Assembly (NCBI GenBank): GCA_965200965.1 | Contig: OZ241744.1 | Location: 352,001 to 416,000, forward strand | From: an uncultured Candidatus Binatia bacterium | GTDB taxonomy: Bacteria > Desulfobacterota > Binatia > Bin18 | Length of the DNA stretch: 64,000 nt | Direction of reading: 5' to 3' | Shown: one piece after another, positions 1 to 64,000 of the stretch | Position numbering within the stretch: the stretch's first letter is position 1 | Layout of the letters: each line of letters begins with the position of its first letter | The notes under the pieces: model-generated | What the model was told of the DNA's origin: nothing | Database searches by the model: none | What the model saw: the letters and a program-made list of their open reading frames with translations, nothing else | Translations under genes and position numbers: made by a program

Positions 1-2
1 CA

Positions 3-134
3 GACGACCCGGACAGCCGGGTTCACGTCCTGCGCACGGCCTGGGAGAATGTGAAGGGTCTGTTCCGTCTCAAGTTCGGCGGTGTAGAAAAGGCCCGCCG
101 GCAACTGCGCGCCGTCGGCAGGGCCCAGATGTGA
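3..134 (+). CDS. C-terminal fragment of a GT2 polyprenol-phosphate glycosyltransferase (5' part outside the window)
   Basis: Frame 3 reads DDPDSRVHVLRTAWENVKGLFRLK...AQM*, resembling the DDxDSRV tail of DPM/DPG-synthase-like GT2 enzymes. Its TGA overlaps the next GTG start. Confidence 0.6.
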   Translation, partial: DDPDSRVHVLRTAWENVKGLFRLKFGGVEKARRQLRAVGRAQM

Positions 135-1576
135 CCCTCTTCCATCAAGCACATCGTGATGTGCCGCTCTTGTGGCTGGGAGTCGGATCAGGCGTACTGT
201 ATGGCGTACTGACCCGGCTGAGCTACGCTTTCGTCTATGGGCAGGGGCATCTTGAGCGTCCCATTCTTCTCTTTGTGGCGGTCTACGCCGGCATATTTGT
301 CTGCTATTGCCTGGCTGTCTGTCTGCTGCTGAGTTGTCCCGGCCAGCAGGCAGCGGGCCGGACGGTCTGGCTGATCGTGGGCTTTGGGCTGCTCTTTCGC
401 GTAACCCTGTTCTTCTCTCAGCCGATTCAGGAGGACGACTTCTACCGCTATCTGTGGGATGGCGCGGTCGTTGCCGAGGGCCTGAATCCCTACCAGTTCG
501 CCCCGCTCAGCGTCCGGCAGCCGGCGGACCCGGCCGGGACATCCCTCCAAGCCTTTGTCCGGCTCGCCGAGCAAGATGCCCGGCTGGCGTTTGTGCTGGC
601 CCGGGTTAATCATCCCCATATTCCGACCATCTATCCGCCCCTGGCTCAGGTCGTCTTTGGCCTCACCGCCTGGGTAGCGCCCGGCAGTGTGAGCGCCCTG
701 CGGCTGGTCTTTCTGGCGTGTGATCTCGGTCTGTGCGGCGTGCTGCTGGTGTTGCTGCGGCATCTGGCGCTCAGCCCGCTGCTCTTGGTGGTGTACGCCT
801 GGTCCCCGCTGGTCATTAAAGAAACCATGAACTCAACCCACTATGATGTGGTGCCGACCTTCTGCCTGGTCCTGGCCGTGGCCCTGATGGTCAAGGGCCG
901 GGGCGTGCTGGCCCAGCTCAGCTTGGCCGCCGCGGCGCTGGCCAAGCTGTATCCCCTGCTGCTCGTGCCGGCCTTCTTCGCCCGCATGTGGAAAGTCCAC
1001 GGTCAGGCTCACGCCCTGCTTGGCCTGTCCGTAGCCGGGGCAGCCCTCATTGTCGGCTACGCCCCGTTTTGGCAGGTCGGCGGGGCGCTGTGGACAGGAA
1101 CCCGCACCTTTGTTGAGCAGTGGCAGGCCAATAGCCTGATCTTTCCCGGTCTTGTGGCGGCGATGGGTGAACGCTGGCTGGCAAACGGCCTGGTCCTTGC
1201 CGTGCTGGCCTGGGCCGTGCTCCTGCTCAGTACGCGGTCACAGATGGAGGACGATCGGCAGTTTGTGGGCGGCAGTGGGCTGCTCTTGGGCGTACTGTTC
1301 CTGCTCAGCCCGGTTGGCAATCCGTGGTACTTTGTCTGTCTGGTCCCCTTTCTGACCGTGTTTCCCCGCCGCTCGGGGCTGCTCCTGTCCGGTTTGCTGT
1401 GCCTGTATTATGTGTCATTCTACTACCGCTACCGGGGCCGGCTGGAGACTTGGCATATCTGGCTGGAATATGTCCCGTTCTATGGGCTGCTGGCCTGGGA
1501 ATGGTGGCGCGGGGAGTACGCCGCCGCCGGCAGGTGGAGACCAGCCCGAGACCCTGCAACGGAGCTCAGCGCCTAG
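131..1576 (+). CDS. Polytopic GT-C-fold glycosyltransferase (GT87/DUF2029-like)
   Basis: Many hydrophobic segments; motifs EDDFYRYLWDG, NPY, TIYPP, YAWSPL, H.D, K.YP and PWY. Confidence 0.75.
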   Translation: MTLFHQAHRDVPLLWLGVGSGVLYGVLTRLSYAFVYGQGHLERPILLFVAVYAGIFVCYCLAVCLLLSCPGQQAAGRTVWLIVGFGLLFRVTLFFSQPIQEDDFYRYLWDGAVVAEGLNPYQFAPLSVRQPADPAGTSLQAFVRLAEQDARLAFVLARVNHPHIPTIYPPLAQVVFGLTAWVAPGSVSALRLVFLACDLGLCGVLLVLLRHLALSPLLLVVYAWSPLVIKETMNSTHYDVVPTFCLVLAVALMVKGRGVLAQLSLAAAALAKLYPLLLVPAFFARMWKVHGQAHALLGLSVAGAALIVGYAPFWQVGGALWTGTRTFVEQWQANSLIFPGLVAAMGERWLANGLVLAVLAWAVLLLSTRSQMEDDRQFVGGSGLLLGVLFLLSPVGNPWYFVCLVPFLTVFPRRSGLLLSGLLCLYYVSFYYRYRGRLETWHIWLEYVPFYGLLAWEWWRGEYAAAGRWRPARDPATELSA

Positions 1577-1583
1577 GCTTTCC

Positions 1584-2261
1584 ATGGGACGGACTCTGCA
1601 TATCTTGGGGCCGGCCGGAGTGCTGGCCTGTCTTGTGCTCTGTGTTGCCGGCGGGAGCCGGGCGGCTGAGCCGCCGAACCGGACAAGCCCGCTGCGCGTT
1701 GGCGGGGAGCGGGTGCAGGTCTTTGGCTGGATTTTTCCCCAGCGCTTTAATGCCGCTCACGGACCTCAGGCCGGCTATCACTTCCTGGTGTGGCAGAACG
1801 GCACATCGCCCCACGCCCTGATCCACACCCCGGTTGATGCTCTCGACTTCCACGCCGCGCTGCTGCAGCTGGGCGCACAGCCGGGCCGGCGGCTGCCACT
1901 GGCCGCCTGGAGCGGCCGGCCTGAGCATCCGGCCTCGCACCAGACCGTGACCGGCAGCCGGCTCGCCATTCGGGTCTCCTGGCCGGACAATCCCGCCGGC
2001 ATTACGCTCGATCAGGTCTTCACCCGCGGGCCTCTCAGCCTGCGCTTTGGCGGCAACCGGGACCGCTGGTTCAACCGCATCCCTTTCGCCCCCCGTCCGG
2101 GCTGCCTGGTCTGCCTGTACAGCTGCCCGAGCGGTAAGGTGAGCAATGGGGCGCTGAGTATTGCCGACTACATGGGCAGCCCAGCACGATTCAGGGCCGA
2201 TAGCGGCCGGCTCCCGCCCGATGGCACGCCGGTTGTGGTCAGCTTTGCCCTCCAGTCCTGA
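1584..2261 (+). CDS. YdjY-like exported Cys-motif protein (possible Fe-S binding)
   Basis: ATG at 1584 followed by a signal-like N-terminus; motifs FHAALLQLGAQPG, VTGS, RFGGN and GCLVCLYSCPSGKVSN. Confidence 0.65.
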   Translation: MGRTLHILGPAGVLACLVLCVAGGSRAAEPPNRTSPLRVGGERVQVFGWIFPQRFNAAHGPQAGYHFLVWQNGTSPHALIHTPVDALDFHAALLQLGAQPGRRLPLAAWSGRPEHPASHQTVTGSRLAIRVSWPDNPAGITLDQVFTRGPLSLRFGGNRDRWFNRIPFAPRPGCLVCLYSCPSGKVSNGALSIADYMGSPARFRADSGRLPPDGTPVVVSFALQS

Positions 2262-2264
2262 GCC

Positions 2265-2966
2265 ATGCCCGACCCGTTCCCCCGCCTTGCGGTCATCATT
2301 CCGGCCCTCAATGAGGAGCGTGCCTTGCCGCGTGTGCTGGCCGACCTGCCGCGCGACAGGCTTGAAGAGATTGTGGTCGTTGACAACGGCTCATCGGACA
2401 GGACAGCCGCGGTCGCCCGCGCCGGCGGGGCAAACGTGTTGCGCGAGGCGCGCCGCGGCTATGGCTGGGCGTGCCTGGCCGGCATTGCCCACCTCAGGGC
2501 CAGCCAGCCGGACATTGTGGTCTTTGTGGACGCCGATTACAGCGACCATCCAGATGAACTGCCCACTCTTATCGCCCCGATTGTCTCGGGCGAGTACGAT
2601 ATGGTGATTGGCTCGCGTACCAGGGGCGGGGCACAGCCCGGTGCCCTGCTGCCGCACGCCCGTTTTGGCAATAGCCTGGCCACCTTGTTGATACGGCTGC
2701 TGTACGGCTTTCGGTATACCGACCTGGGGCCTTTTCGGGCACTCCGTTTTCGCTCCCTGCTCGAGCTGGGCATGATGGACCGCAGCTATGGCTGGACGGT
2801 TGAGATGCAGATCAAAGCCATTCAGCACGGACTGCGGATTACCGAGGTCCCGGTGCGCTACCGCCGGCGTATTGGCGTCTCAAAGGTCAGCGGCACGCTG
2901 AAAGGTACGCTGCTGGCCGGCTCTGCCATTCTGTGGACGGTGTTTCGCTACGCCTGGAGGCGCTGA
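2265..2966 (+). CDS. GT2 glycosyltransferase (DPM1-like)
   Basis: Motifs VIIPALNEE, VVDNGSSDRT, RGYG, DAD, VIGSR, TDLGPFRA, YGWTVEMQ. Confidence 0.9.
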   Translation: MPDPFPRLAVIIPALNEERALPRVLADLPRDRLEEIVVVDNGSSDRTAAVARAGGANVLREARRGYGWACLAGIAHLRASQPDIVVFVDADYSDHPDELPTLIAPIVSGEYDMVIGSRTRGGAQPGALLPHARFGNSLATLLIRLLYGFRYTDLGPFRALRFRSLLELGMMDRSYGWTVEMQIKAIQHGLRITEVPVRYRRRIGVSKVSGTLKGTLLAGSAILWTVFRYAWRR

Positions 2967-3283
2967 TGGCCGAGACGGAATGGAATCTGGGCTTTGCCTA
3001 TGCCGAGGTCGTGACCCGGCTGGAAAAAATGCTGGAGCGTCGGCAACTCGCCTATTGTCGCCAGACAAGCGATACTGAGGTCCGCTTTGAGGTCACACTG
3101 CCGCCCGGTCGGGGCCGGGCTGAGTTGGTCGCCCGTCCGCTCGCGGCCCCGGGCCGGCCGGCCCTGCTCCAGGCTGTCCGCCAGCGGACCCTGCTGAGCA
3201 TCCGCTTTGAGGAGCTTGAGCGGCAACAGCGGTACGCCTTTATGCAGGACCTGGGCCTGGCCTTTCTGCGGGTTGGGGGCTGA
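2966..3283 (+). CDS. Hypothetical protein (105 aa) ending in Gly-Gly
   Basis: TGATG overlaps with both neighbours; GGAGG upstream; ends AFLRVGG*. Confidence 0.7.
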   Translation: MAETEWNLGFAYAEVVTRLEKMLERRQLAYCRQTSDTEVRFEVTLPPGRGRAELVARPLAAPGRPALLQAVRQRTLLSIRFEELERQQRYAFMQDLGLAFLRVGG

Positions 3284-3960
3284 TGGACATCTCGGTCATC
3301 ATCCCCACCCTGAATGAGGCGACGACGATTGCCGCCACCCTGGGCCGTGTGCGCGACAGTGGGGCGTGTGAGCTCATTGTGGTTGACGGCGGCAGCGGTG
3401 ACGGCACCCCAGAGTTGGCCCGGCCTCAGGCCGACCTGGTGCTGTCGGCCGGCCGGGGACGGGCCAGACAGATGAATGTCGGGGCCAGGGCGGCGGGCGG
3501 TCAGGTGTTGCTGTTTCTGCATGCCGATACGCTGTTGCCGCCCGACTTTCCGGCGCTGCTTGAACACGCTCTGCGTGACCCCCAGGTCGTGGGCGGCCGC
3601 TTTGATATCCGGCTCGACGCCGAGGGCTGGCCGCTTCGGATGGTGGAGACGCTGGTGAATATCCGATCTCGGCTGTCGCGGATTGCGACCGGCGATCAGG
3701 CGATTTTTGTCCGCCGGCAGACCTTCCTGGAACTGGGCGGCTATCGTGAGATCGAGCTGATGGAAGACCTGGAGCTGAGCTATCGGCTCAAGCGGCGGGG
3801 CAAGCTGACCTGCCTGCGCGAGCGGGTTGTAACCTCGGCCCGACGCTGGCAGCGGGACGGTATTGCCCGGACCATCGTGCTGATGTGGGCACTGCGCCTG
3901 CTGTATTGGGTCGGCGTGCCGCCGAAGCATCTGAAGACGTTTTATGCCGATACGCGCTAA
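3283..3960 (+). CDS. TIGR04283-type GT2 transferase (rSAM/selenodomain- or arsenosugar-cluster-associated)
   Basis: Motifs SVIIPTLNEA, GRARQMN.GA, LLFLHADT, GDQAIFVRR, LMED.EL, VTSARRW. Confidence 0.85.
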   Translation: MDISVIIPTLNEATTIAATLGRVRDSGACELIVVDGGSGDGTPELARPQADLVLSAGRGRARQMNVGARAAGGQVLLFLHADTLLPPDFPALLEHALRDPQVVGGRFDIRLDAEGWPLRMVETLVNIRSRLSRIATGDQAIFVRRQTFLELGGYREIELMEDLELSYRLKRRGKLTCLRERVVTSARRWQRDGIARTIVLMWALRLLYWVGVPPKHLKTFYADTR

Positions 3961-4017
3961 GGACAGGGAAGGTCCCGGGCCGGCCGGAGGCAAACCGTGT
4001 CCACAGCCTCGGTCGGC

Positions 4018-4941
4018 CTACTCCAGGGAACCCTCGTAGAGAGCCATCACCGTGTCGAGAAACCTGAGCCCGTCCTCTTTTGAGCGTTGGAAGGAGTTGC
4101 GGCCAATAATCGAGCCAAACCCGCCGCCCTCACGGATGGCTCGGACTTCGCCAAAGAACTCCGCGTCGCCTTTGGCCGGGCCGCCCGAGAAGATTACAAT
4201 CCGCTTGCCGCTGAACGCACTCTGGACAACGTGGCGGATACGGTCGGCCAAGCTGTCAATTGGCACATGGTAGCGCTGGTAGGCTTTTTGCGCCTCGGCC
4301 AGCTCGATGTGGGCCGACGGCGGTTTGACCTTGATGATATGCGCCCCGAGCTGGGCCGCGATCTGGGCGGCGTAGGCCACAACGTCAACCGCGGTCTCGC
4401 CGGCTTTGCTGAGGTCGCTGCCGCGCGGATAGGACCACACCACAACGGCCAGCCCCTTGGATTTGGCCTCTTTGGTGATCTCGCGCAACTGCTCATACAT
4501 GGTTTGGGCCGCGGACGAGCCGGGGTAGATGGTAAAACCCACCGCGGCGCAACCCAGCCGCAGGGCGTCATCAACGCTGCTGGTCACCGCGGACAGGGGG
4601 TCTTTTTCGTCGTGTAGCACATCGTGGTTGTTGAGCTTGAGAATGGTGGGAATCCGATCCAGAAATCTGTCTGCGCCGGCTTCAATAAATCCGAGCGGGG
4701 CGGCGTAGGCGTTACAGCCGGCGTCGAGCGCGAGTTGAAAATGGTAGTCGGGATCATAACCGGCCGGATTGGGGGCAAAGCTGCGTGCCGGACCATGCTC
4801 AAAGCCCTGGTCAACCGGCAGGATGACGAGCCGGCCGCTGCCGGCTAAGCGGCCGCTGTTGAGCAGGCGGGCGATATTGGCACGGCTGCCTGGATTGTCA
4901 CCCGCATACCAACTGAGAATTTCACGAACACGTTCGGTCAT
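4018..4941 (-). CDS. fbaB: Class I fructose-bisphosphate aldolase (DhnA/FbaB type)
   Basis: Motifs ILPVDQGFEHGP, VVWSYPRG, GAHIIKVK, GSIIGRN; ATG at 4941 with RBS. Confidence 0.9.
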   Translation of the reverse strand: MTERVREILSWYAGDNPGSRANIARLLNSGRLAGSGRLVILPVDQGFEHGPARSFAPNPAGYDPDYHFQLALDAGCNAYAAPLGFIEAGADRFLDRIPTILKLNNHDVLHDEKDPLSAVTSSVDDALRLGCAAVGFTIYPGSSAAQTMYEQLREITKEAKSKGLAVVVWSYPRGSDLSKAGETAVDVVAYAAQIAAQLGAHIIKVKPPSAHIELAEAQKAYQRYHVPIDSLADRIRHVVQSAFSGKRIVIFSGGPAKGDAEFFGEVRAIREGGGFGSIIGRNSFQRSKEDGLRFLDTVMALYEGSLE

Positions 4942-5069
4942 ACGACTCCCTCCCGTATCTCCCCCGGCTGAGCAGGTGGGGATGCTGCGCGCGGGGGGTG
5001 TGTCATAGTGCGTTGCCATGAAAAAATTGAGCGGCCGTCTGGTGTGAGTGCGGCCGTGGGTCTCCTTGC

Positions 5070-6068
5070 TTACTGGTAAAACGACTCAGCGGTCTGCACA
5101 TCCTGGGTACTGCCGATGATCAGCGGCGTGCGTTGATGGAGGCTGTCGGGCACAATGTCGCGGATGTCCCGGCTGCCATCACTGGCCCGACCGCCGGCCT
5201 GTTCGGCCACAAGCCCGAGCGGGGCGGCTTCGTACATGAGCCGCAGCTTGCCCTTGGCGTTCTTGGGGTCGGCCGGGTACAGGAAGACGCCGCCTTTGAG
5301 CAGGGTGCGGTGAAAGTCGGCAACGAGGGAGCCGATATAGCGGCCCGAGTAGGGCCGCTTGGTGGCGCTGTCGCTCTCTTGCAGATAGTCGATATAGGCG
5401 CGGGTCTGGGGGAACCAGGTGTTGCGCCGGCCCTCGTTAATGCTGTAGGTTGAGCCGCGCTGGGGGATGCGGATATTTTCGTGAGAGAGCAGAAAGTCGC
5501 CAATGCCACGGTCGAGCGTGAAGCCGTGTACGCCCTGGCCGGTGGTGTAGACCAGGGTGGTGCTGGGGCCGTACAGGGCGTAGCCGGCCGCTATCTGGCT
5601 TCGACCGCGCAAATGCAGCGCTTCAATGAGATCGGTGCCTTTTTTGCCCTGGGGGCGGCGGTGGATCGAAAAGATAGAGCCGACGGTTACGTTGACATCC
5701 AGATTTGATGAGCCGTCGAGTGGATCAACAAAAATCACATATTTGCCCCTGTCCTCATTGCCCTGAATCGGGGCCGGCTGTTCCATTTCTTCGGACACGA
5801 CCTCGGATACGAGCTGACCGTTGGCAAAGGCGGCCAGAAAGGCGTCGTTGCTGATCTGGTCAAGCTTTTGCTGGACTTCCCCCTGGATATTGATCTCGCC
5901 AGAGGCACCCAAAATGTCTGCCAGACCGGCCCGGCCAAGCTCCCGGGCAATCGTTTTGGCCGCAAACGCGATTTGCGACAGCAGCATGGAGAACTCTCCG
6001 GTTGCGCCCGGATGCTCGCGCTGCTGCATCAGCAGATAACGGGTCAGTGTAATGCCGGTACTCTCCAT
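5070..6068 (-). CDS. fbp: Class 1 fructose-1,6-bisphosphatase
   Basis: Motifs GEVQQKLD, SEE, DPLDGSSN, RYIGSLVADFHRTL, GKLRLMYEA. Confidence 0.95.
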   Translation of the reverse strand: MESTGITLTRYLLMQQREHPGATGEFSMLLSQIAFAAKTIARELGRAGLADILGASGEINIQGEVQQKLDQISNDAFLAAFANGQLVSEVVSEEMEQPAPIQGNEDRGKYVIFVDPLDGSSNLDVNVTVGSIFSIHRRPQGKKGTDLIEALHLRGRSQIAAGYALYGPSTTLVYTTGQGVHGFTLDRGIGDFLLSHENIRIPQRGSTYSINEGRRNTWFPQTRAYIDYLQESDSATKRPYSGRYIGSLVADFHRTLLKGGVFLYPADPKNAKGKLRLMYEAAPLGLVAEQAGGRASDGSRDIRDIVPDSLHQRTPLIIGSTQDVQTAESFYQ

Positions 6069-6232
6069 CGTTGCACCCTCCCGAAAAACTCCCTCTTTCT
6101 CTTAGTGTACTATAGCCGGGCGCGTTGGTCCAAAGGGGGGAGATGAAAACCCCGATGCCGGGTGGGGCCAGTGATGGGGGAAGAGGGCGGCCGGGCCTCT
6201 TCCGGGCTGAAGTTCAGTTCTGGAGCCGGCGC

Positions 6233-7057
6233 TCAGGGCTTCAGGAATTGGCTCACAATGTCGGCCACCCGGTGGGGCTGTTCGAGCAGCAGGCCGTGCC
6301 CCGAGCCCGGAACTCTGAGCAGCTGAGCGCCGGCAATCCCGGTCTGAAAAAGCGGGCCAAGGGTGGGCGGGGCGAGCTTGTCCTGCTCAGCCCAAATGAT
6401 CTGGGTTGGCGCGGTGATCCGAAACAGCCGCTCTTTGAGCCGCGGGTTATACAGACAGGGCGGTTTCCAGCCCAGCCTGGCGGCGACCATCTGGGCTTTG
6501 TAGAACAGGAAGTTTGCCGCTGGAGACATGTCGTCGGGGATGGCTCCTCGTGCTAATTCGGAGTGTGGGTCTTGAAAGATCAAATCGCGCACTTCGTGCT
6601 GACCGCCCTCGGCTTTTGGCGTGACGGCATAAAAGAAATTGCCGATCCGCGCCTCGGGCGTCGAGACCCCGAGCGGGTTGATGAGCGCCAGCTTGCGCAG
6701 GCGGTGCGAGTAGCGGCTGGCAAACTCGGCAGCCACCCAGCCGCCTAAGGACGCGCCGACCAGATTGACCGTGCCAAGCCCCAGCGCATCCAGCACATCG
6801 AGGCAGAAAAAGACCGCGTCTTCGATGGTGTCAAGCTCGTCAAAGCCCTCGCTGTCGGCATAGCCGGGCAGGGCTGGTGCGTACACGGCAAACGCGGTGG
6901 CCAAGGCGTCGTGGAAGGCGGTGAAGCCGGTCGGCTCGGGCAGGCTGTGAATATCGGCAAGCACGCCGTGGAGATACACCAGGGGCGGACCGTCGCCGCC
7001 CTGTAAGAGTTGAATCGTACGACCACGGACACGAAGCGTCTCGATTGTCAAAGCCAT
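6233..7057 (-). CDS. Alpha/beta hydrolase
   Basis: YLHG oxyanion motif, GASLGG nucleophile elbow, C-terminal D and GH. Confidence 0.85.
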   Translation of the reverse strand: MALTIETLRVRGRTIQLLQGGDGPPLVYLHGVLADIHSLPEPTGFTAFHDALATAFAVYAPALPGYADSEGFDELDTIEDAVFFCLDVLDALGLGTVNLVGASLGGWVAAEFASRYSHRLRKLALINPLGVSTPEARIGNFFYAVTPKAEGGQHEVRDLIFQDPHSELARGAIPDDMSPAANFLFYKAQMVAARLGWKPPCLYNPRLKERLFRITAPTQIIWAEQDKLAPPTLGPLFQTGIAGAQLLRVPGSGHGLLLEQPHRVADIVSQFLKP

Positions 7058-7072
7058 GATATGTCTTTCCTG

Positions 7073-8302
7073 TCAGGCGTGGGCTTCGGGTTGAGTGTGG
7101 ACTCCGGGCAACCCGACAAACGCGGCATCGGCGTGTTTGCGGACATAGGGAAAGACATCCGTGGCCAGGAACTCCATGTTTTTGCGGGTCAGATGGTCGG
7201 GCAGGCTGCCGAACTGGGGCAGGGCGAGGATGTTCCCGACCTTGAACTCGAGCACATAGCGCAGCAGTTTTTCGCGCACGGTCTCCGGGCTGCCGATGAG
7301 GACCGAGCCGCCGGCCTCGACGTCGTCCCAGGTGGTGGCGTGGCCGAGTTGCCAGCGGGCATGACCGCCGCCGGGGTCGTTCAGTTTTTGCAGCCGCTCC
7401 AGTGATTGCAGCGAGGTATAGCCCGGCGGCATCCATGTCCGCCCCTTGCCGGCAAACCCCTTGAGGAGTTTGTCAATAAAATACCAGATATGCTCCTCGG
7501 CCTCCTCGCGCGCTTTTTGCTCGGTCTCGGCCACATACATGGGTACCAGCCAGCCCAGCATTTCCGGGTGGTAGGGATGTTTGCCGACCCGCTCAACCGT
7601 CTGCTGGAAGAAGGCGGCGTTCTGGCGGAACGATTCAACGTGGGAATAGGTCAGGGCGGCATAGGTGAAACCGCGCTCGGCAACCAGTTCCATGGTTTCT
7701 ACGCTGCCCACGCCGGGAATCCAGATGGGCGGGTGGGGTTGCTGGACCGGGCGTGGCCACACATTGCAGTACTGGAGCTGAAAATGCTTGCCGTCCCAGC
7801 TGAAGGGGCCCGGGTCGGTCCAGGCTTTGACAATCAGGTCGGTGGCTTCTCGAAAACGCTCCCGGGCATAGGTCGGGTTGATATTGTAGGAATAGTATTC
7901 CGGGCCGCCGCCAACCACAAACCCGGCGTCAAACCGACCCCGGAACATATTATCCAGCATGGCAAACTCTTCGGCGACTTTGAGCGGCACTTCGTGCAGC
8001 GGCAGCCCGTTGCCCAGGACCATCACCCGGGCGGTCTGTACCCGCTGGGACAGGGCCGCGGCGATCAGATTGGGCGAGGGCATAATACCGTAGGCGTTCT
8101 GGTGGTGTTCGTTGATGACCACCCCGTCAAAGCCGAGTTCGTCCGCATAGGCCAGCTGGTCAATGTACTGATGGTAGACCTGCGGGCCACGCTCGGGGTC
8201 AAACAGGCCATTTGAGCAGGTCACCCAGGCCGTGTCGTAGTGGTCCTCAAAGTTGTCTGGCAGGTGTGGCCAGGGCATCAGATGGAACATCCAGAATTTC
8301 AT
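7073..8302 (-). CDS. LLM-class flavin-dependent oxidoreductase (luciferase-like)
   Basis: Motifs ADELGFD...NEHH, MPSPN, AEEFAMLD, WPRPVQQPHPPIW, GSPETV. Confidence 0.9.
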   Translation of the reverse strand: MKFWMFHLMPWPHLPDNFEDHYDTAWVTCSNGLFDPERGPQVYHQYIDQLAYADELGFDGVVINEHHQNAYGIMPSPNLIAAALSQRVQTARVMVLGNGLPLHEVPLKVAEEFAMLDNMFRGRFDAGFVVGGGPEYYSYNINPTYARERFREATDLIVKAWTDPGPFSWDGKHFQLQYCNVWPRPVQQPHPPIWIPGVGSVETMELVAERGFTYAALTYSHVESFRQNAAFFQQTVERVGKHPYHPEMLGWLVPMYVAETEQKAREEAEEHIWYFIDKLLKGFAGKGRTWMPPGYTSLQSLERLQKLNDPGGGHARWQLGHATTWDDVEAGGSVLIGSPETVREKLLRYVLEFKVGNILALPQFGSLPDHLTRKNMEFLATDVFPYVRKHADAAFVGLPGVHTQPEAHA

Positions 8303-8356
8303 CGCGCCTCCTCAGTGAACGAGCGTTCAGCGGTGGTCTACCACAGCCACCCGGCC

Positions 8357-8385
8357 TTGCAAAGGGCTGGCTCCTTAGATAAAAT
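8357..8385 (+). promoter_or_regulatory. Sigma70-type promoter for the ArnT/PMT-like gene
   Basis: TTGCAA-N17-TAAAAT, about 40 nt upstream of ATG 8424. Confidence 0.5.
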
Positions 8386-8423
8386 CTCTTGCGTAAGACC
8401 CGCCTGAAAAAAAGCCCCGTAGG

Positions 8424-10004
8424 ATGTCTCTCTCGCCTTGCACTCGGCAAGGGTTCCTTGTCTGCATTCTGATGCTGGCACTTGGAACCCGCCTGTACGG
8501 CATAGGCTGGGGTGGGCCGTTTGTCTACCATCCCGACGAGCGCCTGGAGGTTGGCCATGCCCTGCGGATGGTGGCGACTCGAGACCTGCACCCCCACTTT
8601 TTTCTCAAGCCGACTCTGTTTCTTTACATCCAGGCGGCTGTTTTCTCTGTCGTGCAGTATGTGGCCGATACGCCTGTGTCTGAGGAAATGTACAGCCGGG
8701 GGTCTGTGTCACCGGACCCGCCGGCCTCCGCTTTCCTGTACCATTGGTGGGGCCGTTGTATCGCGGCCGTGGTCGGCGGTTTGTCGGTGCTGCTTGCGTA
8801 TGCGATAGGCCGGCGGCTCTACCATCCTGGTGTGGGCCTGTGGGCCGCGTTTTTTCTGAGCATTACGCCGCGCCACGCCCTGGAGTCGCACTACGCCGCG
8901 GTTGACGTGCCAGTGACCTGTGTGTGCCTGCTGGCCCTGTTGTTTACCGTGCGGGCTTTTCAGGCTGGGGAACGCAAAGACTGGGCCCTGGCCGGCCTGT
9001 TAGCCGGATTTGCCGCATCCACAAAGTATCCGGGCGGCCTCATCGTGCTGGCGTGTGTGGTGGCCTTGCTCCTCTCGCCCCCCCCCCCCGCACCAGGCTT
9101 TTTGACCGAACATTCCTGCTCGGCAGTGCCGGTATTGGGGCTGCATCTCTCATTGGCTTTGTGCTGGGGACCCCTTACGCCGTGCTTGATTTTTCTCAGT
9201 TCTTTTGGCATGGGATTGCCTACGAATGGAACCATTACAGCACCGGCCACCCTGGACAGGAAGGCACGGCAAATCACTGGTGGTATCTGCGCAATACCTT
9301 CTTCCACATCCTCGGACCTTCCCTAGAGCATTCCGGCCCTCGTCGGGCTTGTGCGAAGCCTGCTTCGCCCTACTCGACAGGGGTGTGTCCTCCTCAGTTT
9401 TCCTCTGCTGTACTTTCTTTTTGTCTCCTCTTTTACCGTCCGCTTTCCACGTCAGATGATGCCGCTCCTGCCGTTTGCCGCGATCTGGGGCGGGCTGGCG
9501 TGTGACATGGCCGGGCGGTGGCTGGCGGAACGCTGCCACGCCTGGGAAAAGCCGGCCTTGGAGCGATTCATCATCCCCGGGCTCGTGCTGCTCGTTGGAG
9601 TTTCGCCCTTCTGTATGGTTCTCCAGGATAGTTATCGTTTCTCTTTGCCTGATACCCGCTCTGTCGCTTCTGAGTGGATTGAGAAGAATCTTCGTAGGGG
9701 CACTCTGGTGCGTGAAGAGTTTACCCCGCAGGTACAGAATCTTCCCGTCTCACAAGTGCGCTACGATCCCTGGGGCATCGCCAAGCGGGAACTGGAGGCA
9801 TGGCGGGCAGAGGGAGTGAGATATCTGATTGTCAGTTCGTATCTATACGGGCTCTATTTTACCGACCCCGACAAGTATCACAAAGAGGTAGAAGGGTATC
9901 AGCGGATTTTTCAGCTCCCCCTGGTAGCCGAGTTTGTGCCCGGTAAGACGCTCCGGGGACCGCGTATTGGCATCTATGCGCTTGGCGAGCCAGGAGCGCG
10001 CTGA
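8424..10004 (+). pseudogene. ArnT/PMT (GT39/GT83-like) membrane glycosyltransferase with two frameshifts (real or assembly error)
   Basis: HPDE, P.L and A..TKY motifs in frame 8424. The protein continues in the 8924 frame after the C12 run at 9078-9089 (FVLGTPYAVLD), then returns to the first frame near 9325 (RFPRQMMPLLP, DTRSVASEWI). Confidence 0.75.
9078..9089 (+). repeat. C12 homopolymer at a frameshift
   Basis: Twelve consecutive C bases. Confidence 0.9.
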
Positions 10005-10051
10005 GCTTACTGGGCTTTGTGGGTGCAGGCCGCGGGGAGCATTCTTGCTTG

Positions 10052-11533
10052 TCAGGCCGACGCAGTCGTGCTCCGCTCCTTCCCGCTGGCCAGCTTCCAG
10101 CGGTCGCCAAGTTCCTCAGAGACGGCAAGCAGGGTCTCACGCAGGCTTGTGACCATCTCGTCGATCTGCTCTCTGGTGATGATCAGCGGGGGACACAGGG
10201 CGATGATGTTGGCCCCGCCCATGCGGGTCAGCAGGCCGCTGCGCAGCGCCCTCTCCCACACCCGGGCCACTACCTTGGTCTCAGCGGAAAACATCGCTTT
10301 GGTCTGTTTGTCCCTGACCAACTCAACGGCTGCCACCAGCCCCTTGCCGCGCACATCGCCGACAATCGGCAAGTCCTTGAGCGTGGCCAGCACCTTTTGC
10401 AGATAGCGGCCCTGCTCACGGGCTTTCTGTACCAGCTTCTCGCCTTTGATGATCTCCAGATTGGCCAGTCCCGCGGCGCACACGGTGGGGTGGCCGGTAT
10501 AGGTGTAGCCGTGCCAGAACGCTTGGTCGCCGGCCTTCAGAAAGGTCTGGAACATCTCTTCCTTGAACAGCACCACCCCGAGCGGTAAATAGCCGCTGGT
10601 AATGCCCTTGGCCGAGACCAGGATGTCGGGGCCAACGCTGGCCGAGGCAAACATGCTTCCGGTCCGGCCAAAGCCGGTGATGACCTCGTCACACACCAGC
10701 AGGATATTGTGCCGGGTGCAGAGTTCACGGATTCTGGGCAGCCATTCCTTGGGCGGAACGATCACGCCGCCCACGCCCTGGATTGGTTCGGCCACAAAGG
10801 CACCGATCGTTCCGGCTCCTTCGCGTTTGATGATCCGTTCCAGTTCATTGGCACAGTCCACCTGACAGGCGGGGTAGGTCTTGCCCAACTCACAGCGGTA
10901 GCAGTAGGGCCGGGCCATGTGGATGACGCCGGGCAGCCCCGGCTCAACCTGCTCGTTGAACAGCCCGATGCCGGTCAGGCTGGCCGCCCCGCTGGAGGTG
11001 CCGTGGTAGCCCTGCTTGAGCGTAATGAACTTGGTCTTCTTCGGCCTGCCCTTGGCCTTCCAATAGGCCCGAACAAGGCGAATCATGGTCTCGTTTGATT
11101 CGGAGCCACCCGAGGTAAAAATCACCCGCCGCAGGCCCCTTGGTCCAATTTTGACCAGCTTGGTGGCCAACTCAACGGTCGGGGCCGAGGTCGGTCCGAT
11201 GAGGGTCGGGGCAAAGGCGAGCTGATCCATCTGCGCGGCAACCGCGCGGGTAATTTCTTTGCGACCGTGGCCGACATGCACATTCCACAGCGAGGCCAGC
11301 CCATCGAGATAGCGTTTCCCATCCATATCCCACAGATAGACGCCCTCGCCCCTGACAAAGATGGGCAGGCCGCGCTCTTGGTGCATGCGCAGCGGCACAA
11401 AGCCATGCACCAGATGAGCCTTGTCCTGTTGCTGTAAGGCTTTGGCCTGTTTGCTATTGATAGGGGTCGCCGCGGTAGTGGACCGGGGGCGGAGTGGAAT
11501 AACCGTGGCCGATTTTTTTGCTGTGTGTGACAT
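10052..11533 (-). CDS. Class III PLP aminotransferase (omega-amine/putrescine:pyruvate type)
   Basis: Motifs YLDG.ASLW, GGSES.E, EPIQG.GG, DEVITGFGRTG, AKGITSGY.P, HGYTY.GHP; ATG at 11533. Confidence 0.9.
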   Translation of the reverse strand: MSHTAKKSATVIPLRPRSTTAATPINSKQAKALQQQDKAHLVHGFVPLRMHQERGLPIFVRGEGVYLWDMDGKRYLDGLASLWNVHVGHGRKEITRAVAAQMDQLAFAPTLIGPTSAPTVELATKLVKIGPRGLRRVIFTSGGSESNETMIRLVRAYWKAKGRPKKTKFITLKQGYHGTSSGAASLTGIGLFNEQVEPGLPGVIHMARPYCYRCELGKTYPACQVDCANELERIIKREGAGTIGAFVAEPIQGVGGVIVPPKEWLPRIRELCTRHNILLVCDEVITGFGRTGSMFASASVGPDILVSAKGITSGYLPLGVVLFKEEMFQTFLKAGDQAFWHGYTYTGHPTVCAAGLANLEIIKGEKLVQKAREQGRYLQKVLATLKDLPIVGDVRGKGLVAAVELVRDKQTKAMFSAETKVVARVWERALRSGLLTRMGGANIIALCPPLIITREQIDEMVTSLRETLLAVSEELGDRWKLASGKERSTTASA

Positions 11534-11573
11534 GCCCTTCCTCCCTGTGGCTGACGTTGCGCCTGCCTGCGCA

Positions 11574-11604
11574 TTGACAGCGTGCTCTTTTGAGGCACTA
11601 TACT
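11574..11604 (+). promoter_or_regulatory. Promoter with 19-bp spacer and internal dyad, upstream of the AKR gene
   Basis: TTGACA-gcGTGCTCttttGAGGCAC-TATACT. Confidence 0.55.
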
Positions 11605-11654
11605 CCTTCTGTTCCATTCTTCTAATAGCATCTTCTGGGAGCGGAGGAAGAGAT

Positions 11655-12671
11655 ATGAAAACGCGCCGCCTGGGCCGAACCGGGCTCACAGTGTCGGAAA
11701 TTTGTCTTGGAACGATGACCTTTGGACGCCAGTGTGACGAAGCGTTGAGCTTCGCCATTATGGATACCGCGCTTGAGGCTGGGGCTGATTTTTTTGACAC
11801 CGCGGATGTCTATCCGGCCGGCGGGGACGCCTCAACGGTCGGCCGGACCGAGGAGATTGTCGGCAGGTGGCTCAAGGGCAGACGCGGGCAGATTGTCCTG
11901 GCCACCAAGTGCTGGGGCGCAATGGGGCCGTATCCGAACGACCGCGGCCTGTCCCGCAAACACATTCTGGCCGCCATAGACGAGAGTTTGCGCCGGCTGC
12001 AAACCGACTACATTGACCTCTACCAGGTCCACGCGCCGGACCCTGACACCCCGCTGGACGAGACCCTGGCTGCGCTTGACGATGTGGTCCGGCAGGGCAA
12101 GGCACGCTACATCGGGTGTTCAAACTTTCAGGCCTGGCTCCTGGCCAAAGCCCTGTGGACCAGCGATATGCGCCGGCTGGCCCGTTTTGACTGCGTGCAG
12201 CCGCGCTATAATATGCTGTTTCGGGAGATCGAGCATGAACTGCTGCCGCTCTGCCGCGACCAAGGCGTCGGCGTTATCCCCTATAATCCCCTGGCCGGCG
12301 GCTTTCTGACCGGTAAGCACCTGGGCAGCCGGGCCGACCAAGCGCCCTCGGCCAATACACGCTTCGCCCTGGAGGGCCAGGCCGGCAAAAGGTACAAGCA
12401 ACGCTACTGGCAGGAAGCCCAGTTTGCCGCGGTGGCTCACCTCCACGAGTTCTTTTCGACCCGCAACAAGCCTCTGACCCAGGTCGCCATTGCCTGGGTC
12501 CTGGCCCAGCCCGGGATTACGGCCCCGATTGTCGGCGCGACCTCGCCCGAGCATCTGCGTCAATCGCTGCCCGCGGTTGAGTTGAGCCTGGACGAAGAGG
12601 AGATGGCGGTGTGTGACGCGGTGTGGTTTGCGCTGCCCCGGCGGGCCGACCCGGCGGTCGCGCTGCGCTAG
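11655..12671 (+). CDS. Aldo/keto reductase (Tas/YajO-like)
   Basis: Motifs LGTMTFG, FDTADVY, ATK, SLRRLQTDYIDLYQVH, GCSN, PLAGGFLTGK; GGAGG RBS. Confidence 0.93.
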   Translation: MKTRRLGRTGLTVSEICLGTMTFGRQCDEALSFAIMDTALEAGADFFDTADVYPAGGDASTVGRTEEIVGRWLKGRRGQIVLATKCWGAMGPYPNDRGLSRKHILAAIDESLRRLQTDYIDLYQVHAPDPDTPLDETLAALDDVVRQGKARYIGCSNFQAWLLAKALWTSDMRRLARFDCVQPRYNMLFREIEHELLPLCRDQGVGVIPYNPLAGGFLTGKHLGSRADQAPSANTRFALEGQAGKRYKQRYWQEAQFAAVAHLHEFFSTRNKPLTQVAIAWVLAQPGITAPIVGATSPEHLRQSLPAVELSLDEEEMAVCDAVWFALPRRADPAVALR

Positions 12672-12676
12672 ACCCC

Positions 12677-13918
12677 TCACAGCATTTCGTAAAAGCTGCC
12701 CTCGCCGGGCACAAACAGGCGGCTGTAGAAGCGCATCGCGTAGGAGTCGGTCATGCTGGCCAGGAAGTCGCAGATCACCCGTTTGCGGGCCGGCTCATCG
12801 CCCTCACACAGGGCGCGCTGATAGTGCTCGCCCTGCTCTTCGGGCAGCAGGCCGACCGATTCCCGGCCCTGGTCAAGGACCTCAAACAAGCGCTGCAAGA
12901 CCTCTTTGCCCTTGTAGCTCAGGGTGTTGACGCGCGGGTTGCGGATCACCTTCTGCGATTCAAAGGCTTTCAGCACCTCAATCCGCACCCGCTCGGAGAA
13001 GGCGGCGTCAATGCGTCCGTCCGACTGGCGGCTGACCGTGGTGGCAAAGGCGCAGATGAGATCGCGGGTCAGCATCTTATGCGATGGCTGGCCGGCCGCA
13101 CGTTCCAGAGATTCGAGCTGGGCCGCAATCTGGATGAGGACCGCCCGGACCGTTTCGGCGTCAATCGTCTGTTGCCAGGCGGTGAGCGCGGCGTTGACCT
13201 CGGCAAGCAGCCCCTGGACCGGAACGCGGTGAAAATCGGCCACCGTGACCAGCCCGGCCTGGAGGCTGTCTTCGAGGTCATGCACCGAATAGGCGATGTC
13301 ATCGGCCACGTCCATAATCTGGCACTCCGGGCTGCGCTGCCGGCCGCTGCCAGTCGAACGGGTGATAGCCTCAACCAGCTCACGGTCTGCGGCGTAATAG
13401 CCCTTGAGCGGTTCGTGCCGGGCCGGCACCAGGATCTGGGGATCAAGACAGGTCTTGTACTTCAGCAGGCCGTCGAGGCTGGGGTAGGTGAGGTTCAGGC
13501 CGGCGTAGGCGCTGTGTTTGCGCTCCAGGCGGGTGACGATGCGGAAGGTCTGGGCGTTGCTCTCAAAACCGCCGCAGTCGCGCATGCAGGCGTGCAGCAG
13601 GCGTTCGCCGGCGTGTCCGAACGGCGGGTGGCCGAGGTCGTGGGCCAGGCAGATCGTCTCGACCAGGTCGGTATCCGCGCCCAGCGACAGCGCAATCCCC
13701 TTGGCGATCTGAGCGACTTCGAGCGAGTGGGTGAGGCGGGTCCGAAAAAAATCGCCCTCATACACCCCGAACACCTGGGTTTTGCCCTGGAGGCGACGGA
13801 AGGCCGCGGAGTGAATAATCCGGGCCCGGTCGTGCTCAAACTCGGACCGTCGGTCGTTGGCCGGCCGGGGCGGCTCCGGGGTGTGCCGGGGGGCGTGTGA
13901 GGGACGGGCAAAATGCAC
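12677..13918 (-). CDS. dgt: dNTP/dGTP triphosphohydrolase (HD domain)
   Basis: Motifs FRRLQGKTQV, RTRLTHSLEVAQ, HDLGHPPFGH, NAQTFR, ADDIAYSVHDLED; GTG at 13918 after AGGAGG. Confidence 0.9.
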   Translation of the reverse strand: MHFARPSHAPRHTPEPPRPANDRRSEFEHDRARIIHSAAFRRLQGKTQVFGVYEGDFFRTRLTHSLEVAQIAKGIALSLGADTDLVETICLAHDLGHPPFGHAGERLLHACMRDCGGFESNAQTFRIVTRLERKHSAYAGLNLTYPSLDGLLKYKTCLDPQILVPARHEPLKGYYAADRELVEAITRSTGSGRQRSPECQIMDVADDIAYSVHDLEDSLQAGLVTVADFHRVPVQGLLAEVNAALTAWQQTIDAETVRAVLIQIAAQLESLERAAGQPSHKMLTRDLICAFATTVSRQSDGRIDAAFSERVRIEVLKAFESQKVIRNPRVNTLSYKGKEVLQRLFEVLDQGRESVGLLPEEQGEHYQRALCEGDEPARKRVICDFLASMTDSYAMRFYSRLFVPGEGSFYEML

Positions 13919-14030
13919 GAGGCGGCCTCCTTTTGCTGGCCGCTCAGGATACACATGGGCGGGTGCTGTTCGCAAGCACCTGAACCCCTCAAAGGCTGGA
14001 CATTCTCCCTGGAGCGTGAATAATAATTCA

Positions 14031-14639
14031 GTGGAAATTGAAGAGAAAATACGACAACTCGCCGATAAGTACGCTTCCAATCCTGAGGCTCGTGTGAAGC
14101 AGCGTGTGGAGGAAATGGAGGCGGACGATAAGATCCATCGCTTGATCTATCGCCTACTTGGTGTAACCGATGAGGAAGGGAATCCCATAGATGTCTACCA
14201 GAACAAGGGACGATTTCTTTACAAATACGCGGGGTCATTTCTGGAAGAAGCGACGCAGCTTTGCTTTCGAGAGCGGTATCCAGACTCTTCTTCGACCCGA
14301 ATACCGAACACGTTGGGACTGCGCCCTGAGACGTTCGAGATTGATTGCCTTGTTGAAGACCGGGACGCCATAGAGATTAAGTGGCGTGACGCTCCAACGG
14401 ATGGCGATCATATCACCAAAGAGCATACGCGGATGCAAAACATCAAAGCTGCTGGATACAAGCCCATCCGTATAATGTTCTACTATCCGAATCGAGAGCA
14501 GGCCCGGCGAATCCAGAACACGCTTGAAACCCTCTACACTGGCGCGGGCGGCGAGTACCACAGCGAAAGAGCGCGTTGGTTTTCCCACACAGAAGCCTAT
14601 CCTCTTGATGAAGCAAATTGTGGAACTCGTGACGGATGA
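14031..14639 (+). pseudogene. ApaLI-family type II restriction endonuclease, C-terminally truncated
   Basis: Motifs YQNKGRFLYKYAGSFLEEA, FEIDCL...EIKWRD, PIRIMFYYPNR. Family-like sequence stops near 14560, where the MTase remnant begins. Visibly lower GC than the flanks. Confidence 0.7.
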
Positions 14640-15153
14640 AGGGGATTGGGTGCTAGACCCGTTCTGTGGCAGCGGAACGACGCTTGTTACGTCAAAACTC
14701 CTAAAGAGGAACGCAATAGGGATTGATATTGCTGGGGAAGCAATCGAATTGGCGAAACGAAGAATCGAAAGCCCTATTTTCACGGAATCGCTTCTCCTTC
14801 AGAAGGGTCGGGAATCATACCGTCAGCATGAATCTGCTGTCGCTGCCCATCTCGTGGGCGTCGCCTACACGCCTGTTCATCGAAACAGAGGCATTGATGG
14901 CCTGTTGAAAGAAGAAATCGACGGTTTCCCCGTCTTCGTTCGGGTCCAGCGTGAAGAAGAATCTCTCGGTCAGACCATCGCCGCTTTGAGGAAGGCGGCA
15001 AAGGATAAAGGCGCTTGCAGGCTCGTCGTTGTCGCTATGCGGGCAGATTTGATCGAGGACGATTGCTCGGCAGACATAGAAGTTATTCCATCGACCGCAT
15101 TGGCATTGAATGCCTGCACAAGCAGGAGAAGGTCGAGAACGGCCCGGCGGTAG
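14562..15153 (+). pseudogene. C-terminal remnant of a beta-class N4/N6 DNA methyltransferase
   Basis: ERVGFPTQKP and VLDPFCGSGTT (motif I) are present. The N-terminal catalytic DPPY-type motif and a proper start are missing. Confidence 0.8.
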
Positions 15154-15205
15154 CCAAGCCCCCCCCGGCTATGCTCTAATCCCTCCCCGAAACAGGAGGG
15201 CTGCC

Positions 15206-16375
15206 ATGTCGATTGAAACCCTGATGGACAAAGCCGCGATTGTTGGCGTTGGGCACACCGAGTATTCCAAGGACTCGGGCCGCAGCGAGATCAGCTTGGC
15301 CATTGAGTGCATTCGGAACGCCGTTGACGATGCCGGCTTGCAGACCCGCGATATTGACGGCATCGCCAAGTATACGATGGACAATAACGACCCGGTCGAG
15401 CTGGCCGCCCACCTTGGGGTGCCCGATCTGCGCTTCTTTGGCGAGGTGGCCTACGGCGGGGGCGGTGGTCCGGTCGGCTCGGTCCTGCTGGCGGCTATGG
15501 CGGTGGCGACCGGCATGGCCGAGACGGTCATCGCCTTTCGCGCCATGAATGAACGCTCGGGCCGGGGCACGCCCCGCTTCGGTCAGGCCGCGGTCCGCCG
15601 CGGCGCGCCGGGGGGCGGGGCCTACCTCGAACCCTACGGGCTGTTCAGTCCGGCCCAGATGGTTGCCCTGGCGGCCCGTCGGCATATGCACCTGTACGAA
15701 ACCAGGAGCGAGCATTTTGGCGCGATTGCGGTTGCCTGCCGCGCCCACGCCCAGACCAACCCCAACGCGGTCATGCGCGACCGCCCGATCACGCTCGAAG
15801 ACCACCAGAACTCGCGCCTGATCGCCGATCCGCTGCGCCTGCTCGACTGCTGCCTGGAGACCGACGGCGGGGCCGCGGTGGTGATTACCAGCGCCGAGCG
15901 GGCCAAAGACCTCAAACACAAGCCGGTGTTCATTATGAGCGGCGGGTTTGGGGCCGGCGAGTGGAACACCCAGCGGGTGGTCAAGGACATTGAAAGCCGC
16001 GAGACCGAATCAACCGTGGTGGCCAAAGCCATGTTTGGCCGCGCCGGCATCAGCCATGCTGACCTCGATATGTGCTATCTGTATGACCACTTCACCCCAC
16101 TGGTCCTGATGGCCTTTGAAGAACTCGGTTTTTGCAAGCGCGGCGAGGGTGGCCCGTTTGTGTCGGACGGCAAGCTGCTGTGGCCGGACGGCAGACTGCC
16201 GTTCAATACCAGCGGCGGGAATCTGTCGGAGGGCTACATCCACGGCATGGAAAACATTGTCGAAGCCGTGCGCCAACTGCGCGGACAGGCGATCAATCAG
16301 GTCCAGGACGCTGAGATCGCCCTGGTGACTTCGGGTAACGGTGTGCCCAATACGGGCATGATCCTGCACAACTGA
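15206..16375 (+). CDS. Thiolase-like lipid-transfer protein (SCP-x/Ltp family)
   Basis: Motifs AAIVGVG, NPNA, PLRLLDCCLETDGG.A, YDHFT, NTSGGNLSEGYIHG; AGGAGG RBS. Confidence 0.88.
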   Translation: MSIETLMDKAAIVGVGHTEYSKDSGRSEISLAIECIRNAVDDAGLQTRDIDGIAKYTMDNNDPVELAAHLGVPDLRFFGEVAYGGGGGPVGSVLLAAMAVATGMAETVIAFRAMNERSGRGTPRFGQAAVRRGAPGGGAYLEPYGLFSPAQMVALAARRHMHLYETRSEHFGAIAVACRAHAQTNPNAVMRDRPITLEDHQNSRLIADPLRLLDCCLETDGGAAVVITSAERAKDLKHKPVFIMSGGFGAGEWNTQRVVKDIESRETESTVVAKAMFGRAGISHADLDMCYLYDHFTPLVLMAFEELGFCKRGEGGPFVSDGKLLWPDGRLPFNTSGGNLSEGYIHGMENIVEAVRQLRGQAINQVQDAEIALVTSGNGVPNTGMILHN

Positions 16376-16570
16376 CTAGCCGTCTGGCCGCGGCCTATAG
16401 CCCGGACACTCCAGGACCGGCAGACGGGGGTATCTGGCATACCGCCCGTCGGTCTGCTCGGCCCGCAGGCAGTACAAAAATCGTGAGCCTTTTGCGCTGA
16501 TAATCTTGCGCGCGTAATCACAGCTGTGGCATAAGCCGGGTGGCGGCGGGGCTGGTCGGTGTGTGTCCAT
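16376..16570 (-). CDS. Small Cys-rich hypothetical protein (possible Zn-binding)
   Basis: GLCHSC...YC...YPRLPVLECPGY; GCAGGA RBS-like sequence; 11 nt downstream of the lipoprotein gene. Confidence 0.6.
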   Translation of the reverse strand: MDTHRPAPPPPGLCHSCDYARKIISAKGSRFLYCLRAEQTDGRYARYPRLPVLECPGYRPRPDG

Positions 16571-16581
16571 GCGTCCTGCTC

Positions 16582-17199
16582 TTAGTCTGGCTTGACCAGC
16601 GGTCTGAGGTCGGCCGCCAGTTGGTCCAGAAGAACACCGAGGTTGTGGCTCATGGCTTCAGCCACCGCGGCGGGATTGCGCCTGACAGCTTGGCGGCTGA
16701 CCGCATAGGACTCAAACCAGAACGGCGTGCGCTGCGGGGGGCGGCTGAGCCAGACCTCAAGGCCCAGGGCAGCTTCCCAGGTCTGCTCGCCGTCAAGCTC
16801 CTCAATGCGCCGCACGGTCCCGCCCAACACATAGTCGGCCTGCCCGTCGGAGCTGGGAAAGACCTTGGCGAACAGCCCGCTGCTGCGCAGATACCGCCGC
16901 GTCCAGTCTGTCACCTGCTCGGCCGGTGAGCTGGCCCAGCGGTGATAGGTATAAAAGGCGAGTTGATACGGCGACGGGCGGTAGACCAGTCGGTGCTGGT
17001 CGTAAGGCTCATGGGCGCTGAAGGTCCGGACCACCAGGCTCGGAGCGGCGTTTGTGGCTGGCTCGGGCGGGAGCGGCAGAGTGAGCACATAGTAGTGGAC
17101 TGCGGGGGCCGGCCGGAGCGGGCCGCAGCCGGCCAGGAGCAGGCCGCACAGGCACAAGAAAACGTGGTGCGGGCGATTGGATTTCCAGAATACCGTCAT
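16582..17199 (-). CDS. ABC-transport auxiliary lipoprotein (PqiC-like)
   Basis: LAGC lipobox; motifs YYVL, LVYR, Y..HRWA..P. Confidence 0.8.
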   Translation of the reverse strand: MTVFWKSNRPHHVFLCLCGLLLAGCGPLRPAPAVHYYVLTLPLPPEPATNAAPSLVVRTFSAHEPYDQHRLVYRPSPYQLAFYTYHRWASSPAEQVTDWTRRYLRSSGLFAKVFPSSDGQADYVLGGTVRRIEELDGEQTWEAALGLEVWLSRPPQRTPFWFESYAVSRQAVRRNPAAVAEAMSHNLGVLLDQLAADLRPLVKPD

Positions 17200-18137
17200 G
17201 GATCAGGAAGCTCTCGCGGCGGCCGGTTTTTGCCCCAGATGAGGCCGGCCGGGTCGGTCCGGATCGTATCGCTGGCCTCTTTCAGGTCGTGCGAGGCCGC
17301 GGCCAGGTTGGTCAGCAGCTGGTGCAGTTGGGGCCGGTTTTCGACCACCAGCTCATCAATATGCCGGGTCAACTGGGCGACCTCATCGGCCAGCCGGGCG
17401 GTCATTTCTGCGGTGTGGCGGATCTGGACCAGCATGGTCTGGCCGTCCCGAAAGAGTTCGCCCCGGACCTCGTTGATAGCACTGGTGGTATGCCTGATTC
17501 CGGCGGCCGCCTCGGCCAGATTCTTAATCATCGCCCGGAGGGCCAGCTTGGTCTCCGGCGTAGCAATGTCGCCGAGCGAGGTCCGCAGATTCTCGGCCAG
17601 GGCCGACATGCTGTGCAGAAATGCAGCGAGTGCCTCCCGGTTGCGTTGGCTCAGCAGGTCTTGTTCAATACGGGTCAGGGTGTTGATCAAGCGCTGGGCA
17701 ATTTCGCTGGCCTGGTCCCGAAACTCCTCAAGGCCGCCCTCGCGGACCACAATCGTCCCGCCGGGCTCCAGCAAGGGGGCGTCTGCCGAGCCGCCCTCAA
17801 GCTGAACAAATCGAATCCCGGTCACAAACGACCCGACCAGATGGGCGATAGTATCGCGCCGGACCGGCGTTCCGGGCTGGAGTGCGATGATGACTTGGGC
17901 GCGCGGTGGCGTCTCTGCGGTCAGGCGCAGGGCCTCCACCTTGCCGACGGTGACGCCCTGATACTCAACCGCGGCCCCGGGCAACAGCCCGCTGACCGAC
18001 CGGGTGAAGTAGATAGCGTAGGTATCGACCGGCTGGAAAAAGCGTGAGCCGGCCAGCCACAGAATGGCCGCGGCAAACAGAAAGAAGCTGAGGGTGACAA
18101 ACAGGCCGACTTTGAGTCGGGTTTTGCTATGCTCCAT
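17196..18137 (-). CDS. mlaD: MlaD/MCE-domain protein with helical extension
   Basis: Motifs VGLFV plus TM, SVSGL..GAAV.YQGV.VGKV, TG..FVQL.GG. Confidence 0.85.
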   Translation of the reverse strand: MEHSKTRLKVGLFVTLSFFLFAAAILWLAGSRFFQPVDTYAIYFTRSVSGLLPGAAVEYQGVTVGKVEALRLTAETPPRAQVIIALQPGTPVRRDTIAHLVGSFVTGIRFVQLEGGSADAPLLEPGGTIVVREGGLEEFRDQASEIAQRLINTLTRIEQDLLSQRNREALAAFLHSMSALAENLRTSLGDIATPETKLALRAMIKNLAEAAAGIRHTTSAINEVRGELFRDGQTMLVQIRHTAEMTARLADEVAQLTRHIDELVVENRPQLHQLLTNLAAASHDLKEASDTIRTDPAGLIWGKNRPPRELPDP

Positions 18138-18936
18138 CAGCACTATCTCCGGTCAGGCGGTCAAGCAGCTCGTGCCGCACCCTGGCCCGCCGGGGGCGAC
18201 GATCAAAAAATGTCTGGACTTGCGGCATATCCAGGGCCTGGACCTCGGCCAGGGAGCCGGCCGCCAGCACCTTTCCATCGTGCAGCATCACGGCTTGATC
18301 TGCAATCATCTGAATGCTGCCCAACTCGTGGGTGACAATCAGAATGGCCATGTCGAACTGGGCTTTCAGACGCAGGACAAGTTCGTCAAGCTCCCGCGCC
18401 GTCACCGGGTCTAAGCCGGCCGACAGTTCGTCGAACAGGAGCAGGGTGGGGTCAAGGGCCAGTGCGCGGGCAACCGCGGCGCGTTTTTTCATGCCGCCGC
18501 TCAGTGCGCCCGGCAGCAGCCGGGCGGCGTGTTCGAGGCCAACCAAGGAGAGTTTCATCCGCGCCAGCATCCGGGCCGTTTCCGGCGCTGCCCCGGTGTG
18601 TTCGGTAATCGGCAGCATCACATTCTCTTCTACGCTCATTGAGTTGAACAGCGCCCCGCCCTGGAAGGACATACCGACATTGCGCAAGATGGCCTCTCGG
18701 TCCTCTTCGCCCGCCCGGTGGAGGTCTTGGCCGTCGATCAAGACCCGGCCTGAGATGGGGGTCAGCAGGCCGACGATATGGCGCAGCAGGGTTGTTTTGC
18801 CGCAGCCGCTGCCGCCCAGGATAACGGTAATTTCTCCGCGCCGGGCCTGCACATTGACCCCGCTGAGAACCGTGCGGTCGCCATAGCCGGCAACCAGATT
18901 TTCAACAACGACATAGGGAGGCTCGGGGCTTGGCAT
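18127..18936 (-). CDS. mlaF: MlaF/Mkl-type ABC ATPase
   Basis: Motifs GGSGCGKT, FQGGALF.SM, LSGGMKKR, FDELSAGLDP, VTH. Confidence 0.9.
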   Translation of the reverse strand: MPSPEPPYVVVENLVAGYGDRTVLSGVNVQARRGEITVILGGSGCGKTTLLRHIVGLLTPISGRVLIDGQDLHRAGEEDREAILRNVGMSFQGGALFNSMSVEENVMLPITEHTGAAPETARMLARMKLSLVGLEHAARLLPGALSGGMKKRAAVARALALDPTLLLFDELSAGLDPVTARELDELVLRLKAQFDMAILIVTHELGSIQMIADQAVMLHDGKVLAAGSLAEVQALDMPQVQTFFDRRPRRARVRHELLDRLTGDSADGA

Positions 18937-18953
18937 CGTGCTTCGTCCGCAGG

Positions 18954-20069
18954 TTACGACAGATAGAAAAAGATGGTGGTAAAAATGGCATCGGCCAGGA
19001 TGCAGAGCACAATTGACGTTACGACCGAAGCGGTGGTACTGCTTCCCACGCCCTCTGCTCCGCCCTGGACATACACGCCGCGATAGCAGGCCACGAGCCC
19101 GATCACGCCGGCGAAGACCACGCTCTTGACCATCCCGACTACGAGGTCCCCTATCAGCAGGGCTTGAGCGGTCTGCTGTACATAGTTGCGGCTGCCCAGG
19201 CCGAGCAGGAGAACGCCGACCCAGTAACCGCCAAAAATGCCGGCCAGATTCGAGAGCACGGTCAGGCACGGCACGGCGCACAACAGGGCCACGACACGGG
19301 GCAGGAGGAGGAAGCGGCCCGGGCTCAGGGCCATGGTCCGCATGGCGTCAATCTCCTCCGATACGACCATTGTGCCCAGCTCCGCGCTAATGGCCGAGCC
19401 GCTGCGACCCGCGACAATGACCGCGGTAATCAGCGGTGCCATTTCGCGGGCCATCGACACGCCGACGAGGTTGGCAATATAGATGGCGGCCCCGAACTGG
19501 CGCAGCTGACTGGCCGCGTTGAGGGCCAGCACCGCGCCGACCAGAAAGGAGAGAAAGGTGACAATCGGGATGCCTTCAATGCCGATCTTGACGAGCTGTT
19601 CTCCGGTCCGGTCCCATTTCACGCCCTTGCCGCGCCACGGCGCAATACACAGCCAGTAGGCCAGCTCGCCGATCATATCCAGCAACCGACGCCCGGTCGT
19701 CAGCAGGGCAAGCGTCTGGTCGCCCAGCTGCTCAAACAAAGACAGCCGGCCCCGGGCGACCTGGGGCCGGCTGAGCAGATCCGCCTCAAGACCGCTGAAA
19801 GCCTGACGTACTCCGGCAGACAGACCTGTAAAGCGGACCTTCAGCCCCCGGGCTTGGCACTCAACAACGATCTGTAACAGGCTGGCCGACTCAAGGCTGT
19901 TCATCTGTTGGAGGTCACGACAATCGAAGACCACGCGCGAGCCGGTCGGGGCGTGTCCGAGGGTGCGCCGAATCTCCTTGAGCTGCCGCCGCAAACGCTG
20001 GCTGGCGTCTGGACCACGGGCGGCCGCTTGAGGGTCCGTCGGCAACATACGGAATTCCAAAGTGCTCAT
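18954..20069 (-). CDS. mlaE: MlaE permease with N-terminal STAS-like domain
   Basis: Motifs REMAPLITAVIVAGRSGSA..AELGTM...EEIDA and GGAEGVG..TT..VV; STAS-like FDCRDLQQMNS. Confidence 0.88.
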   Translation of the reverse strand: MSTLEFRMLPTDPQAAARGPDASQRLRRQLKEIRRTLGHAPTGSRVVFDCRDLQQMNSLESASLLQIVVECQARGLKVRFTGLSAGVRQAFSGLEADLLSRPQVARGRLSLFEQLGDQTLALLTTGRRLLDMIGELAYWLCIAPWRGKGVKWDRTGEQLVKIGIEGIPIVTFLSFLVGAVLALNAASQLRQFGAAIYIANLVGVSMAREMAPLITAVIVAGRSGSAISAELGTMVVSEEIDAMRTMALSPGRFLLLPRVVALLCAVPCLTVLSNLAGIFGGYWVGVLLLGLGSRNYVQQTAQALLIGDLVVGMVKSVVFAGVIGLVACYRGVYVQGGAEGVGSSTTASVVTSIVLCILADAIFTTIFFYLS

Positions 20070-20196
20070 GGTGCCGGTCGCAGCCTTTCTTGGGTACGCT
20101 GGGTCAGCCGTCCGGTCCATCCTGGCATGGGATAGGGTGATCGCGGTACCCTTGTACTGTCCCGCTCACCTCTCTGATCGTGTAGCACAGCTCGCA

Positions 20197-20225
20197 TTGA
20201 CACGCTCCCCCGCCTTGCCTAGACT
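20197..20225 (+). promoter_or_regulatory. Sigma70-type promoter for LysRS
   Basis: TTGACA-N17-TAGACT. Confidence 0.6.
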
Positions 20226-20312
20226 CGGGGCTGTCCGTGTGCCGTCGGCGGCTTGGCCGGCGGCAAACCACCACCGCAGCATGGCGACACAATTCGAGGA
20301 TGGAGCAGGCTC

Positions 20313-22157
20313 ATGTTATGGTGCGACAAGCTCGTCAAGCGGGTGTCCGGTTCGCAGTTGATTAACGATTCCAAGACACCCTCAGGCCGGGTGCATGTCG
20401 GCGCGCTGCGGGGCGTGCTGATCCACGACGCCATCTTTCGGACCCTCAAAGACCAGGGTATCCCGGCCCGCTATACCTTTGGTGTTGACGACTATGATCC
20501 GCTTGACGAGCTGCCGGCCGGCCACGCCGCGTTTTTCCGCCCGTATCTGGGAGTGCCGCTGTGTCAGGTCCCGCCGCCGCCGGGCTCTTCGGCACCGGAT
20601 GTGGCCGAGCATTATATTGGGGAGTTTTTTGACATCTTTCGGGAGTTGGGGGTTGAGGCAGAAACCTACCGGATGCGGGATATCTACCGATCGGGGCAGT
20701 TTAACGAGGCGATTGATGCCATCCTGCACAACGCGGACAAGGTGCGCCGGGTCTACAAAGATGTCAGCAACTCCGATCGCCCCGACACTTGGTATCCCTT
20801 CCAGGTGGTGTGTGAGACGTGTGGACGGATCGGGACGACCGAAGTCAGCGACTATGACGGTCGAGAAGTCAGCTACACCTGCCGGCCCGCTCTTGTCACC
20901 TGGGCGACGGGCTGTGGACACACCGGCAAGGTCTCGCCTTTTGACGGCCGGGGCAAGCTGCCCTGGAAGCTGGAGTGGACGGCAAAGTGGCAGACCTTTG
21001 GCGTTACGATTGAAGGCGCGGGCAAAGACCACAATACCAAGGGCGGCTCTCGCGACGTGTCAGCCGCGTGTCTGCGGACCATTTTTGACCGGCAGCCCCC
21101 GCTGAATATCCCCTACGAGTTTTTCCTGGTCGGCGGGGCCAAGATGAGTTCGTCCAAGGGGATTGGCGTGTCGGCCCGGGACATGGCCGATTTTCTGCCA
21201 CCCGAAATGCTCCGCTTTCTGATGATCCGTACCCAGCCCAAGCAGCCGGTGAATTTCTCGCCGGACGAAAAGTCGATCATCAAAATTTTTAACGACTTTG
21301 ATCGGCTTCATACGCGCACGCATCACGAGCTCACAGTATCGCCGGATGACAAGCGGGTGTATCAATTGTCACAGATTGCGTCCCAGGGCGATTTCTACGC
21401 CGTCGACTTTCAGCTCGTCGCAACGGTTGCCCAACTGCCCCATCTCGATCTTGCCGGCGAGGTTGAGAAGCGCAAAGGCACTCCGCTGACCCAGCATGAA
21501 CGCGCTCAGCTCGCCCGCCGCGCCCAGGCCGCGGGCTACTGGCTGGAGCATTACGCCAGCCCGGAGGAGCGGATCGTGCTGCAAGATACGCTGCCGGAGC
21601 GGGCAGACGAACTGACCGCCAGCCAGCGCGCCTTTCTGCACCACCTCGCCGACCGCCTGCCGGGTGTCGTGTGGGAAGACAGCGCCTTGCAGACTGCGGT
21701 CTTTGATGTGGCCCGCCTCACGCCGATTGCGCCGGCCCGGGCCTTCAAGGCCCTCTACCGGGTCCTGCTTGACCGCGACTCAGGCCCCAAGGCCGGCAAG
21801 CTGCTGGCCTTTCTGGATCGGGGCTTCCTGATGAAGCGCTTTCAAGAGTTGGGCTACAGTCAGGAGCAGGTCTGGCAAGAGACCGGTCTCACCCCGGCTG
21901 ACTTTGATGCCTGGCTGGCCGAGCATCGAGCGCGTATCACCCGCTTCAGCACTGAGGCTAAACTCGGCCAAGTCCGGCCTGAGGCAGTGACACGGCTGGG
22001 GGTTGTTGAATATACTGTTGAGCTTGACGACAGCAAAACGCATATGCGGCGCGTCGTGCTGGGGGAGTTTGCCGAACGGGTGGCCTTTGAGGCGGCGGTG
22101 CAGGAGTATGTCGGGCAGGAGCAAAGCACACCACACCACGAGGGAGATTGGCGATGA
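20313..22157 (+). CDS. lysS: Class I lysyl-tRNA synthetase
   Basis: Motifs TPSGRVHVG (HIGH-like), DDYD, CxxCG, CGH.G, GKLPWK.EW, E.AGKDH, KMSSSKG. Confidence 0.93.
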   Translation: MLWCDKLVKRVSGSQLINDSKTPSGRVHVGALRGVLIHDAIFRTLKDQGIPARYTFGVDDYDPLDELPAGHAAFFRPYLGVPLCQVPPPPGSSAPDVAEHYIGEFFDIFRELGVEAETYRMRDIYRSGQFNEAIDAILHNADKVRRVYKDVSNSDRPDTWYPFQVVCETCGRIGTTEVSDYDGREVSYTCRPALVTWATGCGHTGKVSPFDGRGKLPWKLEWTAKWQTFGVTIEGAGKDHNTKGGSRDVSAACLRTIFDRQPPLNIPYEFFLVGGAKMSSSKGIGVSARDMADFLPPEMLRFLMIRTQPKQPVNFSPDEKSIIKIFNDFDRLHTRTHHELTVSPDDKRVYQLSQIASQGDFYAVDFQLVATVAQLPHLDLAGEVEKRKGTPLTQHERAQLARRAQAAGYWLEHYASPEERIVLQDTLPERADELTASQRAFLHHLADRLPGVVWEDSALQTAVFDVARLTPIAPARAFKALYRVLLDRDSGPKAGKLLAFLDRGFLMKRFQELGYSQEQVWQETGLTPADFDAWLAEHRARITRFSTEAKLGQVRPEAVTRLGVVEYTVELDDSKTHMRRVVLGEFAERVAFEAAVQEYVGQEQSTPHHEGDWR

Positions 22158-22691
22158 CAGCTTCCGAGATCAGAGAACACTTTGCGAGCCTGTCGTATGC
22201 GTATGAACAAGACATTCGCAAACAGCCTGATGATTATCGCCATAGAACGTTTCGCACCGGATGGAGCCGAGTTGTAGACGGTAGGGTTTATGCGGAAAGG
22301 AGCCTAAGGCGGCTCACATGGGCCAACGTTTTGGTTCTCAGCCTGATGAACAAATTGACAAAGCATTTCAAGTGCTGGCCGACGATTCTGGACGGAAGCC
22401 CGGAAGCCGGCCACAAACAAACTATATAACTACTTCCCCGCTGAGATCGCCGAAAAGAGCGATCTGCAAGAAGGAAAGAAGTGCCAGATCACTGCCAACA
22501 AATACGAACGCAATCCCGAGGCTCCTGGGCAGTGCCTCAAACGCTATGGTGCGAAGTGTTGCATTTGCGACTTCTCATTTGGGGACGCATATGGCGATGT
22601 CGCCGAGGGCTTTATCCAGGTGCATCATGTCAAACCGGTGTCGGTGAAAAGAGGAACGGGACATAAGGTTGATCCAAGAAAAGACCTCCGC
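22154..22691 (+). pseudogene. Degraded McrA-like HNH endonuclease
   Basis: The last frame reads EG...NKYERNP...C...YG..CCICDFSF...YG....FIQVHHVKP...VDP.KDLR and lacks the expected CPNCH. The upstream part is split over frames. Confidence 0.75.
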
Positions 22692-22986
22692 TTCCCGGTT
22701 GCCGGCCCCGAGCCCAGCCAGCAGCGGCGCGCTGGGCTGCCAAGCAGCTGGCCATGGGAAGTGCCTAGTCTGCCATCAAGAACAGCATCTCCTCAATCGT
22801 ATCTCTTCTTTGTCTTCCGGGGTCGGGTCTTCTGCTGTCCGCTCTTCTGCCTCCAGGCTGAACACTTGAGAGGCGGATGTACTGATGAGCCGCGTTCCGG
22901 TTATTGTATATCGCCGTGAGACAATCATAGTGATCAAGGAATCTGCCGTACATGAACCGACAGACTGTGCCGTGTAGACGGGGCTG

Positions 22987-25551
22987 CTACGGCGTCCACT
23001 CAAAATAATTGCGCAGGTTGTCTGACTCGCGCTGCTGACAGGCAACGGCGATGCGCAGCTTCTCCAGGTGCTGTTGGATCATTTTTTCGCCCCCTTTGAC
23101 CGGATGGGCGGCAAAGAAGGCCGCCACATCGGCTTCGAGTTCGGGCGTGATCAGACCGGTAATCCCCTCGCACATACGCGGGATGGTGCTGTCCGGGTAG
23201 TGGCGCAGCATGTCGTCCCAGTTGTCTTTCAAGAACTGCCAGGCGCGCTCGCGCCGGTGGGTGTTGAGCAGCAGTTCGCGCATAAGAAAGGGCGCGTTCT
23301 GGGTACGGACCTCGCTGTTGGTGGTCAGCGCGAGCGCCCGCTCAAACAGCTCGGACGGCTGAAAGGCGGCCAGGGCAAACAGGTAGCGCATCTCCTCCTG
23401 GGGGGTCGTGGCCGTCTTACAGGCGGCGTAAAACTCGCCATAGTCCGCCTCAGTGCCGCTATGGGCCACGATCGAGACCAGCGCCGGGACGAGGTTGGGA
23501 TCGACCGAGGCGCTGTCGGACTTATACGCGACATAGCGGGCTCGCGCCTCGGCTTGGGTGGCGCGGTCGTTACCCAGGGTGCCCAGTGCGTTGAGCAGTT
23601 CCCCGCGGAGCTGACCGACCAGGGCATCTTCTCCGTCGGCCGGCTGCCAGCCCAGACGCCGTATGCTGGGACCGACCAGACTGTGGACCCGGGCGTGCAG
23701 GGCCGGGCGCTGAGCGGGGTCAAGCAGGCGGTTGAGGTAGCGGAGCGAGCCGAGAATGGCGCTCCAGACAGTATGCTCGGTTTCGTCCTCGAACAGCAGC
23801 AGCAGGTCCATATAGTCGGCCAGGGGGGTGAGACCGGCCAGGGCGGCGGCCCAGGTATCGTTGACCAGATTAAAGCGTTCGACCGCGGACAGATTGTCGT
23901 GGACAGTGCCGGTCAGCCGCTTGAGCAGGTCCGGGCTGTAGCGCACGCGATAGAAGCCGTGACCGTCGGCGTTGACCACTACCCAGTCTGGCCTCGCCGG
24001 GAAGTTGAGGCGGACCTCGCCTTCCTCCAGCAGAACGGTTCGGGTCAGTTCCTGACCGCCGCTCCTGGCTCGAATGGACACGGGTACCTGCCAGCGCCGG
24101 CCCGCGTCGGCCTCAGCCGGGAGATACTGGAAGATATGCTGGGACAAGACCAGTGTGGTGTCTTCAACTGTGGCCGAAATCAGGGGATGGCCGGGCTGAA
24201 ACACCCACGAGTCCATCATGCTGCGCACCGGCTGCCCGGCCGACTCCTCAATGGCGTTCCACAGGTCGGTGGTCTCGGCGTTGCCGTAGGCGTGCTTGTG
24301 GATGTAGTTGCTGATGCCGGACCGGAAGGTCTCTGGACCGAGGTATTGTTCCAGCATGCGCAGGACCGCAGCACCCTTTTCGTAGGTCAGCGTGTCAAAC
24401 ATGCCGGCCGCCTCGTCCGGGTGGCGAACCGGAAACTCGACCGACCGGGTGCTCTGCAAGCCATCGATCTGGAGCGCTGCGGCACGCGACACGGCAAAGC
24501 TCGTCCAGCGCTGCCACTCGGGCTTCCAGTCATCAACGGCTATCATTTCCATGAAGGTAGCAAACGCCTCGTTGAGCCACAGGCCGTTCCACCATTTCAT
24601 GGTGACCAGATCGCCGAACCACATGTGGGCGTTTTCGTGCGACACCACATCGGCCACCCGTTCCAGCTCACTCCGGGCCGCCTGGTTTTCATTGACCAGC
24701 AACGCGGTCTCACGGAAGGTAATGGCCCCCAGATTCTCCATGGCACCAAAGGCAAAGTCGGGAATGGCGATCAGATCGAGCTTGTCGCCCGGGTACTTGC
24801 GGCCGTAGTAGCGGCTGAAAAATGCCAGCGAGGCGGCCCCGATGGCCTGTCCGAAAGCTGCCAGGTGGCCCTTGCCCGGCACCGCCCAGACCCGTAGCGG
24901 GGTGCCGTCAATGTCGGTCGGCTCGGTGGCCTCGAACTCGCCGACGATGAAGGCGACGAGGTAGCTCGACATTGTGATCGTGTCGGCAAAGACGACCTCT
25001 TTTTGCCCTGTCGGCGGGAGGGGGGTCTCGCGTACAATTGCCGTGTTGGAGATGGCGGTAAGGGCAGCGTCAATCACCAGGGTGACCTGAAAGACCGCTT
25101 TTATGGCCGGCTCGTCCCAGCACGGAAAGGCGCGGCGGGCGTCGGTTGATTCAAACTGGGTCGAGGCTAGGACCTTCTCCTGGCCGTCGGCCGCGGTATA
25201 GGTGCTGCGGTAAAAGCCCTTGAGCTTATCGTTGAGGATACCGCTGAAGGCGAGGGAGAGCGTCCAGGTGCCGGGGGCCAGGAGCTGGGGAAAGTGGAAG
25301 GTTGCCCGTTCGTTGGCGCTGTCGAGGCTGACCGTGCCGGCGAGTGTCCGGCCGTCCAGGCCGCTGACCGATACGCTGTGAATCGTCAGTTCGATAGCGT
25401 TCAACACAATCTCGCTGACCGGCTCATGAATGGTAATAGCGACAGTCTCCTCCCCGGCAAAGGTAAACGCGCCGAGGTCTGGGATGAGACGGATGGCGTA
25501 GTGTTGGGGGCTGACGCTGGTGGGTAGCTTATAGGCCGGTGTTGCTGTCAT
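22987..25551 (-). CDS. M1 family aminopeptidase (puromycin-sensitive/ERAP-like C-terminus)
   Basis: Motifs GFYRS, ARRAFPCWDEP, GAMEN, HENAH...LWLNE, YEKG. Confidence 0.93.
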   Translation of the reverse strand: MTATPAYKLPTSVSPQHYAIRLIPDLGAFTFAGEETVAITIHEPVSEIVLNAIELTIHSVSVSGLDGRTLAGTVSLDSANERATFHFPQLLAPGTWTLSLAFSGILNDKLKGFYRSTYTAADGQEKVLASTQFESTDARRAFPCWDEPAIKAVFQVTLVIDAALTAISNTAIVRETPLPPTGQKEVVFADTITMSSYLVAFIVGEFEATEPTDIDGTPLRVWAVPGKGHLAAFGQAIGAASLAFFSRYYGRKYPGDKLDLIAIPDFAFGAMENLGAITFRETALLVNENQAARSELERVADVVSHENAHMWFGDLVTMKWWNGLWLNEAFATFMEMIAVDDWKPEWQRWTSFAVSRAAALQIDGLQSTRSVEFPVRHPDEAAGMFDTLTYEKGAAVLRMLEQYLGPETFRSGISNYIHKHAYGNAETTDLWNAIEESAGQPVRSMMDSWVFQPGHPLISATVEDTTLVLSQHIFQYLPAEADAGRRWQVPVSIRARSGGQELTRTVLLEEGEVRLNFPARPDWVVVNADGHGFYRVRYSPDLLKRLTGTVHDNLSAVERFNLVNDTWAAALAGLTPLADYMDLLLLFEDETEHTVWSAILGSLRYLNRLLDPAQRPALHARVHSLVGPSIRRLGWQPADGEDALVGQLRGELLNALGTLGNDRATQAEARARYVAYKSDSASVDPNLVPALVSIVAHSGTEADYGEFYAACKTATTPQEEMRYLFALAAFQPSELFERALALTTNSEVRTQNAPFLMRELLLNTHRRERAWQFLKDNWDDMLRHYPDSTIPRMCEGITGLITPELEADVAAFFAAHPVKGGEKMIQQHLEKLRIAVACQQRESDNLRNYFEWTP

Positions 25552-25685
25552 ACTAGGCTCCATATACGGGCGGTTTGGGCCCAAGCCTTAGCAGAAACCG
25601 GGTCCTCTTGGCAAACCGCGGCCTGAACGATATGGACAGGGGAGAGCGCCGGCGGACGGGCGTTCTCTGCACGACGGAGGGGGAT

Positions 25686-26009
25686 ATGGCCAACGAGTAC
25701 GAGAACGACACGGACCTTGATCGTGGGGTCATCACCGAGACAGAGAAAAAGACCAAAAAGCCGCCCCTGTACAAGGTGCTGTTGCACAACGACGATTACA
25801 CTACGATGGAGTTTGTCGTCTATATTCTCCAGTCGGTCTTTAACCACGACGCCACCAAAGCCACCCAAGTCATGCTGCATGTCCACCGCAAGGGCCTGGG
25901 GGTGGCCGGGGTGTATACCTACGAGGTGGCTGAGACTAAGGTGGACAAGGTCCACGCTCTGGCCAAGCAGTACGAGTTTCCCCTGAAGTGTAGTATGGAA
26001 GAAGCCTGA
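25686..26009 (+). CDS. clpS: ClpAP adaptor ClpS
   Basis: Motifs YKVLLHNDDYTTMEFVV, MLHVH..G, FPLKC. Confidence 0.96.
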   Translation: MANEYENDTDLDRGVITETEKKTKKPPLYKVLLHNDDYTTMEFVVYILQSVFNHDATKATQVMLHVHRKGLGVAGVYTYEVAETKVDKVHALAKQYEFPLKCSMEEA

Positions 26010-26086
26010 GCCTGCGGCCGCCCAACACGACGGCTGAAAAGAACACAGCTTCCCGGGCCCGGCCCGTGGAAGGAGTGGAGCAGAGA

Positions 26087-28417
26087 ATGCAAATTAGTCG
26101 GGAATTTGAAAGTGCCCTGACCTTGGCCATTAAAGAAGCCAGACGCCACCGGCACGAGTTTCTGTGTCTTGAGCATGTGTTATACGCCCTGTCGTTTGAC
26201 GAGGATGTGGCCGAAATTATCCGCAGTTGCGGCGGGGATGTGGAGCAGCTGCAAAAGGACTTGCTGAAATTCTTTGAGGAGAACATCGAGTCCTTGCCCG
26301 AAGAGAGCGATGTCGATCCGCAGCAGACCTCGGGCTTTCGGCGGGTGTTGCAGCGGGCGGCCATGCATGTCCAGTCCAACGGCAAAGATATTGTCGAGGG
26401 GCGCAATTTCCTGGTCGCGCTGTTCCGAGAAAAAGACAGCCACGCCCTGTACTTTTTACAAAAGCAGGGCATCAGCCGTCTGGATGTGCTGAACTACATC
26501 TCGCACGGCATCTCCAAGGTCCAACCCGATGAGGAGGACGAACCGGCCACCGGACCGGAGACTGACGGCCCAGACGAAGAGGGCGAGGCCCGCCCGGCCA
26601 AAGATCCGCTCAAGGCCTTTACGGCTGATCTGGTCCAACGCGCCAGAGACGGCGAGATTGACCCCCTGATCGGCCGCGAGGTCGAGGTCGAACGCACGGT
26701 CCATGTGCTGTGCCGGCGGCGCAAGAACAATCCGGTCTATGTGGGCGATTCCGGGGTAGGAAAAACGGCCATCGCCGACGGGCTGGCGCTTCAGATTGCC
26801 AACGGTGAGGTGCCCGAGGTGATCAAAGACGCCAAGATATACTCTCTGGATATGGGCGCGGTGCTGGCTGGCACGAAGTTTCGTGGCCAGTTTGAGGAAC
26901 GGCTGAAAGCTGTGCTGAACGCGCTCCGGAAAGATCCAAACGCCATTTTGTTTATTGATGAGATTCATACCATTGTCGGGGCCGGGGCAACGAGCGGCGG
27001 CTCAATGGACGCCTCGAATATCCTCAAACCCGCCCTGGCATCCGGGAAGCTGCGCTGCATTGGCGCGACGACCTACCACGAATACCGCAGTTATTTTGAG
27101 CGTGACCGCGCTCTGGCGCGGCGCTTTCAGAAGATCGAGGTCCACGAACCCAGTATCGAAGACGCGGTCAAGATTCTGGAGGGCCTGAAATCGTACTACG
27201 AGGACCACCACGGCGTGTCCTACACCAACGACGCGCTCAAGGCTGCGGCCGAGTTGTCGGCAAAATACATCAACGACCGCTTCCTGCCCGACAAAGCGAT
27301 TGACGTCATTGACGAGGTCGGGGCGGCCTTCAAGATCAAAACGAGCACCAACGAGGCCAAGGTTATTGGCGAGACCGATATTGAGGCGGTCGTGGCAAAG
27401 ATCGCCCGGATTCCGCCCCGCAGCGTGTCAATTTCCGACAAGGATCGGCTCCAGCGGCTCGACGCTGACCTCAAAAAGGTGGTCTTTGGCCAAGACCCGG
27501 CCATTGCGGTGATTGTCCGAGCCATCCGTCTGGCCCGGGCCGGCCTTGGTCAGCCAGAAAAGCCGGTTGGGTCGTTTCTGTTCTCCGGCCCGACCGGGGT
27601 AGGCAAGACCGAGGTGGCCAAGCAGTTGGCCCAGACCCTGGGTTTGCAATTCCTGCGCTTTGATATGAGTGAATACATGGAGAAGCATACGGTCTCACGG
27701 CTGATCGGTGCCCCGCCGGGCTATGTCGGCTTTGACCAGGGCGGGCTGCTGACCGAGGCGATCACCCGCAATCCCCATTCGGTGCTGTTGCTGGACGAGA
27801 TCGAAAAAGCCCACCCCGACCTGTTCAACATCCTGCTCCAGGTCATGGACCACGCCACCCTGACCGACAACAACGGCAAAAAAGCCGACTTCCGGCACGT
27901 CATCCTGATTATGACCAGCAATGCCGGGGCGCGCGAAATGGCCGCCACCGCGATTGGTTTTGGCGAACAGTCCAACGAGGGCAAAGACCAGCAGGCGATT
28001 GAAAAGCTGTTCAGCCCCGAGTTCCGCAACCGCCTTGACGGCATTGTCCACTTCCGGCCCCTGCCACCCGAGGCGGTTGAGCGGGTGGTGGACAAGTTCA
28101 TGAAAGAGCTGATCGATCAGTTGGCCGAGAAGAGTGTAAGCATCTCTCTGACCGACGATGCCCGTCGCTATCTGGCCGAAAAGGGCTATGACAAAACCTA
28201 CGGCGCGCGCCCTATGGCCCGCCTGATTCAGAGCGAGGTCAAACAAGTCCTGGCCGATGAGATTCTGTTCGGCCAACTCCAGAACGGCGGCACGGTCGAG
28301 ATTGACTTGGGCGAAGACGGTCTGGCGTTTCGTTATCAGTCCCGGACGGCTGCCAAGACGGACAAAGCCGCGCCGGCCGAGTCGGCCCCGGAGGTGGTCA
28401 GCGACCAACAGGACTGA
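26087..28417 (+). CDS. clpA: ATP-dependent Clp protease ATPase ClpA
   Basis: Two AAA+ modules ([16 protein letters not shown]), [18 protein letters not shown], no M-domain, follows clpS. Confidence 0.96.
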
Positions 28418-28475
28418 AGAAGTTATCGGACTGCCTGTTTCAAGAAACCTTGCCTGGCATCGTCTGGCCTGTGCC

Positions 28476-29126
28476 GTGCTGGGTCGGCTGGCGGTGTGTG
28501 TCGGCTTGGCACTGAGCAGCTTGGCCGTCGCCGATGGGTCGTGTGTAGCACGGTCCGCGTGCCCTGCCACCGATCCGGCTGAGTTGGGCAAGGGGAAGCT
28601 GCTGGTGGCCGGTCGCCAACTCGCCGACCCCAACTTTGCCCAAACGGTTGTGCTGCTGCTCGGCTATGGGCGGCTGGGGGCACTCGGCGTCATTATCAAC
28701 CGTCCCACCGCGGTCCGGCTGTCCGATGTCTTGCCCGACTCTTTCCGCGTCACGCCCCAGGCTGGGGTGGTGTACAGTGGCGGGCCGGTCGCCACCACCG
28801 CCATGCTGCTGCTGTTTCGCGCCGAGCGGTACCCTGACGAGACCGAGCACATCTTTGCCGATGTCTACCTGAGCGGCAGTCAGACCGTGGTAGAGGACAA
28901 GTTCGCCCGGGGCGGCCTGTTTCGGATGTATGCCGGTCATGCCGGCTGGGCTCCCGGCCAACTCGACAACGAGGTTGCCAGGGGTGACTGGCACATCGTC
29001 CCGGCCGATATCGACACGGTGTTTCGCAAACCCGCGGAAAACATGTGGTCTGAGTTGATTCAGCGCGGCACCGGCCGTTGGGTGAACTTTCAGCCGTCGC
29101 TCTTGGCGGAGCTTGGCCGAGGCTGA
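28476..29126 (+). CDS. YqgE/AlgH family protein with hydrophobic N-terminal extension (start uncertain)
   Basis: Motifs LLVA...DPNF..TVVLL, G.IINRP, GGPV, GHAGW.PGQL..E...G.W. Confidence 0.8.
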   Translation: MLGRLAVCVGLALSSLAVADGSCVARSACPATDPAELGKGKLLVAGRQLADPNFAQTVVLLLGYGRLGALGVIINRPTAVRLSDVLPDSFRVTPQAGVVYSGGPVATTAMLLLFRAERYPDETEHIFADVYLSGSQTVVEDKFARGGLFRMYAGHAGWAPGQLDNEVARGDWHIVPADIDTVFRKPAENMWSELIQRGTGRWVNFQPSLLAELGRG

Positions 29127-29166
29127 ACAACTCGACACCCGCCACAGACCGGAGGGGAGACGCTGC

Positions 29167-29577
29167 ATGAATGCCTTGGAAGAGGGCACTGAAGCCCAGC
29201 TTGACTTCAAGAAGTTAGCCAGTATTGCCGCCAAAGGGCTGGACGTGGTTCCGGTCGTCCTGCAACACGCCCGGACGGGCGAGGTGTTGTTTATCGGCTA
29301 CGCCAACGAATCGGCCTTGCACGAGACCCTGCGCCGCAGCCAAGCCGTGCTGTGGTCAACCTCGCGCAACGAGCTGTGGCATAAGGGGGCGACCTCGGGC
29401 GATGTGCTTGACCTCGTTGAAGTACGCCTTAACTGTGAGCAGAACTCGCTGCTGTACCGCGTTCTGCCCCGCCGGGGCGGGGTGTGTCATACCAAAGATC
29501 GCTACGGCCAGACCAGACCGGGCTGCTACTACCGGCGGATTACACGGGGCGGCGACGGCCTGGAGTTTGTGGAATAG
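29167..29577 (+). CDS. hisI: Phosphoribosyl-AMP cyclohydrolase, variant active-site motif
   Basis: Motifs PVVLQ...GEVL, WSTSR.ELWHKG.TSG, NCEQNS, CHT...CYYR. Confidence 0.8.
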   Translation: MNALEEGTEAQLDFKKLASIAAKGLDVVPVVLQHARTGEVLFIGYANESALHETLRRSQAVLWSTSRNELWHKGATSGDVLDLVEVRLNCEQNSLLYRVLPRRGGVCHTKDRYGQTRPGCYYRRITRGGDGLEFVE

Positions 29578-29588
29578 GAGGGAAGCGT

Positions 29589-30440
29589 ATGGAGATCGGC
29601 GTTTTCAGTTTCAATACCGAAGACACAGTGGCGGCCGATGAGCTGGCCAGAGAGTGCGAAGCGCGGGGGTTTGAGTCGCTGTGGCTGCCCGAGCACACTC
29701 ATATTCCGGCCAGCCGGGCGTCCCCCTTCCCGGGCGGCGGCGAGTTGCCCCGGGAGTACGCCCATATGTCCGACCCCTTCATTGGCCTAGCCGCGGCCGC
29801 GGCGGTGACAACTCGGCTCAAACTTGGCACTGGCATCTCGCTCGTGACCGAACACGACCCGATTGTACAGGCCAAGCAGGTCGCCTCGCTGGACCGGATT
29901 TCAAACGGGCGGTTCATCTTTGGCATTGGTGCCGGCTGGAACAAAGAAGAGATGGCCAACCACGGCACCCCGCCGGGCAAGCGCTGGCAGGTCCTGACCG
30001 AGCGCGTCCAGGCCATGAAAGCCCTGTGGAGCCAGGATGAGGCCAGCTATCATGGCGAGTTTGTGCAGTTTGAGCGGGTGTGGTCCTACCCCAAGCCGCT
30101 GACCAAACCCCACCCGCCCATTCTGCTGGGCAGTCTGAGTTCGCGGCTGGGCCGCCAGCGGACGGTTGATCTGTGCGACGGCTGGATTCCGGTTGAAACG
30201 GTGATTGACGACATGCCGGCCGCCATTGCCGACCTGCACGACCGGGCCAGGGCCGCTGGCCGCGACCCGGCCTCCATCCCCATCTCCTTCTTCCTGGTCC
30301 ACGCCCCGGGTCTGGACCGCCTCGAACGCTACAAAACACTCGGCGCGGTCCGCACCGTTGTCCGCGCGCCCACCGCCGGCCGCGACGCCGTCCTGCCGTT
30401 TCTGGACACCTACGCCGAGTTCGCCCGCCGGCTGGCCTGA
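29589..30440 (+). CDS. LLM-class (probably F420-dependent, Rv2161c-like) oxidoreductase
   Basis: Motifs GFESLWLPEHTHIP, DPF..LAAAA, AKQVASLD..S.GR, G.GWN.EE, PKP...PHPP. Confidence 0.88.
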   Translation: MEIGVFSFNTEDTVAADELARECEARGFESLWLPEHTHIPASRASPFPGGGELPREYAHMSDPFIGLAAAAAVTTRLKLGTGISLVTEHDPIVQAKQVASLDRISNGRFIFGIGAGWNKEEMANHGTPPGKRWQVLTERVQAMKALWSQDEASYHGEFVQFERVWSYPKPLTKPHPPILLGSLSSRLGRQRTVDLCDGWIPVETVIDDMPAAIADLHDRARAAGRDPASIPISFFLVHAPGLDRLERYKTLGAVRTVVRAPTAGRDAVLPFLDTYAEFARRLA

Positions 30441-30461
30441 GGCGATAAAGGTCTTCCGCCC

Positions 30462-32240
30462 ATGAATTTCAACACTGCCAACATGACGTTTCGTCAGCTT
30501 ATGGGAAATGGGCTGAGCTATCGCGTTCCGAAGTTTCAACGCGACTATTCCTGGGGCCCCGACGAGTGGGACGATTTATGGCAGGATATTGTCGGGCTGT
30601 CCGGTGAGGACCCAGAGCCGGTGCATTACATGGGCTATCTGGTGTTGCAATCCGCGGACAGCAAGCTGTTCGATATTATTGACGGACAGCAGCGTATGAC
30701 GACGCTTAGCCTGTTGATGTTGGCCGCGATAGCGCATCTGACAGACTTGGCGGTGCCGGACGATCCGGCTGACCCGCAAAATCGACGGGCTGAGCAGTTA
30801 CGGAGCACCTACATCGGCTATCTGGACCCGGTGAGCTTGGTCCCGCGCTCCAAGCTGTCGCTGAATCGCCACAACGATCGTCTCTATCAGGACTACCTCG
30901 TCCCCCTCGATCGGTTGCCACAGCGGGGGTTGAACGCCTCGGAACATCTCTTGCGCCGGGCATTTGCTTGGCTCAAGGAGCACATCAAAGACCAATCGGG
31001 TAAGGATGGGCAATCGGTGGCCCGCTTTGTCGATGTGACAGCAGACAAACTGTTTTTTACCGTCATCACAGTCGCGGACGAGTTAAACGCCTTTAAGGTT
31101 TTTGAGACGCTGAACGCGCGTGGGGTGCGCCTGTCCGCGACCGATTTGTTGAAGAACTATCTGTTCTCTGTTGTCTCGCGTGGCGGTGCGCATGAAGCGG
31201 AGATCAAAACGCTGGAAGAGCGCTGGGAGGGGATCGTCGGACTGCTAGGCAGCGAGAGTTTTCCCGAGTTTTTGCGTGTCTTCTGGAACAGTCACAACCG
31301 GCTAGTGCGGAAGGCGGATTTGTTCAAAACTATTCGTGGCGCGATCACGGACAAGGCCGGGGCGTTTGAATTGATTCGCGCTATGGATCGGCACGCGCGG
31401 GTGTACACGGCTTTGCGTAGCCCAGAGGACGGCTCTTGGACACACAAGGAGCGCGCTAACCTTGCCTTGTTGCAGATGTTCAATGTGCGTCAGCCCTTGG
31501 CCTTACTGTTGTCAGCCTTTGATCGGTTTGCGGAAGCCGAGCGGGCCGAGTTTGCCCGTCTCCTGCGGGCCATCGCTGTCGTGTCGTTTCGCTACAATGT
31601 GATCTGTGGTCGCAAGAGCAATGAACAGGAGGCGGTATATAACCATATTGCTCGGGAAATTTCGGCGGGCCGTCTTGGCAATGCAACAGCCGCGATTGAG
31701 GGACTGCGAGACGTGTATCCAGGGGACGAGGAATTCAAGGCAGCGTTCGCGGATAAGGCGCTGCGGACCACCAGCAGCCGGAATAATAAGGTCGTGCGCT
31801 TTATCCTGTTCCAGCTCGAAAAGAAGTTATCTGGAAAGGCGTTTGATTTCGAGAGCGCGAAATACGGCATTGAGCATGTGTTACCGAAGAATCCCGGCGA
31901 GGACTGGGAACAGTTCGATGAACAACAGCGGGAGGCGTTTACCTACCGTCTGGGGAACCTCACGCCTCTGGCAACTGCGGAGAATCGTGAGTTGGGCAAT
32001 AGGGGATTCTCCGAAAAGCGCCTCGTTTACCAGACGAGTGAATTCGCCCTTACTCAGAAACTTGCCGCAGACTTTGATGCCTGGACCGTGGAGAAAATTC
32101 GCTCTCATCAGGAGTGGATGGCGAAACAGGCGACCGGCCTATGGAGAATCCATCTCCCTCTGAGGAGAAGGACGCTTATGCGTGACCAACACACGCATCA
32201 CTCAGGACATCCGCGTGCTGAGCACAACCATCGTGGCTAG
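30462..32240 (+). CDS. GmrSD-like type IV restriction endonuclease (DUF262 + DUF1524)
   Basis: Motifs PKFQRDYSW, IIDGQQR, FETLNARG..L...DLLKN, IEHVLP, LGNL...N..LGN; lower GC than the flanks. Confidence 0.88.
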   Translation: MNFNTANMTFRQLMGNGLSYRVPKFQRDYSWGPDEWDDLWQDIVGLSGEDPEPVHYMGYLVLQSADSKLFDIIDGQQRMTTLSLLMLAAIAHLTDLAVPDDPADPQNRRAEQLRSTYIGYLDPVSLVPRSKLSLNRHNDRLYQDYLVPLDRLPQRGLNASEHLLRRAFAWLKEHIKDQSGKDGQSVARFVDVTADKLFFTVITVADELNAFKVFETLNARGVRLSATDLLKNYLFSVVSRGGAHEAEIKTLEERWEGIVGLLGSESFPEFLRVFWNSHNRLVRKADLFKTIRGAITDKAGAFELIRAMDRHARVYTALRSPEDGSWTHKERANLALLQMFNVRQPLALLLSAFDRFAEAERAEFARLLRAIAVVSFRYNVICGRKSNEQEAVYNHIAREISAGRLGNATAAIEGLRDVYPGDEEFKAAFADKALRTTSSRNNKVVRFILFQLEKKLSGKAFDFESAKYGIEHVLPKNPGEDWEQFDEQQREAFTYRLGNLTPLATAENRELGNRGFSEKRLVYQTSEFALTQKLAADFDAWTVEKIRSHQEWMAKQATGLWRIHLPLRRRTLMRDQHTHHSGHPRAEHNHRG

Positions 32241-32283
32241 GACCGCACGGCGCTGTCAGGCGGGTAGGAAGCGAAGCCGCTGT

Positions 32284-32706
32284 TCACGGTTCCTGGGGCG
32301 TTTCCTCACACAATTCCACAAGCCAATCGCCTAAAGTATCCCGGTCAACCAACTGACACTGTGTCGAGTGAGCCACTCCCTTGCCCCTTTTGTACAAGAA
32401 TTATTGGTCACGACCATTGCGGCGTTGCAGCCATAGTGTTCCTTTCCTGCCACGGCATCACTCACCGCTCGGCGTGAGACTCGATTGCTGTAGCGCTTCA
32501 CCTGCACCGCGTATTTCTTGTCCCCCCTCTCGGCGACGACATCCACCCCCATATCTCCCGCCTTCCCGCAGATTCTTTTTGGCTATCTCGATCTTTTCAG
32601 TAAGTTCTTTTTCCCGCCGGCGTCTTTCCTGCTGTGCGCGGAGTTGTTCTAATTCACGGCGTTCTTCTAACTTGACCTGGAAGATAAAGCCGAAAATCGC
32701 TTCCAT
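32284..32706 (-). pseudogene. Mrr-family restriction endonuclease remnant
   Basis: GDMGVDVVA...AVQVKRY...V...AV...AG...Y...AMVVTN, then a frameshift to LVDRDTL..WL. The coiled-coil N-terminal piece is in another frame. Confidence 0.75.
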
Positions 32707-32848
32707 TATCTGAACTCCCGCTCGCTGTGAAAAGTTCTTGTACCAAGTCAAGGACGGGATCGGCTGACGGTGGCATCTCAGCCGGCGCATGAGCGCCGGT
32801 CTCTCTGTATGGACGCGAGGCCGGCGAGCCAGGATGATGAGGAACGGC

Positions 32849-33835
32849 TTATTTGGTGAGGCGGATGAATTTTTGCAGGACGTGGCCGTCGAGCGGGATG
32901 AGGCCCTGGCGTCCGCCGGCGCTGTAGTTCACCTCGCCGACGTACAGGTCGCCGCGCGAGTCGGCCCAGATGCCGTGCGGGGCGTAGAAGTTGCCCGGCT
33001 CCAGGCCGTGCTCGCCAAAGCGGTGCTGGACCTCGCCGTCGAGGGTCAGGACGCTGACGCACGACGGTGGCTCGTGGGGGGGCACTGCTGCGCCCAAGCC
33101 GTTCGGCATATTGGCCACCTTGAAGCCTAACTCGGCCACAAACAGGTTTTCGTCGGCGTCAATATACAGGTCGTCGGGCCGGCTCACATGGGTCCATTCG
33201 GTACGGTATTCGCCCTCGCCGCTGAAGACCTGGATGCGGGAGTTCTCCCGGTCGGCGACATAGACCGTGCCGCGGCGGTCAACCGCTATCGAGTGCGGGA
33301 GCTTGAACTGACCCGGGCCGCTGCCCGGCTCGCCCCAGGACAACAGCAGCTCGCCGGCGGCCGAGAACTTATGCACCCGGGCGTTGCCATAGCCGTCGGC
33401 AATATACATGGCCCCGTCCGGGGCCAGGGCGACGTTAGTCACCATGTTGAAGGGGCCGGCGGCCTGCTGGACCGGGGTGGTCCAGGCTGTGAAGCCGGTG
33501 TCGGCCGGCGTGTCTTTCTGGCCCAGGGTTTTGAGCAGGGTGCCGTCGGGCCTGAACAGGCGGACGGTATGGTCAAAATTGTCGGCGCAGTAGATGGTAT
33601 CGTCCGGGCCGATACAGATGCCGTGGGCGTTGGTGAACACGCCTTCGCCCCAGGCGTCGAGAAACGTGCCGTCACGGTCAAAGACAATCATCGGGTGCTC
33701 CCCGCGGTTGAAGGCGTACACCCGGTCCTGGGAGTCGGTGGCCACGCCGGCCACCTCAACAAAGGACCAGCCTTCGGGCAGTTGCTCCCAGCCTTCGATG
33801 ACTTCGTATTCGACTTTATTTGTGCCAAGTGCCAT
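32849..33835 (-). CDS. NHL-repeat beta-propeller (peptidyl-alpha-hydroxyglycine lyase-like)
   Basis: Repeated motifs HGI, ADGYGNARVHKF, WG.PG.GPGQF..PH, VADREN.RIQVF. Confidence 0.88.
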   Translation of the reverse strand: MALGTNKVEYEVIEGWEQLPEGWSFVEVAGVATDSQDRVYAFNRGEHPMIVFDRDGTFLDAWGEGVFTNAHGICIGPDDTIYCADNFDHTVRLFRPDGTLLKTLGQKDTPADTGFTAWTTPVQQAAGPFNMVTNVALAPDGAMYIADGYGNARVHKFSAAGELLLSWGEPGSGPGQFKLPHSIAVDRRGTVYVADRENSRIQVFSGEGEYRTEWTHVSRPDDLYIDADENLFVAELGFKVANMPNGLGAAVPPHEPPSCVSVLTLDGEVQHRFGEHGLEPGNFYAPHGIWADSRGDLYVGEVNYSAGGRQGLIPLDGHVLQKFIRLTK

Positions 33836-33849
33836 GTGAATCCTCCTCC

Positions 33850-34317
33850 TCAGGGGACGCGCTGATCGAGCTGGATCACGATCCCGTCGGGGTCTTTGAA
33901 CAGGGTGGTCAGGACCTTACGGCCCGGGGCTTCGCCGTAGGCCACGCTGTCAAAGACCTTGGGGGCCAGGACGATGGGCACGCCGGCGGCCTTGACCTTC
34001 TCAAAGGTCTCTTCGAGGTCGTCCACCCAGAAGGCGAAGTGATGGATGCCGACCTGGGTCAGGTTGATCGCCTGACCCGAGGTCGGGCGGTTCTGGGACA
34101 GGACGATAAAGGTGGCGTCCGGGCCGTCTTCCCAGCGCAGATACACCCCGTGGCGGCCGTGCTGCTCCGCGCCGGTGACGGTCTGGATCATGCCGCCGGG
34201 GTTTTCGTTGGGGTCGTCGAGGCTGACGTGCAGGCCGAGCAGGTCGCGGTAGAACTTCAGCGACTTGGCCATATTGCTGACGCCAATAGCGATGTGCGAC
34301 GTGGCTCTGATTTTCAT
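33850..34317 (-). CDS. VOC/glyoxalase family protein
   Basis: Motifs HIAIGVSN...SLKFYRDLLG, HHFAFWVDD, DPDG..IQL. Confidence 0.88.
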   Translation of the reverse strand: MKIRATSHIAIGVSNMAKSLKFYRDLLGLHVSLDDPNENPGGMIQTVTGAEQHGRHGVYLRWEDGPDATFIVLSQNRPTSGQAINLTQVGIHHFAFWVDDLEETFEKVKAAGVPIVLAPKVFDSVAYGEAPGRKVLTTLFKDPDGIVIQLDQRVP

Positions 34318-34404
34318 GCCTCCCTCCTTTGCATAGGCGCTTGTGCCTGGCAGCTATGACACGCTTTATGGCCGGCGTCCAGACACCGGCCGCTCAGCCG
34401 GCGC

Positions 34405-34515
34405 AGGCTCGCGCGCGGCGGATCAGGCGGCTTTTGAGTTCGGCGAGGCGCGTCTCGAGCCTCAGCGGATAGGGCTGTGGATCGCTGAGCCGTTTGACCG
34501 CCGGGGGGAGACGGC
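34405..34515. repeat. 111-bp direct repeat, copy 1 (orphan pncB 3' end, with its own in-frame stop at 34394-34396)
   Basis: Identical to 36512-36622 by direct comparison (AGGCTCGCGCGCGG...GGGGAGACGGC). Confidence 0.95.
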
Positions 34516-34589
34516 ATACATTGCCGATCCTAATAAGCATCTGTCCCTGACATCCTGATCGAGCCACAGGGGGGTGGAAACTAGGTCAA

Positions 34590-35783
34590 ATGCTGGATAC
34601 CCTGTTTGTCAGAACCTTCAAGTCCCTGGAGAACGTGACGGTTGACTTGGGACGAGTCAACGTCTTCATTGGTGCCAACGGCAGCGGAAAGAGTAATCTT
34701 CTGGAGGCTTTGGGAGTTCTCTCCGCGGCGGCTGATGGCAGAGTTGATGACCAGACTTTGCTGGCCCGTGGTGTCCGTCCTGGCCTTCCCCTATTCTACA
34801 AATCTGCCTTTCCCGCCAAATCCAGGAAGAGAATCCATCCGCATCTGTATTTCGCAGCACACGGCGCGCAAGCCAGATATGAAGTCTCGCTGCATAACCC
34901 CTTGAAGCTGAGGGAACCCGCCCCCTGGAGATTTAAGACAGAGCGGTGGGAAGATGACAATGGGACAAAGCTCGTTGGACGTGGCCCCCGAGGCCCAAAG
35001 ACGAATACCGAACGGGGACTCGCTGCGCTGAAGGCGGGAGACCTTACCGCTGGTGCCGCCTTGGATCTGTTGACGTTGCTGCAAGGCTACGTCATCTTTT
35101 CGCCAACAACGCCTATATTGCGTGGGGTTGTCCCGGAAACGCAGCCGAGACATCCGGTTGGCGTGTCTGGAGGAAACCTGCCCCGCGCGATCCTGGGATT
35201 GCTGATGCAACGCCACCGCGATAAGCACAGCGAGCGGATCTGTCAGGACACATTAGAACTTGTGGATTGGGCTGCAAGTTTTAGTGCAAGCGCCGCCAGC
35301 CGACTTCCACTCTCTCCGACTGCGGCAGCGTCGAGAGTCGTGCTTCGCTTTCGTGATCGGTTTATGAGAGAGGATCGAAACGTCCTCTCCGGTTATGACG
35401 TTTCCGAAGGTGCTTTGTACGCCCTGTTTCTGGCGGTGATTGCAGGCCACAAGGGCAGTCCCAGGCTCTGTGCGGTTGACAACGCGGACCACGGCCTGAA
35501 CCCCCGCTTGGCCCGGGCGTTGATTGAACGCCTGTGTCAGTGGTATCTCACGGCGGAGGAGGCACGTCAGCTCTTGCTGACGACGCACAACCCGTTGATC
35601 TTGGACGGGCTGCCATTACAGGATGGGCGGGTACGATTGTTTACCGTGTCCCGGACCAGTACAGGCCGCACTGCTGTCCGGCGTGTGGTCGTTGATGACG
35701 CTTTGTTGGAAAGGGCGGAGCAGGGTTGGACCCTATCGCGTTTGTGGGTGATGGGACATCTGGGAGGTGTGCCGGATGTCTGA
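34590..35783 (+). CDS. ABC-type (AAA_21-like) ATPase, putative defence component
   Basis: FKSL, Walker A GANGSGKS, signature VSEG, Walker B CAVDN, D-loop GLNP, H-loop TTHNP. Confidence 0.85.
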   Translation: MLDTLFVRTFKSLENVTVDLGRVNVFIGANGSGKSNLLEALGVLSAAADGRVDDQTLLARGVRPGLPLFYKSAFPAKSRKRIHPHLYFAAHGAQARYEVSLHNPLKLREPAPWRFKTERWEDDNGTKLVGRGPRGPKTNTERGLAALKAGDLTAGAALDLLTLLQGYVIFSPTTPILRGVVPETQPRHPVGVSGGNLPRAILGLLMQRHRDKHSERICQDTLELVDWAASFSASAASRLPLSPTAAASRVVLRFRDRFMREDRNVLSGYDVSEGALYALFLAVIAGHKGSPRLCAVDNADHGLNPRLARALIERLCQWYLTAEEARQLLLTTHNPLILDGLPLQDGRVRLFTVSRTSTGRTAVRRVVVDDALLERAEQGWTLSRLWVMGHLGGVPDV

Positions 35784-36513
35784 TCCGCTGCGTGTCGCTG
35801 TTGCCGTCGAAGGACCCACCGATGCCATTGTGCTCCAAGCGATCCTGAGTGCTGTCCTGCCGAATGTCGACTTCGAGTTCCAGACGCTACAGCCGGAAGG
35901 CTCCCTTGCCTTTGATACGTCACCATCCAGCCGAACCGGTGTTGGATGGGCTGGAGTGTATCGTTGGTGTCGCCAATCGGCCTCCGAGGGTGGCGGTTCC
36001 GTGTCCGGCTCTTCGGCACTGTTGTACCATGATGTGTTGATTGTGCAGGTGGATGCGGATGTGGCGAGTAAAACATACCCCGGTGGCGGTATTCGGAATG
36101 CACCGCGCAAGGATCTGCCCTGTGACCAACCTTGTCCACCGCCTAGCAGAACCACAGACGCCCTGCGGACGGTTGTTCTTCGCTGGTTAGGAGAGTCCAA
36201 CACTCCACCACAAATTGTTTTGAGCACGCCGTCGAAGAATATCGAAGCGTGGGTGATTGCGGCGGTCTGGCCGGAGAATGCTCTGGTTCATCGAGACGAT
36301 TGGGAATGTCGGCTCAATCCGCAAGACCAACTGAAACGGCTGCCCAAGGGAAGGCGGTTCGAGAAACGTCAGGACGACTATAAACGCAAGCAAAAGGAAA
36401 TGCAGGACGGGTGGCCGGATGTGTCAGCAAGGCTGACGGAGGCTGGACGATTTGAAGCAGAATTTATAGCGGCCATAAAAAAATCTGAGGAGATGCCCGG
36501 TCAAGTGGTGTAG
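35776..36513 (+). CDS. TOPRIM-like partner protein (DUF4276/RloB-like), putative effector
   Basis: Motifs AVEGPTD, VQVDAD, P...IEAW; overlaps the ATPase stop; GGAGG RBS. Confidence 0.6.
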   Translation: MSDPLRVAVAVEGPTDAIVLQAILSAVLPNVDFEFQTLQPEGSLAFDTSPSSRTGVGWAGVYRWCRQSASEGGGSVSGSSALLYHDVLIVQVDADVASKTYPGGGIRNAPRKDLPCDQPCPPPSRTTDALRTVVLRWLGESNTPPQIVLSTPSKNIEAWVIAAVWPENALVHRDDWECRLNPQDQLKRLPKGRRFEKRQDDYKRKQKEMQDGWPDVSARLTEAGRFEAEFIAAIKKSEEMPGQVV

Positions 36514-37943
36514 GCTCGCGCGCGGCGGATCAGGCGGCTTTTGAGTTCGGCGAGGCGCGTCTCGAGCCTCAGCGGATAGGGCTGTGGATCGCTGAGCCGT
36601 TTGACCGCCGGGGGGAGACGGCTGAGTTGATCTTGTGCCCGCTGGCGAATCTGGGCCGGCCCTGGGCTGGTGTACACGGCTTTGCCCTGACGCACGACGG
36701 GCAGCAAGAGATCGCTGACCGTCATCCGGCCCGAGAAGGCAGGCTGGGCCGGGTTGGCAATCCCCAGCCGGGTGTCATACACGGTGTCGCCGACAAACGC
36801 GCCGTCGGTCTGATAGCGTCGCGCCTGAAGAATGCCCGGGGTAGTGGTTTTGTCGTCTTCTTCCGACAGCTTGACTTTGTACTGCCAGGGCTGGCCCGGG
36901 CGGCGCACCGCACCCAGCTTATAGACCCCACCCAGGGCCGGTTGGGGGTCGGCTGTCACCAGCTTCGTGCCAATCCCCCACACATTGAGCGGGCTGCCCT
37001 CGGCTTTGAGGCGGGCAATGGCGTGTTCGTCGAGGTCGTTGCTGCCAACAATGAACGCCTCGGGAAACCCGGCCTCGTCCAAGATGGCGCGCGCCTCAAG
37101 CCCGAGCTGAACAAAATCGCCCGAATCCAGGCGAATGCCGGCCAACTCGTGGCCGTGGTCGCGCAGCCAGTGGCCGACCCGAACCGCGTTTCGTACCCCC
37201 GCCCGGCTGTTATAGGTGTCAACCAGAAAGATGCAGTTATTGGGCATGGCACACGCATAGGCTTGAAAGGCTTCGCGTTCGGTGTCAAAGGCCATGACCC
37301 AGCTATGGGCGTGGGTGCCTCTGACCGGAATCCCCAACAGTTTTCCGGCCAACACGTTTGAGGTGGCGGCGCAGCCGCCGATGTACGCGGCCCGACTTGC
37401 TGCTAGCGCACCGTCGATACCCTGGGCCCGGCGGAGACCAAACTCGAGCACCGGCTCTCCATTGGCGGCCACACATATCCGGGCCGCTTTGGTGGCGATG
37501 AGGGTTTGAAAATTGATGAGATTGAGCAACGCGGTTTCGATCAGTTGGCCTTGGAGAAGCGGGCCTTGAACGCGAAGCAGTGGCTGGTTGGGAAAAACGA
37601 CCGTGCCTTCGGGGACAGCATCGACCGAACACGATAAGCGCAGCGCGTGCAGGTAGGTGAGAAACTCGTTGGGAAACAGGGCGTTGCCGTCGTTGCCGGT
37701 CAGTCCGGCCAAGTAGGCGCGGTCCTCGGCAGTAAACTGAAAGTGGGTGAGGAAGTCGAGCGCATAGGCCAGACCACCGGCCAAGCTGAATGCGCCCCCA
37801 AATGGGTTGTGGCGAAAGGACAGGTGAAACACCGCCTGGGCATCAGCCAGGCCCGACCGCCAATAGCCGTAAGCCATAGTGAGTTGGTACAGGTCGGTCA
37901 GCAGAGCCAGGGAGGGGCGGTAGAGTTCGGACGGGATGTTCAT
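36501..37943 (-). CDS. pncB: Nicotinate phosphoribosyltransferase
   Basis: Motifs LLTDLYQLTM, EFGLRRAQG, GTHAHSW, LVDTY, GIRLDSGD, LGGVYKL. Confidence 0.95.
   Translation of the reverse strand: MNIPSELYRPSLALLTDLYQLTMAYGYWRSGLADAQAVFHLSFRHNPFGGAFSLAGGLAYALDFLTHFQFTAEDRAYLAGLTGNDGNALFPNEFLTYLHALRLSCSVDAVPEGTVVFPNQPLLRVQGPLLQGQLIETALLNLINFQTLIATKAARICVAANGEPVLEFGLRRAQGIDGALAASRAAYIGGCAATSNVLAGKLLGIPVRGTHAHSWVMAFDTEREAFQAYACAMPNNCIFLVDTYNSRAGVRNAVRVGHWLRDHGHELAGIRLDSGDFVQLGLEARAILDEAGFPEAFIVGSNDLDEHAIARLKAEGSPLNVWGIGTKLVTADPQPALGGVYKLGAVRRPGQPWQYKVKLSEEDDKTTTPGILQARRYQTDGAFVGDTVYDTRLGIANPAQPAFSGRMTVSDLLLPVVRQGKAVYTSPGPAQIRQRAQDQLSRLPPAVKRLSDPQPYPLRLETRLAELKSRLIRRARAYTT
36512..36622. repeat. 111-bp direct repeat, copy 2 (within pncB)
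   Basis: Identical to 34405-34515. Confidence 0.95.
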
Positions 37944-37962
37944 CGCGCGGTCAAGACCGGTC

Positions 37963-39540
37963 TTATTCCAGGTTGGCTTCAATCAGCAGCGGGCCCGGGG
38001 TCTGAAATCCATAGCGCAGGGCGTCGTTCAGCTCCTCGGCGCTATGCACCGCCCGGGCCTCAACCCCAAAGCCTTCGGCCAGCTTCACAAAATCAAACAC
38101 CGGCGAGTCCAGGCCAGTCAGCGACAGGCTGGCTTGGCCCGGGGTGATCTTGGCTCGTTCCAGCTCCCAGCGCAAAATGGAGTAAGCCCGGTTTTTACAA
38201 ATGATAGAGGTGACGTTCTGTTTTTCGCGGGCCATCGTCCATAGTGCCTGGATGGTGTACAGGGACGAGCCGTCGCCCTCGAGGCACACCACCGGCCGGT
38301 CCGGGGCCGCGGCGGCCGCCCCGGCTGCACACGGCAAGCCCTGGCCGATCGAACCGCCGGTCAGAGCCATATAGGTGAAGGCCGGCGCACCGGCGGCCAT
38401 TGGATAATAGGCAAAGCCGGCGGTCGCTCCCTCGTCCATCACAATCGCGTTGTCGGGCTGGAGGGCGGCCACCGCCTGGCACATGGTGAGCGGCGTCAGC
38501 GGGCCGGTCGGCGGGGCAGGGCGGTCGGGGGTAGGGGCCTGGCGTTCCGGTGGGGCGTTGAGGGCATCGGCCAGGGCGATGACCGCGGCCGTGGGATCGA
38601 CCGCGGTACCACACACCTCAATCAGTTCGGCCTCTTCAGCGTACAGACCGCTGCGGTTGTTGGGATAGCCAAAAAAGGCCACCGGCTTTGCGGCTCCGGC
38701 CAGCGCCAGGCTTGTATACGGCTCCAGGACTTGGCGGGCGGCCTCTGGGGCGTAGGGGATTTTGTCCGGGCAGATCAGCCCCCGTCCCCGGTCCTGGACC
38801 GGCGGAAAGGTCGGGGCTAAGACCTTGCAGCCGGTGGCTTGGGCGATCCGGTCGGCGGCCCGCAGGCCCGCGGCTCGTAGCGCGCTGCCGCCCAACACCA
38901 GGGCTGCCCCGGATCGACTGAGGGCCCGCGCCGCGTCCTCGACCGCCTTGGGCTGGGGCGGGGCCGGTTGCGAGAGCGTGGGTTGGGGGAGGGGGGAGCT
39001 GAGCTTGGCCCACTGCATGTCGCCGGGCAGGATCAGCGTGCCCGGGCCGCTCGGCCGCCGGGCGGCTTTGGCAATCACCTCGGCCATGTCCGCGGCCACA
39101 TCCTCCAGCTTGGCTGGGGTTTTGACAAAGTGAGCCATCGGCCGGGCCAGGGTGGCGATATCGGAGGTCAACGGCGCGTCCGCGGCGATATGCCAGGTGG
39201 CGTGCTCTCCAACGACCGAAACGACGGGCGAGTTGGCTTTGCGGGCGTTGTGCAGATTGGCCAAGCCGTTGGCCAAGCCCGGGCCGAGGTGGAGGAGGGC
39301 CAGGGCTGGCCGGCCGGTGATCCGGGCATAACCGTCCGCGGCACCGGTACACACCCCCTCGAAGACGGACAGGACCGACCGGATTTGGGGACAGCGGTCA
39401 AGCGCTTCCACCAGATAGAGTTCGGTCGTGCCTGGATTGGCAAAGCAGACATCAATGCCGGCCGCGGCTGCCGTCCGAATGACCGCCTCTGCCCCGGTCA
39501 TTTTGGCGCGCGGTTGTGTCGCAGTGCGTTCGGTCGCCAT
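37963..39540 (-). CDS. ThDP-dependent acetolactate-synthase-like protein
   Basis: Motifs FANPGTTE, GAADGYAR, LHLGPG..N, ThDP motif GDGS...N; AGGAGG RBS. Confidence 0.88.
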   Translation of the reverse strand: MATERTATQPRAKMTGAEAVIRTAAAAGIDVCFANPGTTELYLVEALDRCPQIRSVLSVFEGVCTGAADGYARITGRPALALLHLGPGLANGLANLHNARKANSPVVSVVGEHATWHIAADAPLTSDIATLARPMAHFVKTPAKLEDVAADMAEVIAKAARRPSGPGTLILPGDMQWAKLSSPLPQPTLSQPAPPQPKAVEDAARALSRSGAALVLGGSALRAAGLRAADRIAQATGCKVLAPTFPPVQDRGRGLICPDKIPYAPEAARQVLEPYTSLALAGAAKPVAFFGYPNNRSGLYAEEAELIEVCGTAVDPTAAVIALADALNAPPERQAPTPDRPAPPTGPLTPLTMCQAVAALQPDNAIVMDEGATAGFAYYPMAAGAPAFTYMALTGGSIGQGLPCAAGAAAAAPDRPVVCLEGDGSSLYTIQALWTMAREKQNVTSIICKNRAYSILRWELERAKITPGQASLSLTGLDSPVFDFVKLAEGFGVEARAVHSAEELNDALRYGFQTPGPLLIEANLE

Positions 39541-39657
39541 AGCAACTCCTCCTCTCTCCGAAACCATGCTGGACAGGGGCCGGGGAGTCAACCGTCGGGG
39601 GCCCGGCCGGGAGCCTGGACAGGCAGGGAGATTTTTGGCACTTTGCTCTACGCTGCC

Positions 39658-40542
39658 ATGCACCTGGAAACCTTCAAAGTCTTCTGCGATGTGGTTGAAA
39701 CAGGCAGTTTCTCGAGGGCCGCGGCCAAGAACCTGCTGACCCAATCCGCGGTCAGCCAGCAGATCCGCAGCCTTGAAGCCCACTATGACCGGCAGCTCGT
39801 TGAACGCACGCGGGGCCGCATCCGGCTTACCCAGGCCGGGGAAGCCCTGTACCAGGTCGGCAAGCAGATATCCCAGAAGTACCGCGAGATTGAAGAGGGG
39901 CTGCAAGCGCTGTCGAACGCGGTGGCCGGCAGCGTGCGTGTGACGACCGTCTACAGTGTTGGGCTGTATGAACTGTCGGCCCCGCTCAAGCGTTATCTCC
40001 AGACCTTCCCCGAGGTCGAGGTTCACCTTGAGTACACCCGGGTCAACAAAATCTATGAGGATGTGAGCCGCGGAGACATTGACCTGGGTATTGTGGCCTA
40101 TCCCAACAAACGGCCCCAGATTGTGGTCACACCGTTTCGGGAAGATCGGCTGGTGCTGGTGTGCGCCCCCCAGCACCCGTTTGCCGCGCTCGACAGCCTG
40201 CCGATGAAACAGCTCGACCGGAAGCAGTTTGTCGGCTTTGAGCGTGATATTCCGACCCGCCGGGCGCTTGACCGGATCTTTCGCCGCCACCATGTCCGGG
40301 TCCAGTACACTACCGAGGTGGACAATATCGAGACGGTCAAGCGGATCGTCGAACTCGGCTCAAGCCTGGCCATCGTGCCCGAGCCGAGCATCGCCCAGGA
40401 GGTCCAGAATGCCACCCTGAAGGTGATACCGTTTGCCGACGAGGTGGTAATGCGACCGCTGGGGATTATCTCCAAGCGGGGCCGGCGTTTCACCCCCGCG
40501 GTCCAGGAGTTTGTGAACTTCCTGCGGGAGGTGTCAGGCTAG
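39658..40542 (+). CDS. LysR family transcriptional regulator
   Basis: HTH motif SFSRAA....TQSAVSQQI..LE, LT.AG; divergent from the ThDP enzyme. Confidence 0.93.
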   Translation: MHLETFKVFCDVVETGSFSRAAAKNLLTQSAVSQQIRSLEAHYDRQLVERTRGRIRLTQAGEALYQVGKQISQKYREIEEGLQALSNAVAGSVRVTTVYSVGLYELSAPLKRYLQTFPEVEVHLEYTRVNKIYEDVSRGDIDLGIVAYPNKRPQIVVTPFREDRLVLVCAPQHPFAALDSLPMKQLDRKQFVGFERDIPTRRALDRIFRRHHVRVQYTTEVDNIETVKRIVELGSSLAIVPEPSIAQEVQNATLKVIPFADEVVMRPLGIISKRGRRFTPAVQEFVNFLREVSG

Positions 40543-40667
40543 CGGCAATGTCCCTGGAATGTGTCCGTGGCGTCAGCCCCAGACGTAGCGTGCAGCTTTG
40601 GCCGGCGGGTCTCTGGTCGTGCTGACGGTCCTGGCCTTCCACAGTTGTCGGGGGTGGTGGTAGGGAG

Positions 40668-42792
40668 TTGACGGTGTTCAGCGTGCGGATTGTCATAGAC
40701 TGGACCGTGTGGGTCCGGCTGCTCGTGGCCCCGTCGAGCTATCTGTTGGTGCTGGCTCTGCTGGCCACGGGAATTGCCAAGACGGTCAGCCTGCTGGCCC
40801 TCCGGCCAGCGGTTGAGTGGTGGGCACTGCCCAGCGCAGTCTTGCTTGACTGCGCAGTGTTCATGGGGCTGGCGGGGGCCTTTGCCTGGTGTGAAGCGTC
40901 TGTACGCTTCGCCGCCTGCGTGACTGTCCCCGTGGTCGCGGTCGTGACTGTGGTGGCTGCCCTTAACGCCGTCTACCTGACTGGTACCGGCGAACAGTGG
41001 AGTTGGTTTATTATCGAGATACTCGTCAAGCAGTCGGCTGAGGCCGAAACGGTAGTGCGCGGCACTCTTACGCCCCTGCTCGTGGTCTGGCTTGGGCTGG
41101 TGGTCATGCTACTCGTTTGTATGTCCCTAGCCCTGCGTCTGCTGCTGCGGCATCACACGGGAGCCTGGTACCGGCGCGGTCACGGTCGGGCGCGGGCCTG
41201 CTGTGCGTGGCTGTTGGCCGTGCCGGCCGCACTGCTGAGCTACGCGCTGCCCCCTCCGGGTTCGGGCGGCGTGCGCAGCCTGGAAAAGAATGTGCTTGTC
41301 ACTATCGCCCGGACCGCGGTCCGCCGGTTCGACACGGGCGGCTTCACCGGCTATGAGCACAAGCGCTTGGTGAGCGACACCGCCATAGATGCCTTCGCGT
41401 CGGGCGCACGTCCAAATGTGCTGTTTTATTTGCTTGAATCGACGCGCTACGACCACACCTCATTGGCCCCAGTCGGAATGCGACAGGCCGAGACGCCGGT
41501 CCTCGCCCAGTTAGCTGCGCGGGCCGTGGTGGGCCATCAGGTCCGCGCCGTGTTGCCGCACACCACCAAGTCGCTGTTCTCGATACTGTGCGCGCGGCTC
41601 CCCACGATGCAGCGGGGCGTGATTGAGGTTTCGCACAATCCGGGGCTTCAGTGTCTTCCGTCTATCTTGCGGCGCGCCGGCTACCGCACGGCGTTTTTTC
41701 AGAGCGCGTTCGGCTCCTTTGAGCAGCGGCCACGGCTGGTCAAGAACTTCGGTTACGAACACTTCGAGGCGTGGGAGGACCTCCGGGGTGCGGGAGGGGG
41801 AGAGGTCCTCGGCTACTTGGCCTCGGAAGACGACGCGTTAGCCCCGGCGTTGGCCCGTTGGCTCGACGCGGGTGACGGTTCGCACCCCTTTTTCGCCACG
41901 CTCCTCACCTCGGCGGCCCACCACCCGTACCCAGTTACCACGCAAACTCCGCTCGCGCCTCGCCGGAGGGCAGCCGACTGAGACACCGGCGCAGCGCTAC
42001 GCACATCTGGTGGAAGAAGCCGACCGGGTGTTGGGTCTTCTACTCGAGGTGTTGCGCGAGCGGAAGCTCCTTGACGACACCCTGATCCTGGTGGTCGGAG
42101 ACCACGGCGAGGGATTTGGCGATCAGGTTGTGCTCCACCATGACAACAACTGGTTTGAAGAAGGGTTGCGGGTCCCGCTGGTGTTGGCGGGACTTGGCAT
42201 CACACCGGGGCGCATTGACCAAAATGTCAGTCTGATTGATATCACGCCTACGCTGCTCGCCCATTGGGACATAGAGATTGTGCCCGAGTTGCGCGGCAGA
42301 CTGTTGGGACGTGATTTTCTTGAGCCCGGGTTTGACACCCGCGGGATCCCGCGTTTTTTTGGCTGTTCCAGTGCCATGCGCTGCCGTGGTTTCGTGCTTG
42401 ATCGGTATAAGCTGGTCTATATGCCGGAACACGATGAGACTTGGGTTTTCGACTTGGCCGCCGACCCCGACGAGCGCACGCCCCGCGTGGCCGATGACGA
42501 TCTCCTCAAACATGTTGGGCGCTTGCACACACTCATTGACGGCCATCGCACATCTGAGTGGCGGATGGTGTATGAGGAGGTTGCCTATGGTGACTGGCTC
42601 TGTCCCGAGGGGGTGGATCAATGTTGGCATCCAGAGGCGACGGATGTGCGGTATCGGCTCAAGGTTGAGGAGGGCAAGCGGGCTTTTGACCCGCTTGGAG
42701 TGAAGGCGTGTGGACATTTGGGCTTCTCCTGGCTGGAAAGTCCTGATTCCCCTGCAACTGTGGTGAAATGCAAGACGAACGGGTTGTGGTGA
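40668..42792 (+). pseudogene. Membrane-anchored sulfatase/LTA-synthase-like protein with a +1 frameshift at about 41931
   Basis: TM N-terminus, PNV...LES, PHTTKS, HHPY; continues in another frame (D..LG, DDTLI.VVGDHGE.FG, EE..RVPL, DI.PT.L). Removing one C from 41930-41932 restores HHPYQLP. Confidence 0.75.
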
Positions 42793-43019
42793 GCGATGCT
42801 GCTGTGACCAAGTGCATGAGGAAGACAGCGCCCACGAGGTGAAGCCTTGGGACTATAGTCATGCTTGACCACGTTACGCTGGTACGGTTGGCTGGTCAGT
42901 GCGGACCTGGAGAGCGGCCCCGAGCGGCGGGGTCGGGCTAGACAGGTCTGGTGAATTTTGGCATCCTGACATGTGTTCCGACTCTGTATGAATTGAAGAA
43001 GGCTTTGGAGTAGCAGGCT

Positions 43020-43967
43020 ATGACACGACAGAAAATTGCGCTGATCGGCGCGGGGAATATCGGGGGCACCCTGGCCCACCTGTGCGCCCTCAAGGGGCTT
43101 GGCGATGTGGTTCTGTACGACGTAATTGACGGTCTGCCCCAGGGCAAGGCGCTCGATCTGCTCGAAGCCGGCCCAATTGAGGGCTATGACGTGAACCTGA
43201 CCGGGACTACCAGTTATAGCGACATCCAGGATGCCGACGTGTGCATCGTGACCGCCGGCGTGGCCCGCAAGCCGGGCATGAGCCGGGATGATCTGCTGGG
43301 CATCAACTGCAAGATCATGCGCGAGGTCTCGGAGAATATTGCCAAGTATGCGCCGCAGAGCTTTCTGATCGTGATTACCAACCCGCTCGACGCGATGGTA
43401 ACGCTGGCCAAACGGGTCACCGGCTTCCCCAAAAACCGGGTCGTCGGTCAGGCCGGGGTGCTGGACTCGTCGCGCTACCGGACCTTTATCGCCCAGGAGC
43501 TAAAGGTGTCGGTCAGAAATGTGACGGCTATGGTCTTGGGCGGCCACGGTGACGACATGGTGCCAGTGCGCAGCTACTGCCAAGTCGGCGGTATCCCGAT
43601 TGAGCGGCTGATCCGGGCCGAGCGGCTTGGCGAGATTGAGAATCGGGTGCGTCAGGCCGGCGGCGAAATTGTGGCTCTGCTCAAGACCGGCTCGGCTTTC
43701 TATTCGCCGGCCTCGGCCGCGGTTCAGATGACCGAAGCCTATCTGTACGACAAGAAACACATCCTGCCCTGCGCCGCCTACCTCGAAGGCGAGTATGGGA
43801 TTGAGGGGGTATATTTTGGCGTGCCGGTGAGCATCGGGGCCGGGGGGGTTGAGCGGGTGGTGGACATTGCGCTGAGTGACAAAGAGAAGCAGGAGATGCA
43901 GGTGTCGGTCAGCCATGTGCAGGAACTCGTCGCCGCTATGGATACGGTGTTGGCGCAAAACGCCTAG
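43020..43967 (+). CDS. mdh: Malate dehydrogenase (LDH-like)
   Basis: Motifs [34 protein letters not shown]. Confidence 0.96.
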
Positions 43968-43982
43968 ACGCGAAGGGAAGAT

Positions 43983-45737
43983 ATGGCACCGGTGCATGAC
44001 ATTCTTATTGTCGGGGGGGGCGGAGCCGGGCTTCGGGCCGCTATTGCCGTGGCCGAAATCAACCCGCAGCTTGACATCGCCCTGGTCTCCAAGGTCTACC
44101 CGATGCGCAGCCATACGGTTGCGGCTGAGGGCGGTACGGCCGCGGTCATCAGAGACAACGACAGTATCGAAGATCATATTAACGATACGATCACCGGCTC
44201 CGACTGGATGGCCGACCAGGATGCGGTTGAGTTGTTTGTCAACGAAGCGCCGGCCGAGCTGATCCAGTTGGAGCACTGGGGTTGCCCGTGGAGCCGTGAG
44301 CCGGACGGCCGGGTTGCAGTGCGGCCGTTTGGCGGGATGCGGATTGAGCGGACCTGGTTTGCCGCGGACAAGACCGGCTTCCACCTGCTGCACGCCCTAT
44401 TCCAGACCTCGCTGCAATACACCTCAATCACCCGCTATGACGAGTGTTTTGCCACCAAGCTGTTGGTTGAGAACAGCCGCTGCCAGGGCGTGACTGCGCT
44501 GGAGATGCGCACCGGCATGGTCCAGCCGGTGCTGGCCAAGGCGGTCATCATGTGTACTGGCGGGGCCGGTCGGATCTTTCCCTTTACGACCAACGGGGCG
44601 ATCAAGACCGGCGATGGCATGGCCCTGGCTTACCGGGCCGGGGTGCCGCTCAAAGACATGGAGTTCGTCCAATACCACCCGACCGGCCTGCCGGGGACAG
44701 GCATCCTGATTACCGAGGCGGCCCGGGGCGAGGGCGGTATTCTGGTCAACAAAGACGGCTACCGTTACTTGCAGGACTACGACCTGGGCAAGCCGCTGGA
44801 TGTGAACGACCCGGCCCATCCGCAGAAACGGACGATGGAGTTGGGGCCGCGTGACAAACTGTCGCAGTGCTTTGTCAAAGAGCACGACAAGGGCAACACC
44901 CTGCCAGGCCCCTACGGGAATGTGGTTCACCTTGATGTCCGCCACCTTGGCGAGGAAAAAATCGACAAGAAGATCCCCTTTGTCCGCGAGTTGGCCAAGA
45001 ACTATGCTGGGATTGATCCGGTCTATGAGCCGATTCCGGTCCGGCCGGTGGTGCATTACATGATGGGCGGGATTCATACCGATATTGAGGCGGCAACCCC
45101 GCTGCCGGGCCTGTTCGCCGCGGGCGAGTGCGCCTGCGTCAGCATCAACGGGGCCAACCGGCTCGGCTCAAACTCGCTCACCGAACTGCTGGTGTTTGGG
45201 GCCCGGGCCGGCCGGGCTGCGGCGACCTTTGCCCAGGAACAGCCGGCGTGTGACACCTCAGCTCTTGAGACCCAGGTGAGAGACGAGCAGACCCGCATTG
45301 AGCGCCAGTTCATCACCAAGACCGACGGCGGCGAGCGGATTGCCAGCCTGCGGGCCGAGATGACGGCCACGATGGAGGCCGGGGCCGGCATTTATCGGAC
45401 CCGGGACTCGCTGCAAGCCACCTGCGACAAGGTGTCCGAGTTGAAAGAGCGCTTTGCCAATATCACCCTGGACGACCGCAGTTTGACCTTCAACACCGAG
45501 TTGACCGCAGCCCTGGAGTTGGAATGTATGCTGGACATAGCCGAAGCCGTGGCCTATTCAGCGGTCGCCCGCACAGAGTCGCGCGGCTCTCATCAGCGCA
45601 CAGACTACCCCAAGCGCGACGATGACAACTTCCTGCGTCACTCAATGGCCTACCGCGCCGCCGGCCCGCCGCGCATAGAGTACCGGGATGTGGTCATCAC
45701 CCGCTGGCCACCCGCGGAACGAAAATATGGAGATTGA
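43983..45737 (+). CDS. frdA: Fumarate reductase flavoprotein subunit
   Basis: [10 protein letters not shown] (covalent-FAD His motif of FrdA type), [27 protein letters not shown]. Confidence 0.9.
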
Positions 45738-45739
45738 CA

Positions 45740-46486
45740 ATGGCTGAGCGCAGCATCACGCTGGAGGTCTTCCGCTACCGGCCGGAGGCCACCCCAGAGC
45801 CGACCTTCCAGACCTACACCGTGCCCTACCGTGAAGACTGGGTTGTCCTGGACGCCCTGAACTATCTCAAGGACGAGGTAGACGGCAGTCTGTCCTACCG
45901 CTGGTCGTGCCATATGGGCGTCTGCGGCAGTTGCGGCATGATGATTAACAACGAGCCTAAGCTGAGTTGCGCGGCTTTTCTCAGAGACTACTACCCGGAC
46001 CCGGTCCGGGTTGAACCACTGGCCAACTTTCCGGTTGAGCGGGATTTGGTCGTCAACATGGACGACTTCATGGCCAAACTCAAGGATGTCCAGCCCTGGA
46101 TCATCCGCGACGAAGAAAAACCGGTTGCCGAGGGCGAGTATTTGCAGACGCCGGCCGAACTGGCCAGCTATAAACAGTTCAGCATGTGCATCAACTGCAT
46201 GCTGTGCTACGCCGCCTGCCCGGTGTACGGCCTGGACTCGTCTTTTGTCGGCCCAGCGGCCATTGCCCTGGCCCAGCGCTACAACCTCGACTCCCGCGAC
46301 CAGGGCAAGGACGCCCGGCAAGAGGTCATCTCCAGCCACGAAGGTGTGTGGGAGTGTACCTTTGTGAGCGAGTGTTCTGTGGTCTGTCCCAAACATGTAG
46401 ACCCCGCGGGCGCAATTCAGCAGGCCAAGGCGTCCGGGGCGATTGACTGGTTTAAGTCCATGCTGCTGCCGAGGGGGTCGCAATGA
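45740..46486 (+). CDS. frdB: Fumarate reductase Fe-S subunit
   Basis: Cys motifs [34 protein letters not shown]. Confidence 0.9.
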
Positions 46487-46866
46487 CTGAACCCTACCAC
46501 CGCCCGATATCCGCCAGCACTTGGTGGCTCGCCAAGCGCAACTATGTGCTGTTCATGCTGCGCGAGTTGACCAGCGTGTTGATCGCCGCCTTTCTGGTGG
46601 TCTATCTCAGGCAGCTTGGCGCGCTGGCCGAGGGGGCCGAAGCCTACGCCGCCGCGGCAGAGCGGCTGGCCTCACCGGGCTGGATTGTTTTTCATCTCCT
46701 GGCGCTGCTGGCCGCCCTCTACCACAGCATCACCTGGTTCAACCTGACCCCCCAGGTCATTATTGTCCGCCGGGGAGAAGACCGTGTGCCGCCGGTTGTC
46801 ATCGCCGGCTCCCACTATCTGGCCTGGTTGGTGGCCTCGGTGGTGGTTGCCTGGATTGTTCTGTAG
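46483..46866 (+). CDS. frdC: Fumarate reductase anchor subunit C
   Basis: Motifs WW....Y..FMLRE.T and H..TWF...P; three TM segments. Confidence 0.85.
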
Positions 46867-46877
46867 GAGTTGACGAT

Positions 46878-47213
46878 ATGGCCAAGTCGGGCGAAGCGTT
46901 TTGGTGGTCCCTGTTTTCTGCCGGGGGAATGGTTGCCGCTCTGCTGGTGCCGATCCATATCGTGCTGGGCGGCCTCGCCGCTCCCCTGGGCTGGGTATCC
47001 GCGGAAGACTTGGCCGGCCTAGCCTCCCATCCGCTGGCCAAGCTCTATCTGCTGGTCTTCTTCTCATTGACGTTTTTCCACTGTGTGCATCGCATCCGCC
47101 ATACCCTGTACGATACGGGCCTGCGCGCCTACCAGACACCGATTGCGGTCGTCTGCTATGGCGCGGCCATCCTTGGCACGGTGGCGACTGTCTTTGTCCT
47201 GCTGGCGATTTAG
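46878..47213 (+). CDS. frdD: Fumarate reductase anchor subunit D
   Basis: Motifs [11 protein letters not shown] and HRI.H...D; AGGAG RBS. Confidence 0.85.
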
Positions 47214-47227
47214 GCGAAGGGGTGTGT

Positions 47228-48625
47228 ATGAAAACGAGAACCGAGACGGATAGCATGGGAGCAGTCAAGGTTGCCGCTGACCGCTACTGGGGTGCTCAGA
47301 CCGAGCGCTCGCGCACCAACTTCCCGATTGGCGTTGAGCGTTTCCGGTTTACCCGGGCGATCATCCGGGCGATGGGCGTGCTCAAGAAGGGTGCGGCCCT
47401 GGCCAACGGCGAACTGGGCCAGTTGCCCCAGGACAAGGTAGACCTGATCGTCCGGGCGGCCGACGAGGTGATCTCCGGCACGCTTGACGAGCACTTTCCG
47501 CTGGTCGTCTTCCAGACCGGCTCGGGCACCCAGACTAATATGAACACCAACGAGGTCATCTCAAACCGGGCCATTGAACTGGCCGACGGGGAGATGGGCT
47601 CAAAAAAACCGATCCATCCCAACGACGATGTGAACCGTGGCCAGAGCTCCAACGATACCTTTCCGACCGCCATGCACATCGCCGCGGTTGAGCAGCTCGA
47701 AGATGTGCTGATTCCGGCTGTCAGCCAACTCGCCGCCACCCTGCACACCAAGTCCGAGCAGTTCAGCGATGTGGTTAAGGTCGGTCGCACCCATTTGCAG
47801 GACGCTACCCCGATCACCCTCGGCCAGGAGATCGGCGGCTGGGCCGCCCAGCTTGACGCCGCCTTAGCCGATGTGCGGCGGACTATTCCCGGTCTGTGTG
47901 AGCTGGCGATTGGCGGGACCGCGGTCGGCACCGGCCTCAACGCCCATCCCCAGTTTGGCAACTTGGCCGCGGCCAAGATGGCGGCCGAGACCGGCCGGCC
48001 GTTCATCTCAGCCCCCAACAAGTTTGCCGCCCTGTCGGCCCATGACGCGATGGTCACGGCCAGCGCCTCGTTGCGCACCCTGGCCGGGGCCTTAATGAAG
48101 ATCGCCAACGATGTGCGCTGGCTGGCCTGCGGCCCGCGGGCCGGCATTGGCGAGATTTTCATCCCCGAGAACGAACCGGGCTCGTCCATCATGCCCGGCA
48201 AGGTCAACCCGACCCAGTCAGAGGCCCTGACGATGGTTGCCGTGCAGGTGTTCGGCAACGATGCCGCGGTGGCCTTTGGCGGCTCACAGGGTAACTTTCA
48301 ACTCAATGTGTTCAAGCCGGTGATGGTTCATAACGTGCTGGAGTCGGTCCAGCTTATTGCCGACGCCTGCCGGGCCTTCCACGACCACTGCGCGGTCGGC
48401 ATTGGGCCGAACAGGGAGCGGATCGACAGGCATCTCCAGGAATCGCTGATGGTGGTGACTGCCCTCAACCCCCATATCGGCTATGAGAAGGCGGCGGAGA
48501 TCGCCAAGAAGGCGCATCAGGACGGCTCAAGTCTCAGGCAGGCGGCCCTGGCCTTGGCCCATGTGACGGCTGAGGAGTACGATCAATGGGTCCGACCCGA
48601 AGATATGGTCGGACCCAAGGGCTGA
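47228..48625 (+). CDS. fumC: Class II fumarate hydratase
   Basis: Motifs [46 protein letters not shown]. Confidence 0.96.
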
Positions 48626-48628
48626 GGC

Positions 48629-48931
48629 TTAGACCGGCAGCTTGGTCATCACCTGCAGGGTTTCGTCTTCAACGCATTCTTCAATCGCCGGGGCCCATTT
48701 CTGGAACTCCGGGTCTTGCGACGCCCTCTCCAGGGTGGTTTGAACGGCGTTGGCGTCGGGCAGTTCCCACACGTCAACAACGGTGTGTAGACGCCCGATG
48801 ACGTTGAAGTAGCTGCCGTGCAACTTCCAGCCGCCGTGCTTCTCCAGCAGCGGGGCCAACTGTCCGAGCACCTCGGTAAACTTCTGAACTTTGCCCGGCC
48901 GCAGCTTGATATGAGCAAACAGATAGGCCAT
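48629..48931 (-). CDS. NIPSNAP-like dimeric alpha/beta barrel protein
   Basis: Motifs LRPGK...F, G.KL.G.Y...IG....VVDVW; GGGAGG RBS. Confidence 0.75.
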   Translation of the reverse strand: MAYLFAHIKLRPGKVQKFTEVLGQLAPLLEKHGGWKLHGSYFNVIGRLHTVVDVWELPDANAVQTTLERASQDPEFQKWAPAIEECVEDETLQVMTKLPV

Positions 48932-48964
48932 AGCGCTTCCCTCCCTGTGTGGAATGATAGAGCG

Positions 48965-48993
48965 ACACTAGCCAAGCAGAAGCGCATCGTCAA
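48965..48993 (-). promoter_or_regulatory. Sigma70-type promoter for the NIPSNAP gene
   Basis: TTGACG-N17-TAGTGT on the minus strand. Confidence 0.5.
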
Positions 48994-49194
48994 GCTGCGT
49001 GAGGCAGCCGCGGGAGGCTGAGGGGGTGATCGGAGACCGTCCGCCAGATGTTCCTCTCTCCCTTTCCACTTCGGCCCTTTGTCCAGTGACTGCAAATACC
49101 ACGGTTACGAGCCTATTTGAGTGCTCTCCCTGATTTATCGTCACAATGAAACCGGCCTTGGTCTGTCGTGCTGCGGGCGCTATCATCCGCTGTC

Positions 49195-51135
49195 ATGCGT
49201 CGGATCGTGGACTTTTTGCTTGTCGGATTCTTCGCTCTTCTCGTTTCGCTCGTTGATGCCCGCGCGGGGTACCGGGTCGGGCAAGGGTACCCGGATGGAG
49301 GAGTGCCACAACACGACCCATTGGCCGCCCTGAGCGCTACTGCAGCAGAGATCCGGGCGGCTGACCTCCAGTTTCATATTGAGACCTTAGCCTCTGAAGA
49401 AATGGCCGGGCGGCTGACCGGCACGGCCGGCGAGCGGGCGGCGACGGCCTATGTGGCCGCCCTGTTTGCAGAGTTTGGCTTGGTGCCGGCCGGCGATGCT
49501 GGGGGCTATTTTCAGTCCTTCCCTTTTACAGCTGGGGTTTCGCTTGGACCGGACAATGGGCTGATGACGGTTCTTCTCGTCGGAGAGGGTCAGGTGCCGG
49601 CGTTGCCTGAGCAATCCTGTGAGATTGATCGGGACTGGCGTCCGTTGACCTTTTCCAAAACCGGCGATTTCGCTCCCGCCGGCGTGGTGTTTGCCGGCTA
49701 TGGCATTGTGGCTCCGTCGGTCAAGGGTCAGCCGGCCTATGACTCGTACAGCCATCTCGATGTCAGTGACAAGTGGGTGCTGGTCTTTCGGTATATGCCG
49801 GAAGGCATCAAGCAGCAGTGGCGCTCCCATCTCAGGCGCTATGCCAGTCTGCGTCGGAAAGCCATGCTGGCGCGTGACCGGGGCGCACGCGGGCTCATCA
49901 TCGTCAGCGGACCTAACGCCGGGGTCAAGGATCAGCTCGTCGGCCTGTCGTTTGACGCCTCGCTTACCGGGATGAGTATTGGGGCGCTGTCGGTCACTGA
50001 TGCGCTTGCGGCCGCTTGGCTGCGGGCTGGTGGGAAAGACCTCAAGGCCCTCCAGGACGCGCTGGATAGGGGCCGGCCGACCGCCGGCTTTGAGCTGGCT
50101 GGGCTGTGGCTGGCCGCCCGAATCGATATTCAACACGAGAAAAGAACCGGCCGTAATGTCCTGGCGCGGCTGCCGGCGGATGGGCCGGCCGGGCGTCGCC
50201 GGCTGGTCATTGGGGCGCATATCGACCATCTCGGTACCGGCCACCGGACCGATTCGCTGGCCGGCGACGAAGAAAGAGGCACCATCCATTACGGGGCTGA
50301 CGATAATGCTTCCGGTGTGGCCGGTCTGCTGGAGATCGCCCAGTATCTGGCCAGCCAAAAAGCCCGACGGCAGCTCAGGCTACAACGCGATGTGGTGTTT
50401 GCCGCCTGGTCCGGGGAAGAAATGGGTCTACTGGGGTCAAGCTATTTTACCCGGAGCTTCGAGGCCGAGGCCGCGCAAAGACCGGCCGCCTACCTGAACA
50501 TGGACATGATCGGCCGCCTGCAAGACAGCCTGATTCTCCAGGGGCTTGGTTCCAGTTCGGTCTGGCCCGGCCTCGTTGAGCAGGCCAACGCCCGGCTTGG
50601 GCTGCCTCTGACCCTGCAAGACGACAGCTATCTGGCGACCGACGCCACATCGTTTTATCTCAAGCGGGTGCCGGTGCTGAGCGCATTTACCGGCGCGCAT
50701 GAGGACTACCACACGCCGCGTGACACGGCTGATAAAATTCAGGCCCGAGGGACAGAAAAAATCACCCGGCTGATGGCGACCCTGACTGAGACCTTAGCCA
50801 CCCGTAAGGATGTGCCCGACTACCGGGAAATGGACCGACCGGCCCGTCACCTCGGGCGCGTCGGTCTGCGCGCGTATCTGGGCACAATTCCTGATTATGC
50901 CCAAGGGGATAGCGCCGGCGTCAGGCTGGCCGGGGTGGTCAAAGGCGGCCCAGCGGCCCGGGCCGGTCTGCAAGGCGGGGATATTATTATGCGGCTGGCC
51001 GGCCAGACGGTAGAAAACATCTATGATTATACCTATGCGCTGGACGGCCTACGGGTTGAGACACCGGTCGAGATCGTTGTCCAGCGGCACGGCCAGGAGG
51101 TGGTCTTCAGCATCACCCCCGGCTCCCGCGACTAA
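49195..51135 (+). CDS. Exported M28 peptidase with PA and PDZ domains
   Basis: Signal-like N-terminus; motifs VFAGYGI, GAHIDH, GADDNASG, WSGEE.GL, NMDMIGR, YH...D, LGTIPDY. Confidence 0.9.
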   Translation: MRRIVDFLLVGFFALLVSLVDARAGYRVGQGYPDGGVPQHDPLAALSATAAEIRAADLQFHIETLASEEMAGRLTGTAGERAATAYVAALFAEFGLVPAGDAGGYFQSFPFTAGVSLGPDNGLMTVLLVGEGQVPALPEQSCEIDRDWRPLTFSKTGDFAPAGVVFAGYGIVAPSVKGQPAYDSYSHLDVSDKWVLVFRYMPEGIKQQWRSHLRRYASLRRKAMLARDRGARGLIIVSGPNAGVKDQLVGLSFDASLTGMSIGALSVTDALAAAWLRAGGKDLKALQDALDRGRPTAGFELAGLWLAARIDIQHEKRTGRNVLARLPADGPAGRRRLVIGAHIDHLGTGHRTDSLAGDEERGTIHYGADDNASGVAGLLEIAQYLASQKARRQLRLQRDVVFAAWSGEEMGLLGSSYFTRSFEAEAAQRPAAYLNMDMIGRLQDSLILQGLGSSSVWPGLVEQANARLGLPLTLQDDSYLATDATSFYLKRVPVLSAFTGAHEDYHTPRDTADKIQARGTEKITRLMATLTETLATRKDVPDYREMDRPARHLGRVGLRAYLGTIPDYAQGDSAGVRLAGVVKGGPAARAGLQGGDIIMRLAGQTVENIYDYTYALDGLRVETPVEIVVQRHGQEVVFSITPGSRD

Positions 51136-51148
51136 GGCCGCGCCGCTC

Positions 51149-51186
51149 TTGACCCCCGTTCGGTTTCCGTGTTACCGTAGAAACCG
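51149..51186 (+). promoter_or_regulatory. Putative promoter with overlapping inverted repeat upstream of pgmB
   Basis: TTGACC-N18-TACCGT with a TGn extension; CGGTTTC (51161-51167) pairs with GAAACCG (51180-51186). Confidence 0.35.
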
Positions 51187-51247
51187 CCCGTAAGGCCCTC
51201 GGAGGGTGGCCTCAGAGGGACAGCGGTACGCGGCTTGAGAGGGTTGC

Positions 51248-51988
51248 ATGAGCCCGCCCCGTTTGATTACATCGGAATGGTTTGATGCCGTGCTGTTTGA
51301 CCTTGACGGAGTCCTGACGGCAACCGCAAAGGTTCATGCCGCATGCTGGAAGCGTGCGTTTGACGAGTTTCTCCGCCGCCGGCCCGGGGCCTTTGTGGCC
51401 TTTGACCCGATCAGTGATTACCTGCGCTATGTTGACGGCAAGCCGCGCTATGAGGGAGTTCAGAGCTTTCTTGCCGCCCGCGGCCTGTCTCTGCCCTATG
51501 GCAGCCCGGACGATCCGCCCGACCGCCAGACGGTGTGTGGCCTTGGCAATCGCAAAAACACCTTCATCCAGACGGTTCTCGCCTCGGACGGGGTGGAGAC
51601 CTATCAGGACGCACTGAGCTTGCTGCGGGCCGTGCGCGCCGGCGGCCTCAAGACCGCGGTGGTGTCGTCAAGTCGCAACTGCGGGGCCATACTGGAGGCG
51701 GCCCGGATTGCCGACCTGTTTGAGTTGCGGCTCGACGGCCGGCGGGCCGCTGAGTTGGCCCTCAAGGGCAAACCGGCCCCCGACACCTTCCTGGCCGCGG
51801 CCCGCCAGCTCGGCGTTCAGCCGCCCCGGGCGGTGGTGATTGAAGACGCGCTCGTCGGCGTTGAGGCCGGCCGGACCGGTGGTTTTGGCTTGGTGGTCGG
51901 GGTGGCCCGCGGCGAAGCCGAGGCCCTGCGAGAGCACGGGGCCGATATTGTGGTCAGCGACCTGAAGGACCTGATCGCCCATGATTAG
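51248..51988 (+). CDS. pgmB: Beta-phosphoglucomutase-family HAD hydrolase
   Basis: Motifs FDLDGVLT, YVDGKPR, SSS.N, GKPAPD, EDA..GV; overlaps the GH65 gene. Confidence 0.85.
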   Translation: MSPPRLITSEWFDAVLFDLDGVLTATAKVHAACWKRAFDEFLRRRPGAFVAFDPISDYLRYVDGKPRYEGVQSFLAARGLSLPYGSPDDPPDRQTVCGLGNRKNTFIQTVLASDGVETYQDALSLLRAVRAGGLKTAVVSSSRNCGAILEAARIADLFELRLDGRRAAELALKGKPAPDTFLAAARQLGVQPPRAVVIEDALVGVEAGRTGGFGLVVGVARGEAEALREHGADIVVSDLKDLIAHD

Positions 51989-54371
51989 CCAGCCCACCCC
52001 CAGCCTGCCGCACAGCGTCTATCCGGTGGACGAATGGAACATTATTGAAAACCGCTACCATCCGCAGTTCCTGGCCAGAACCGAGACGCTGTTTGCGCTG
52101 AGCAACGGCTACCTGGGCCTGCGCGGCTGCTTTGAGGAAGACACTCCGGTTGAGCAGGACGGCACCTTTGTCAACGCCTTTTACGAGTCGTGGCCGATTG
52201 TCTACGGCGAGGAAGCCTACGGTTTTGCCCAGACTGGCCAGACGATTGTCAACCTCCCGAACAGCAAGATCATCAAGCTGTACGTTGATGACGAACCGCT
52301 CTCGCTGCGCTACGCCAGCCTGCTGAACTACAGCCGTACGCTCGATATGCGTGCCGGTACGCTCAACCGTGAGTTGCTGTGGGAGACGCCGGCCGGCAAG
52401 CGGGTGCTGATCAAGTCGCGCCGCCTAGTGTCCTTCAGCCACCGCCATCTGGCGGCCATCCGCTATCGGGTGACGGTCTTGAACGCCCCGGCCCCGGTCG
52501 TCATCTCCTCCGAGCTCGTCTATCGGCATAGCGTCCCGGACACCAGCAGTAATGATCCCCGCAAAGCGCGGGACTTCCCGGAGCGTCCGATCCTGCCCGA
52601 GCAGCACTACGCCCCGGAAGGGAAAGAGAGGCGGGCAATCCTGAGTCATGCCACCCGTCGCAGCCGGATGAAAATTGCGTGCGGGATTGATCACAGCCTG
52701 GAGACCGTCTGCGCCTCCTCCCACACCAGCGTGGTCGGGCCAGACTCCGGCAGTATTGTCTTCAGTATCGAAGCCCTGCCCGGCGAGCCGATCATTCTGA
52801 CCAAGTACATGACCTATCACACCTCCAGCTCAGTCCCGGCCAGCGATCTGTGTGCCCGGGCCGAGCGCACCCTTGACCGGGCTGTTGAGCACGGCTTTTC
52901 CGAGTTGCTGGACAGCCAGCAACTCCACCTGTACGACTTCTGGCAGCGCAGCGATGTGCAGGTTGGCGGCCAGCCAACGATCCAGCAGGCCGTGCGGTTC
53001 AATCTGTTTCAACTCTGTCAGGCGACCGCCAGAGCCGAGGGGGCCGGCGTGCCGGCCAAGGGGCTGACCGGCCAGGGCTATGAGGGCCACTATTTCTGGG
53101 ACGGAGAAATCTACATCGTCCCGTTTCTGATCTACACCACGCCCCGCATCGCTCACAACCTGATCAAGTTCCGCCACGAGAAGCTGCCCCACGCCCGGCT
53201 GCGGGCCCGAGATCTCAACCTGCGCGGTGCCCTCTTTCCGTGGCGGACGATTAGCGGCGAGGAAGCCTCGGCCTATTACGCCGCCGGCACGGCCCAGTAC
53301 CATATTGACGCCGATATCATCTACACCCTGCGCAAATATATTGAGGTCAGCGGCAACACCGGGTTCTTGCAGGACACCGGCGTAGAGATGTTGGTCGAGA
53401 CCGCCCGGATGTGGTGCACGCTGGGGTTCTACTCTGAACGAGCCGGCGGCACGTTTTGCATTCACGGCGTGACCGGGCCGGATGAGTATACCACGGTGGT
53501 GAATAACAACGCCTTTACCAATCTCATGGCCCGCGGGAACCTCCGCTACGCAGCCCAGGCGGTAGCCGCTCTGCGGGCTGAGAAACCCGGCTGGTATGCG
53601 GCTCTGGTGGACAAGACCGGCTTGGCTTTTGAAGAGATTGAGGAGTGGCGGGCTGCGGCCGAGCGGATGTATGTGCCCTACGACCAGGAACTTGGCATCC
53701 ACCCCCAGGACGACCACTTTCTGGAGCAGGAGCCGTGGGATTTTTCCAAGACGCCAACCGAGAAATACCCCCTCTTGCTGTACTACCATCCGCTGATGGT
53801 CTACCGCCGCCAGATCATCAAACAGGCCGATGTGGTGCTGGCCATGTTTCTGCTCGGCAACGAGTTCAGCCTGGAGCAGAAAAAGCGCAATTTTGACTAT
53901 TACGACCCCCTGACGACCGGCGACTCATCGCTGTCGGCCTCCGTCCAGAGCATTGTTGCCTCAGAAATCGGCTATGCCGAAAAAGCCTACGCATACTTCC
54001 GCTATGCCGCTTTCATGGACCTGGCCAACGTCAGGGGCAATGTGCAGGACGGTATGCATCTGGCCTCAATGGGCGGCACCTGGATGGCCCTGGTGTACGG
54101 CTTTGGCGGGATGCGCGACTACGGCGGCCACCTGTCGTTTGACCCCAAACTGCCCGTCCCCTGGGAGCGGCTGAGATTTCCCCTGACGGTCCGGGGCATG
54201 AGCCTCGTGGTCGATATTCAGCCCGAGACCGTAACCTATGTGCTGCGTCAGGGGAGCGAGTTGACGATTTCCCACCAGGGCCAGGAGGTGCGGCTGACCA
54301 TTGGTGTGCCCCGCTCCTGCCCGCTGCGTCCGTCTCCGCTCCCGTCTGCGTTAGCCGCAGCCGGAACATAA
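51981..54371 (+). CDS. GH65 disaccharide phosphorylase (trehalose/maltose/kojibiose type)
   Basis: Motifs ETLFALSNGYLG.RG, AKGLTG.GYEGHYFWD, GPDEY, KQADV, DSSLS. Confidence 0.92.
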   Translation: MISQPTPSLPHSVYPVDEWNIIENRYHPQFLARTETLFALSNGYLGLRGCFEEDTPVEQDGTFVNAFYESWPIVYGEEAYGFAQTGQTIVNLPNSKIIKLYVDDEPLSLRYASLLNYSRTLDMRAGTLNRELLWETPAGKRVLIKSRRLVSFSHRHLAAIRYRVTVLNAPAPVVISSELVYRHSVPDTSSNDPRKARDFPERPILPEQHYAPEGKERRAILSHATRRSRMKIACGIDHSLETVCASSHTSVVGPDSGSIVFSIEALPGEPIILTKYMTYHTSSSVPASDLCARAERTLDRAVEHGFSELLDSQQLHLYDFWQRSDVQVGGQPTIQQAVRFNLFQLCQATARAEGAGVPAKGLTGQGYEGHYFWDGEIYIVPFLIYTTPRIAHNLIKFRHEKLPHARLRARDLNLRGALFPWRTISGEEASAYYAAGTAQYHIDADIIYTLRKYIEVSGNTGFLQDTGVEMLVETARMWCTLGFYSERAGGTFCIHGVTGPDEYTTVVNNNAFTNLMARGNLRYAAQAVAALRAEKPGWYAALVDKTGLAFEEIEEWRAAAERMYVPYDQELGIHPQDDHFLEQEPWDFSKTPTEKYPLLLYYHPLMVYRRQIIKQADVVLAMFLLGNEFSLEQKKRNFDYYDPLTTGDSSLSASVQSIVASEIGYAEKAYAYFRYAAFMDLANVRGNVQDGMHLASMGGTWMALVYGFGGMRDYGGHLSFDPKLPVPWERLRFPLTVRGMSLVVDIQPETVTYVLRQGSELTISHQGQEVRLTIGVPRSCPLRPSPLPSALAAAGT

Positions 54372-54400
54372 ACAGATGGCGCACTACGAAAGGAGGCCCT

Positions 54401-54793
54401 ATGAGCAAAGAAGTTGTGACTCCCGCAGGTATGGAAAGCTATTATACGCGCTTCCATTTTGCCCCGGCGATCAGAGACGGCGATCGCCTGTTCTGCTCTG
54501 GCCAACTCGGCAACGGGGCCGATAACGCTATGTCGGATAATCCCGAAACCCAGTTCGCCCAGGCGTTTGAGAATGTCAAAGCCGTGCTGGAGCAGGCCGG
54601 GGCCTCGTTTGACAGCGTGGTCGAAATGACGACCTTTCATGTTGGCTTGCAGGAACACCTGGGGGCGTTTATGAAGGTCAAGGATCGCTATGTGGCAGAG
54701 CCCTATCCGGCCTGGACCGCGATTGGTGTGAGCGAGCTGGCCTTTCCAGATGCCCTGGTCGAGATCAAGATCATTGCTCGGCTCAGCGCCTGA
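54401..54793 (+). CDS. RidA/YjgF family protein
   Basis: Motifs LFCSGQ, QAFEN...VL..AG, YPAWTAIGV, VEI; AGGAGG RBS. Confidence 0.88.
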   Translation: MSKEVVTPAGMESYYTRFHFAPAIRDGDRLFCSGQLGNGADNAMSDNPETQFAQAFENVKAVLEQAGASFDSVVEMTTFHVGLQEHLGAFMKVKDRYVAEPYPAWTAIGVSELAFPDALVEIKIIARLSA

Positions 54794-54799
54794 GCGGCG

Positions 54800-55459
54800 A
54801 TGAAACAGGCGGTCTATCTGGCCGGCCTGCTGGGGCTGATCGTTCTGCTGTGGCCCAGTCCCGTCCTGTATCCGCTCAAGCTGCTGGTGGTATTCTTTCA
54901 TGAGGCGTCTCACGCCCTGGTCACTGTGCTGACCGGCGGGACAGTTGTGTCCCTGGAAATTGACCCCCAGCAGGGCGGGCAGGTGTGTGCCAGCGGCGGC
55001 AACCGCTTTCTCAGCCTGAGCGCCGGCTATCTCGGCTCCCTGGCCTGGGGGTTGGCCGTGTACCTGCTGGCGGTCAAGACCCGCCGGCAAAAGACGCTCA
55101 TGGCCCTGCTCGGCCTGAGCGTAGTCGGTATCGCCGCGGCTTATGTCCGCGATCCCTTCACTCTGGCCTTCTGTGGGCTCACCGGACTGGCCATGCTGGG
55201 GCTCGGCCGCTGGCTCAAGCAGCAGATCAACGATGTTCTGCTGCGTCTGGTCGGCCTGACCAGTATGCTGTACGCGCCGCTGGATATCTATAGCGATACG
55301 ATTGCCCGGGCCGAGTTGCGTTCAGACGCCCGCATGCTGGCCGAAGAGTTCGGCGGCGCAACTGTGGTATGGGGCGGGGTGTGGATAGCGATCAGCCTGC
55401 TGGCTGTCGTGTATGCGCTGCGCTGGAGCCTGCGGACAAGGCCCCGGGCCGACCTGTAG
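54800..55459 (+). CDS. M50B-like membrane metallopeptidase
   Basis: Motifs FHEASHA, AGYLG, SDA. Confidence 0.85.
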   Translation: MKQAVYLAGLLGLIVLLWPSPVLYPLKLLVVFFHEASHALVTVLTGGTVVSLEIDPQQGGQVCASGGNRFLSLSAGYLGSLAWGLAVYLLAVKTRRQKTLMALLGLSVVGIAAAYVRDPFTLAFCGLTGLAMLGLGRWLKQQINDVLLRLVGLTSMLYAPLDIYSDTIARAELRSDARMLAEEFGGATVVWGGVWIAISLLAVVYALRWSLRTRPRADL

Positions 55460-55488
55460 ACAAGCCGCCGAGGGCTTGGAGGGCCAGC

Positions 55489-55734
55489 TCAGCTCTCGTC
55501 GCCGAGTGGTAGGATGTGGTCTTCGAGCAGACGCAGGGTCTGGTTTGCAATAGGTGGCCTCTGAGCGGACCCTTCGGTACGTCGCAGGTAATAAAAACGC
55601 TGTGGGCCGCTGGGGGTGGCCTGCAAGACCTGTGAGACAACCTGGAAGCGCTGCGCCCGCGGCCGGCCACCCGGCGGTGTATGGGTCACACACTGTCCAA
55701 TGCGATATTTGAAGTTTGCATCGGGTTTGGCCAT
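55489..55734 (-). CDS. Small hypothetical protein (81 aa)
   Basis: GGAGG RBS before ATG 55734; FKYRIGQCV and a beta-rich pattern. Confidence 0.55.
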   Translation of the reverse strand: MAKPDANFKYRIGQCVTHTPPGGRPRAQRFQVVSQVLQATPSGPQRFYYLRRTEGSAQRPPIANQTLRLLEDHILPLGDES

Positions 55735-56089
55735 GAACTCCCTCCAATCTGCCGCCGCTATGACCACAGGGAAGGGGGTCCGGGCTGGCCTGATATCAGA
55801 GGCGGCTGAGAAGCATCTGTCTAGCGTGCGGTTGGTCAGATTCGGACATCACAACTCCCCTCATCGGTGATAGCCCTATTGTAAGAGTTTTGATGCACAG
55901 CACAAGCACGGGTCTGTATACTTTGCCGGGATACGGCGATATCATCCTGCTCACCCGGCCGGCGATCTGGCCGCTCTGGAGGTGGTCGTTGGCCATGCCG
56001 GCTTGATCGCCCGGTTGCCTGGCCTGTACATTGCTCACTCAATGGGCGACCGAAAAGACTGCGACTACACGGGCGAGGCGGAGGCGGAG

Positions 56090-57787
56090 ATGGCGGATGT
56101 AGGGTCTGATTTAGCATCTGAATTGAGTCGCCTGGAGGGGCGATCGTATGGCTCGTACCGGGAGCTGCGCGGACGGACATATGGGCTGGGAGCCCAGCGG
56201 CTGAGCTTTGAGCATGTGCAGGGCGACCCGTTTGCCGCACCGAGTCGCATTCGAATTGACATCCCAAGCCCCGGCCTGCCCGAGTGGGCCTGCCGCGGTG
56301 CCGGGGCCAGCCGGGCCGCGGCCGATTTTGTGCATCGGGCGGTCATTCGGGAGTTGGCCAGCGCGCGCCGCAAAACAGGGAGTGGCAAAAGCGGTCTGCT
56401 TGACATTCTGCCGGTTGGTCAGCAGGTGCTGGAGCGAACCGCAGTAAGGCTCAAGCAGGACGGTGGCCTGCGGCTGCGCCTGAGCGTTGGGCTGCCGGCG
56501 GCCGGCCGGCGGATTCTGGGCCATGAGGCGGCAAGGCTGCTGACCGGCCGGCTGCCGCAGACGCTTGGCCGGGTCCTGGCAGGTCTCGACCACCAGCGGC
56601 TCGCCCACCATGTGCAGACGGTTGAAGATCAGCTGGCCTTGCGCCACCAGCTCGGCCCGCACGGCTTGGTCGCCTTTCTGGCCGAGGGCAGCATCCTGCC
56701 CCGCCACAGCGGGGCGGACGATCGGCCGCTCGGCGGAGCGATTCCGCTCCAGGTTCCGCCGGCCCTGGCCTGTGAGCTGCAAGCCCCCCACGCCGGCCGG
56801 CTGCGCGGGCTGGGCGTCCGAGCCGGGGTGACGCTCATCGCCGGCGGTGGCTATCACGGCAAATCTACCCTGCTGGCAGCCCTGGCTTACGGGGTGTATG
56901 ACCACATTCCGGGCGATGGCCGCGAGCGGTGCGTGACCGTCCCGGGCGCGGTCAGCATTCGGGCCGAGGACGGCCGCTCTGTCCGGGGGGTTGATTTGCG
57001 ACCGTTTATCACCGCCCTGCCCCTCGGTCGCCGCACAGACCGCTTTGACACCGCGGATGCCTCGGGCAGCACCTCGCAGGCCGCGGCCATTGTCGAGGCC
57101 CTTGAGGCCGGCGCGAGTGTGCTGTTGATCGATGAAGACACCGCGGCGACCAATTTCATGATCCGGGATGCCCGGATGCGACGCCTGGTGCCGGGCGACA
57201 AAGAGCCGATTACGCCCTATCTCGACCGCGTTCGCCAGCTGTGGGACGAACACGGGGTGTCTTCCATGCTGGTCGTCGGCGGGGCCGGCGACTATCTCGA
57301 CGTAGCCGATTGGGTGATTCATATGGACGAGTATCGGCCTCGTGATGTCACGGCTCGGGCCAAAGAGATCGCCCTGTCCCTGCCCCAAGTCAACCCTCGG
57401 CCGCCCGGAATGTGGCCGCCGGCCGCGGCCCGCCGACCCGACCCGCGCAGTCTGGACGCTACTCGGGGCCGAAAGGCCGAGCGGGTGCGCAGCGTCAAAA
57501 CCCGGACGATTGAGTTCGGCAGCGAAGAGATCGATGTCTCGCTGCTGTTTCAGTTGCTTGACCCGGCCCAGTGTCGCATGATCGGGGATGTGTTGCTGGA
57601 GTGCGCCCGAGGCCTGTGTGACGGCCGGCACAGCCTAGCCGAAATCCTGGACCAGATTGAGACGTGCATTGACCACGAGGGTCTGGAAGCCCTGACCCAG
57701 CCCGGCTTTGGCGACCGGGCCCGGGCCCGGCGTTTTGAGATTGCCGCGGCCCTCAACCGGCTGCGCAGCCTGCGCCTGATGCCCTGA
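56090..57787 (+). CDS. Predicted ABC-class ATPase (ABC_ATPase / MRB1590-like family)
   Basis: Motifs HVQGDPFAAPS, LPA.GRRI, GGGYHGKSTLL, IRAEDGR, ASGSTSQAA, LIDEDT.ATNFMIRD. Confidence 0.88.
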   Translation: MADVGSDLASELSRLEGRSYGSYRELRGRTYGLGAQRLSFEHVQGDPFAAPSRIRIDIPSPGLPEWACRGAGASRAAADFVHRAVIRELASARRKTGSGKSGLLDILPVGQQVLERTAVRLKQDGGLRLRLSVGLPAAGRRILGHEAARLLTGRLPQTLGRVLAGLDHQRLAHHVQTVEDQLALRHQLGPHGLVAFLAEGSILPRHSGADDRPLGGAIPLQVPPALACELQAPHAGRLRGLGVRAGVTLIAGGGYHGKSTLLAALAYGVYDHIPGDGRERCVTVPGAVSIRAEDGRSVRGVDLRPFITALPLGRRTDRFDTADASGSTSQAAAIVEALEAGASVLLIDEDTAATNFMIRDARMRRLVPGDKEPITPYLDRVRQLWDEHGVSSMLVVGGAGDYLDVADWVIHMDEYRPRDVTARAKEIALSLPQVNPRPPGMWPPAAARRPDPRSLDATRGRKAERVRSVKTRTIEFGSEEIDVSLLFQLLDPAQCRMIGDVLLECARGLCDGRHSLAEILDQIETCIDHEGLEALTQPGFGDRARARRFEIAAALNRLRSLRLMP

Positions 57788-57819
57788 GAAGCCAGTGCCT
57801 CCCGCCCCATCCCATGCGA

Positions 57820-58995
57820 CTAGGCGTCTTGCAGGGTGGCGACCCCGGGCAGCTGTTTGCCCTCCAGGAACTCCAGCGAGGCTCCACCGCCGGTTGAGAT
57901 ATGCGTCATCCGGTCGGCAAGACCGGACTGCTTGACCGCCGCGGCGGAATCACCGCCGCCAATAATCGTGGTTGACTGCGTGAGCTCGGCCATAGCTCGG
58001 GCAATGGCAACGGTACCGAGCGCAAAAGGCGGTATCTCAAACACGCCCATCGGGCCATTCCAGACCACGGTGCGGGCGTGTTGCAGGCCGGCTGTAAAGC
58101 GGGCGATGGTGCGGGGGCCGATGTCCACAATCCGCCACCCGTCGAGCACGGCATCAACGCTGACGGTCTGGTGTTGCGCCCCAGCGTCCAATTGGTCGGC
58201 AATCCACACGTCCTCGGGCAGCATCAGTGTGTCACCGGCCTGCTGGAGCAGACCCCGAGCCAGCTCAAGGGCGTCGGCTTCAAGCAGCGATTGCCCGACC
58301 GCTTTGCCCTTGGCTCTGAGGAAGGTATTGGCCATGCCCCCACCGATGAGGAGGCGGTCAACCGTGTTGAGCAGCCGCTCAATCACGCCGATCTTGTCCG
58401 ACACCTTGGCCCCGCCCAGAATGGCGACAAAGGGGCGGTCGGGCGCGGCCAGGACCTTACCCAGAACGGTGAGCTCGCGTTCCATGAGCAGGCCGGCCAC
58501 CGCTGGCAGCCAGGCTGTCACCCCCGCGGTTGAGGCGTGGGCCCGGTGGGCCGAGCCAAAGGCGTCATTCACATAGACATCGGCCAGGCTGGCGAGTGCC
58601 TGGCAGAAGGCTGGCTCATTGGCCTCTTCCTCGGCATGGAAACGCAGGTTTTCGAGTAGTAGCAGATCGCCCGGCCGCAGGGCCGCGGCCTGCGCTGTGA
58701 CTGCCGGACCGATGCAGTCAGACGCCATCTGGACTGGCCGACCGATCAGCTGGCCCAGCCGCTCAGCCACGGGTGTCAGGCTGTAGACGGGCTTGGGCCG
58801 GCCGTGTGGTCGGCCCAGGTGAGAGCACAGGATCAGTTTTGCGCCCTGCTCAATGCCATACTCCAGGGTCGGCAGGGCGGCCCGGATGCGGGTGTCGTCG
58901 CTGACCCTGCCACGCTCCAGTGGGACATTGAAATCGACCCGGACCAGGACGCGCTGGCCGTCAAGGGCGAGATCACGAAGAGACTTTTTCGGCAT
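57820..58995 (-). CDS. pgk: Phosphoglycerate kinase
   Basis: Motifs [52 protein letters not shown]. Confidence 0.97.
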
Positions 58996-59061
58996 CGGCT
59001 TTCCCCTCCAGGACCGCATCTTTCTTGGCTCCAGTCTGCGCTTTGGGCCGCGGGACATCTG

Positions 59062-59090
59062 CCTATAGCCACGCTTCTCCCCTGGGTCAA
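59062..59090 (-). promoter_or_regulatory. Sigma70-type promoter for pgk
   Basis: TTGACC-N17-TATAGG on the minus strand. Confidence 0.45.
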
Positions 59091-59173
59091 CACCGGCAAT
59101 TGATCTGGAGGGAGGGAGACGGATAGGCTAGAGGCCGTGCGTGGGGCAGTGCCCCGCCTGTCGGTCCAAGGCT

Positions 59174-60895
59174 ATGCCACGTCTCACGTCTCTTGCCTAT
59201 CCCCTTGTCCTGGTGTTGCTCAGCGCCGTCGTGTTTATAGGACCGCTGTTTTTTGTCGATATTGTCGGCTTCAACGAGGCCCAAGACGGGCTGCGGCTGC
59301 ACGCTTTTGTCACCTCAGAGGACCCGGGAGTAGGGTGCTGGCTGTTTCCCAGCGTGCGCAAGCCGCCGCTGTTCTATTGGCTTGGGGCCGGTGTCGTCTG
59401 GCTGCGGGACGGGGCGCTGGACGCGCTGTCAGCCCGGCTGCCCTCGGCCCTGCTGGCTGGCGGCGGGGTGCTCATGCTGGTGTGGCTGGGACGGCTGGCG
59501 GTCGGTCCCGTGGCTGGCTGGCTGGCGGCCGGCGTCCTGCTCACCGCCCCCCTGTATGTTGAGCAGGCGCGCATGGCCCGGCCCGATATGGCGCTGTGCT
59601 TTTTTGTCAGCCTGAGCCTCGGCCTGTTTTTTCTGGCCCACACGCGCCAGCAGCGGCCGCCCGCCTGGCTGCCGCTCGTCCCCTACGGCTTTGCCCTGAG
59701 CCTGCTTGGGGCGGTGTTCAGCAAGGGACCGCTGGGAGCGGTCCTGGTTGGCCTGCCGGTCCTGGCCTTTGCCGTGTGGCGGCGTGAACTCGCCCCGCTG
59801 CGGCTGCTGGGTCGGCCGGGACCGGTTCTGCTGGTGCTGGTCGTGGGGCTGGGCTGGTACGCCGGGGTGCTGTGGTGGCAGCCCGAGCGCTTCTGGGCTG
59901 TCCAGATTGGAGAAGAGAATCTGGGGCGCTTTTTTGGCCGCATTGATGTCATGTCGCCGTTCTATTACCTGGATGTGATCTTTCTCCGTTTTGCGCCGTG
60001 GAGTGTAGTGTTGCCCGTTGCGGTGTGGCGGGCCCTGCGGTCCCAGCAGGACGGCCCGGTTTTTGTGGCCGTGTGGTGGACGACGCTGACGGTGTTCTTT
60101 CATCTGGCCGCCTATAAACGCGCCCGCTACCTGCTGCCGGCCTTTCCGCCGGCCGCCCTGTTAGTCGGCTGGTGGCTGGCGAGCTCCGCTCCTGGCCTTG
60201 CCGCCCGCTGCCGGGACTGGCCGGGGTGGCGTCCGCTGCTCCAGTTGGCTTGGGGGGCGGGGCTGCTGGTCCTGTGCCTCGGCCTGTCTGTTCTGGTTTC
60301 GAGCCAGTCCGAACAGCAGACGGCCTGCCGGCTGGCGTTGGCGGTGTTTCCCTCCCGGGTTACCGCCCAGCCGGTCCACTACTGTCAGTGGCTGGGTGGG
60401 CAGTTGGGTCTGGGGCTGGGCGGCTGGGCGGCGTGTGGGCTGGCCTTCGGCGGGGCCGTGTTTACGCTCCAGCGGGGACGCCTGGCCGGGGCGTTTGGCT
60501 GTGCGGTCGCCGGCCTGCTTGTCTTTCACGGCCTCATACAGCCCTCGTGGCTTGCGGTTGAGAGCCGGGCGCGTTTTCCCCGGGCCGTGGTCCACCAAGT
60601 TGTGCAGCACACCTACGGCCGCGGCCCGGTGTTTGTGGTCCGCCCGCTGACGAGCGCCCAAGACCCCGATGTGGCAGCCCTGTTTCATATTCAGCAATAC
60701 GTCCACATGCGTGAGCTGTGGTGGCCGCCCGGCCAGCCACCGCCGCCCTTGGCCGCCGGTGCCTATCTTGTCCCGGCCCAGCGCCGGACCGAGATTGCCG
60801 GCTACCCGCCCGGCCAGTGGCAGGAACAGCAGGTTACAACGGGCCGACCCTGGACATTTGCCCTGCTGCGCTACCGCCCCGGGCCGCCTCTCTAG
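59174..60895 (+). CDS. ArnT-family (GT83) membrane glycosyltransferase
   Basis: Motifs KPPLFYW, ARLPSAL, AR.D, KGP, PFYY, PWS, K..RYLLP. Confidence 0.85.
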   Translation: MPRLTSLAYPLVLVLLSAVVFIGPLFFVDIVGFNEAQDGLRLHAFVTSEDPGVGCWLFPSVRKPPLFYWLGAGVVWLRDGALDALSARLPSALLAGGGVLMLVWLGRLAVGPVAGWLAAGVLLTAPLYVEQARMARPDMALCFFVSLSLGLFFLAHTRQQRPPAWLPLVPYGFALSLLGAVFSKGPLGAVLVGLPVLAFAVWRRELAPLRLLGRPGPVLLVLVVGLGWYAGVLWWQPERFWAVQIGEENLGRFFGRIDVMSPFYYLDVIFLRFAPWSVVLPVAVWRALRSQQDGPVFVAVWWTTLTVFFHLAAYKRARYLLPAFPPAALLVGWWLASSAPGLAARCRDWPGWRPLLQLAWGAGLLVLCLGLSVLVSSQSEQQTACRLALAVFPSRVTAQPVHYCQWLGGQLGLGLGGWAACGLAFGGAVFTLQRGRLAGAFGCAVAGLLVFHGLIQPSWLAVESRARFPRAVVHQVVQHTYGRGPVFVVRPLTSAQDPDVAALFHIQQYVHMRELWWPPGQPPPPLAAGAYLVPAQRRTEIAGYPPGQWQEQQVTTGRPWTFALLRYRPGPPL

Positions 60896-60927
60896 AAAAA
60901 TGCCTCAGACGCCTGTATAACCGGGCC

Positions 60928-62460
60928 ATGCGGATTGTGCGCGGCGATATTGACGGATTTTTTGGGCTGTTTGTCGATAATCTGATCCAGCTCATGCTAA
61001 TTGCCGTGCTGGGCGTGGTGGTGTGCGGCTTTCCACCCGAGCTGATAAGCGGCCAGATTCTGCCTGGGGCGGCCCTCTCGATTCTGTTCGGCAATGCCTT
61101 CTACACCTGGCAGGCCCGGCGTCTGATGCGGCAGACCGGGCGGGACGATGTGACGGCGCTGCCCTACGGCATCAACACCCCGAGCCAGATTGCCTATTTT
61201 TTTCTGATTATGGGCCCCATCTATCAGGCGACCGAGAACCCGACCCTGGCTTGGCAGGCCGGCCTGTTTGCGTGCTTCCTGAGCGGCGTTCTGGAAGTGG
61301 CCGGCGCGTTTGTCGGCGACTGGCTGCGCCGCTATACCCCACGGGCGGCCCTGCTGGCTGCCCTGGCCGGCATTGCCATGACGTTCATTGCGATGGGCTT
61401 TGTGTTTCAGATCTTTGCCAGCCCAGCCATCGCCCTGCTGCCAATGCTGATGATCCTGGTCGGCTATGCCTCGCGCACATCCCTGCCGCTGGGGCTGCCG
61501 AGCGGACTGGTGGCCGTCTTGACCGGCATCGGCCTAGCTTGGCTGTTGCGCGCCCTGGGCTGGTCTGTGTTTGAACCATCGCCGGCCAGTTCCTCGTTTG
61601 GCCTCCATGTCCCGCGCCCTGTGCCGGGCGATCTATTTGATCTGCTGAGCAGCGGAGAGGGCTGGAAATACCTGGCGGTGATTGTCCCGATGGGCCTGTT
61701 CAATGTGATTGGCTCGCTCCAGAATCTGGAGAGCGCCGAGGCGGCCGGCGACCGCTATGAGACGCGCCCGTGTCTGCTGGCCAACGGCATTGGGACGCTG
61801 GTCGCCGCCCTGTTTGGCAGCGCTTTTCCGACCACCATCTATATTGGCCACCCGGCCTGGAAGGCGATGGGTGCCCGGACGGCCTACTCGATGCTCAACG
61901 GGCTGGTGGTCACGGTGCTGTGTCTGCTTGGCGGGATTGGGCTGGTCTTGCAGTTTGTCCCGCTGGAAGCGACGCTGGGGATTCTGCTGTGGATCGGGAT
62001 CATGATGACTGCCCAGGCTTTTCAAACCGTCCCGCAGTCCCACGCCCTGGCCGTGGCTTTTGGGCTGCTGCCCTCCCTGGCTGCCTGGGCGCTGTTGCTG
62101 ATCGAGACCAGCATTGGCAAGGCCGGCTCAAGTCTGTACGCGGTCGCGCCGACATTTGGGCCGCAGCTGTATATCCACGGGGTGATCGCGCTCAGCCAGG
62201 GTTTTGTGCTGAGCGCGATGATCCTGGCCGCGGTGCTGGTGTACGTCATTGAGCGCGAGTTTCTGCGCGCCGCGGCCTGGACTGCGGCGGCCGCGGTGTT
62301 ATCGCTGGTCGGCCTGATCCACGCCTATGCCCTCACGTCGACCGGCGTCCAGAATGTGTTTGGGCTGGCCGCCGCCCCGAACTTCGCCGTAATGTACGCC
62401 CTGGCGGCCGTACTCCTGGTCGGCCTGCACCTGCTGGGGCCTCGAGAAGAGGGCGGCTAG
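60928..62460 (+). CDS. NCS2/AzgA-like nucleobase permease
   Basis: Motifs GDIDGFFGL..DN, ALPYGINTP, QNLESA..AGD, YIGHP.WK..GAR. Confidence 0.85.
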   Translation: MRIVRGDIDGFFGLFVDNLIQLMLIAVLGVVVCGFPPELISGQILPGAALSILFGNAFYTWQARRLMRQTGRDDVTALPYGINTPSQIAYFFLIMGPIYQATENPTLAWQAGLFACFLSGVLEVAGAFVGDWLRRYTPRAALLAALAGIAMTFIAMGFVFQIFASPAIALLPMLMILVGYASRTSLPLGLPSGLVAVLTGIGLAWLLRALGWSVFEPSPASSSFGLHVPRPVPGDLFDLLSSGEGWKYLAVIVPMGLFNVIGSLQNLESAEAAGDRYETRPCLLANGIGTLVAALFGSAFPTTIYIGHPAWKAMGARTAYSMLNGLVVTVLCLLGGIGLVLQFVPLEATLGILLWIGIMMTAQAFQTVPQSHALAVAFGLLPSLAAWALLLIETSIGKAGSSLYAVAPTFGPQLYIHGVIALSQGFVLSAMILAAVLVYVIEREFLRAAAWTAAAAVLSLVGLIHAYALTSTGVQNVFGLAAAPNFAVMYALAAVLLVGLHLLGPREEGG

Positions 62461-62531
62461 GGGCCGGCCTCTTCTTTTGTGAGGAAAACGGCCAGGGCAG
62501 ACGCCAGCAGACGGGATATGGGCCGCTCCTG

Positions 62532-62805
62532 TCAGTGCAATGGCACGCACGCCGGGAATGACTTGGCTGGCAAACAGTTCAAGGTGGAGTTGGACCCAGC
62601 TGGCCGGCAGGCCCGGCGGCAGGGTCCAGGAATAGTAGTGGGTCAATGGCGTTTCAGCCGCGTAGTCGCGGATCATCCTGATGCAGGTGTCCACATCGAC
62701 AATGTGCAGCAGACCGAGTTTGCGCAGGTGGGCGCGGTCGCGGATGGTCTCCGAACAGAGGCATTCCGGCCTTGGCCGACCACTCGGCGTAAGCGTTGAT
62801 CTGAC
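62532..62805 (-). pseudogene. Orphan C-terminal fragment of an LLM oxidoreductase
   Basis: QINAYAEW...(frameshift)...PPGLP....HLELFASQVIP, a typical LLM C-terminus; no start codon or N-terminal part. Confidence 0.6.
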
Positions 62806-62812
62806 AGGGCAC

Positions 62813-64000
62813 TCAGTCCGGCTCTGGCAGGTCATAGCTTGCGGCGGGGGCGGGGGCCGGCAGGCCGAACCAGCCCTCGGTGCGCTGGCAGACACGGACG
62901 AGCAGCAGCATGACCGGCACTTCAATCAGAACGCCGACCACGGTGGCCAGGGCCGCCGCGGAGGACAGCCCGAACAGCATGGTGGCGGTGGCGATGGCCA
63001 CCTCAAAGTGGTTTGAGGCACCGATCAGGGCGGACGGAGCGGCGTCCTGATAGGACAAGCGCAATACCCTGGCCAAGCCATAGGTAAGACCGAAGATCAG
63101 CACGGTCTGAATGAACAGCGGGATGGCGACCCACACAATCGTCAGCGGGTTGGCCACAATCACCTCACCCTTGAGCGAAAACAAGACTACCAGGGTCAGC
63201 AGCAGGGCCACGATGGTGACAGGCGTGAGCAGGGGGAGAAACCGCTGGCTGAACCAGACCTCGCCCTTGGCACCGATAATCCAGCGCCGTGACCAATACC
63301 CGGCCAGCAGCGGCAGGACGACATAGACGCCGATGGACAGCATGAGCGCCTGCCACGGGACGGGCAGCCGGCCGACCCCCAGCAGGAACCCGCCCAGCAC
63401 GCCGTACAGCACCAGCATGGTCAGCGAGTTCAGGGCCACCATGACCAGGGTCAGGCCGCTGTTGCCCTGCGCCAGATGGCCCCACACCAGGACCATCGCC
63501 GTACACGGCGCAACCCCGAGCAGGATGCAGCCGGCCAGATAGCTCCGCCACAGGGGCACGGCCAGCATCCTGACCCCATCAACCAGCACCACTTCTCCGG
63601 CCCCGTAGAAGCTGCCAACCGGCAACGACAGGCCGAGCGGCAGCTTCACATAGTCAATCGCCTCGGGGCCGATGAAGCCCCGGAACAGCACACCCAGACA
63701 CAGGGCGGCAATGGCGTACATGCTGAAGGGTTTGATCGCCCAGTTGACAAACAGCGTCAGGCCGACCGGCTTGGCGTTGCGGCTGGCGGTGGCAACCTTG
63801 GCAAAGTCAATTTTGACCATGATCGGGTACATCATGAAGAACAGACAGACCGCAATGGGAATAGAAACGACCGGAGCATTGCCAACATAGAGCGCCATGC
63901 CGTCCAGGGCAGTCGCCAGCCCGGGCACGGTCCGGCCCAGGCCAATGCCGCCAAGAATGCATAGGCCGACCCACAGGCTGAGGTAGCGTTCAAAGATGGA
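62813..64000 (-). CDS. acr3: Acr3 arsenite efflux transporter (5' end outside the window)
   Basis: Motifs FERYLS.WV, MMYPIM.K, NW.IKPF.M, APCTAMV.VW, ASNHFE.AIA, VG.L.EVP. Confidence 0.93.

What the first reader, a model, noticed from the sequence alone, without database searches (positions are those of the whole stretch)
3..3960. Coupled six-gene envelope-modification operon: three GT2, one GT-C, a YdjY-like Cys protein and a Gly-Gly protein
Seen: six co-oriented genes joined by a GTGA overlap, 7-nt and 3-nt gaps, and two TGATG overlaps. Known: DPM1-like GT2 enzymes load polyprenol-phosphate carriers that GT-C enzymes use outside the membrane. TIGR04283 transferases and YdjY-like proteins occur in rSAM/selenodomain (ArsS arsenosugar-associated) neighbourhoods, and their products are poorly defined. 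Inference: a pathway that makes an unusual (As-, S- or Se-containing) sugar and transfers it to a lipid or surface acceptor. Acr3 in the same window shows arsenic handling but is about 59 kb away and is weak support.
Basis: partly seen in the sequence, partly recalled or inferred. Interest (0 to 1): 0.7.

Follow-up and report, generated by a model that had tools for sequence, protein, structure and literature searches.

The report
Likely arsenosugar export-and-attachment operon
Five of the six genes form an operon conserved across a group of Binatia bacteria that likely takes a radical-SAM-made unusual ribose (most likely an arsenic sugar) across the membrane on a lipid carrier and attaches it to the cell envelope, which would be the still unknown last part of bacterial arsenosugar biosynthesis; the sixth gene is a recent add-on.

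Summary
The six coupled genes are real. Five (GT87, YdjY-domain protein, ArnC/DPM1-like GT2, Gly-Gly protein, TIGR04283 GT2) form a conserved core, in this order in 14 of 24 order-level relatives. The first GT2 was found in only 2 of 41 genomes. The genome, a Ca. Binatia by its relatives' titles, has ArsS, TIGR04282, DUF547 and DedA-MerA genes, all unlinked. In other lineages relatives of four core genes lie beside ArsS-system genes. No ArsM was found here, so arsenic as the element is inferred, not shown. Additions: GT87-YdjY fusions in two genomes; a PrdB-like UGA-containing gene at this locus in 11 relatives; the Gly-Gly protein models as a KA1/TBP-like fold, not ubiquitin-like. Best reading (0.45): the downstream, envelope-modifying arm of the ArsS system. 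The scan noted the YdjY-arsenosugar link before on E. coli DNA (e1-058313). New variant of a known, uncharacterised system.

The parts
3..134 (+). Last 44 codons of GT2a, a 252-aa DPM1/DPG-synthase-like GT2 (starts 624 bases before the window); recent add-on paired with a divergent GtrII-like GT-C gene
   Evidence: PF00535 83.8 bits; neighbour PF14264 24.3, under its cut-off 30; 2 of 41 genomes
131..1576 (+). GT87-family GT-C glycosyltransferase, 481 aa, at least 9 hydrophobic segments, QEDDFYRYLWDG loop motif
   Evidence: 31 bits, cut-off 25; D103 invariant in 57 of 57
1584..2261 (+). YdjY-domain protein, 225 aa, N-terminal hydrophobic segment (likely exported), GCxxCxxSCPxG motif
   Evidence: 72.3, cut-off 50; 30% to E. 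coli YdjY over 163 aa; motif in 113 of 113; one ORF with GT87 in G007 and G025
2265..2966 (+). GT2b, 233 aa, ArnC/DPM1-like; predicted polyprenyl-phosphate glycosyltransferase
   Evidence: nearest solved sequence ArnC, E 6e-11, residues 4-209
2966..3283 (+). 105-aa protein ending FLRVGG; predicted KA1/TBP-like fold
   Evidence: (Z 11.5, rmsd 2.2, 92 aligned)
3283..3960 (+). TIGR04283-family GT2, 225 aa, the only copy over cut-off in the genome

Best explanation
The five-gene core is conserved as a unit and is likely the downstream, envelope-modifying arm of the ArsS system, whose other genes are scattered over this genome. Shown here: gene content, order, family membership and repeated linkage to ArsS-system genes in other lineages. 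Inferred steps: (1) the unlinked ArsS joins a 5'-deoxyadenosyl group to dimethylarsenic, giving DDMAA, as reported for ArsS; with no ArsM found, the methylarsenical would be taken up rather than made; (2) adenine is removed and the arsenoribose activated, likely by the unlinked TIGR04282 protein (the base-removing enzyme was not identified here); (3) TIGR04283 and GT2b would move the sugar to a cytoplasmic acceptor and onto undecaprenyl phosphate; (4) a DedA or LPG-synthase-type flippase would flip it; (5) GT87 would transfer it to an outer lipid or surface glycan, helped by the exported three-cysteine YdjY protein, which would bind or redox-tune the arsenic group. The Gly-Gly protein is either a tail-activated sulfur carrier or a passenger; GT2a belongs to a separate GtrII-like pair.
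For: Core order in 14 of 24 order-level relatives. ArsS 445.8 bits (cut-off 300) and TIGR04282 194.4 (134) in the genome; ArsS in 35, TIGR04282 in 35, TIGR04283 in 39 of 41 genomes. TIGR04283 lies within about 5 kb of ArsS in 4 of 15 class-level relatives outside the order. Of 43 non-Binatia GT87 loci, 7 carry ArsS, ArsM-like, TIGR04282/3 or DUF547 genes, against 4 of 244 same-sized tiles of G000; 9 carry a GT2b relative; examples L112 GT2b-GT87-ArsM-like-04283-04282, L124 ArsS-GT2-GT87-GT2b, L128 with ArsC-Acr3. All 3 divergent YdjY loci longer than 5 kb hold ArsS, two of them also TIGR04282/3 (L285 and L286 may be one species). A second GT87 copy lies near DUF547 or TIGR04282 in 7 of 9 relatives that have one. 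ArsR-ArsI/CadI-Acr3 genes pass their cut-offs. ArsS chemistry: PMC13598754 passages.
Against: No ArsM in G000 by three family models and three protein queries; ArsM-like matches in only 22 of 41 genomes and none over the cut-off, whereas ArsS is reported to work with ArsM (PMC8552651 passage). ArsS is 2.56 Mb from the operon. 22 of 43 non-Binatia GT87 loci show none of the markers, including the four closest (35% identity). GT87 (E <= 1e-15) and YdjY were not found in 15 class-level relatives, 14 of which have ArsS and 14 TIGR04283, and 5 family members keep TIGR04283 without a whole GT87-YdjY-GT2b block, so that block is dispensable for ArsS. In Methylobacterium the TIGR04282-GT87-GT2 set goes with a different radical SAM/SPASM enzyme. 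Donor and acceptor are untested.
Confidence: 0.45

Rival explanations
1. Two neighbours, two jobs: GT2b, GT87 and YdjY add an ordinary sugar to a lipid or surface polymer (a GtrB/GtrX-type pair), and only TIGR04283 belongs to the ArsS system.
For: The GT87-YdjY-GT2b block is lost or absent while TIGR04283 stays (G016, G018, G019, G022, G023). 22 of 43 non-Binatia GT87 loci have no marker and 13 pair with a cellulose-synthase-like GT2. Envelope genes (LPG-synthase domain, sulfatase-like, GtrII-like) flank the locus.
Against: GT87, GT2b and YdjY relatives each turn up beside ArsS, ArsM-like, TIGR04282/3 or DUF547 genes in unrelated phyla and gene orders.
Confidence: 0.25
2. The operon handles a radical-SAM-derived 5'-modified ribose or thio/seleno sugar in which the heteroatom is sulfur or selenium (or an arsenosugar converted to its thio form), with the Gly-Gly protein as sulfur carrier.
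For: No ArsM found here. A PrdB-like gene with an in-frame TGA at a UxxC site lies at this locus in 11 of 24 relatives. SelD with an in-frame TGA and two ThiF/E1 enzymes are in G000. TIGR04167 is listed among selenoprotein families (PMC13188914 table passage). E. coli ydjY shares its cluster with sulfurtransferase YnjE. TBP-fold GG-tailed proteins were proposed as ubiquitin-like analogues (PMC2948915 passages).
Against: The PrdB-like gene was not found at E <= 1e-30 in this genus or genus g8. The wider family keeps only the last Gly (10 of 31 end in GG). Its other homologues sit by MoeA, glutamate-cysteine ligase or a putative AOR-MoaD operon, which fits a cofactor role unrelated to these GTs. 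ArsM-like genes lie directly upstream of ArsS in 8 relatives.
Confidence: 0.2
3. All six genes, GT2a included, act in one pathway.
For: GT2a overlaps the GT87 start by four bases.
Against: GT2a found in 2 of 41 genomes, both times with the divergent GtrII-like gene; in G007 its match carries a TAG stop and G004 keeps only a GtrII fragment.
Confidence: 0.07

Closest known systems
ArsM/ArsS arsenosugar biosynthesis (Synechocystis), with NCBIfam TIGR04282 and TIGR04283 'arsenosugar biosynthesis glycosyltransferases'
   Same: ArsS, TIGR04282 and TIGR04283 all pass their cut-offs; DUF547 and a DedA-MerA-like fusion are also in the genome.
   Different: No ArsM found; genes scattered; TIGR04283 is tied to a GT-C, an ArnC-like GT2, YdjY and a Gly-Gly protein. 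The two TIGR names are NCBIfam labels; I found no paper testing them.
Polyprenyl-phosphate GT2 / GT-C pairs (ArnC-ArnT, GtrB-GtrX, Ppm1-PimE; pairings recalled)
   Same: GT2b's nearest solved sequence is ArnC; GT87 has many hydrophobic segments and an invariant acidic loop residue.
   Different: No named family cut-off is reached; donor sugar and acceptor unknown; extra exported Cys protein.
E. coli ydjXYZ-ynjABCDE cluster
   Same: YdjY domain, 30% identical, same Cys motif.
   Different: No adjacent DedA pair, ABC transporter or rhodanese here; YdjY sits between glycosyltransferases and is fused to GT87 in two genomes.
TBP-fold Gly-Gly proteins (arCOG06308 of Makarova and Koonin; DUF1952/PF09189 as a lead)
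   Same: About 100 residues, KA1/TBP-like predicted fold, C-terminal GG.
   Different: No PF09189 match by HMM; bacterial, and tied to a glycosyltransferase rather than to an E1 or MoaD in this order.

Membership tests
TIGR04283 glycosyltransferase | Score over curated cut-off | tested here: met
   272.7 against 182 bits
YdjY domain (NF040466) | Score over cut-off and Cys motif | tested here: met
   72.3 against 50; motif in 113 of 113 homologues
GT87 / GT-C | Pfam score, polytopic membrane protein, conserved acidic loop residue | tested here: met
   31 against 25 bits; 9 hydrophobic segments; D103 invariant
Polyprenyl-phosphate GT2 (DPM1/ArnC type), for GT2b | Full-length likeness to a characterised member | tested here: inconclusive
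   ArnC E 6e-11 over residues 4-209 but all named families under cut-off
ArsM/ArsS arsenosugar pathway | ArsS radical SAM enzyme in the genome | tested here: met
   445.8 against 300 bits at C1:2916208
ArsM/ArsS arsenosugar pathway | Arsenite methyltransferase ArsM in the genome | tested here: not met
   best 55.2 of 263, 29.2 of 400, none at 1e-20; two ArsM-like queries without hit and one with a 110-aa partial hit
ArsM/ArsS arsenosugar pathway | ArsS physically linked to the glycosyltransferases | tested here: not met
   2.56 Mb apart in G000; linked in other lineages
ArsM/ArsS arsenosugar pathway | Arsenosugar or arsenolipid product | not testable with these tools
   needs LC-ICP-MS
Ubiquitin-like sulfur carrier (ThiS/MoaD) | C-terminal Gly-Gly | tested here: met
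   120 of 120 close homologues, with varied codons and also when uncoupled from the next gene
Ubiquitin-like sulfur carrier (ThiS/MoaD) | Beta-grasp fold | tested here: inconclusive
   model (pLDDT 83.8) matches KA1/TBP-like domains best, Z 11.5, rmsd 2.2, 92 aligned
DUF1952 / PF09189 | Profile match | tested here: not met
   no match; language-model score 0.83, a lead only
TBP-fold GG-tailed Ubl analogue | Activation by an E1 enzyme | not testable with these tools
   two ThiF-family genes exist, unlinked
Hopanoid glycosyltransferase HpnB | Score over cut-off | tested here: not met
   34.7, 24.8 and 18.7 against 379 bits

The most novel reading that the evidence does not exclude
These bacteria scavenge methylated arsenic, turn it into an arsenoribose with ArsS and display it on their envelope through a lipid-carrier GT2/GT-C route, with a non-ubiquitin-fold Gly-Gly carrier (and, ancestrally, a PrdB-like selenoprotein) converting it to a thio form: a cell-surface arsenoglycoconjugate pathway.
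Probability: 0.15. Interest if true: 0.85.

Novelty: new variant of a known kind. Interest (0 to 1): 0.52.

Why it matters
The step from dimethylarsenic to DDMAA is characterised, but I found no paper assigning the later steps or the final acceptor (searches; Xue 2019 could not be read). This locus reduces the candidates to a compact set and points to a periplasmic GT-C step, that is, to an envelope product rather than a soluble sugar. Keeping ArsS and the transferases without ArsM suggests use of arsenic methylated by others. The Gly-Gly protein is a bacterial test case for the proposed TBP-fold ubiquitin analogues.

Tried and rejected
Gly-Gly ending as a ribosome-binding-site artefact: rejected, codons vary and GG persists where the next gene is distant. 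GT2a as part of the core: rejected (the GT2a label for G003 is a short cross-hit on its frameshifted GT2b). LOG-family gene beside ArsS as the adenine-removing step: seen only in 4 genus members, adjacent in 1 of them; not pursued. A PNP-type phosphorylase lies in the Lichenifustis locus but had no hit in G000. YdjY fold: model pLDDT 91, no clear match (Foldseek none at E <= 0.001; best Z 5.8, rmsd 3.4, 119 aligned). No solved sequence relative for GT87 or the small protein. No RNA holder listed. No sigma-70 site upstream of GT2a. A GT87-YdjY complex prediction was never run, so binding is untested. The 575-aa membrane protein beside the G082 Gly-tail gene, called GT-C in my notebook, has no Pfam match. 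The weak G034 hit is a real homologue but follows glutamate-cysteine ligase, 2.7 kb from ArsS, so that link may be chance. Xue 2019 (PMC6467767) is not held; no supplements were read.
Full report
Observation. The window is G000:C1:352001-416000 of a one-contig, 99.3% complete genome; most of its closest relatives are titled Candidatus Binatia. GT87, YdjY and TIGR04283 pass curated cut-offs; the other two GT2s match PF00535 but no named family; the 105-aa protein matches nothing. Upstream lie a divergent GtrII-like gene, an LPG-synthase/flippase domain, a sulfatase-like protein, CysRS and acetyl-CoA synthetase, not ArsS or ArsM.

The unit. Among 24 order-level relatives whose loci I fetched, 14 have GT87-YdjY-GT2b-small-TIGR04283 in this order: 12 contiguous, and G008 and G021 with inserted genes, G008 on two contigs. 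Of 36 Binatia-type GT87 loci, 34 hold GT87, YdjY, GT2b and TIGR04283, and 33 the small gene too. These overlap with the handle genomes and are kin, not independent events; five of the 36 carry other titles and were grouped here by shared contig or gene order. GT2a was found in 2 of 41 genomes, so the conserved unit has five genes. GT87 and YdjY are one ORF in G007 and G025, with YdjY's hydrophobic leader kept as a linker, which hints at joint action.

Link to the ArsS system. G000 has ArsS, TIGR04282, DUF547 beside a DedA-MerA-like fusion and ArsR-ArsI/CadI-Acr3, all far from the operon. Over 41 genomes ArsS is in 35, TIGR04282 in 35, TIGR04283 in 39. TIGR04283 is within about 5 kb of ArsS in 4 of 15 class-level relatives, two as full clusters with ArsM-like, Pit-like, MerA-like, DedA and TIGR04282 genes. 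Of 43 non-Binatia GT87 loci, 7 carry a core ArsS-system marker, 9 a GT2b relative, 20 a GT2b or cellulose-synthase-like GT2, and 22 none; the control was 4 of 244 tiles of G000. Of 80 YdjY loci I examined 11 (10 divergent, 1 E. coli): the 3 divergent ones over 5 kb all hold ArsS, the 7 short ones show none. A second GT87 copy is near DUF547 or TIGR04282 in 7 of 9 relatives; in G000 it lies in four frame pieces at 709.3-710.6 kb before DUF547. So four core genes recur with ArsS-system genes in different arrangements, although not always.

Against a plain arsenosugar reading. No ArsM was found in G000. ArsM-like genes match in 22 of 41 genomes and lie directly upstream of ArsS in 8, so this lineage appears to have lost it while keeping ArsS and the transferases. 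GT87 and YdjY were not found in the 15 class-level relatives. The four closest non-Binatia GT87 genes have unrelated neighbours. In Methylobacterium, TIGR04282-GT87-GT2 go with a radical SAM/SPASM enzyme that has no ArsS match.

The Gly-Gly protein. 211 homologues were found; the 120 listed all end in GG. A profile search reached a wider family in which only Arg and the last Gly are invariant. The model matches KA1/TBP-like domains; grouping these hits as 'TBP-like' is recalled from SCOP. Makarova and Koonin (PMC2948915, passages) proposed TBP-fold GG proteins of Halobacteria as ubiquitin-like analogues. Homologues away from this operon lie by a MoeA pair (G015), after glutamate-cysteine ligase (G034, G041), before an LPG-synthase domain (G030 tested, G122 by likeness) or divergent from a putative AOR-oxidoreductase-MoaD operon (G082; AOR and MoaD named from recalled motifs). 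Carrier or passenger cannot be told apart here.

Selenium. A PrdB-like gene with TGA at a UxxC site (TIGR01918 68.1 of 65.45; TIGR04483 194 of 300) lies at this locus in 11 of 24 relatives and was not found in this genus or g8. G000 has SelD with an in-frame TGA and two distant PrdB-like genes elsewhere.

Mechanism. ArsS adenosylates DMAs(III) to DDMAA (PMC13598754, passages) and works with ArsM in Synechocystis (PMC8552651, passage). That GT2/GT-C pairs pass sugars outward on polyprenyl phosphate is established knowledge, recalled; GT2b's nearest solved sequence is ArnC. Joining these gives the best reading: activation of the arsenoribose, loading on undecaprenyl phosphate, flipping, and transfer by GT87 to an envelope acceptor, with YdjY's three cysteines handling the metalloid. 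Every step after gene content is inferred; 0.45. Rivals: ordinary glycosylation beside TIGR04283 (0.25), a sulfur or selenium product (0.2), a true six-gene pathway (0.07).

Literature seen. Passages only: PMC13598754, PMC8552651, PMC12159101, PMC10114718 (reference list), PMC2948915, PMC1779556, PMC13188914, bioRxiv 10.1101/2022.07.06.499078 (nothing on these genes). Searches listed no paper on TIGR04283, on this operon or on YdjY function; most subscription papers are not covered.

Verdict. A real, conserved operon and a compact variant of the known but uncharacterised ArsS-associated glycosyltransferase system. Interest 0.52.

Noticed in passing
L055:8206-9036 (G019) and 10 other family genomes: Stand-alone PrdB/GrdB-like gene with in-frame TGA (UxxC) inside this operon, between GT87 and YdjY or before the small gene/TIGR04283; lost from the locus in this genus.
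   Followed up: partly
G000:C1:709286-710564 (L150): Second GT87 copy in four frame pieces before DUF547 and a convergent DedA-MerA-like fusion; decay or assembly error not resolved.
   Followed up: partly
window 62813-64000 and G000:C1:416055-416823 (L299): Acr3 is the last gene of an ArsR-ArsI/CadI-Acr3 set, all over cut-off, suggesting exposure to organoarsenicals.
   Followed up: partly
L191:7132-10982 (Methylobacterium plasmid); similar in L136: TIGR04282-GT87-radical SAM/SPASM-GT2 cluster whose radical SAM enzyme is not ArsS; L136 adds a PNP-family phosphorylase.
   Followed up: partly
G000:C1:3479927-3480607 and 980997-981548: Two distant PrdB-like genes with TGA at the same UxxC site.
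   Followed up: no
G000:C1:349692-351293 (L001): GtrII-like membrane protein divergent from GT2a; whole in G007, fragment in G004.
   Followed up: partly
window 8424-10004: A GT-C-like membrane glycosyltransferase that seems split over two frames (8424-9326 and 9351-10004).
   Followed up: no
G000:C1:331101-336904: Large double-kinase protein and partner of different composition, resembling a defence island (recalled likeness, untested).
   Followed up: no

Follow-up and report, generated by a model that had tools for sequence, protein, structure and literature searches.

A candidate defence cassette between duplicated pncB ends of a Candidatus Binatia bacterium: a probable integrase-free insertion

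How a two-gene cassette came to lie between two identical copies of the 3' end of pncB in the genome of an uncultured, sponge-associated Candidatus Binatia bacterium (G000), with no integrase beside it, is the question raised by this locus. The original prediction read the arrangement as the recent integration of a small circle, which could later be excised or amplified as a switchable defence module anchored to an NAD-salvage gene.

Layout of the pncB locus and reality of the duplication

Analysis of the window (the whole stretch of DNA under study, 64 kb) revealed that positions 34405-34515 and 36512-36622 are identical over 111 bp with a period of 2107, as had been reported, and that this pair of pncB ends is the sole exact repeat of at least 25 nt in the window. 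No further copy of the repeat, beyond these two, or of the cassette was found in the genome. The insert between the copies (1996 bp) contains no recombinase gene, also as predicted. It separates the proximal, coding copy (36512-36622), part of an intact pncB gene for nicotinate phosphoribosyltransferase (36501-37943, minus strand, frame open from 37982), from the exactly matching distal copy (34405-34515). Next to the latter are the displaced last codons and stop of the ancestral pncB (34394-34404, minus strand), contiguous, as in congeners, with intergenic DNA and with a glyoxalase-family gene (33850-34317, minus strand) that lies directly behind pncB at the empty site.

The two gene ends had been read correctly: ...RRARACAG*, with its stop at 34394, for the distal copy, and ...RRARAYTT* for the pncB that is expressed. 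The ACAG end has been displaced to the distal copy as proposed, but it is not ancestral; judging from the relatives, the ancestral end is ...YAG* or ...HAG*, and ACAG owes its C to a mutation of the dead copy. The letter corresponding to 34404 is T in the proximal copy, the sister species, all four outgroups and strain X5, and the duplication therefore comprises at least 113 bp, reaching 34403 with one mismatch at 34404. The TAG of the second cassette gene, thought to take only two bases from the repeat, sits wholly in duplicated host DNA. The new pncB end had been ascribed to cassette DNA; the ...RRARAYTT* ending stands, but the 23 nt past the proximal copy (36489-36511) resemble the ancestral pncB end, with the current stop (36501-36503) kept in the ancestral register, so that cassette DNA may not be a full account of the new C-terminus. 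The best match in this zone was 13/23 (p ~0.016) and the mean over six relatives gave p ~0.004, both values referring to a zone picked post hoc. The junctions are asymmetric: the pncB side resembles the target and the other side does not, the leader at the distal junction having no similarity to the pncB continuation.

In the contigs of runs X11, X12 and X14 the repeat appeared as a collapsed node of 111 nt, together with a 2056-nt cassette contig overlapping both copies (2055 nt in X5). The whole unit, both copies plus cassette, exceeds what any single contig can span, and X11 may be the source sample itself, which would speak for an assembly artefact. However, both junctions recur in contigs from three studies (P2, P5 and P6), whose strains carry substitutions of their own, and a remnant of the locus in the sister species G007 shows the same order. 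In addition, the repeat node had about twice the depth of the flanks in X11 and X14 (left flank/repeat/cassette/right flank, 44.7/80.8/43.8/40.3 and 59.8/125.4/64/73.2, respectively). The duplication is confirmed as real by these contigs and by the remnant, and the probability of an artefact is considered negligible.

The cassette genes and their predicted function

The insert starts with a leader (34516-34589, plus strand) that is like the leader of the homologous L058 cassette from about 34536. It is followed by the adjacent, overlapping genes PDC-M31A (34590-35783, plus strand), coding for an ABC-type ATPase (AAA_21) of 397 aa, and PDC-M31B (35776-36513, plus strand), coding for a TOPRIM-like predicted nuclease of 245 aa whose stop lies within the duplicated host DNA. 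The PADLOC profiles matched PDC-M31A with E 5.7e-140 (protein 1-397 on profile 1-395 of 395) and PDC-M31B with E 9.8e-68 (protein 1-234 on profile 1-230 of 233). By these sequence matches, the cassette is the PADLOC candidate PDC-M31, with a predicted anti-phage role. No homologues of R and M genes were found in the insert, and no paper naming PDC-M31 was found in the literature.

In the ATPase family (74 full-length sequences of 81), the Walker A, signature, Walker B and H-loop motifs are all conserved, and the Walker B motif reads D-N-x-D in 74/74, with N for the usual E. For PDC-M31B, an alignment of 59 sequences, from which five homologues with stops or frame problems were excluded, revealed acidic motifs in which E12 and D93 are invariant and G13, D16 and D95 are present in at least 90%. 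The structure model built from this alignment had a pLDDT of 90.6 and was used in place of the single-sequence fold (pLDDT 39.8). Its top structural matches, all below Z 8, were PH0156 (Z 7.9, rmsd 3.9, 167 aligned), the C-terminal region of B. pseudomallei OLD (Z 7.2, rmsd 4.4, 165 aligned) and T. scotoductus OLD (Z 7.0, rmsd 4.3, 140 aligned); Foldseek gave nothing at E 0.001, and the profile search against sequences of solved structures gave nothing useful. The TOPRIM label of the original prediction is supported, as TOPRIM-like, by motif and tentatively by predicted fold, but not by a Pfam match.

The nearest tested relatives of PDC-M31 are HEC-01, OLD, Gabija and PARIS, which likewise combine an ABC ATPase with a protein carrying TOPRIM-like acidic motifs; matches to AriA, HEC-01A and MAD3 were weak or partial. 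The PDC systems are presented as candidates, and HEC-01, of the same architecture, gave no defence in the assays of Payne et al. (bioRxiv 10.1101/2024.01.29.577857). By analogy with other ABC ATPase-TOPRIM systems, the ATPase would sense infection and then release the TOPRIM nuclease. The tail of PDC-M31B may be the start of the donor's next gene or a diverged pncB end.

A promoter-like site (34494-34522, plus strand), a consensus match only, has its -35 box in the distal repeat and its -10 box in the cassette, with a 17-nt spacer. As a general rule such hybrid promoters were rejected, with the pncB junction being the one case in 62 against a background of 0.35-0.9% per site.

Age of the insertion and state of the copies

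The empty site was found in five of the seven congeners (G001, G002, G003, G005 and G006), the other two being G007, with its remnant, and one without a pncB match. This contrast is between species, no conspecific empty site being present among the contigs. The G007 remnant at pncB comprises the distal copy, ATPase codons 11-187 at 93% at the nucleotide level and then the 5' part of pncB. Its synonymous divergence (pS) is 0.129, versus 0.106-0.213 for six neighbours, and strains about 2% diverged also carry the cassette. The empty sites support an insertion at the end of pncB without an integrase, by which the ancestral end was moved to the distal copy; the recent date assigned to this insertion is not supported. 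Since G007 lost both junctions by deletion, identical boundaries are not demonstrable and a second insertion at the site is possible.

The age of an insertion cannot be read from a perfect flanking repeat. At 34453, 34454 and 34472, G000 has derived letters in both copies, while G007 and 4/4 outgroups keep the old letter, which indicates that recombination homogenised or rebuilt the pair once the species had split. The proposal that recombination acts on the repeats is borne out by these shared letters. Two of the three are synonymous in the pncB frame, and the G007 copy has five non-synonymous changes and one synonymous change. Decay is seen in X5, in the distal copy as well as in the ATPase. 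The cassette is likely an old insertion, and recombination by the host itself has probably kept the two pncB copies the same.

A metagenome scan with PDC-M31B yielded relatives at 41-53% only, with no donor among the matches; no donor molecule or intermediate was seen. Runs X7 and X8 were considered as a second host and rejected as too thin (few near-identical pieces at about 3x depth, without flank cover).

The depth of the contigs is consistent with a single fixed copy in five of the six informative runs, with cassette depth close to that of the flanks in X1, X5 and X6 as well as in X11 and X14. In X12 the cassette had a depth of 38.9 versus 58.2 and 76.5 for the flanks, and the repeat node 50.9; the low cassette value could reflect empty sites, and the node fits no simple model. 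The empty-site joint was absent from the contigs of the eight runs covered (of 16 listed), rare variants being invisible to contigs. Neither the raised cassette coverage nor the empty-site sequences expected of a switchable module were encountered in these contigs, and its description as switchable is not supported.

These data bear on the proposal that a small circle with the cassette and one pncB end entered by a recent single crossover and is excised or amplified as a switch. The identity of the copies over 111 bp, the homogenisation, which reveals recombination on the copies, and the low cassette depth in X12 are compatible with it. Stacks of the form R1-X-R2|R1-Y-R2 elsewhere in the genome are what circles would leave, and PMC2853133 cites work demonstrating that RM genes flanked by repeats can be amplified. 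However, the neighbour-like divergence of the G007 remnant, the single-copy depth in the other five runs, the lack of an empty-site joint in eight runs and the decay of the distal copy and ATPase in X5 argue against it, and the circle of a diverged donor would leave two unlike copies. This recent, switching circle is considered unlikely, integration of a circle by single crossover as such being conceivable. The pncB locus alone is ordinary, with no switch demonstrated.

Repeat pairs elsewhere and the origin of the insertion

The genome contains 43 direct repeat pairs versus four inverted ones, often around defence genes, with repeats of 30 to 406 bp located at genes unrelated to one another and an insert GC of 0.573 versus 0.619. 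A core gene end is touched by 24 of the direct pairs versus 13 expected (p 0.0005, in a test resting on a rough custom gene caller). Among the targets are leuB, tldD, a CoA-transferase and an MFS gene, as well as hrpA in another host, and 7/20 bracketed regions had no clear defence-type match inside the insert. Among homologous cassettes in other hosts, direct repeats bracket 5/49 (0/98 control pairs) and no bracketing repeat is present at the remaining 44/49. The bracketing repeats are unrelated among hosts (38-174 bp), with no fixed attachment site for the cassette family. The special tie to NAD salvage is therefore abandoned, given these cassettes at other genes and the dozens of pairs in G000.

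A search of the whole genome for tyrosine recombinases (PF00589), resolvases (PF00239), rve and Ku revealed two of the first, XerD and a XerC-like protein, more than 1.1 Mb away, and none of the other three. Mobile-element genes were absent from the insert and the nine neighbouring proteins scanned, and integrases from the G007 remnant and from 111 proteins at 20 other sites. Natural competence is inferred from the sequences of ComEC, DprA and RecA, all present in the genome.

The best explanation, considered moderately probable, is that host recombination of incoming DNA, without an integrase, put PDC-M31 between the pncB ends, where it would be a stable resident and not a switch. The DNA would have entered by natural transformation, a homologous or near-homologous join would have formed at the pncB side and an illegitimate one at the other, and about 113 bp would have been duplicated. 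The two joins could have been made on sister chromosomes, or the fragment first closed into a circle, which are indistinguishable. The link between cassette and pncB would predate the split from G007, and gene conversion would later have made the two copies equal, unless the coding copy served as template for a rebuilt pair.

Tandem duplication with differential loss would place the cassette originally a few genes away, the stretch that reaches from the end of pncB to the cassette being doubled and deletions of the spare genes leaving the 113-bp overlap. It draws on a variable defence spot two genes from pncB, on the order of the cassettes at nudC, which is not the same in G000 and G007 and comes with 10 bp of overlap at the inner junction, and on an AAA_21 cassette at tldD that is beside the same downstream DNA in G007, G006 and G003 and on the other side of pmbA in G000. 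However, the PDC-M31B query was unmatched in 7/7 congeners and present in only 1/54 other family genomes, at another gene; no cassette trace exists elsewhere in G000, and G007 already has the cassette at the distal pncB copy. This route appears quite improbable. Still less credence is given to the idea that the TOPRIM nuclease of the cassette itself made the initiating break, the role suggested for restriction enzymes. Double-strand breakage is suggested to be common to RM types (PMC2853133), PDC-M31B resembles OLD nuclease domains and the cassette family is repeat-bracketed at five other sites, but several bracketed G000 cargos, among those 7/20 regions, have no recognised nuclease, so that a cargo-independent process is simpler, and no paper on PDC-M31 activity was found in the literature.

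Integrative elements (prophages, ICEs, IMEs) restore the 3' end of their target gene, and here too the target is restored at the proximal side and the original end displaced to the distal side. This usual footprint would also be left by what remains of an island with its own integrase, or by a non-autonomous element that a site-specific recombinase moves in trans, and G007 reveals a locus prone to large deletions. Unlike such elements, the unit has no integrase in or near it, in the G007 remnant or at the 20 other sites, the genome has only XerC/XerD, neither target nor repeat length is fixed, and what lies between the repeats corresponds over its full length to the two-gene cassette found in other hosts; this origin is regarded as very unlikely too.

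The layout at pncB matches the 'insertion with long target duplication' described for restriction-modification genes (Furuta, Abe, Kobayashi 2010, PMC2853133), a description that the original reading missed. According to that article, most of these insertions are in species with natural competence, repeats frequently extend over start or stop sites, neither release nor reinsertion was ever demonstrated, and the mechanism is tied to restriction enzymes. The pncB locus is like that class, as characterised there, in its size (<20 kb; here 1996 bp), a duplication above 30 bp and of variable length (here 111 bp exact, at least 113 bp with one mismatch), the lack of a mobility gene, the empty site in relatives, a repeat spanning the end of a gene that stays intact and a host with competence genes. 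It differs in its cargo, an ABC ATPase-TOPRIM pair instead of R and M genes, in an empty site between species instead of within one, in evidence for copies equalised after insertion and in stacked alleles in the same genome; it works like the class and is not a member. As for the joins, Johnston et al. 2013 (PMC3784515) describe merodiploid formation by natural transformation, a fragment joined at two sister-chromosome positions giving a tandem duplication, and PMC3240628 homology-facilitated illegitimate recombination, with one homologous and one illegitimate end and no recombinase. A combination of both routes at pncB is inferred by analogy; the duplications of the former are of 100-900 kb and need pre-existing IS repeats, and target duplication is not mentioned in the cited part of the latter.

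How genes insert with target duplications that are both long and variable has been an unanswered question since 2000; Nobusato et al. 2000 is cited on such insertions in PMC2853133. Literature matches by title for long target duplication and phage defence concern restriction systems, and nothing on point was found for sponge symbionts and integrase-free defence cassettes. G000 offers dozens of pairs around both RM and non-RM defence genes; apart from XerC/XerD it has no integrase, and changes can be polarised with the genome of its sister species. The mechanism becomes testable through copies equalised after the species split at two sites, pncB and a PvuII-type cassette shared with G007, where species-specific letters are in both 47-bp copies at two positions, and through the phhB locus of G000, which consists of G007's allele followed by G005's allele. 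Two alleles that congeners carry singly are stacked here in tandem, an arrangement pointing to recombination by the host with DNA from outside. A bolder and rather doubtful extension is that competence and RecA stack neighbours' defence alleles at core gene ends, the duplicated ends serving as self-renewing attachment sites kept identical by recombination and the dead pncB copy being retained as a source of the -35 box; if true, a sponge symbiont runs a recombinase-free cassette system. The UbiA site is ambiguous and possibly reflects paralogue exchange. One repeat pair in the genome is IS-sized.

Structure of the pncB locus

An exact 111-bp direct repeat with a period of 2107 (34405-34515 and 36512-36622), the sole exact repeat of at least 25 nt in the 64-kb window, brackets a two-gene cassette. 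The proximal copy (36512-36622) is the coding 3' end of pncB, a gene identified by an NCBIfam match above cut-off, and the distal copy (34405-34515) is displaced, dead and next to a glyoxalase gene. The 1996 bp between the copies have a GC content of 0.57, compared to 0.615 for the genome, a single contig of 3.62 Mb whose host occurs in sponge metagenomes. Analysis of contigs from 8 of the 16 listed metagenome runs revealed a 111-nt repeat node together with a cassette contig of 2056 nt that reaches into both copies in X11, X12 and X14, a 2055-nt cassette contig in X5, the cassette in two pieces in X6, the left junction only in X1 and scraps of the cassette only in X7 and X8. The predicted exact duplication and its period were confirmed, the junctions recur in separate runs, and the repeat-cassette-repeat structure is real.

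The proximal copy, the sister species G007, 4/4 outgroups and strain X5 all have T at position 34404, and therefore the duplication covers at least 113 bp, the ancestral pncB ended in YAG or HAG and not in CAG, and the effector's TAG stop lies wholly in host DNA; the ancestral ACAG end and the stop with only two bases from the repeat, both proposed in the original prediction, were discarded. The 23 nt past the proximal copy look like the end of the ancestral pncB and keep its stop in register (best 13/23, p ~0.016; mean p ~0.004; the window was picked after looking), and the opposite junction between distal copy and cassette, compared likewise, showed no likeness to the pncB continuation.

The insertion with long target duplication is defined by R and M genes within less than 20 kb, a duplication longer than 30 bp and the absence of other mobile elements; its description remarks on competent hosts and on repeats that cover start or stop sites, and cites amplification as shown and release as not (PMC2853133). 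The pncB locus agrees with every one of these criteria except the cargo, which is non-RM, and so it works like this class without being a member. No paper extending the class to non-RM defence systems was found in the literature search. The locus represents a variant form of an insertion mode that has been described but not explained, and its value lies in the clues to the insertion mechanism.

Genes of the cassette

Both cassette genes matched candidate defence models of PADLOC at full length, PDC-M31A (ABC ATPase, E 5.7e-140) and PDC-M31B (the effector, E 9.8e-68). PDC-M31A has a complete set of ABC motifs; its Walker B (35469-35504) reads D-N-x-D in 74/74 full-length family members (7 shorter of 81 sequences were dropped) and lacks the usual catalytic glutamate; the family may bind ATP and hydrolyse little of it, or rely on the later aspartate. 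Strains X5 and X6 have one and two additional in-frame copies, respectively, of a short 9-nt unit in this gene (35222-35240). PDC-M31B had no Pfam match, and a Foldseek search with its confident model (pLDDT 90.6) gave nothing significant. The top structural matches were PH0156 and two OLD nuclease chains (Z 7.0-7.9, below the comparison tool's comfort line of 8), and all of 59 sequences share E12 and D93, and nearly all share D16 and D95. The protein is likely TOPRIM-like.

PADLOC PDCs are candidate systems, and HEC-01, similar in architecture to PDC-M31, showed no defence when assayed (10.1101/2024.01.29.577857). No paper was found for PDC-M31 by name, although the supplements of that work may annotate it. 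The cassette moves horizontally, because close ATPase relatives occur in Binatia, Gamma- and Alphaproteobacteria, Spirochaetia, Latescibacterota and Nitrospirales and PDC-M31B was found in only 2/55 genomes of the host's own family. A sigma-70-like site spans the junction: the -35 box lies in the distal copy (34494), the -10 box in the cassette (34522). It is the only candidate for this cassette in the source genome G000, and 11/24 cassette homologues have a site of their own between -57 and -81. Such a hybrid promoter was found at 1/62 junctions (this one), within background, and is a lead.

Age of the insertion and no sign of a common switch

Comparison of relatives, as the original prediction had suggested, showed the empty site, pncB directly before the glyoxalase gene, in 5/7 congeners; one had no pncB match and G007 carries a remnant. 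There, the glyoxalase gene is followed by the distal pncB copy, codons 11-187 of the ATPase (93% nucleotide identity) and the pncB 5' part, an arrangement left by two deletions. The deletion that removed the cassette also took most of pncB (L054:4910-5740; same stretch in L163), and G007 seems to lack this gene of NAD salvage. Synonymous divergence of the shared ATPase piece is 0.129 (17.5 of 136 sites) vs 0.106-0.213 in six neighbouring genes, and strain X5, with flanks diverged by ~1.8%, carries the cassette too, in a form with 59 substitutions and a frameshift and beside a decaying distal copy. As judged from these sequences, the link of the cassette to pncB is old, against the recent integration originally proposed.

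The proposed switchable module was not supported either. In X11 the depth was 44.7 on the left flank, 80.8 on the repeat, 43.8 on the cassette and 40.3 on the right flank; the corresponding values were 59.8, 125.4, 64 and 73.2 in X14, and cassette depth was near flank depth in X1, X5 and X6; X12 was the exception (58.2, 50.9, 38.9 and 76.5). Contig depth is a crude measure; no empty-site joint appeared in contigs of the 8 runs, to which rare forms are invisible. A common switch was not seen, and low-rate excision is compatible with these data.

Three positions (34453, 34454 and 34472) have a letter in both G000 copies that is absent from G007 and 4/4 outgroups; 2/3 are synonymous in the pncB frame, and the G007 copy has five non-synonymous changes and one synonymous. 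Either the dead copy took up changes that arose in the coding one, or the pair was formed anew from the coding copy once G007 had split off; G007, with both junctions lost, is compatible with either. The 47-bp repeats of a PvuII-type RM cassette that G000 and G007 have in common agree with this: at two positions, both copies carry the letter of their own species.

Mechanism and similar sites in the genome

As predicted, no integrase is associated with the cassette: the two PF00589 genes of G000, XerD (above cut-off) and a XerC-like gene beside hslV, lie >1.1 Mb away, and a genome search for PF00239, rve and Ku gave no match. ComEC, DprA and RecA are encoded. The pattern R1-X-R2|R1-Y-R2 occurs at three loci. 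At phhB (L134:9004-14040, equal to G000:C1:2250004-2255040), R1-methylase-R2 and R1-phhB-HSDR_N-R2, each alone in G007 and congener G005, respectively, stand in tandem; at pgsA/FKBP (no gap at the inner junction) and nudC (10-bp overlap) the second allele was not seen alone among the congeners compared. Such stacks are the expected product when one end of a relative's fragment would be joined by homology and the other illegitimately, with the two joins falling on sister chromosomes or the fragment passing through a circle. Transformation is reported to yield tandem duplications through interchromatid integration (PMC3784515) and to bring in DNA whose join is illegitimate at one of its ends (PMC3240628). 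By analogy, joining of this type may also have occurred at pncB, as the junction asymmetry suggests.

The genome has 43 isolated two-copy direct repeat pairs (30-500 bp, at least 93% alike, 0.3-20 kb apart) vs 4 inverted ones; 24/43 touch a core gene end vs 13 expected (p 0.0005, our own gene caller), and median insert GC is 0.573 vs 0.619. Twenty cassette-like regions were chosen by eye, with Pfam run on 111 of 212 listed ORFs and PADLOC on 33. Defence-type genes lie inside the repeats in 13/20 (DarT plus macrodomain, PvuII plus methylase, AAA_21 pairs, GmrSD, AIPR, TIR, NYN and methylases), and none of the 111 scanned proteins was an integrase or transposase. Ten comparisons were made with congeners. 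The leuB, tldD, ArsC, CoA-transferase and FKBP sites each have a single repeat copy without cassette in G007, tldD being empty in 7/7 congeners; the PvuII, AIPR and TIR cassettes are common to G000 and G007; nudC has been rearranged, the UbiA site is ambiguous and the recA site gave no information. Among PDC-M31 loci of other hosts (31 of 80 excluded as short or broken), direct repeats bracket 5/49 and inverted repeats 1, vs 0/98 control pairs. One bracketed target is hrpA, and those of loci L058 and L034 are presumably, from motifs, an amidohydrolase and a RidA-like gene.

The nudC locus (L127:1284-8660) contains nested repeats of 368, 186 and 179 bp around NYN, AAA_21-DUF3226 and other genes, in an order unlike that of G007. 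Two cassettes that lie 0.5 Mb from each other in G000, DarT/macrodomain (leuB) and AAA_21 (tldD), adjoin in G007 (L194:7857-10987) at 89% identity, and DarT of G000 is divided between two frames. G005 has its own 101-bp pmbA 3'-end duplication (L204:5275-7177), 96% alike within the genome and ~80% to G000. Two genes off the pncB cassette, a variable defence spot without flanking repeat (30462-32552) holds a HEC-06/GmrSD-like gene (PADLOC E 3e-225), common to G006, and an Mrr fragment; G002, G005 and G007 carry different DNA there. A pair of identical 1234-bp copies containing a 393-aa frame encloses 13 kb in a composite-transposon-like arrangement (G000:C1:3437161-3452652), and large many-copy arrays of ~2.5-kb paralogous repeats occupy G000:C1:271800-303000 and 1144500-1162000.
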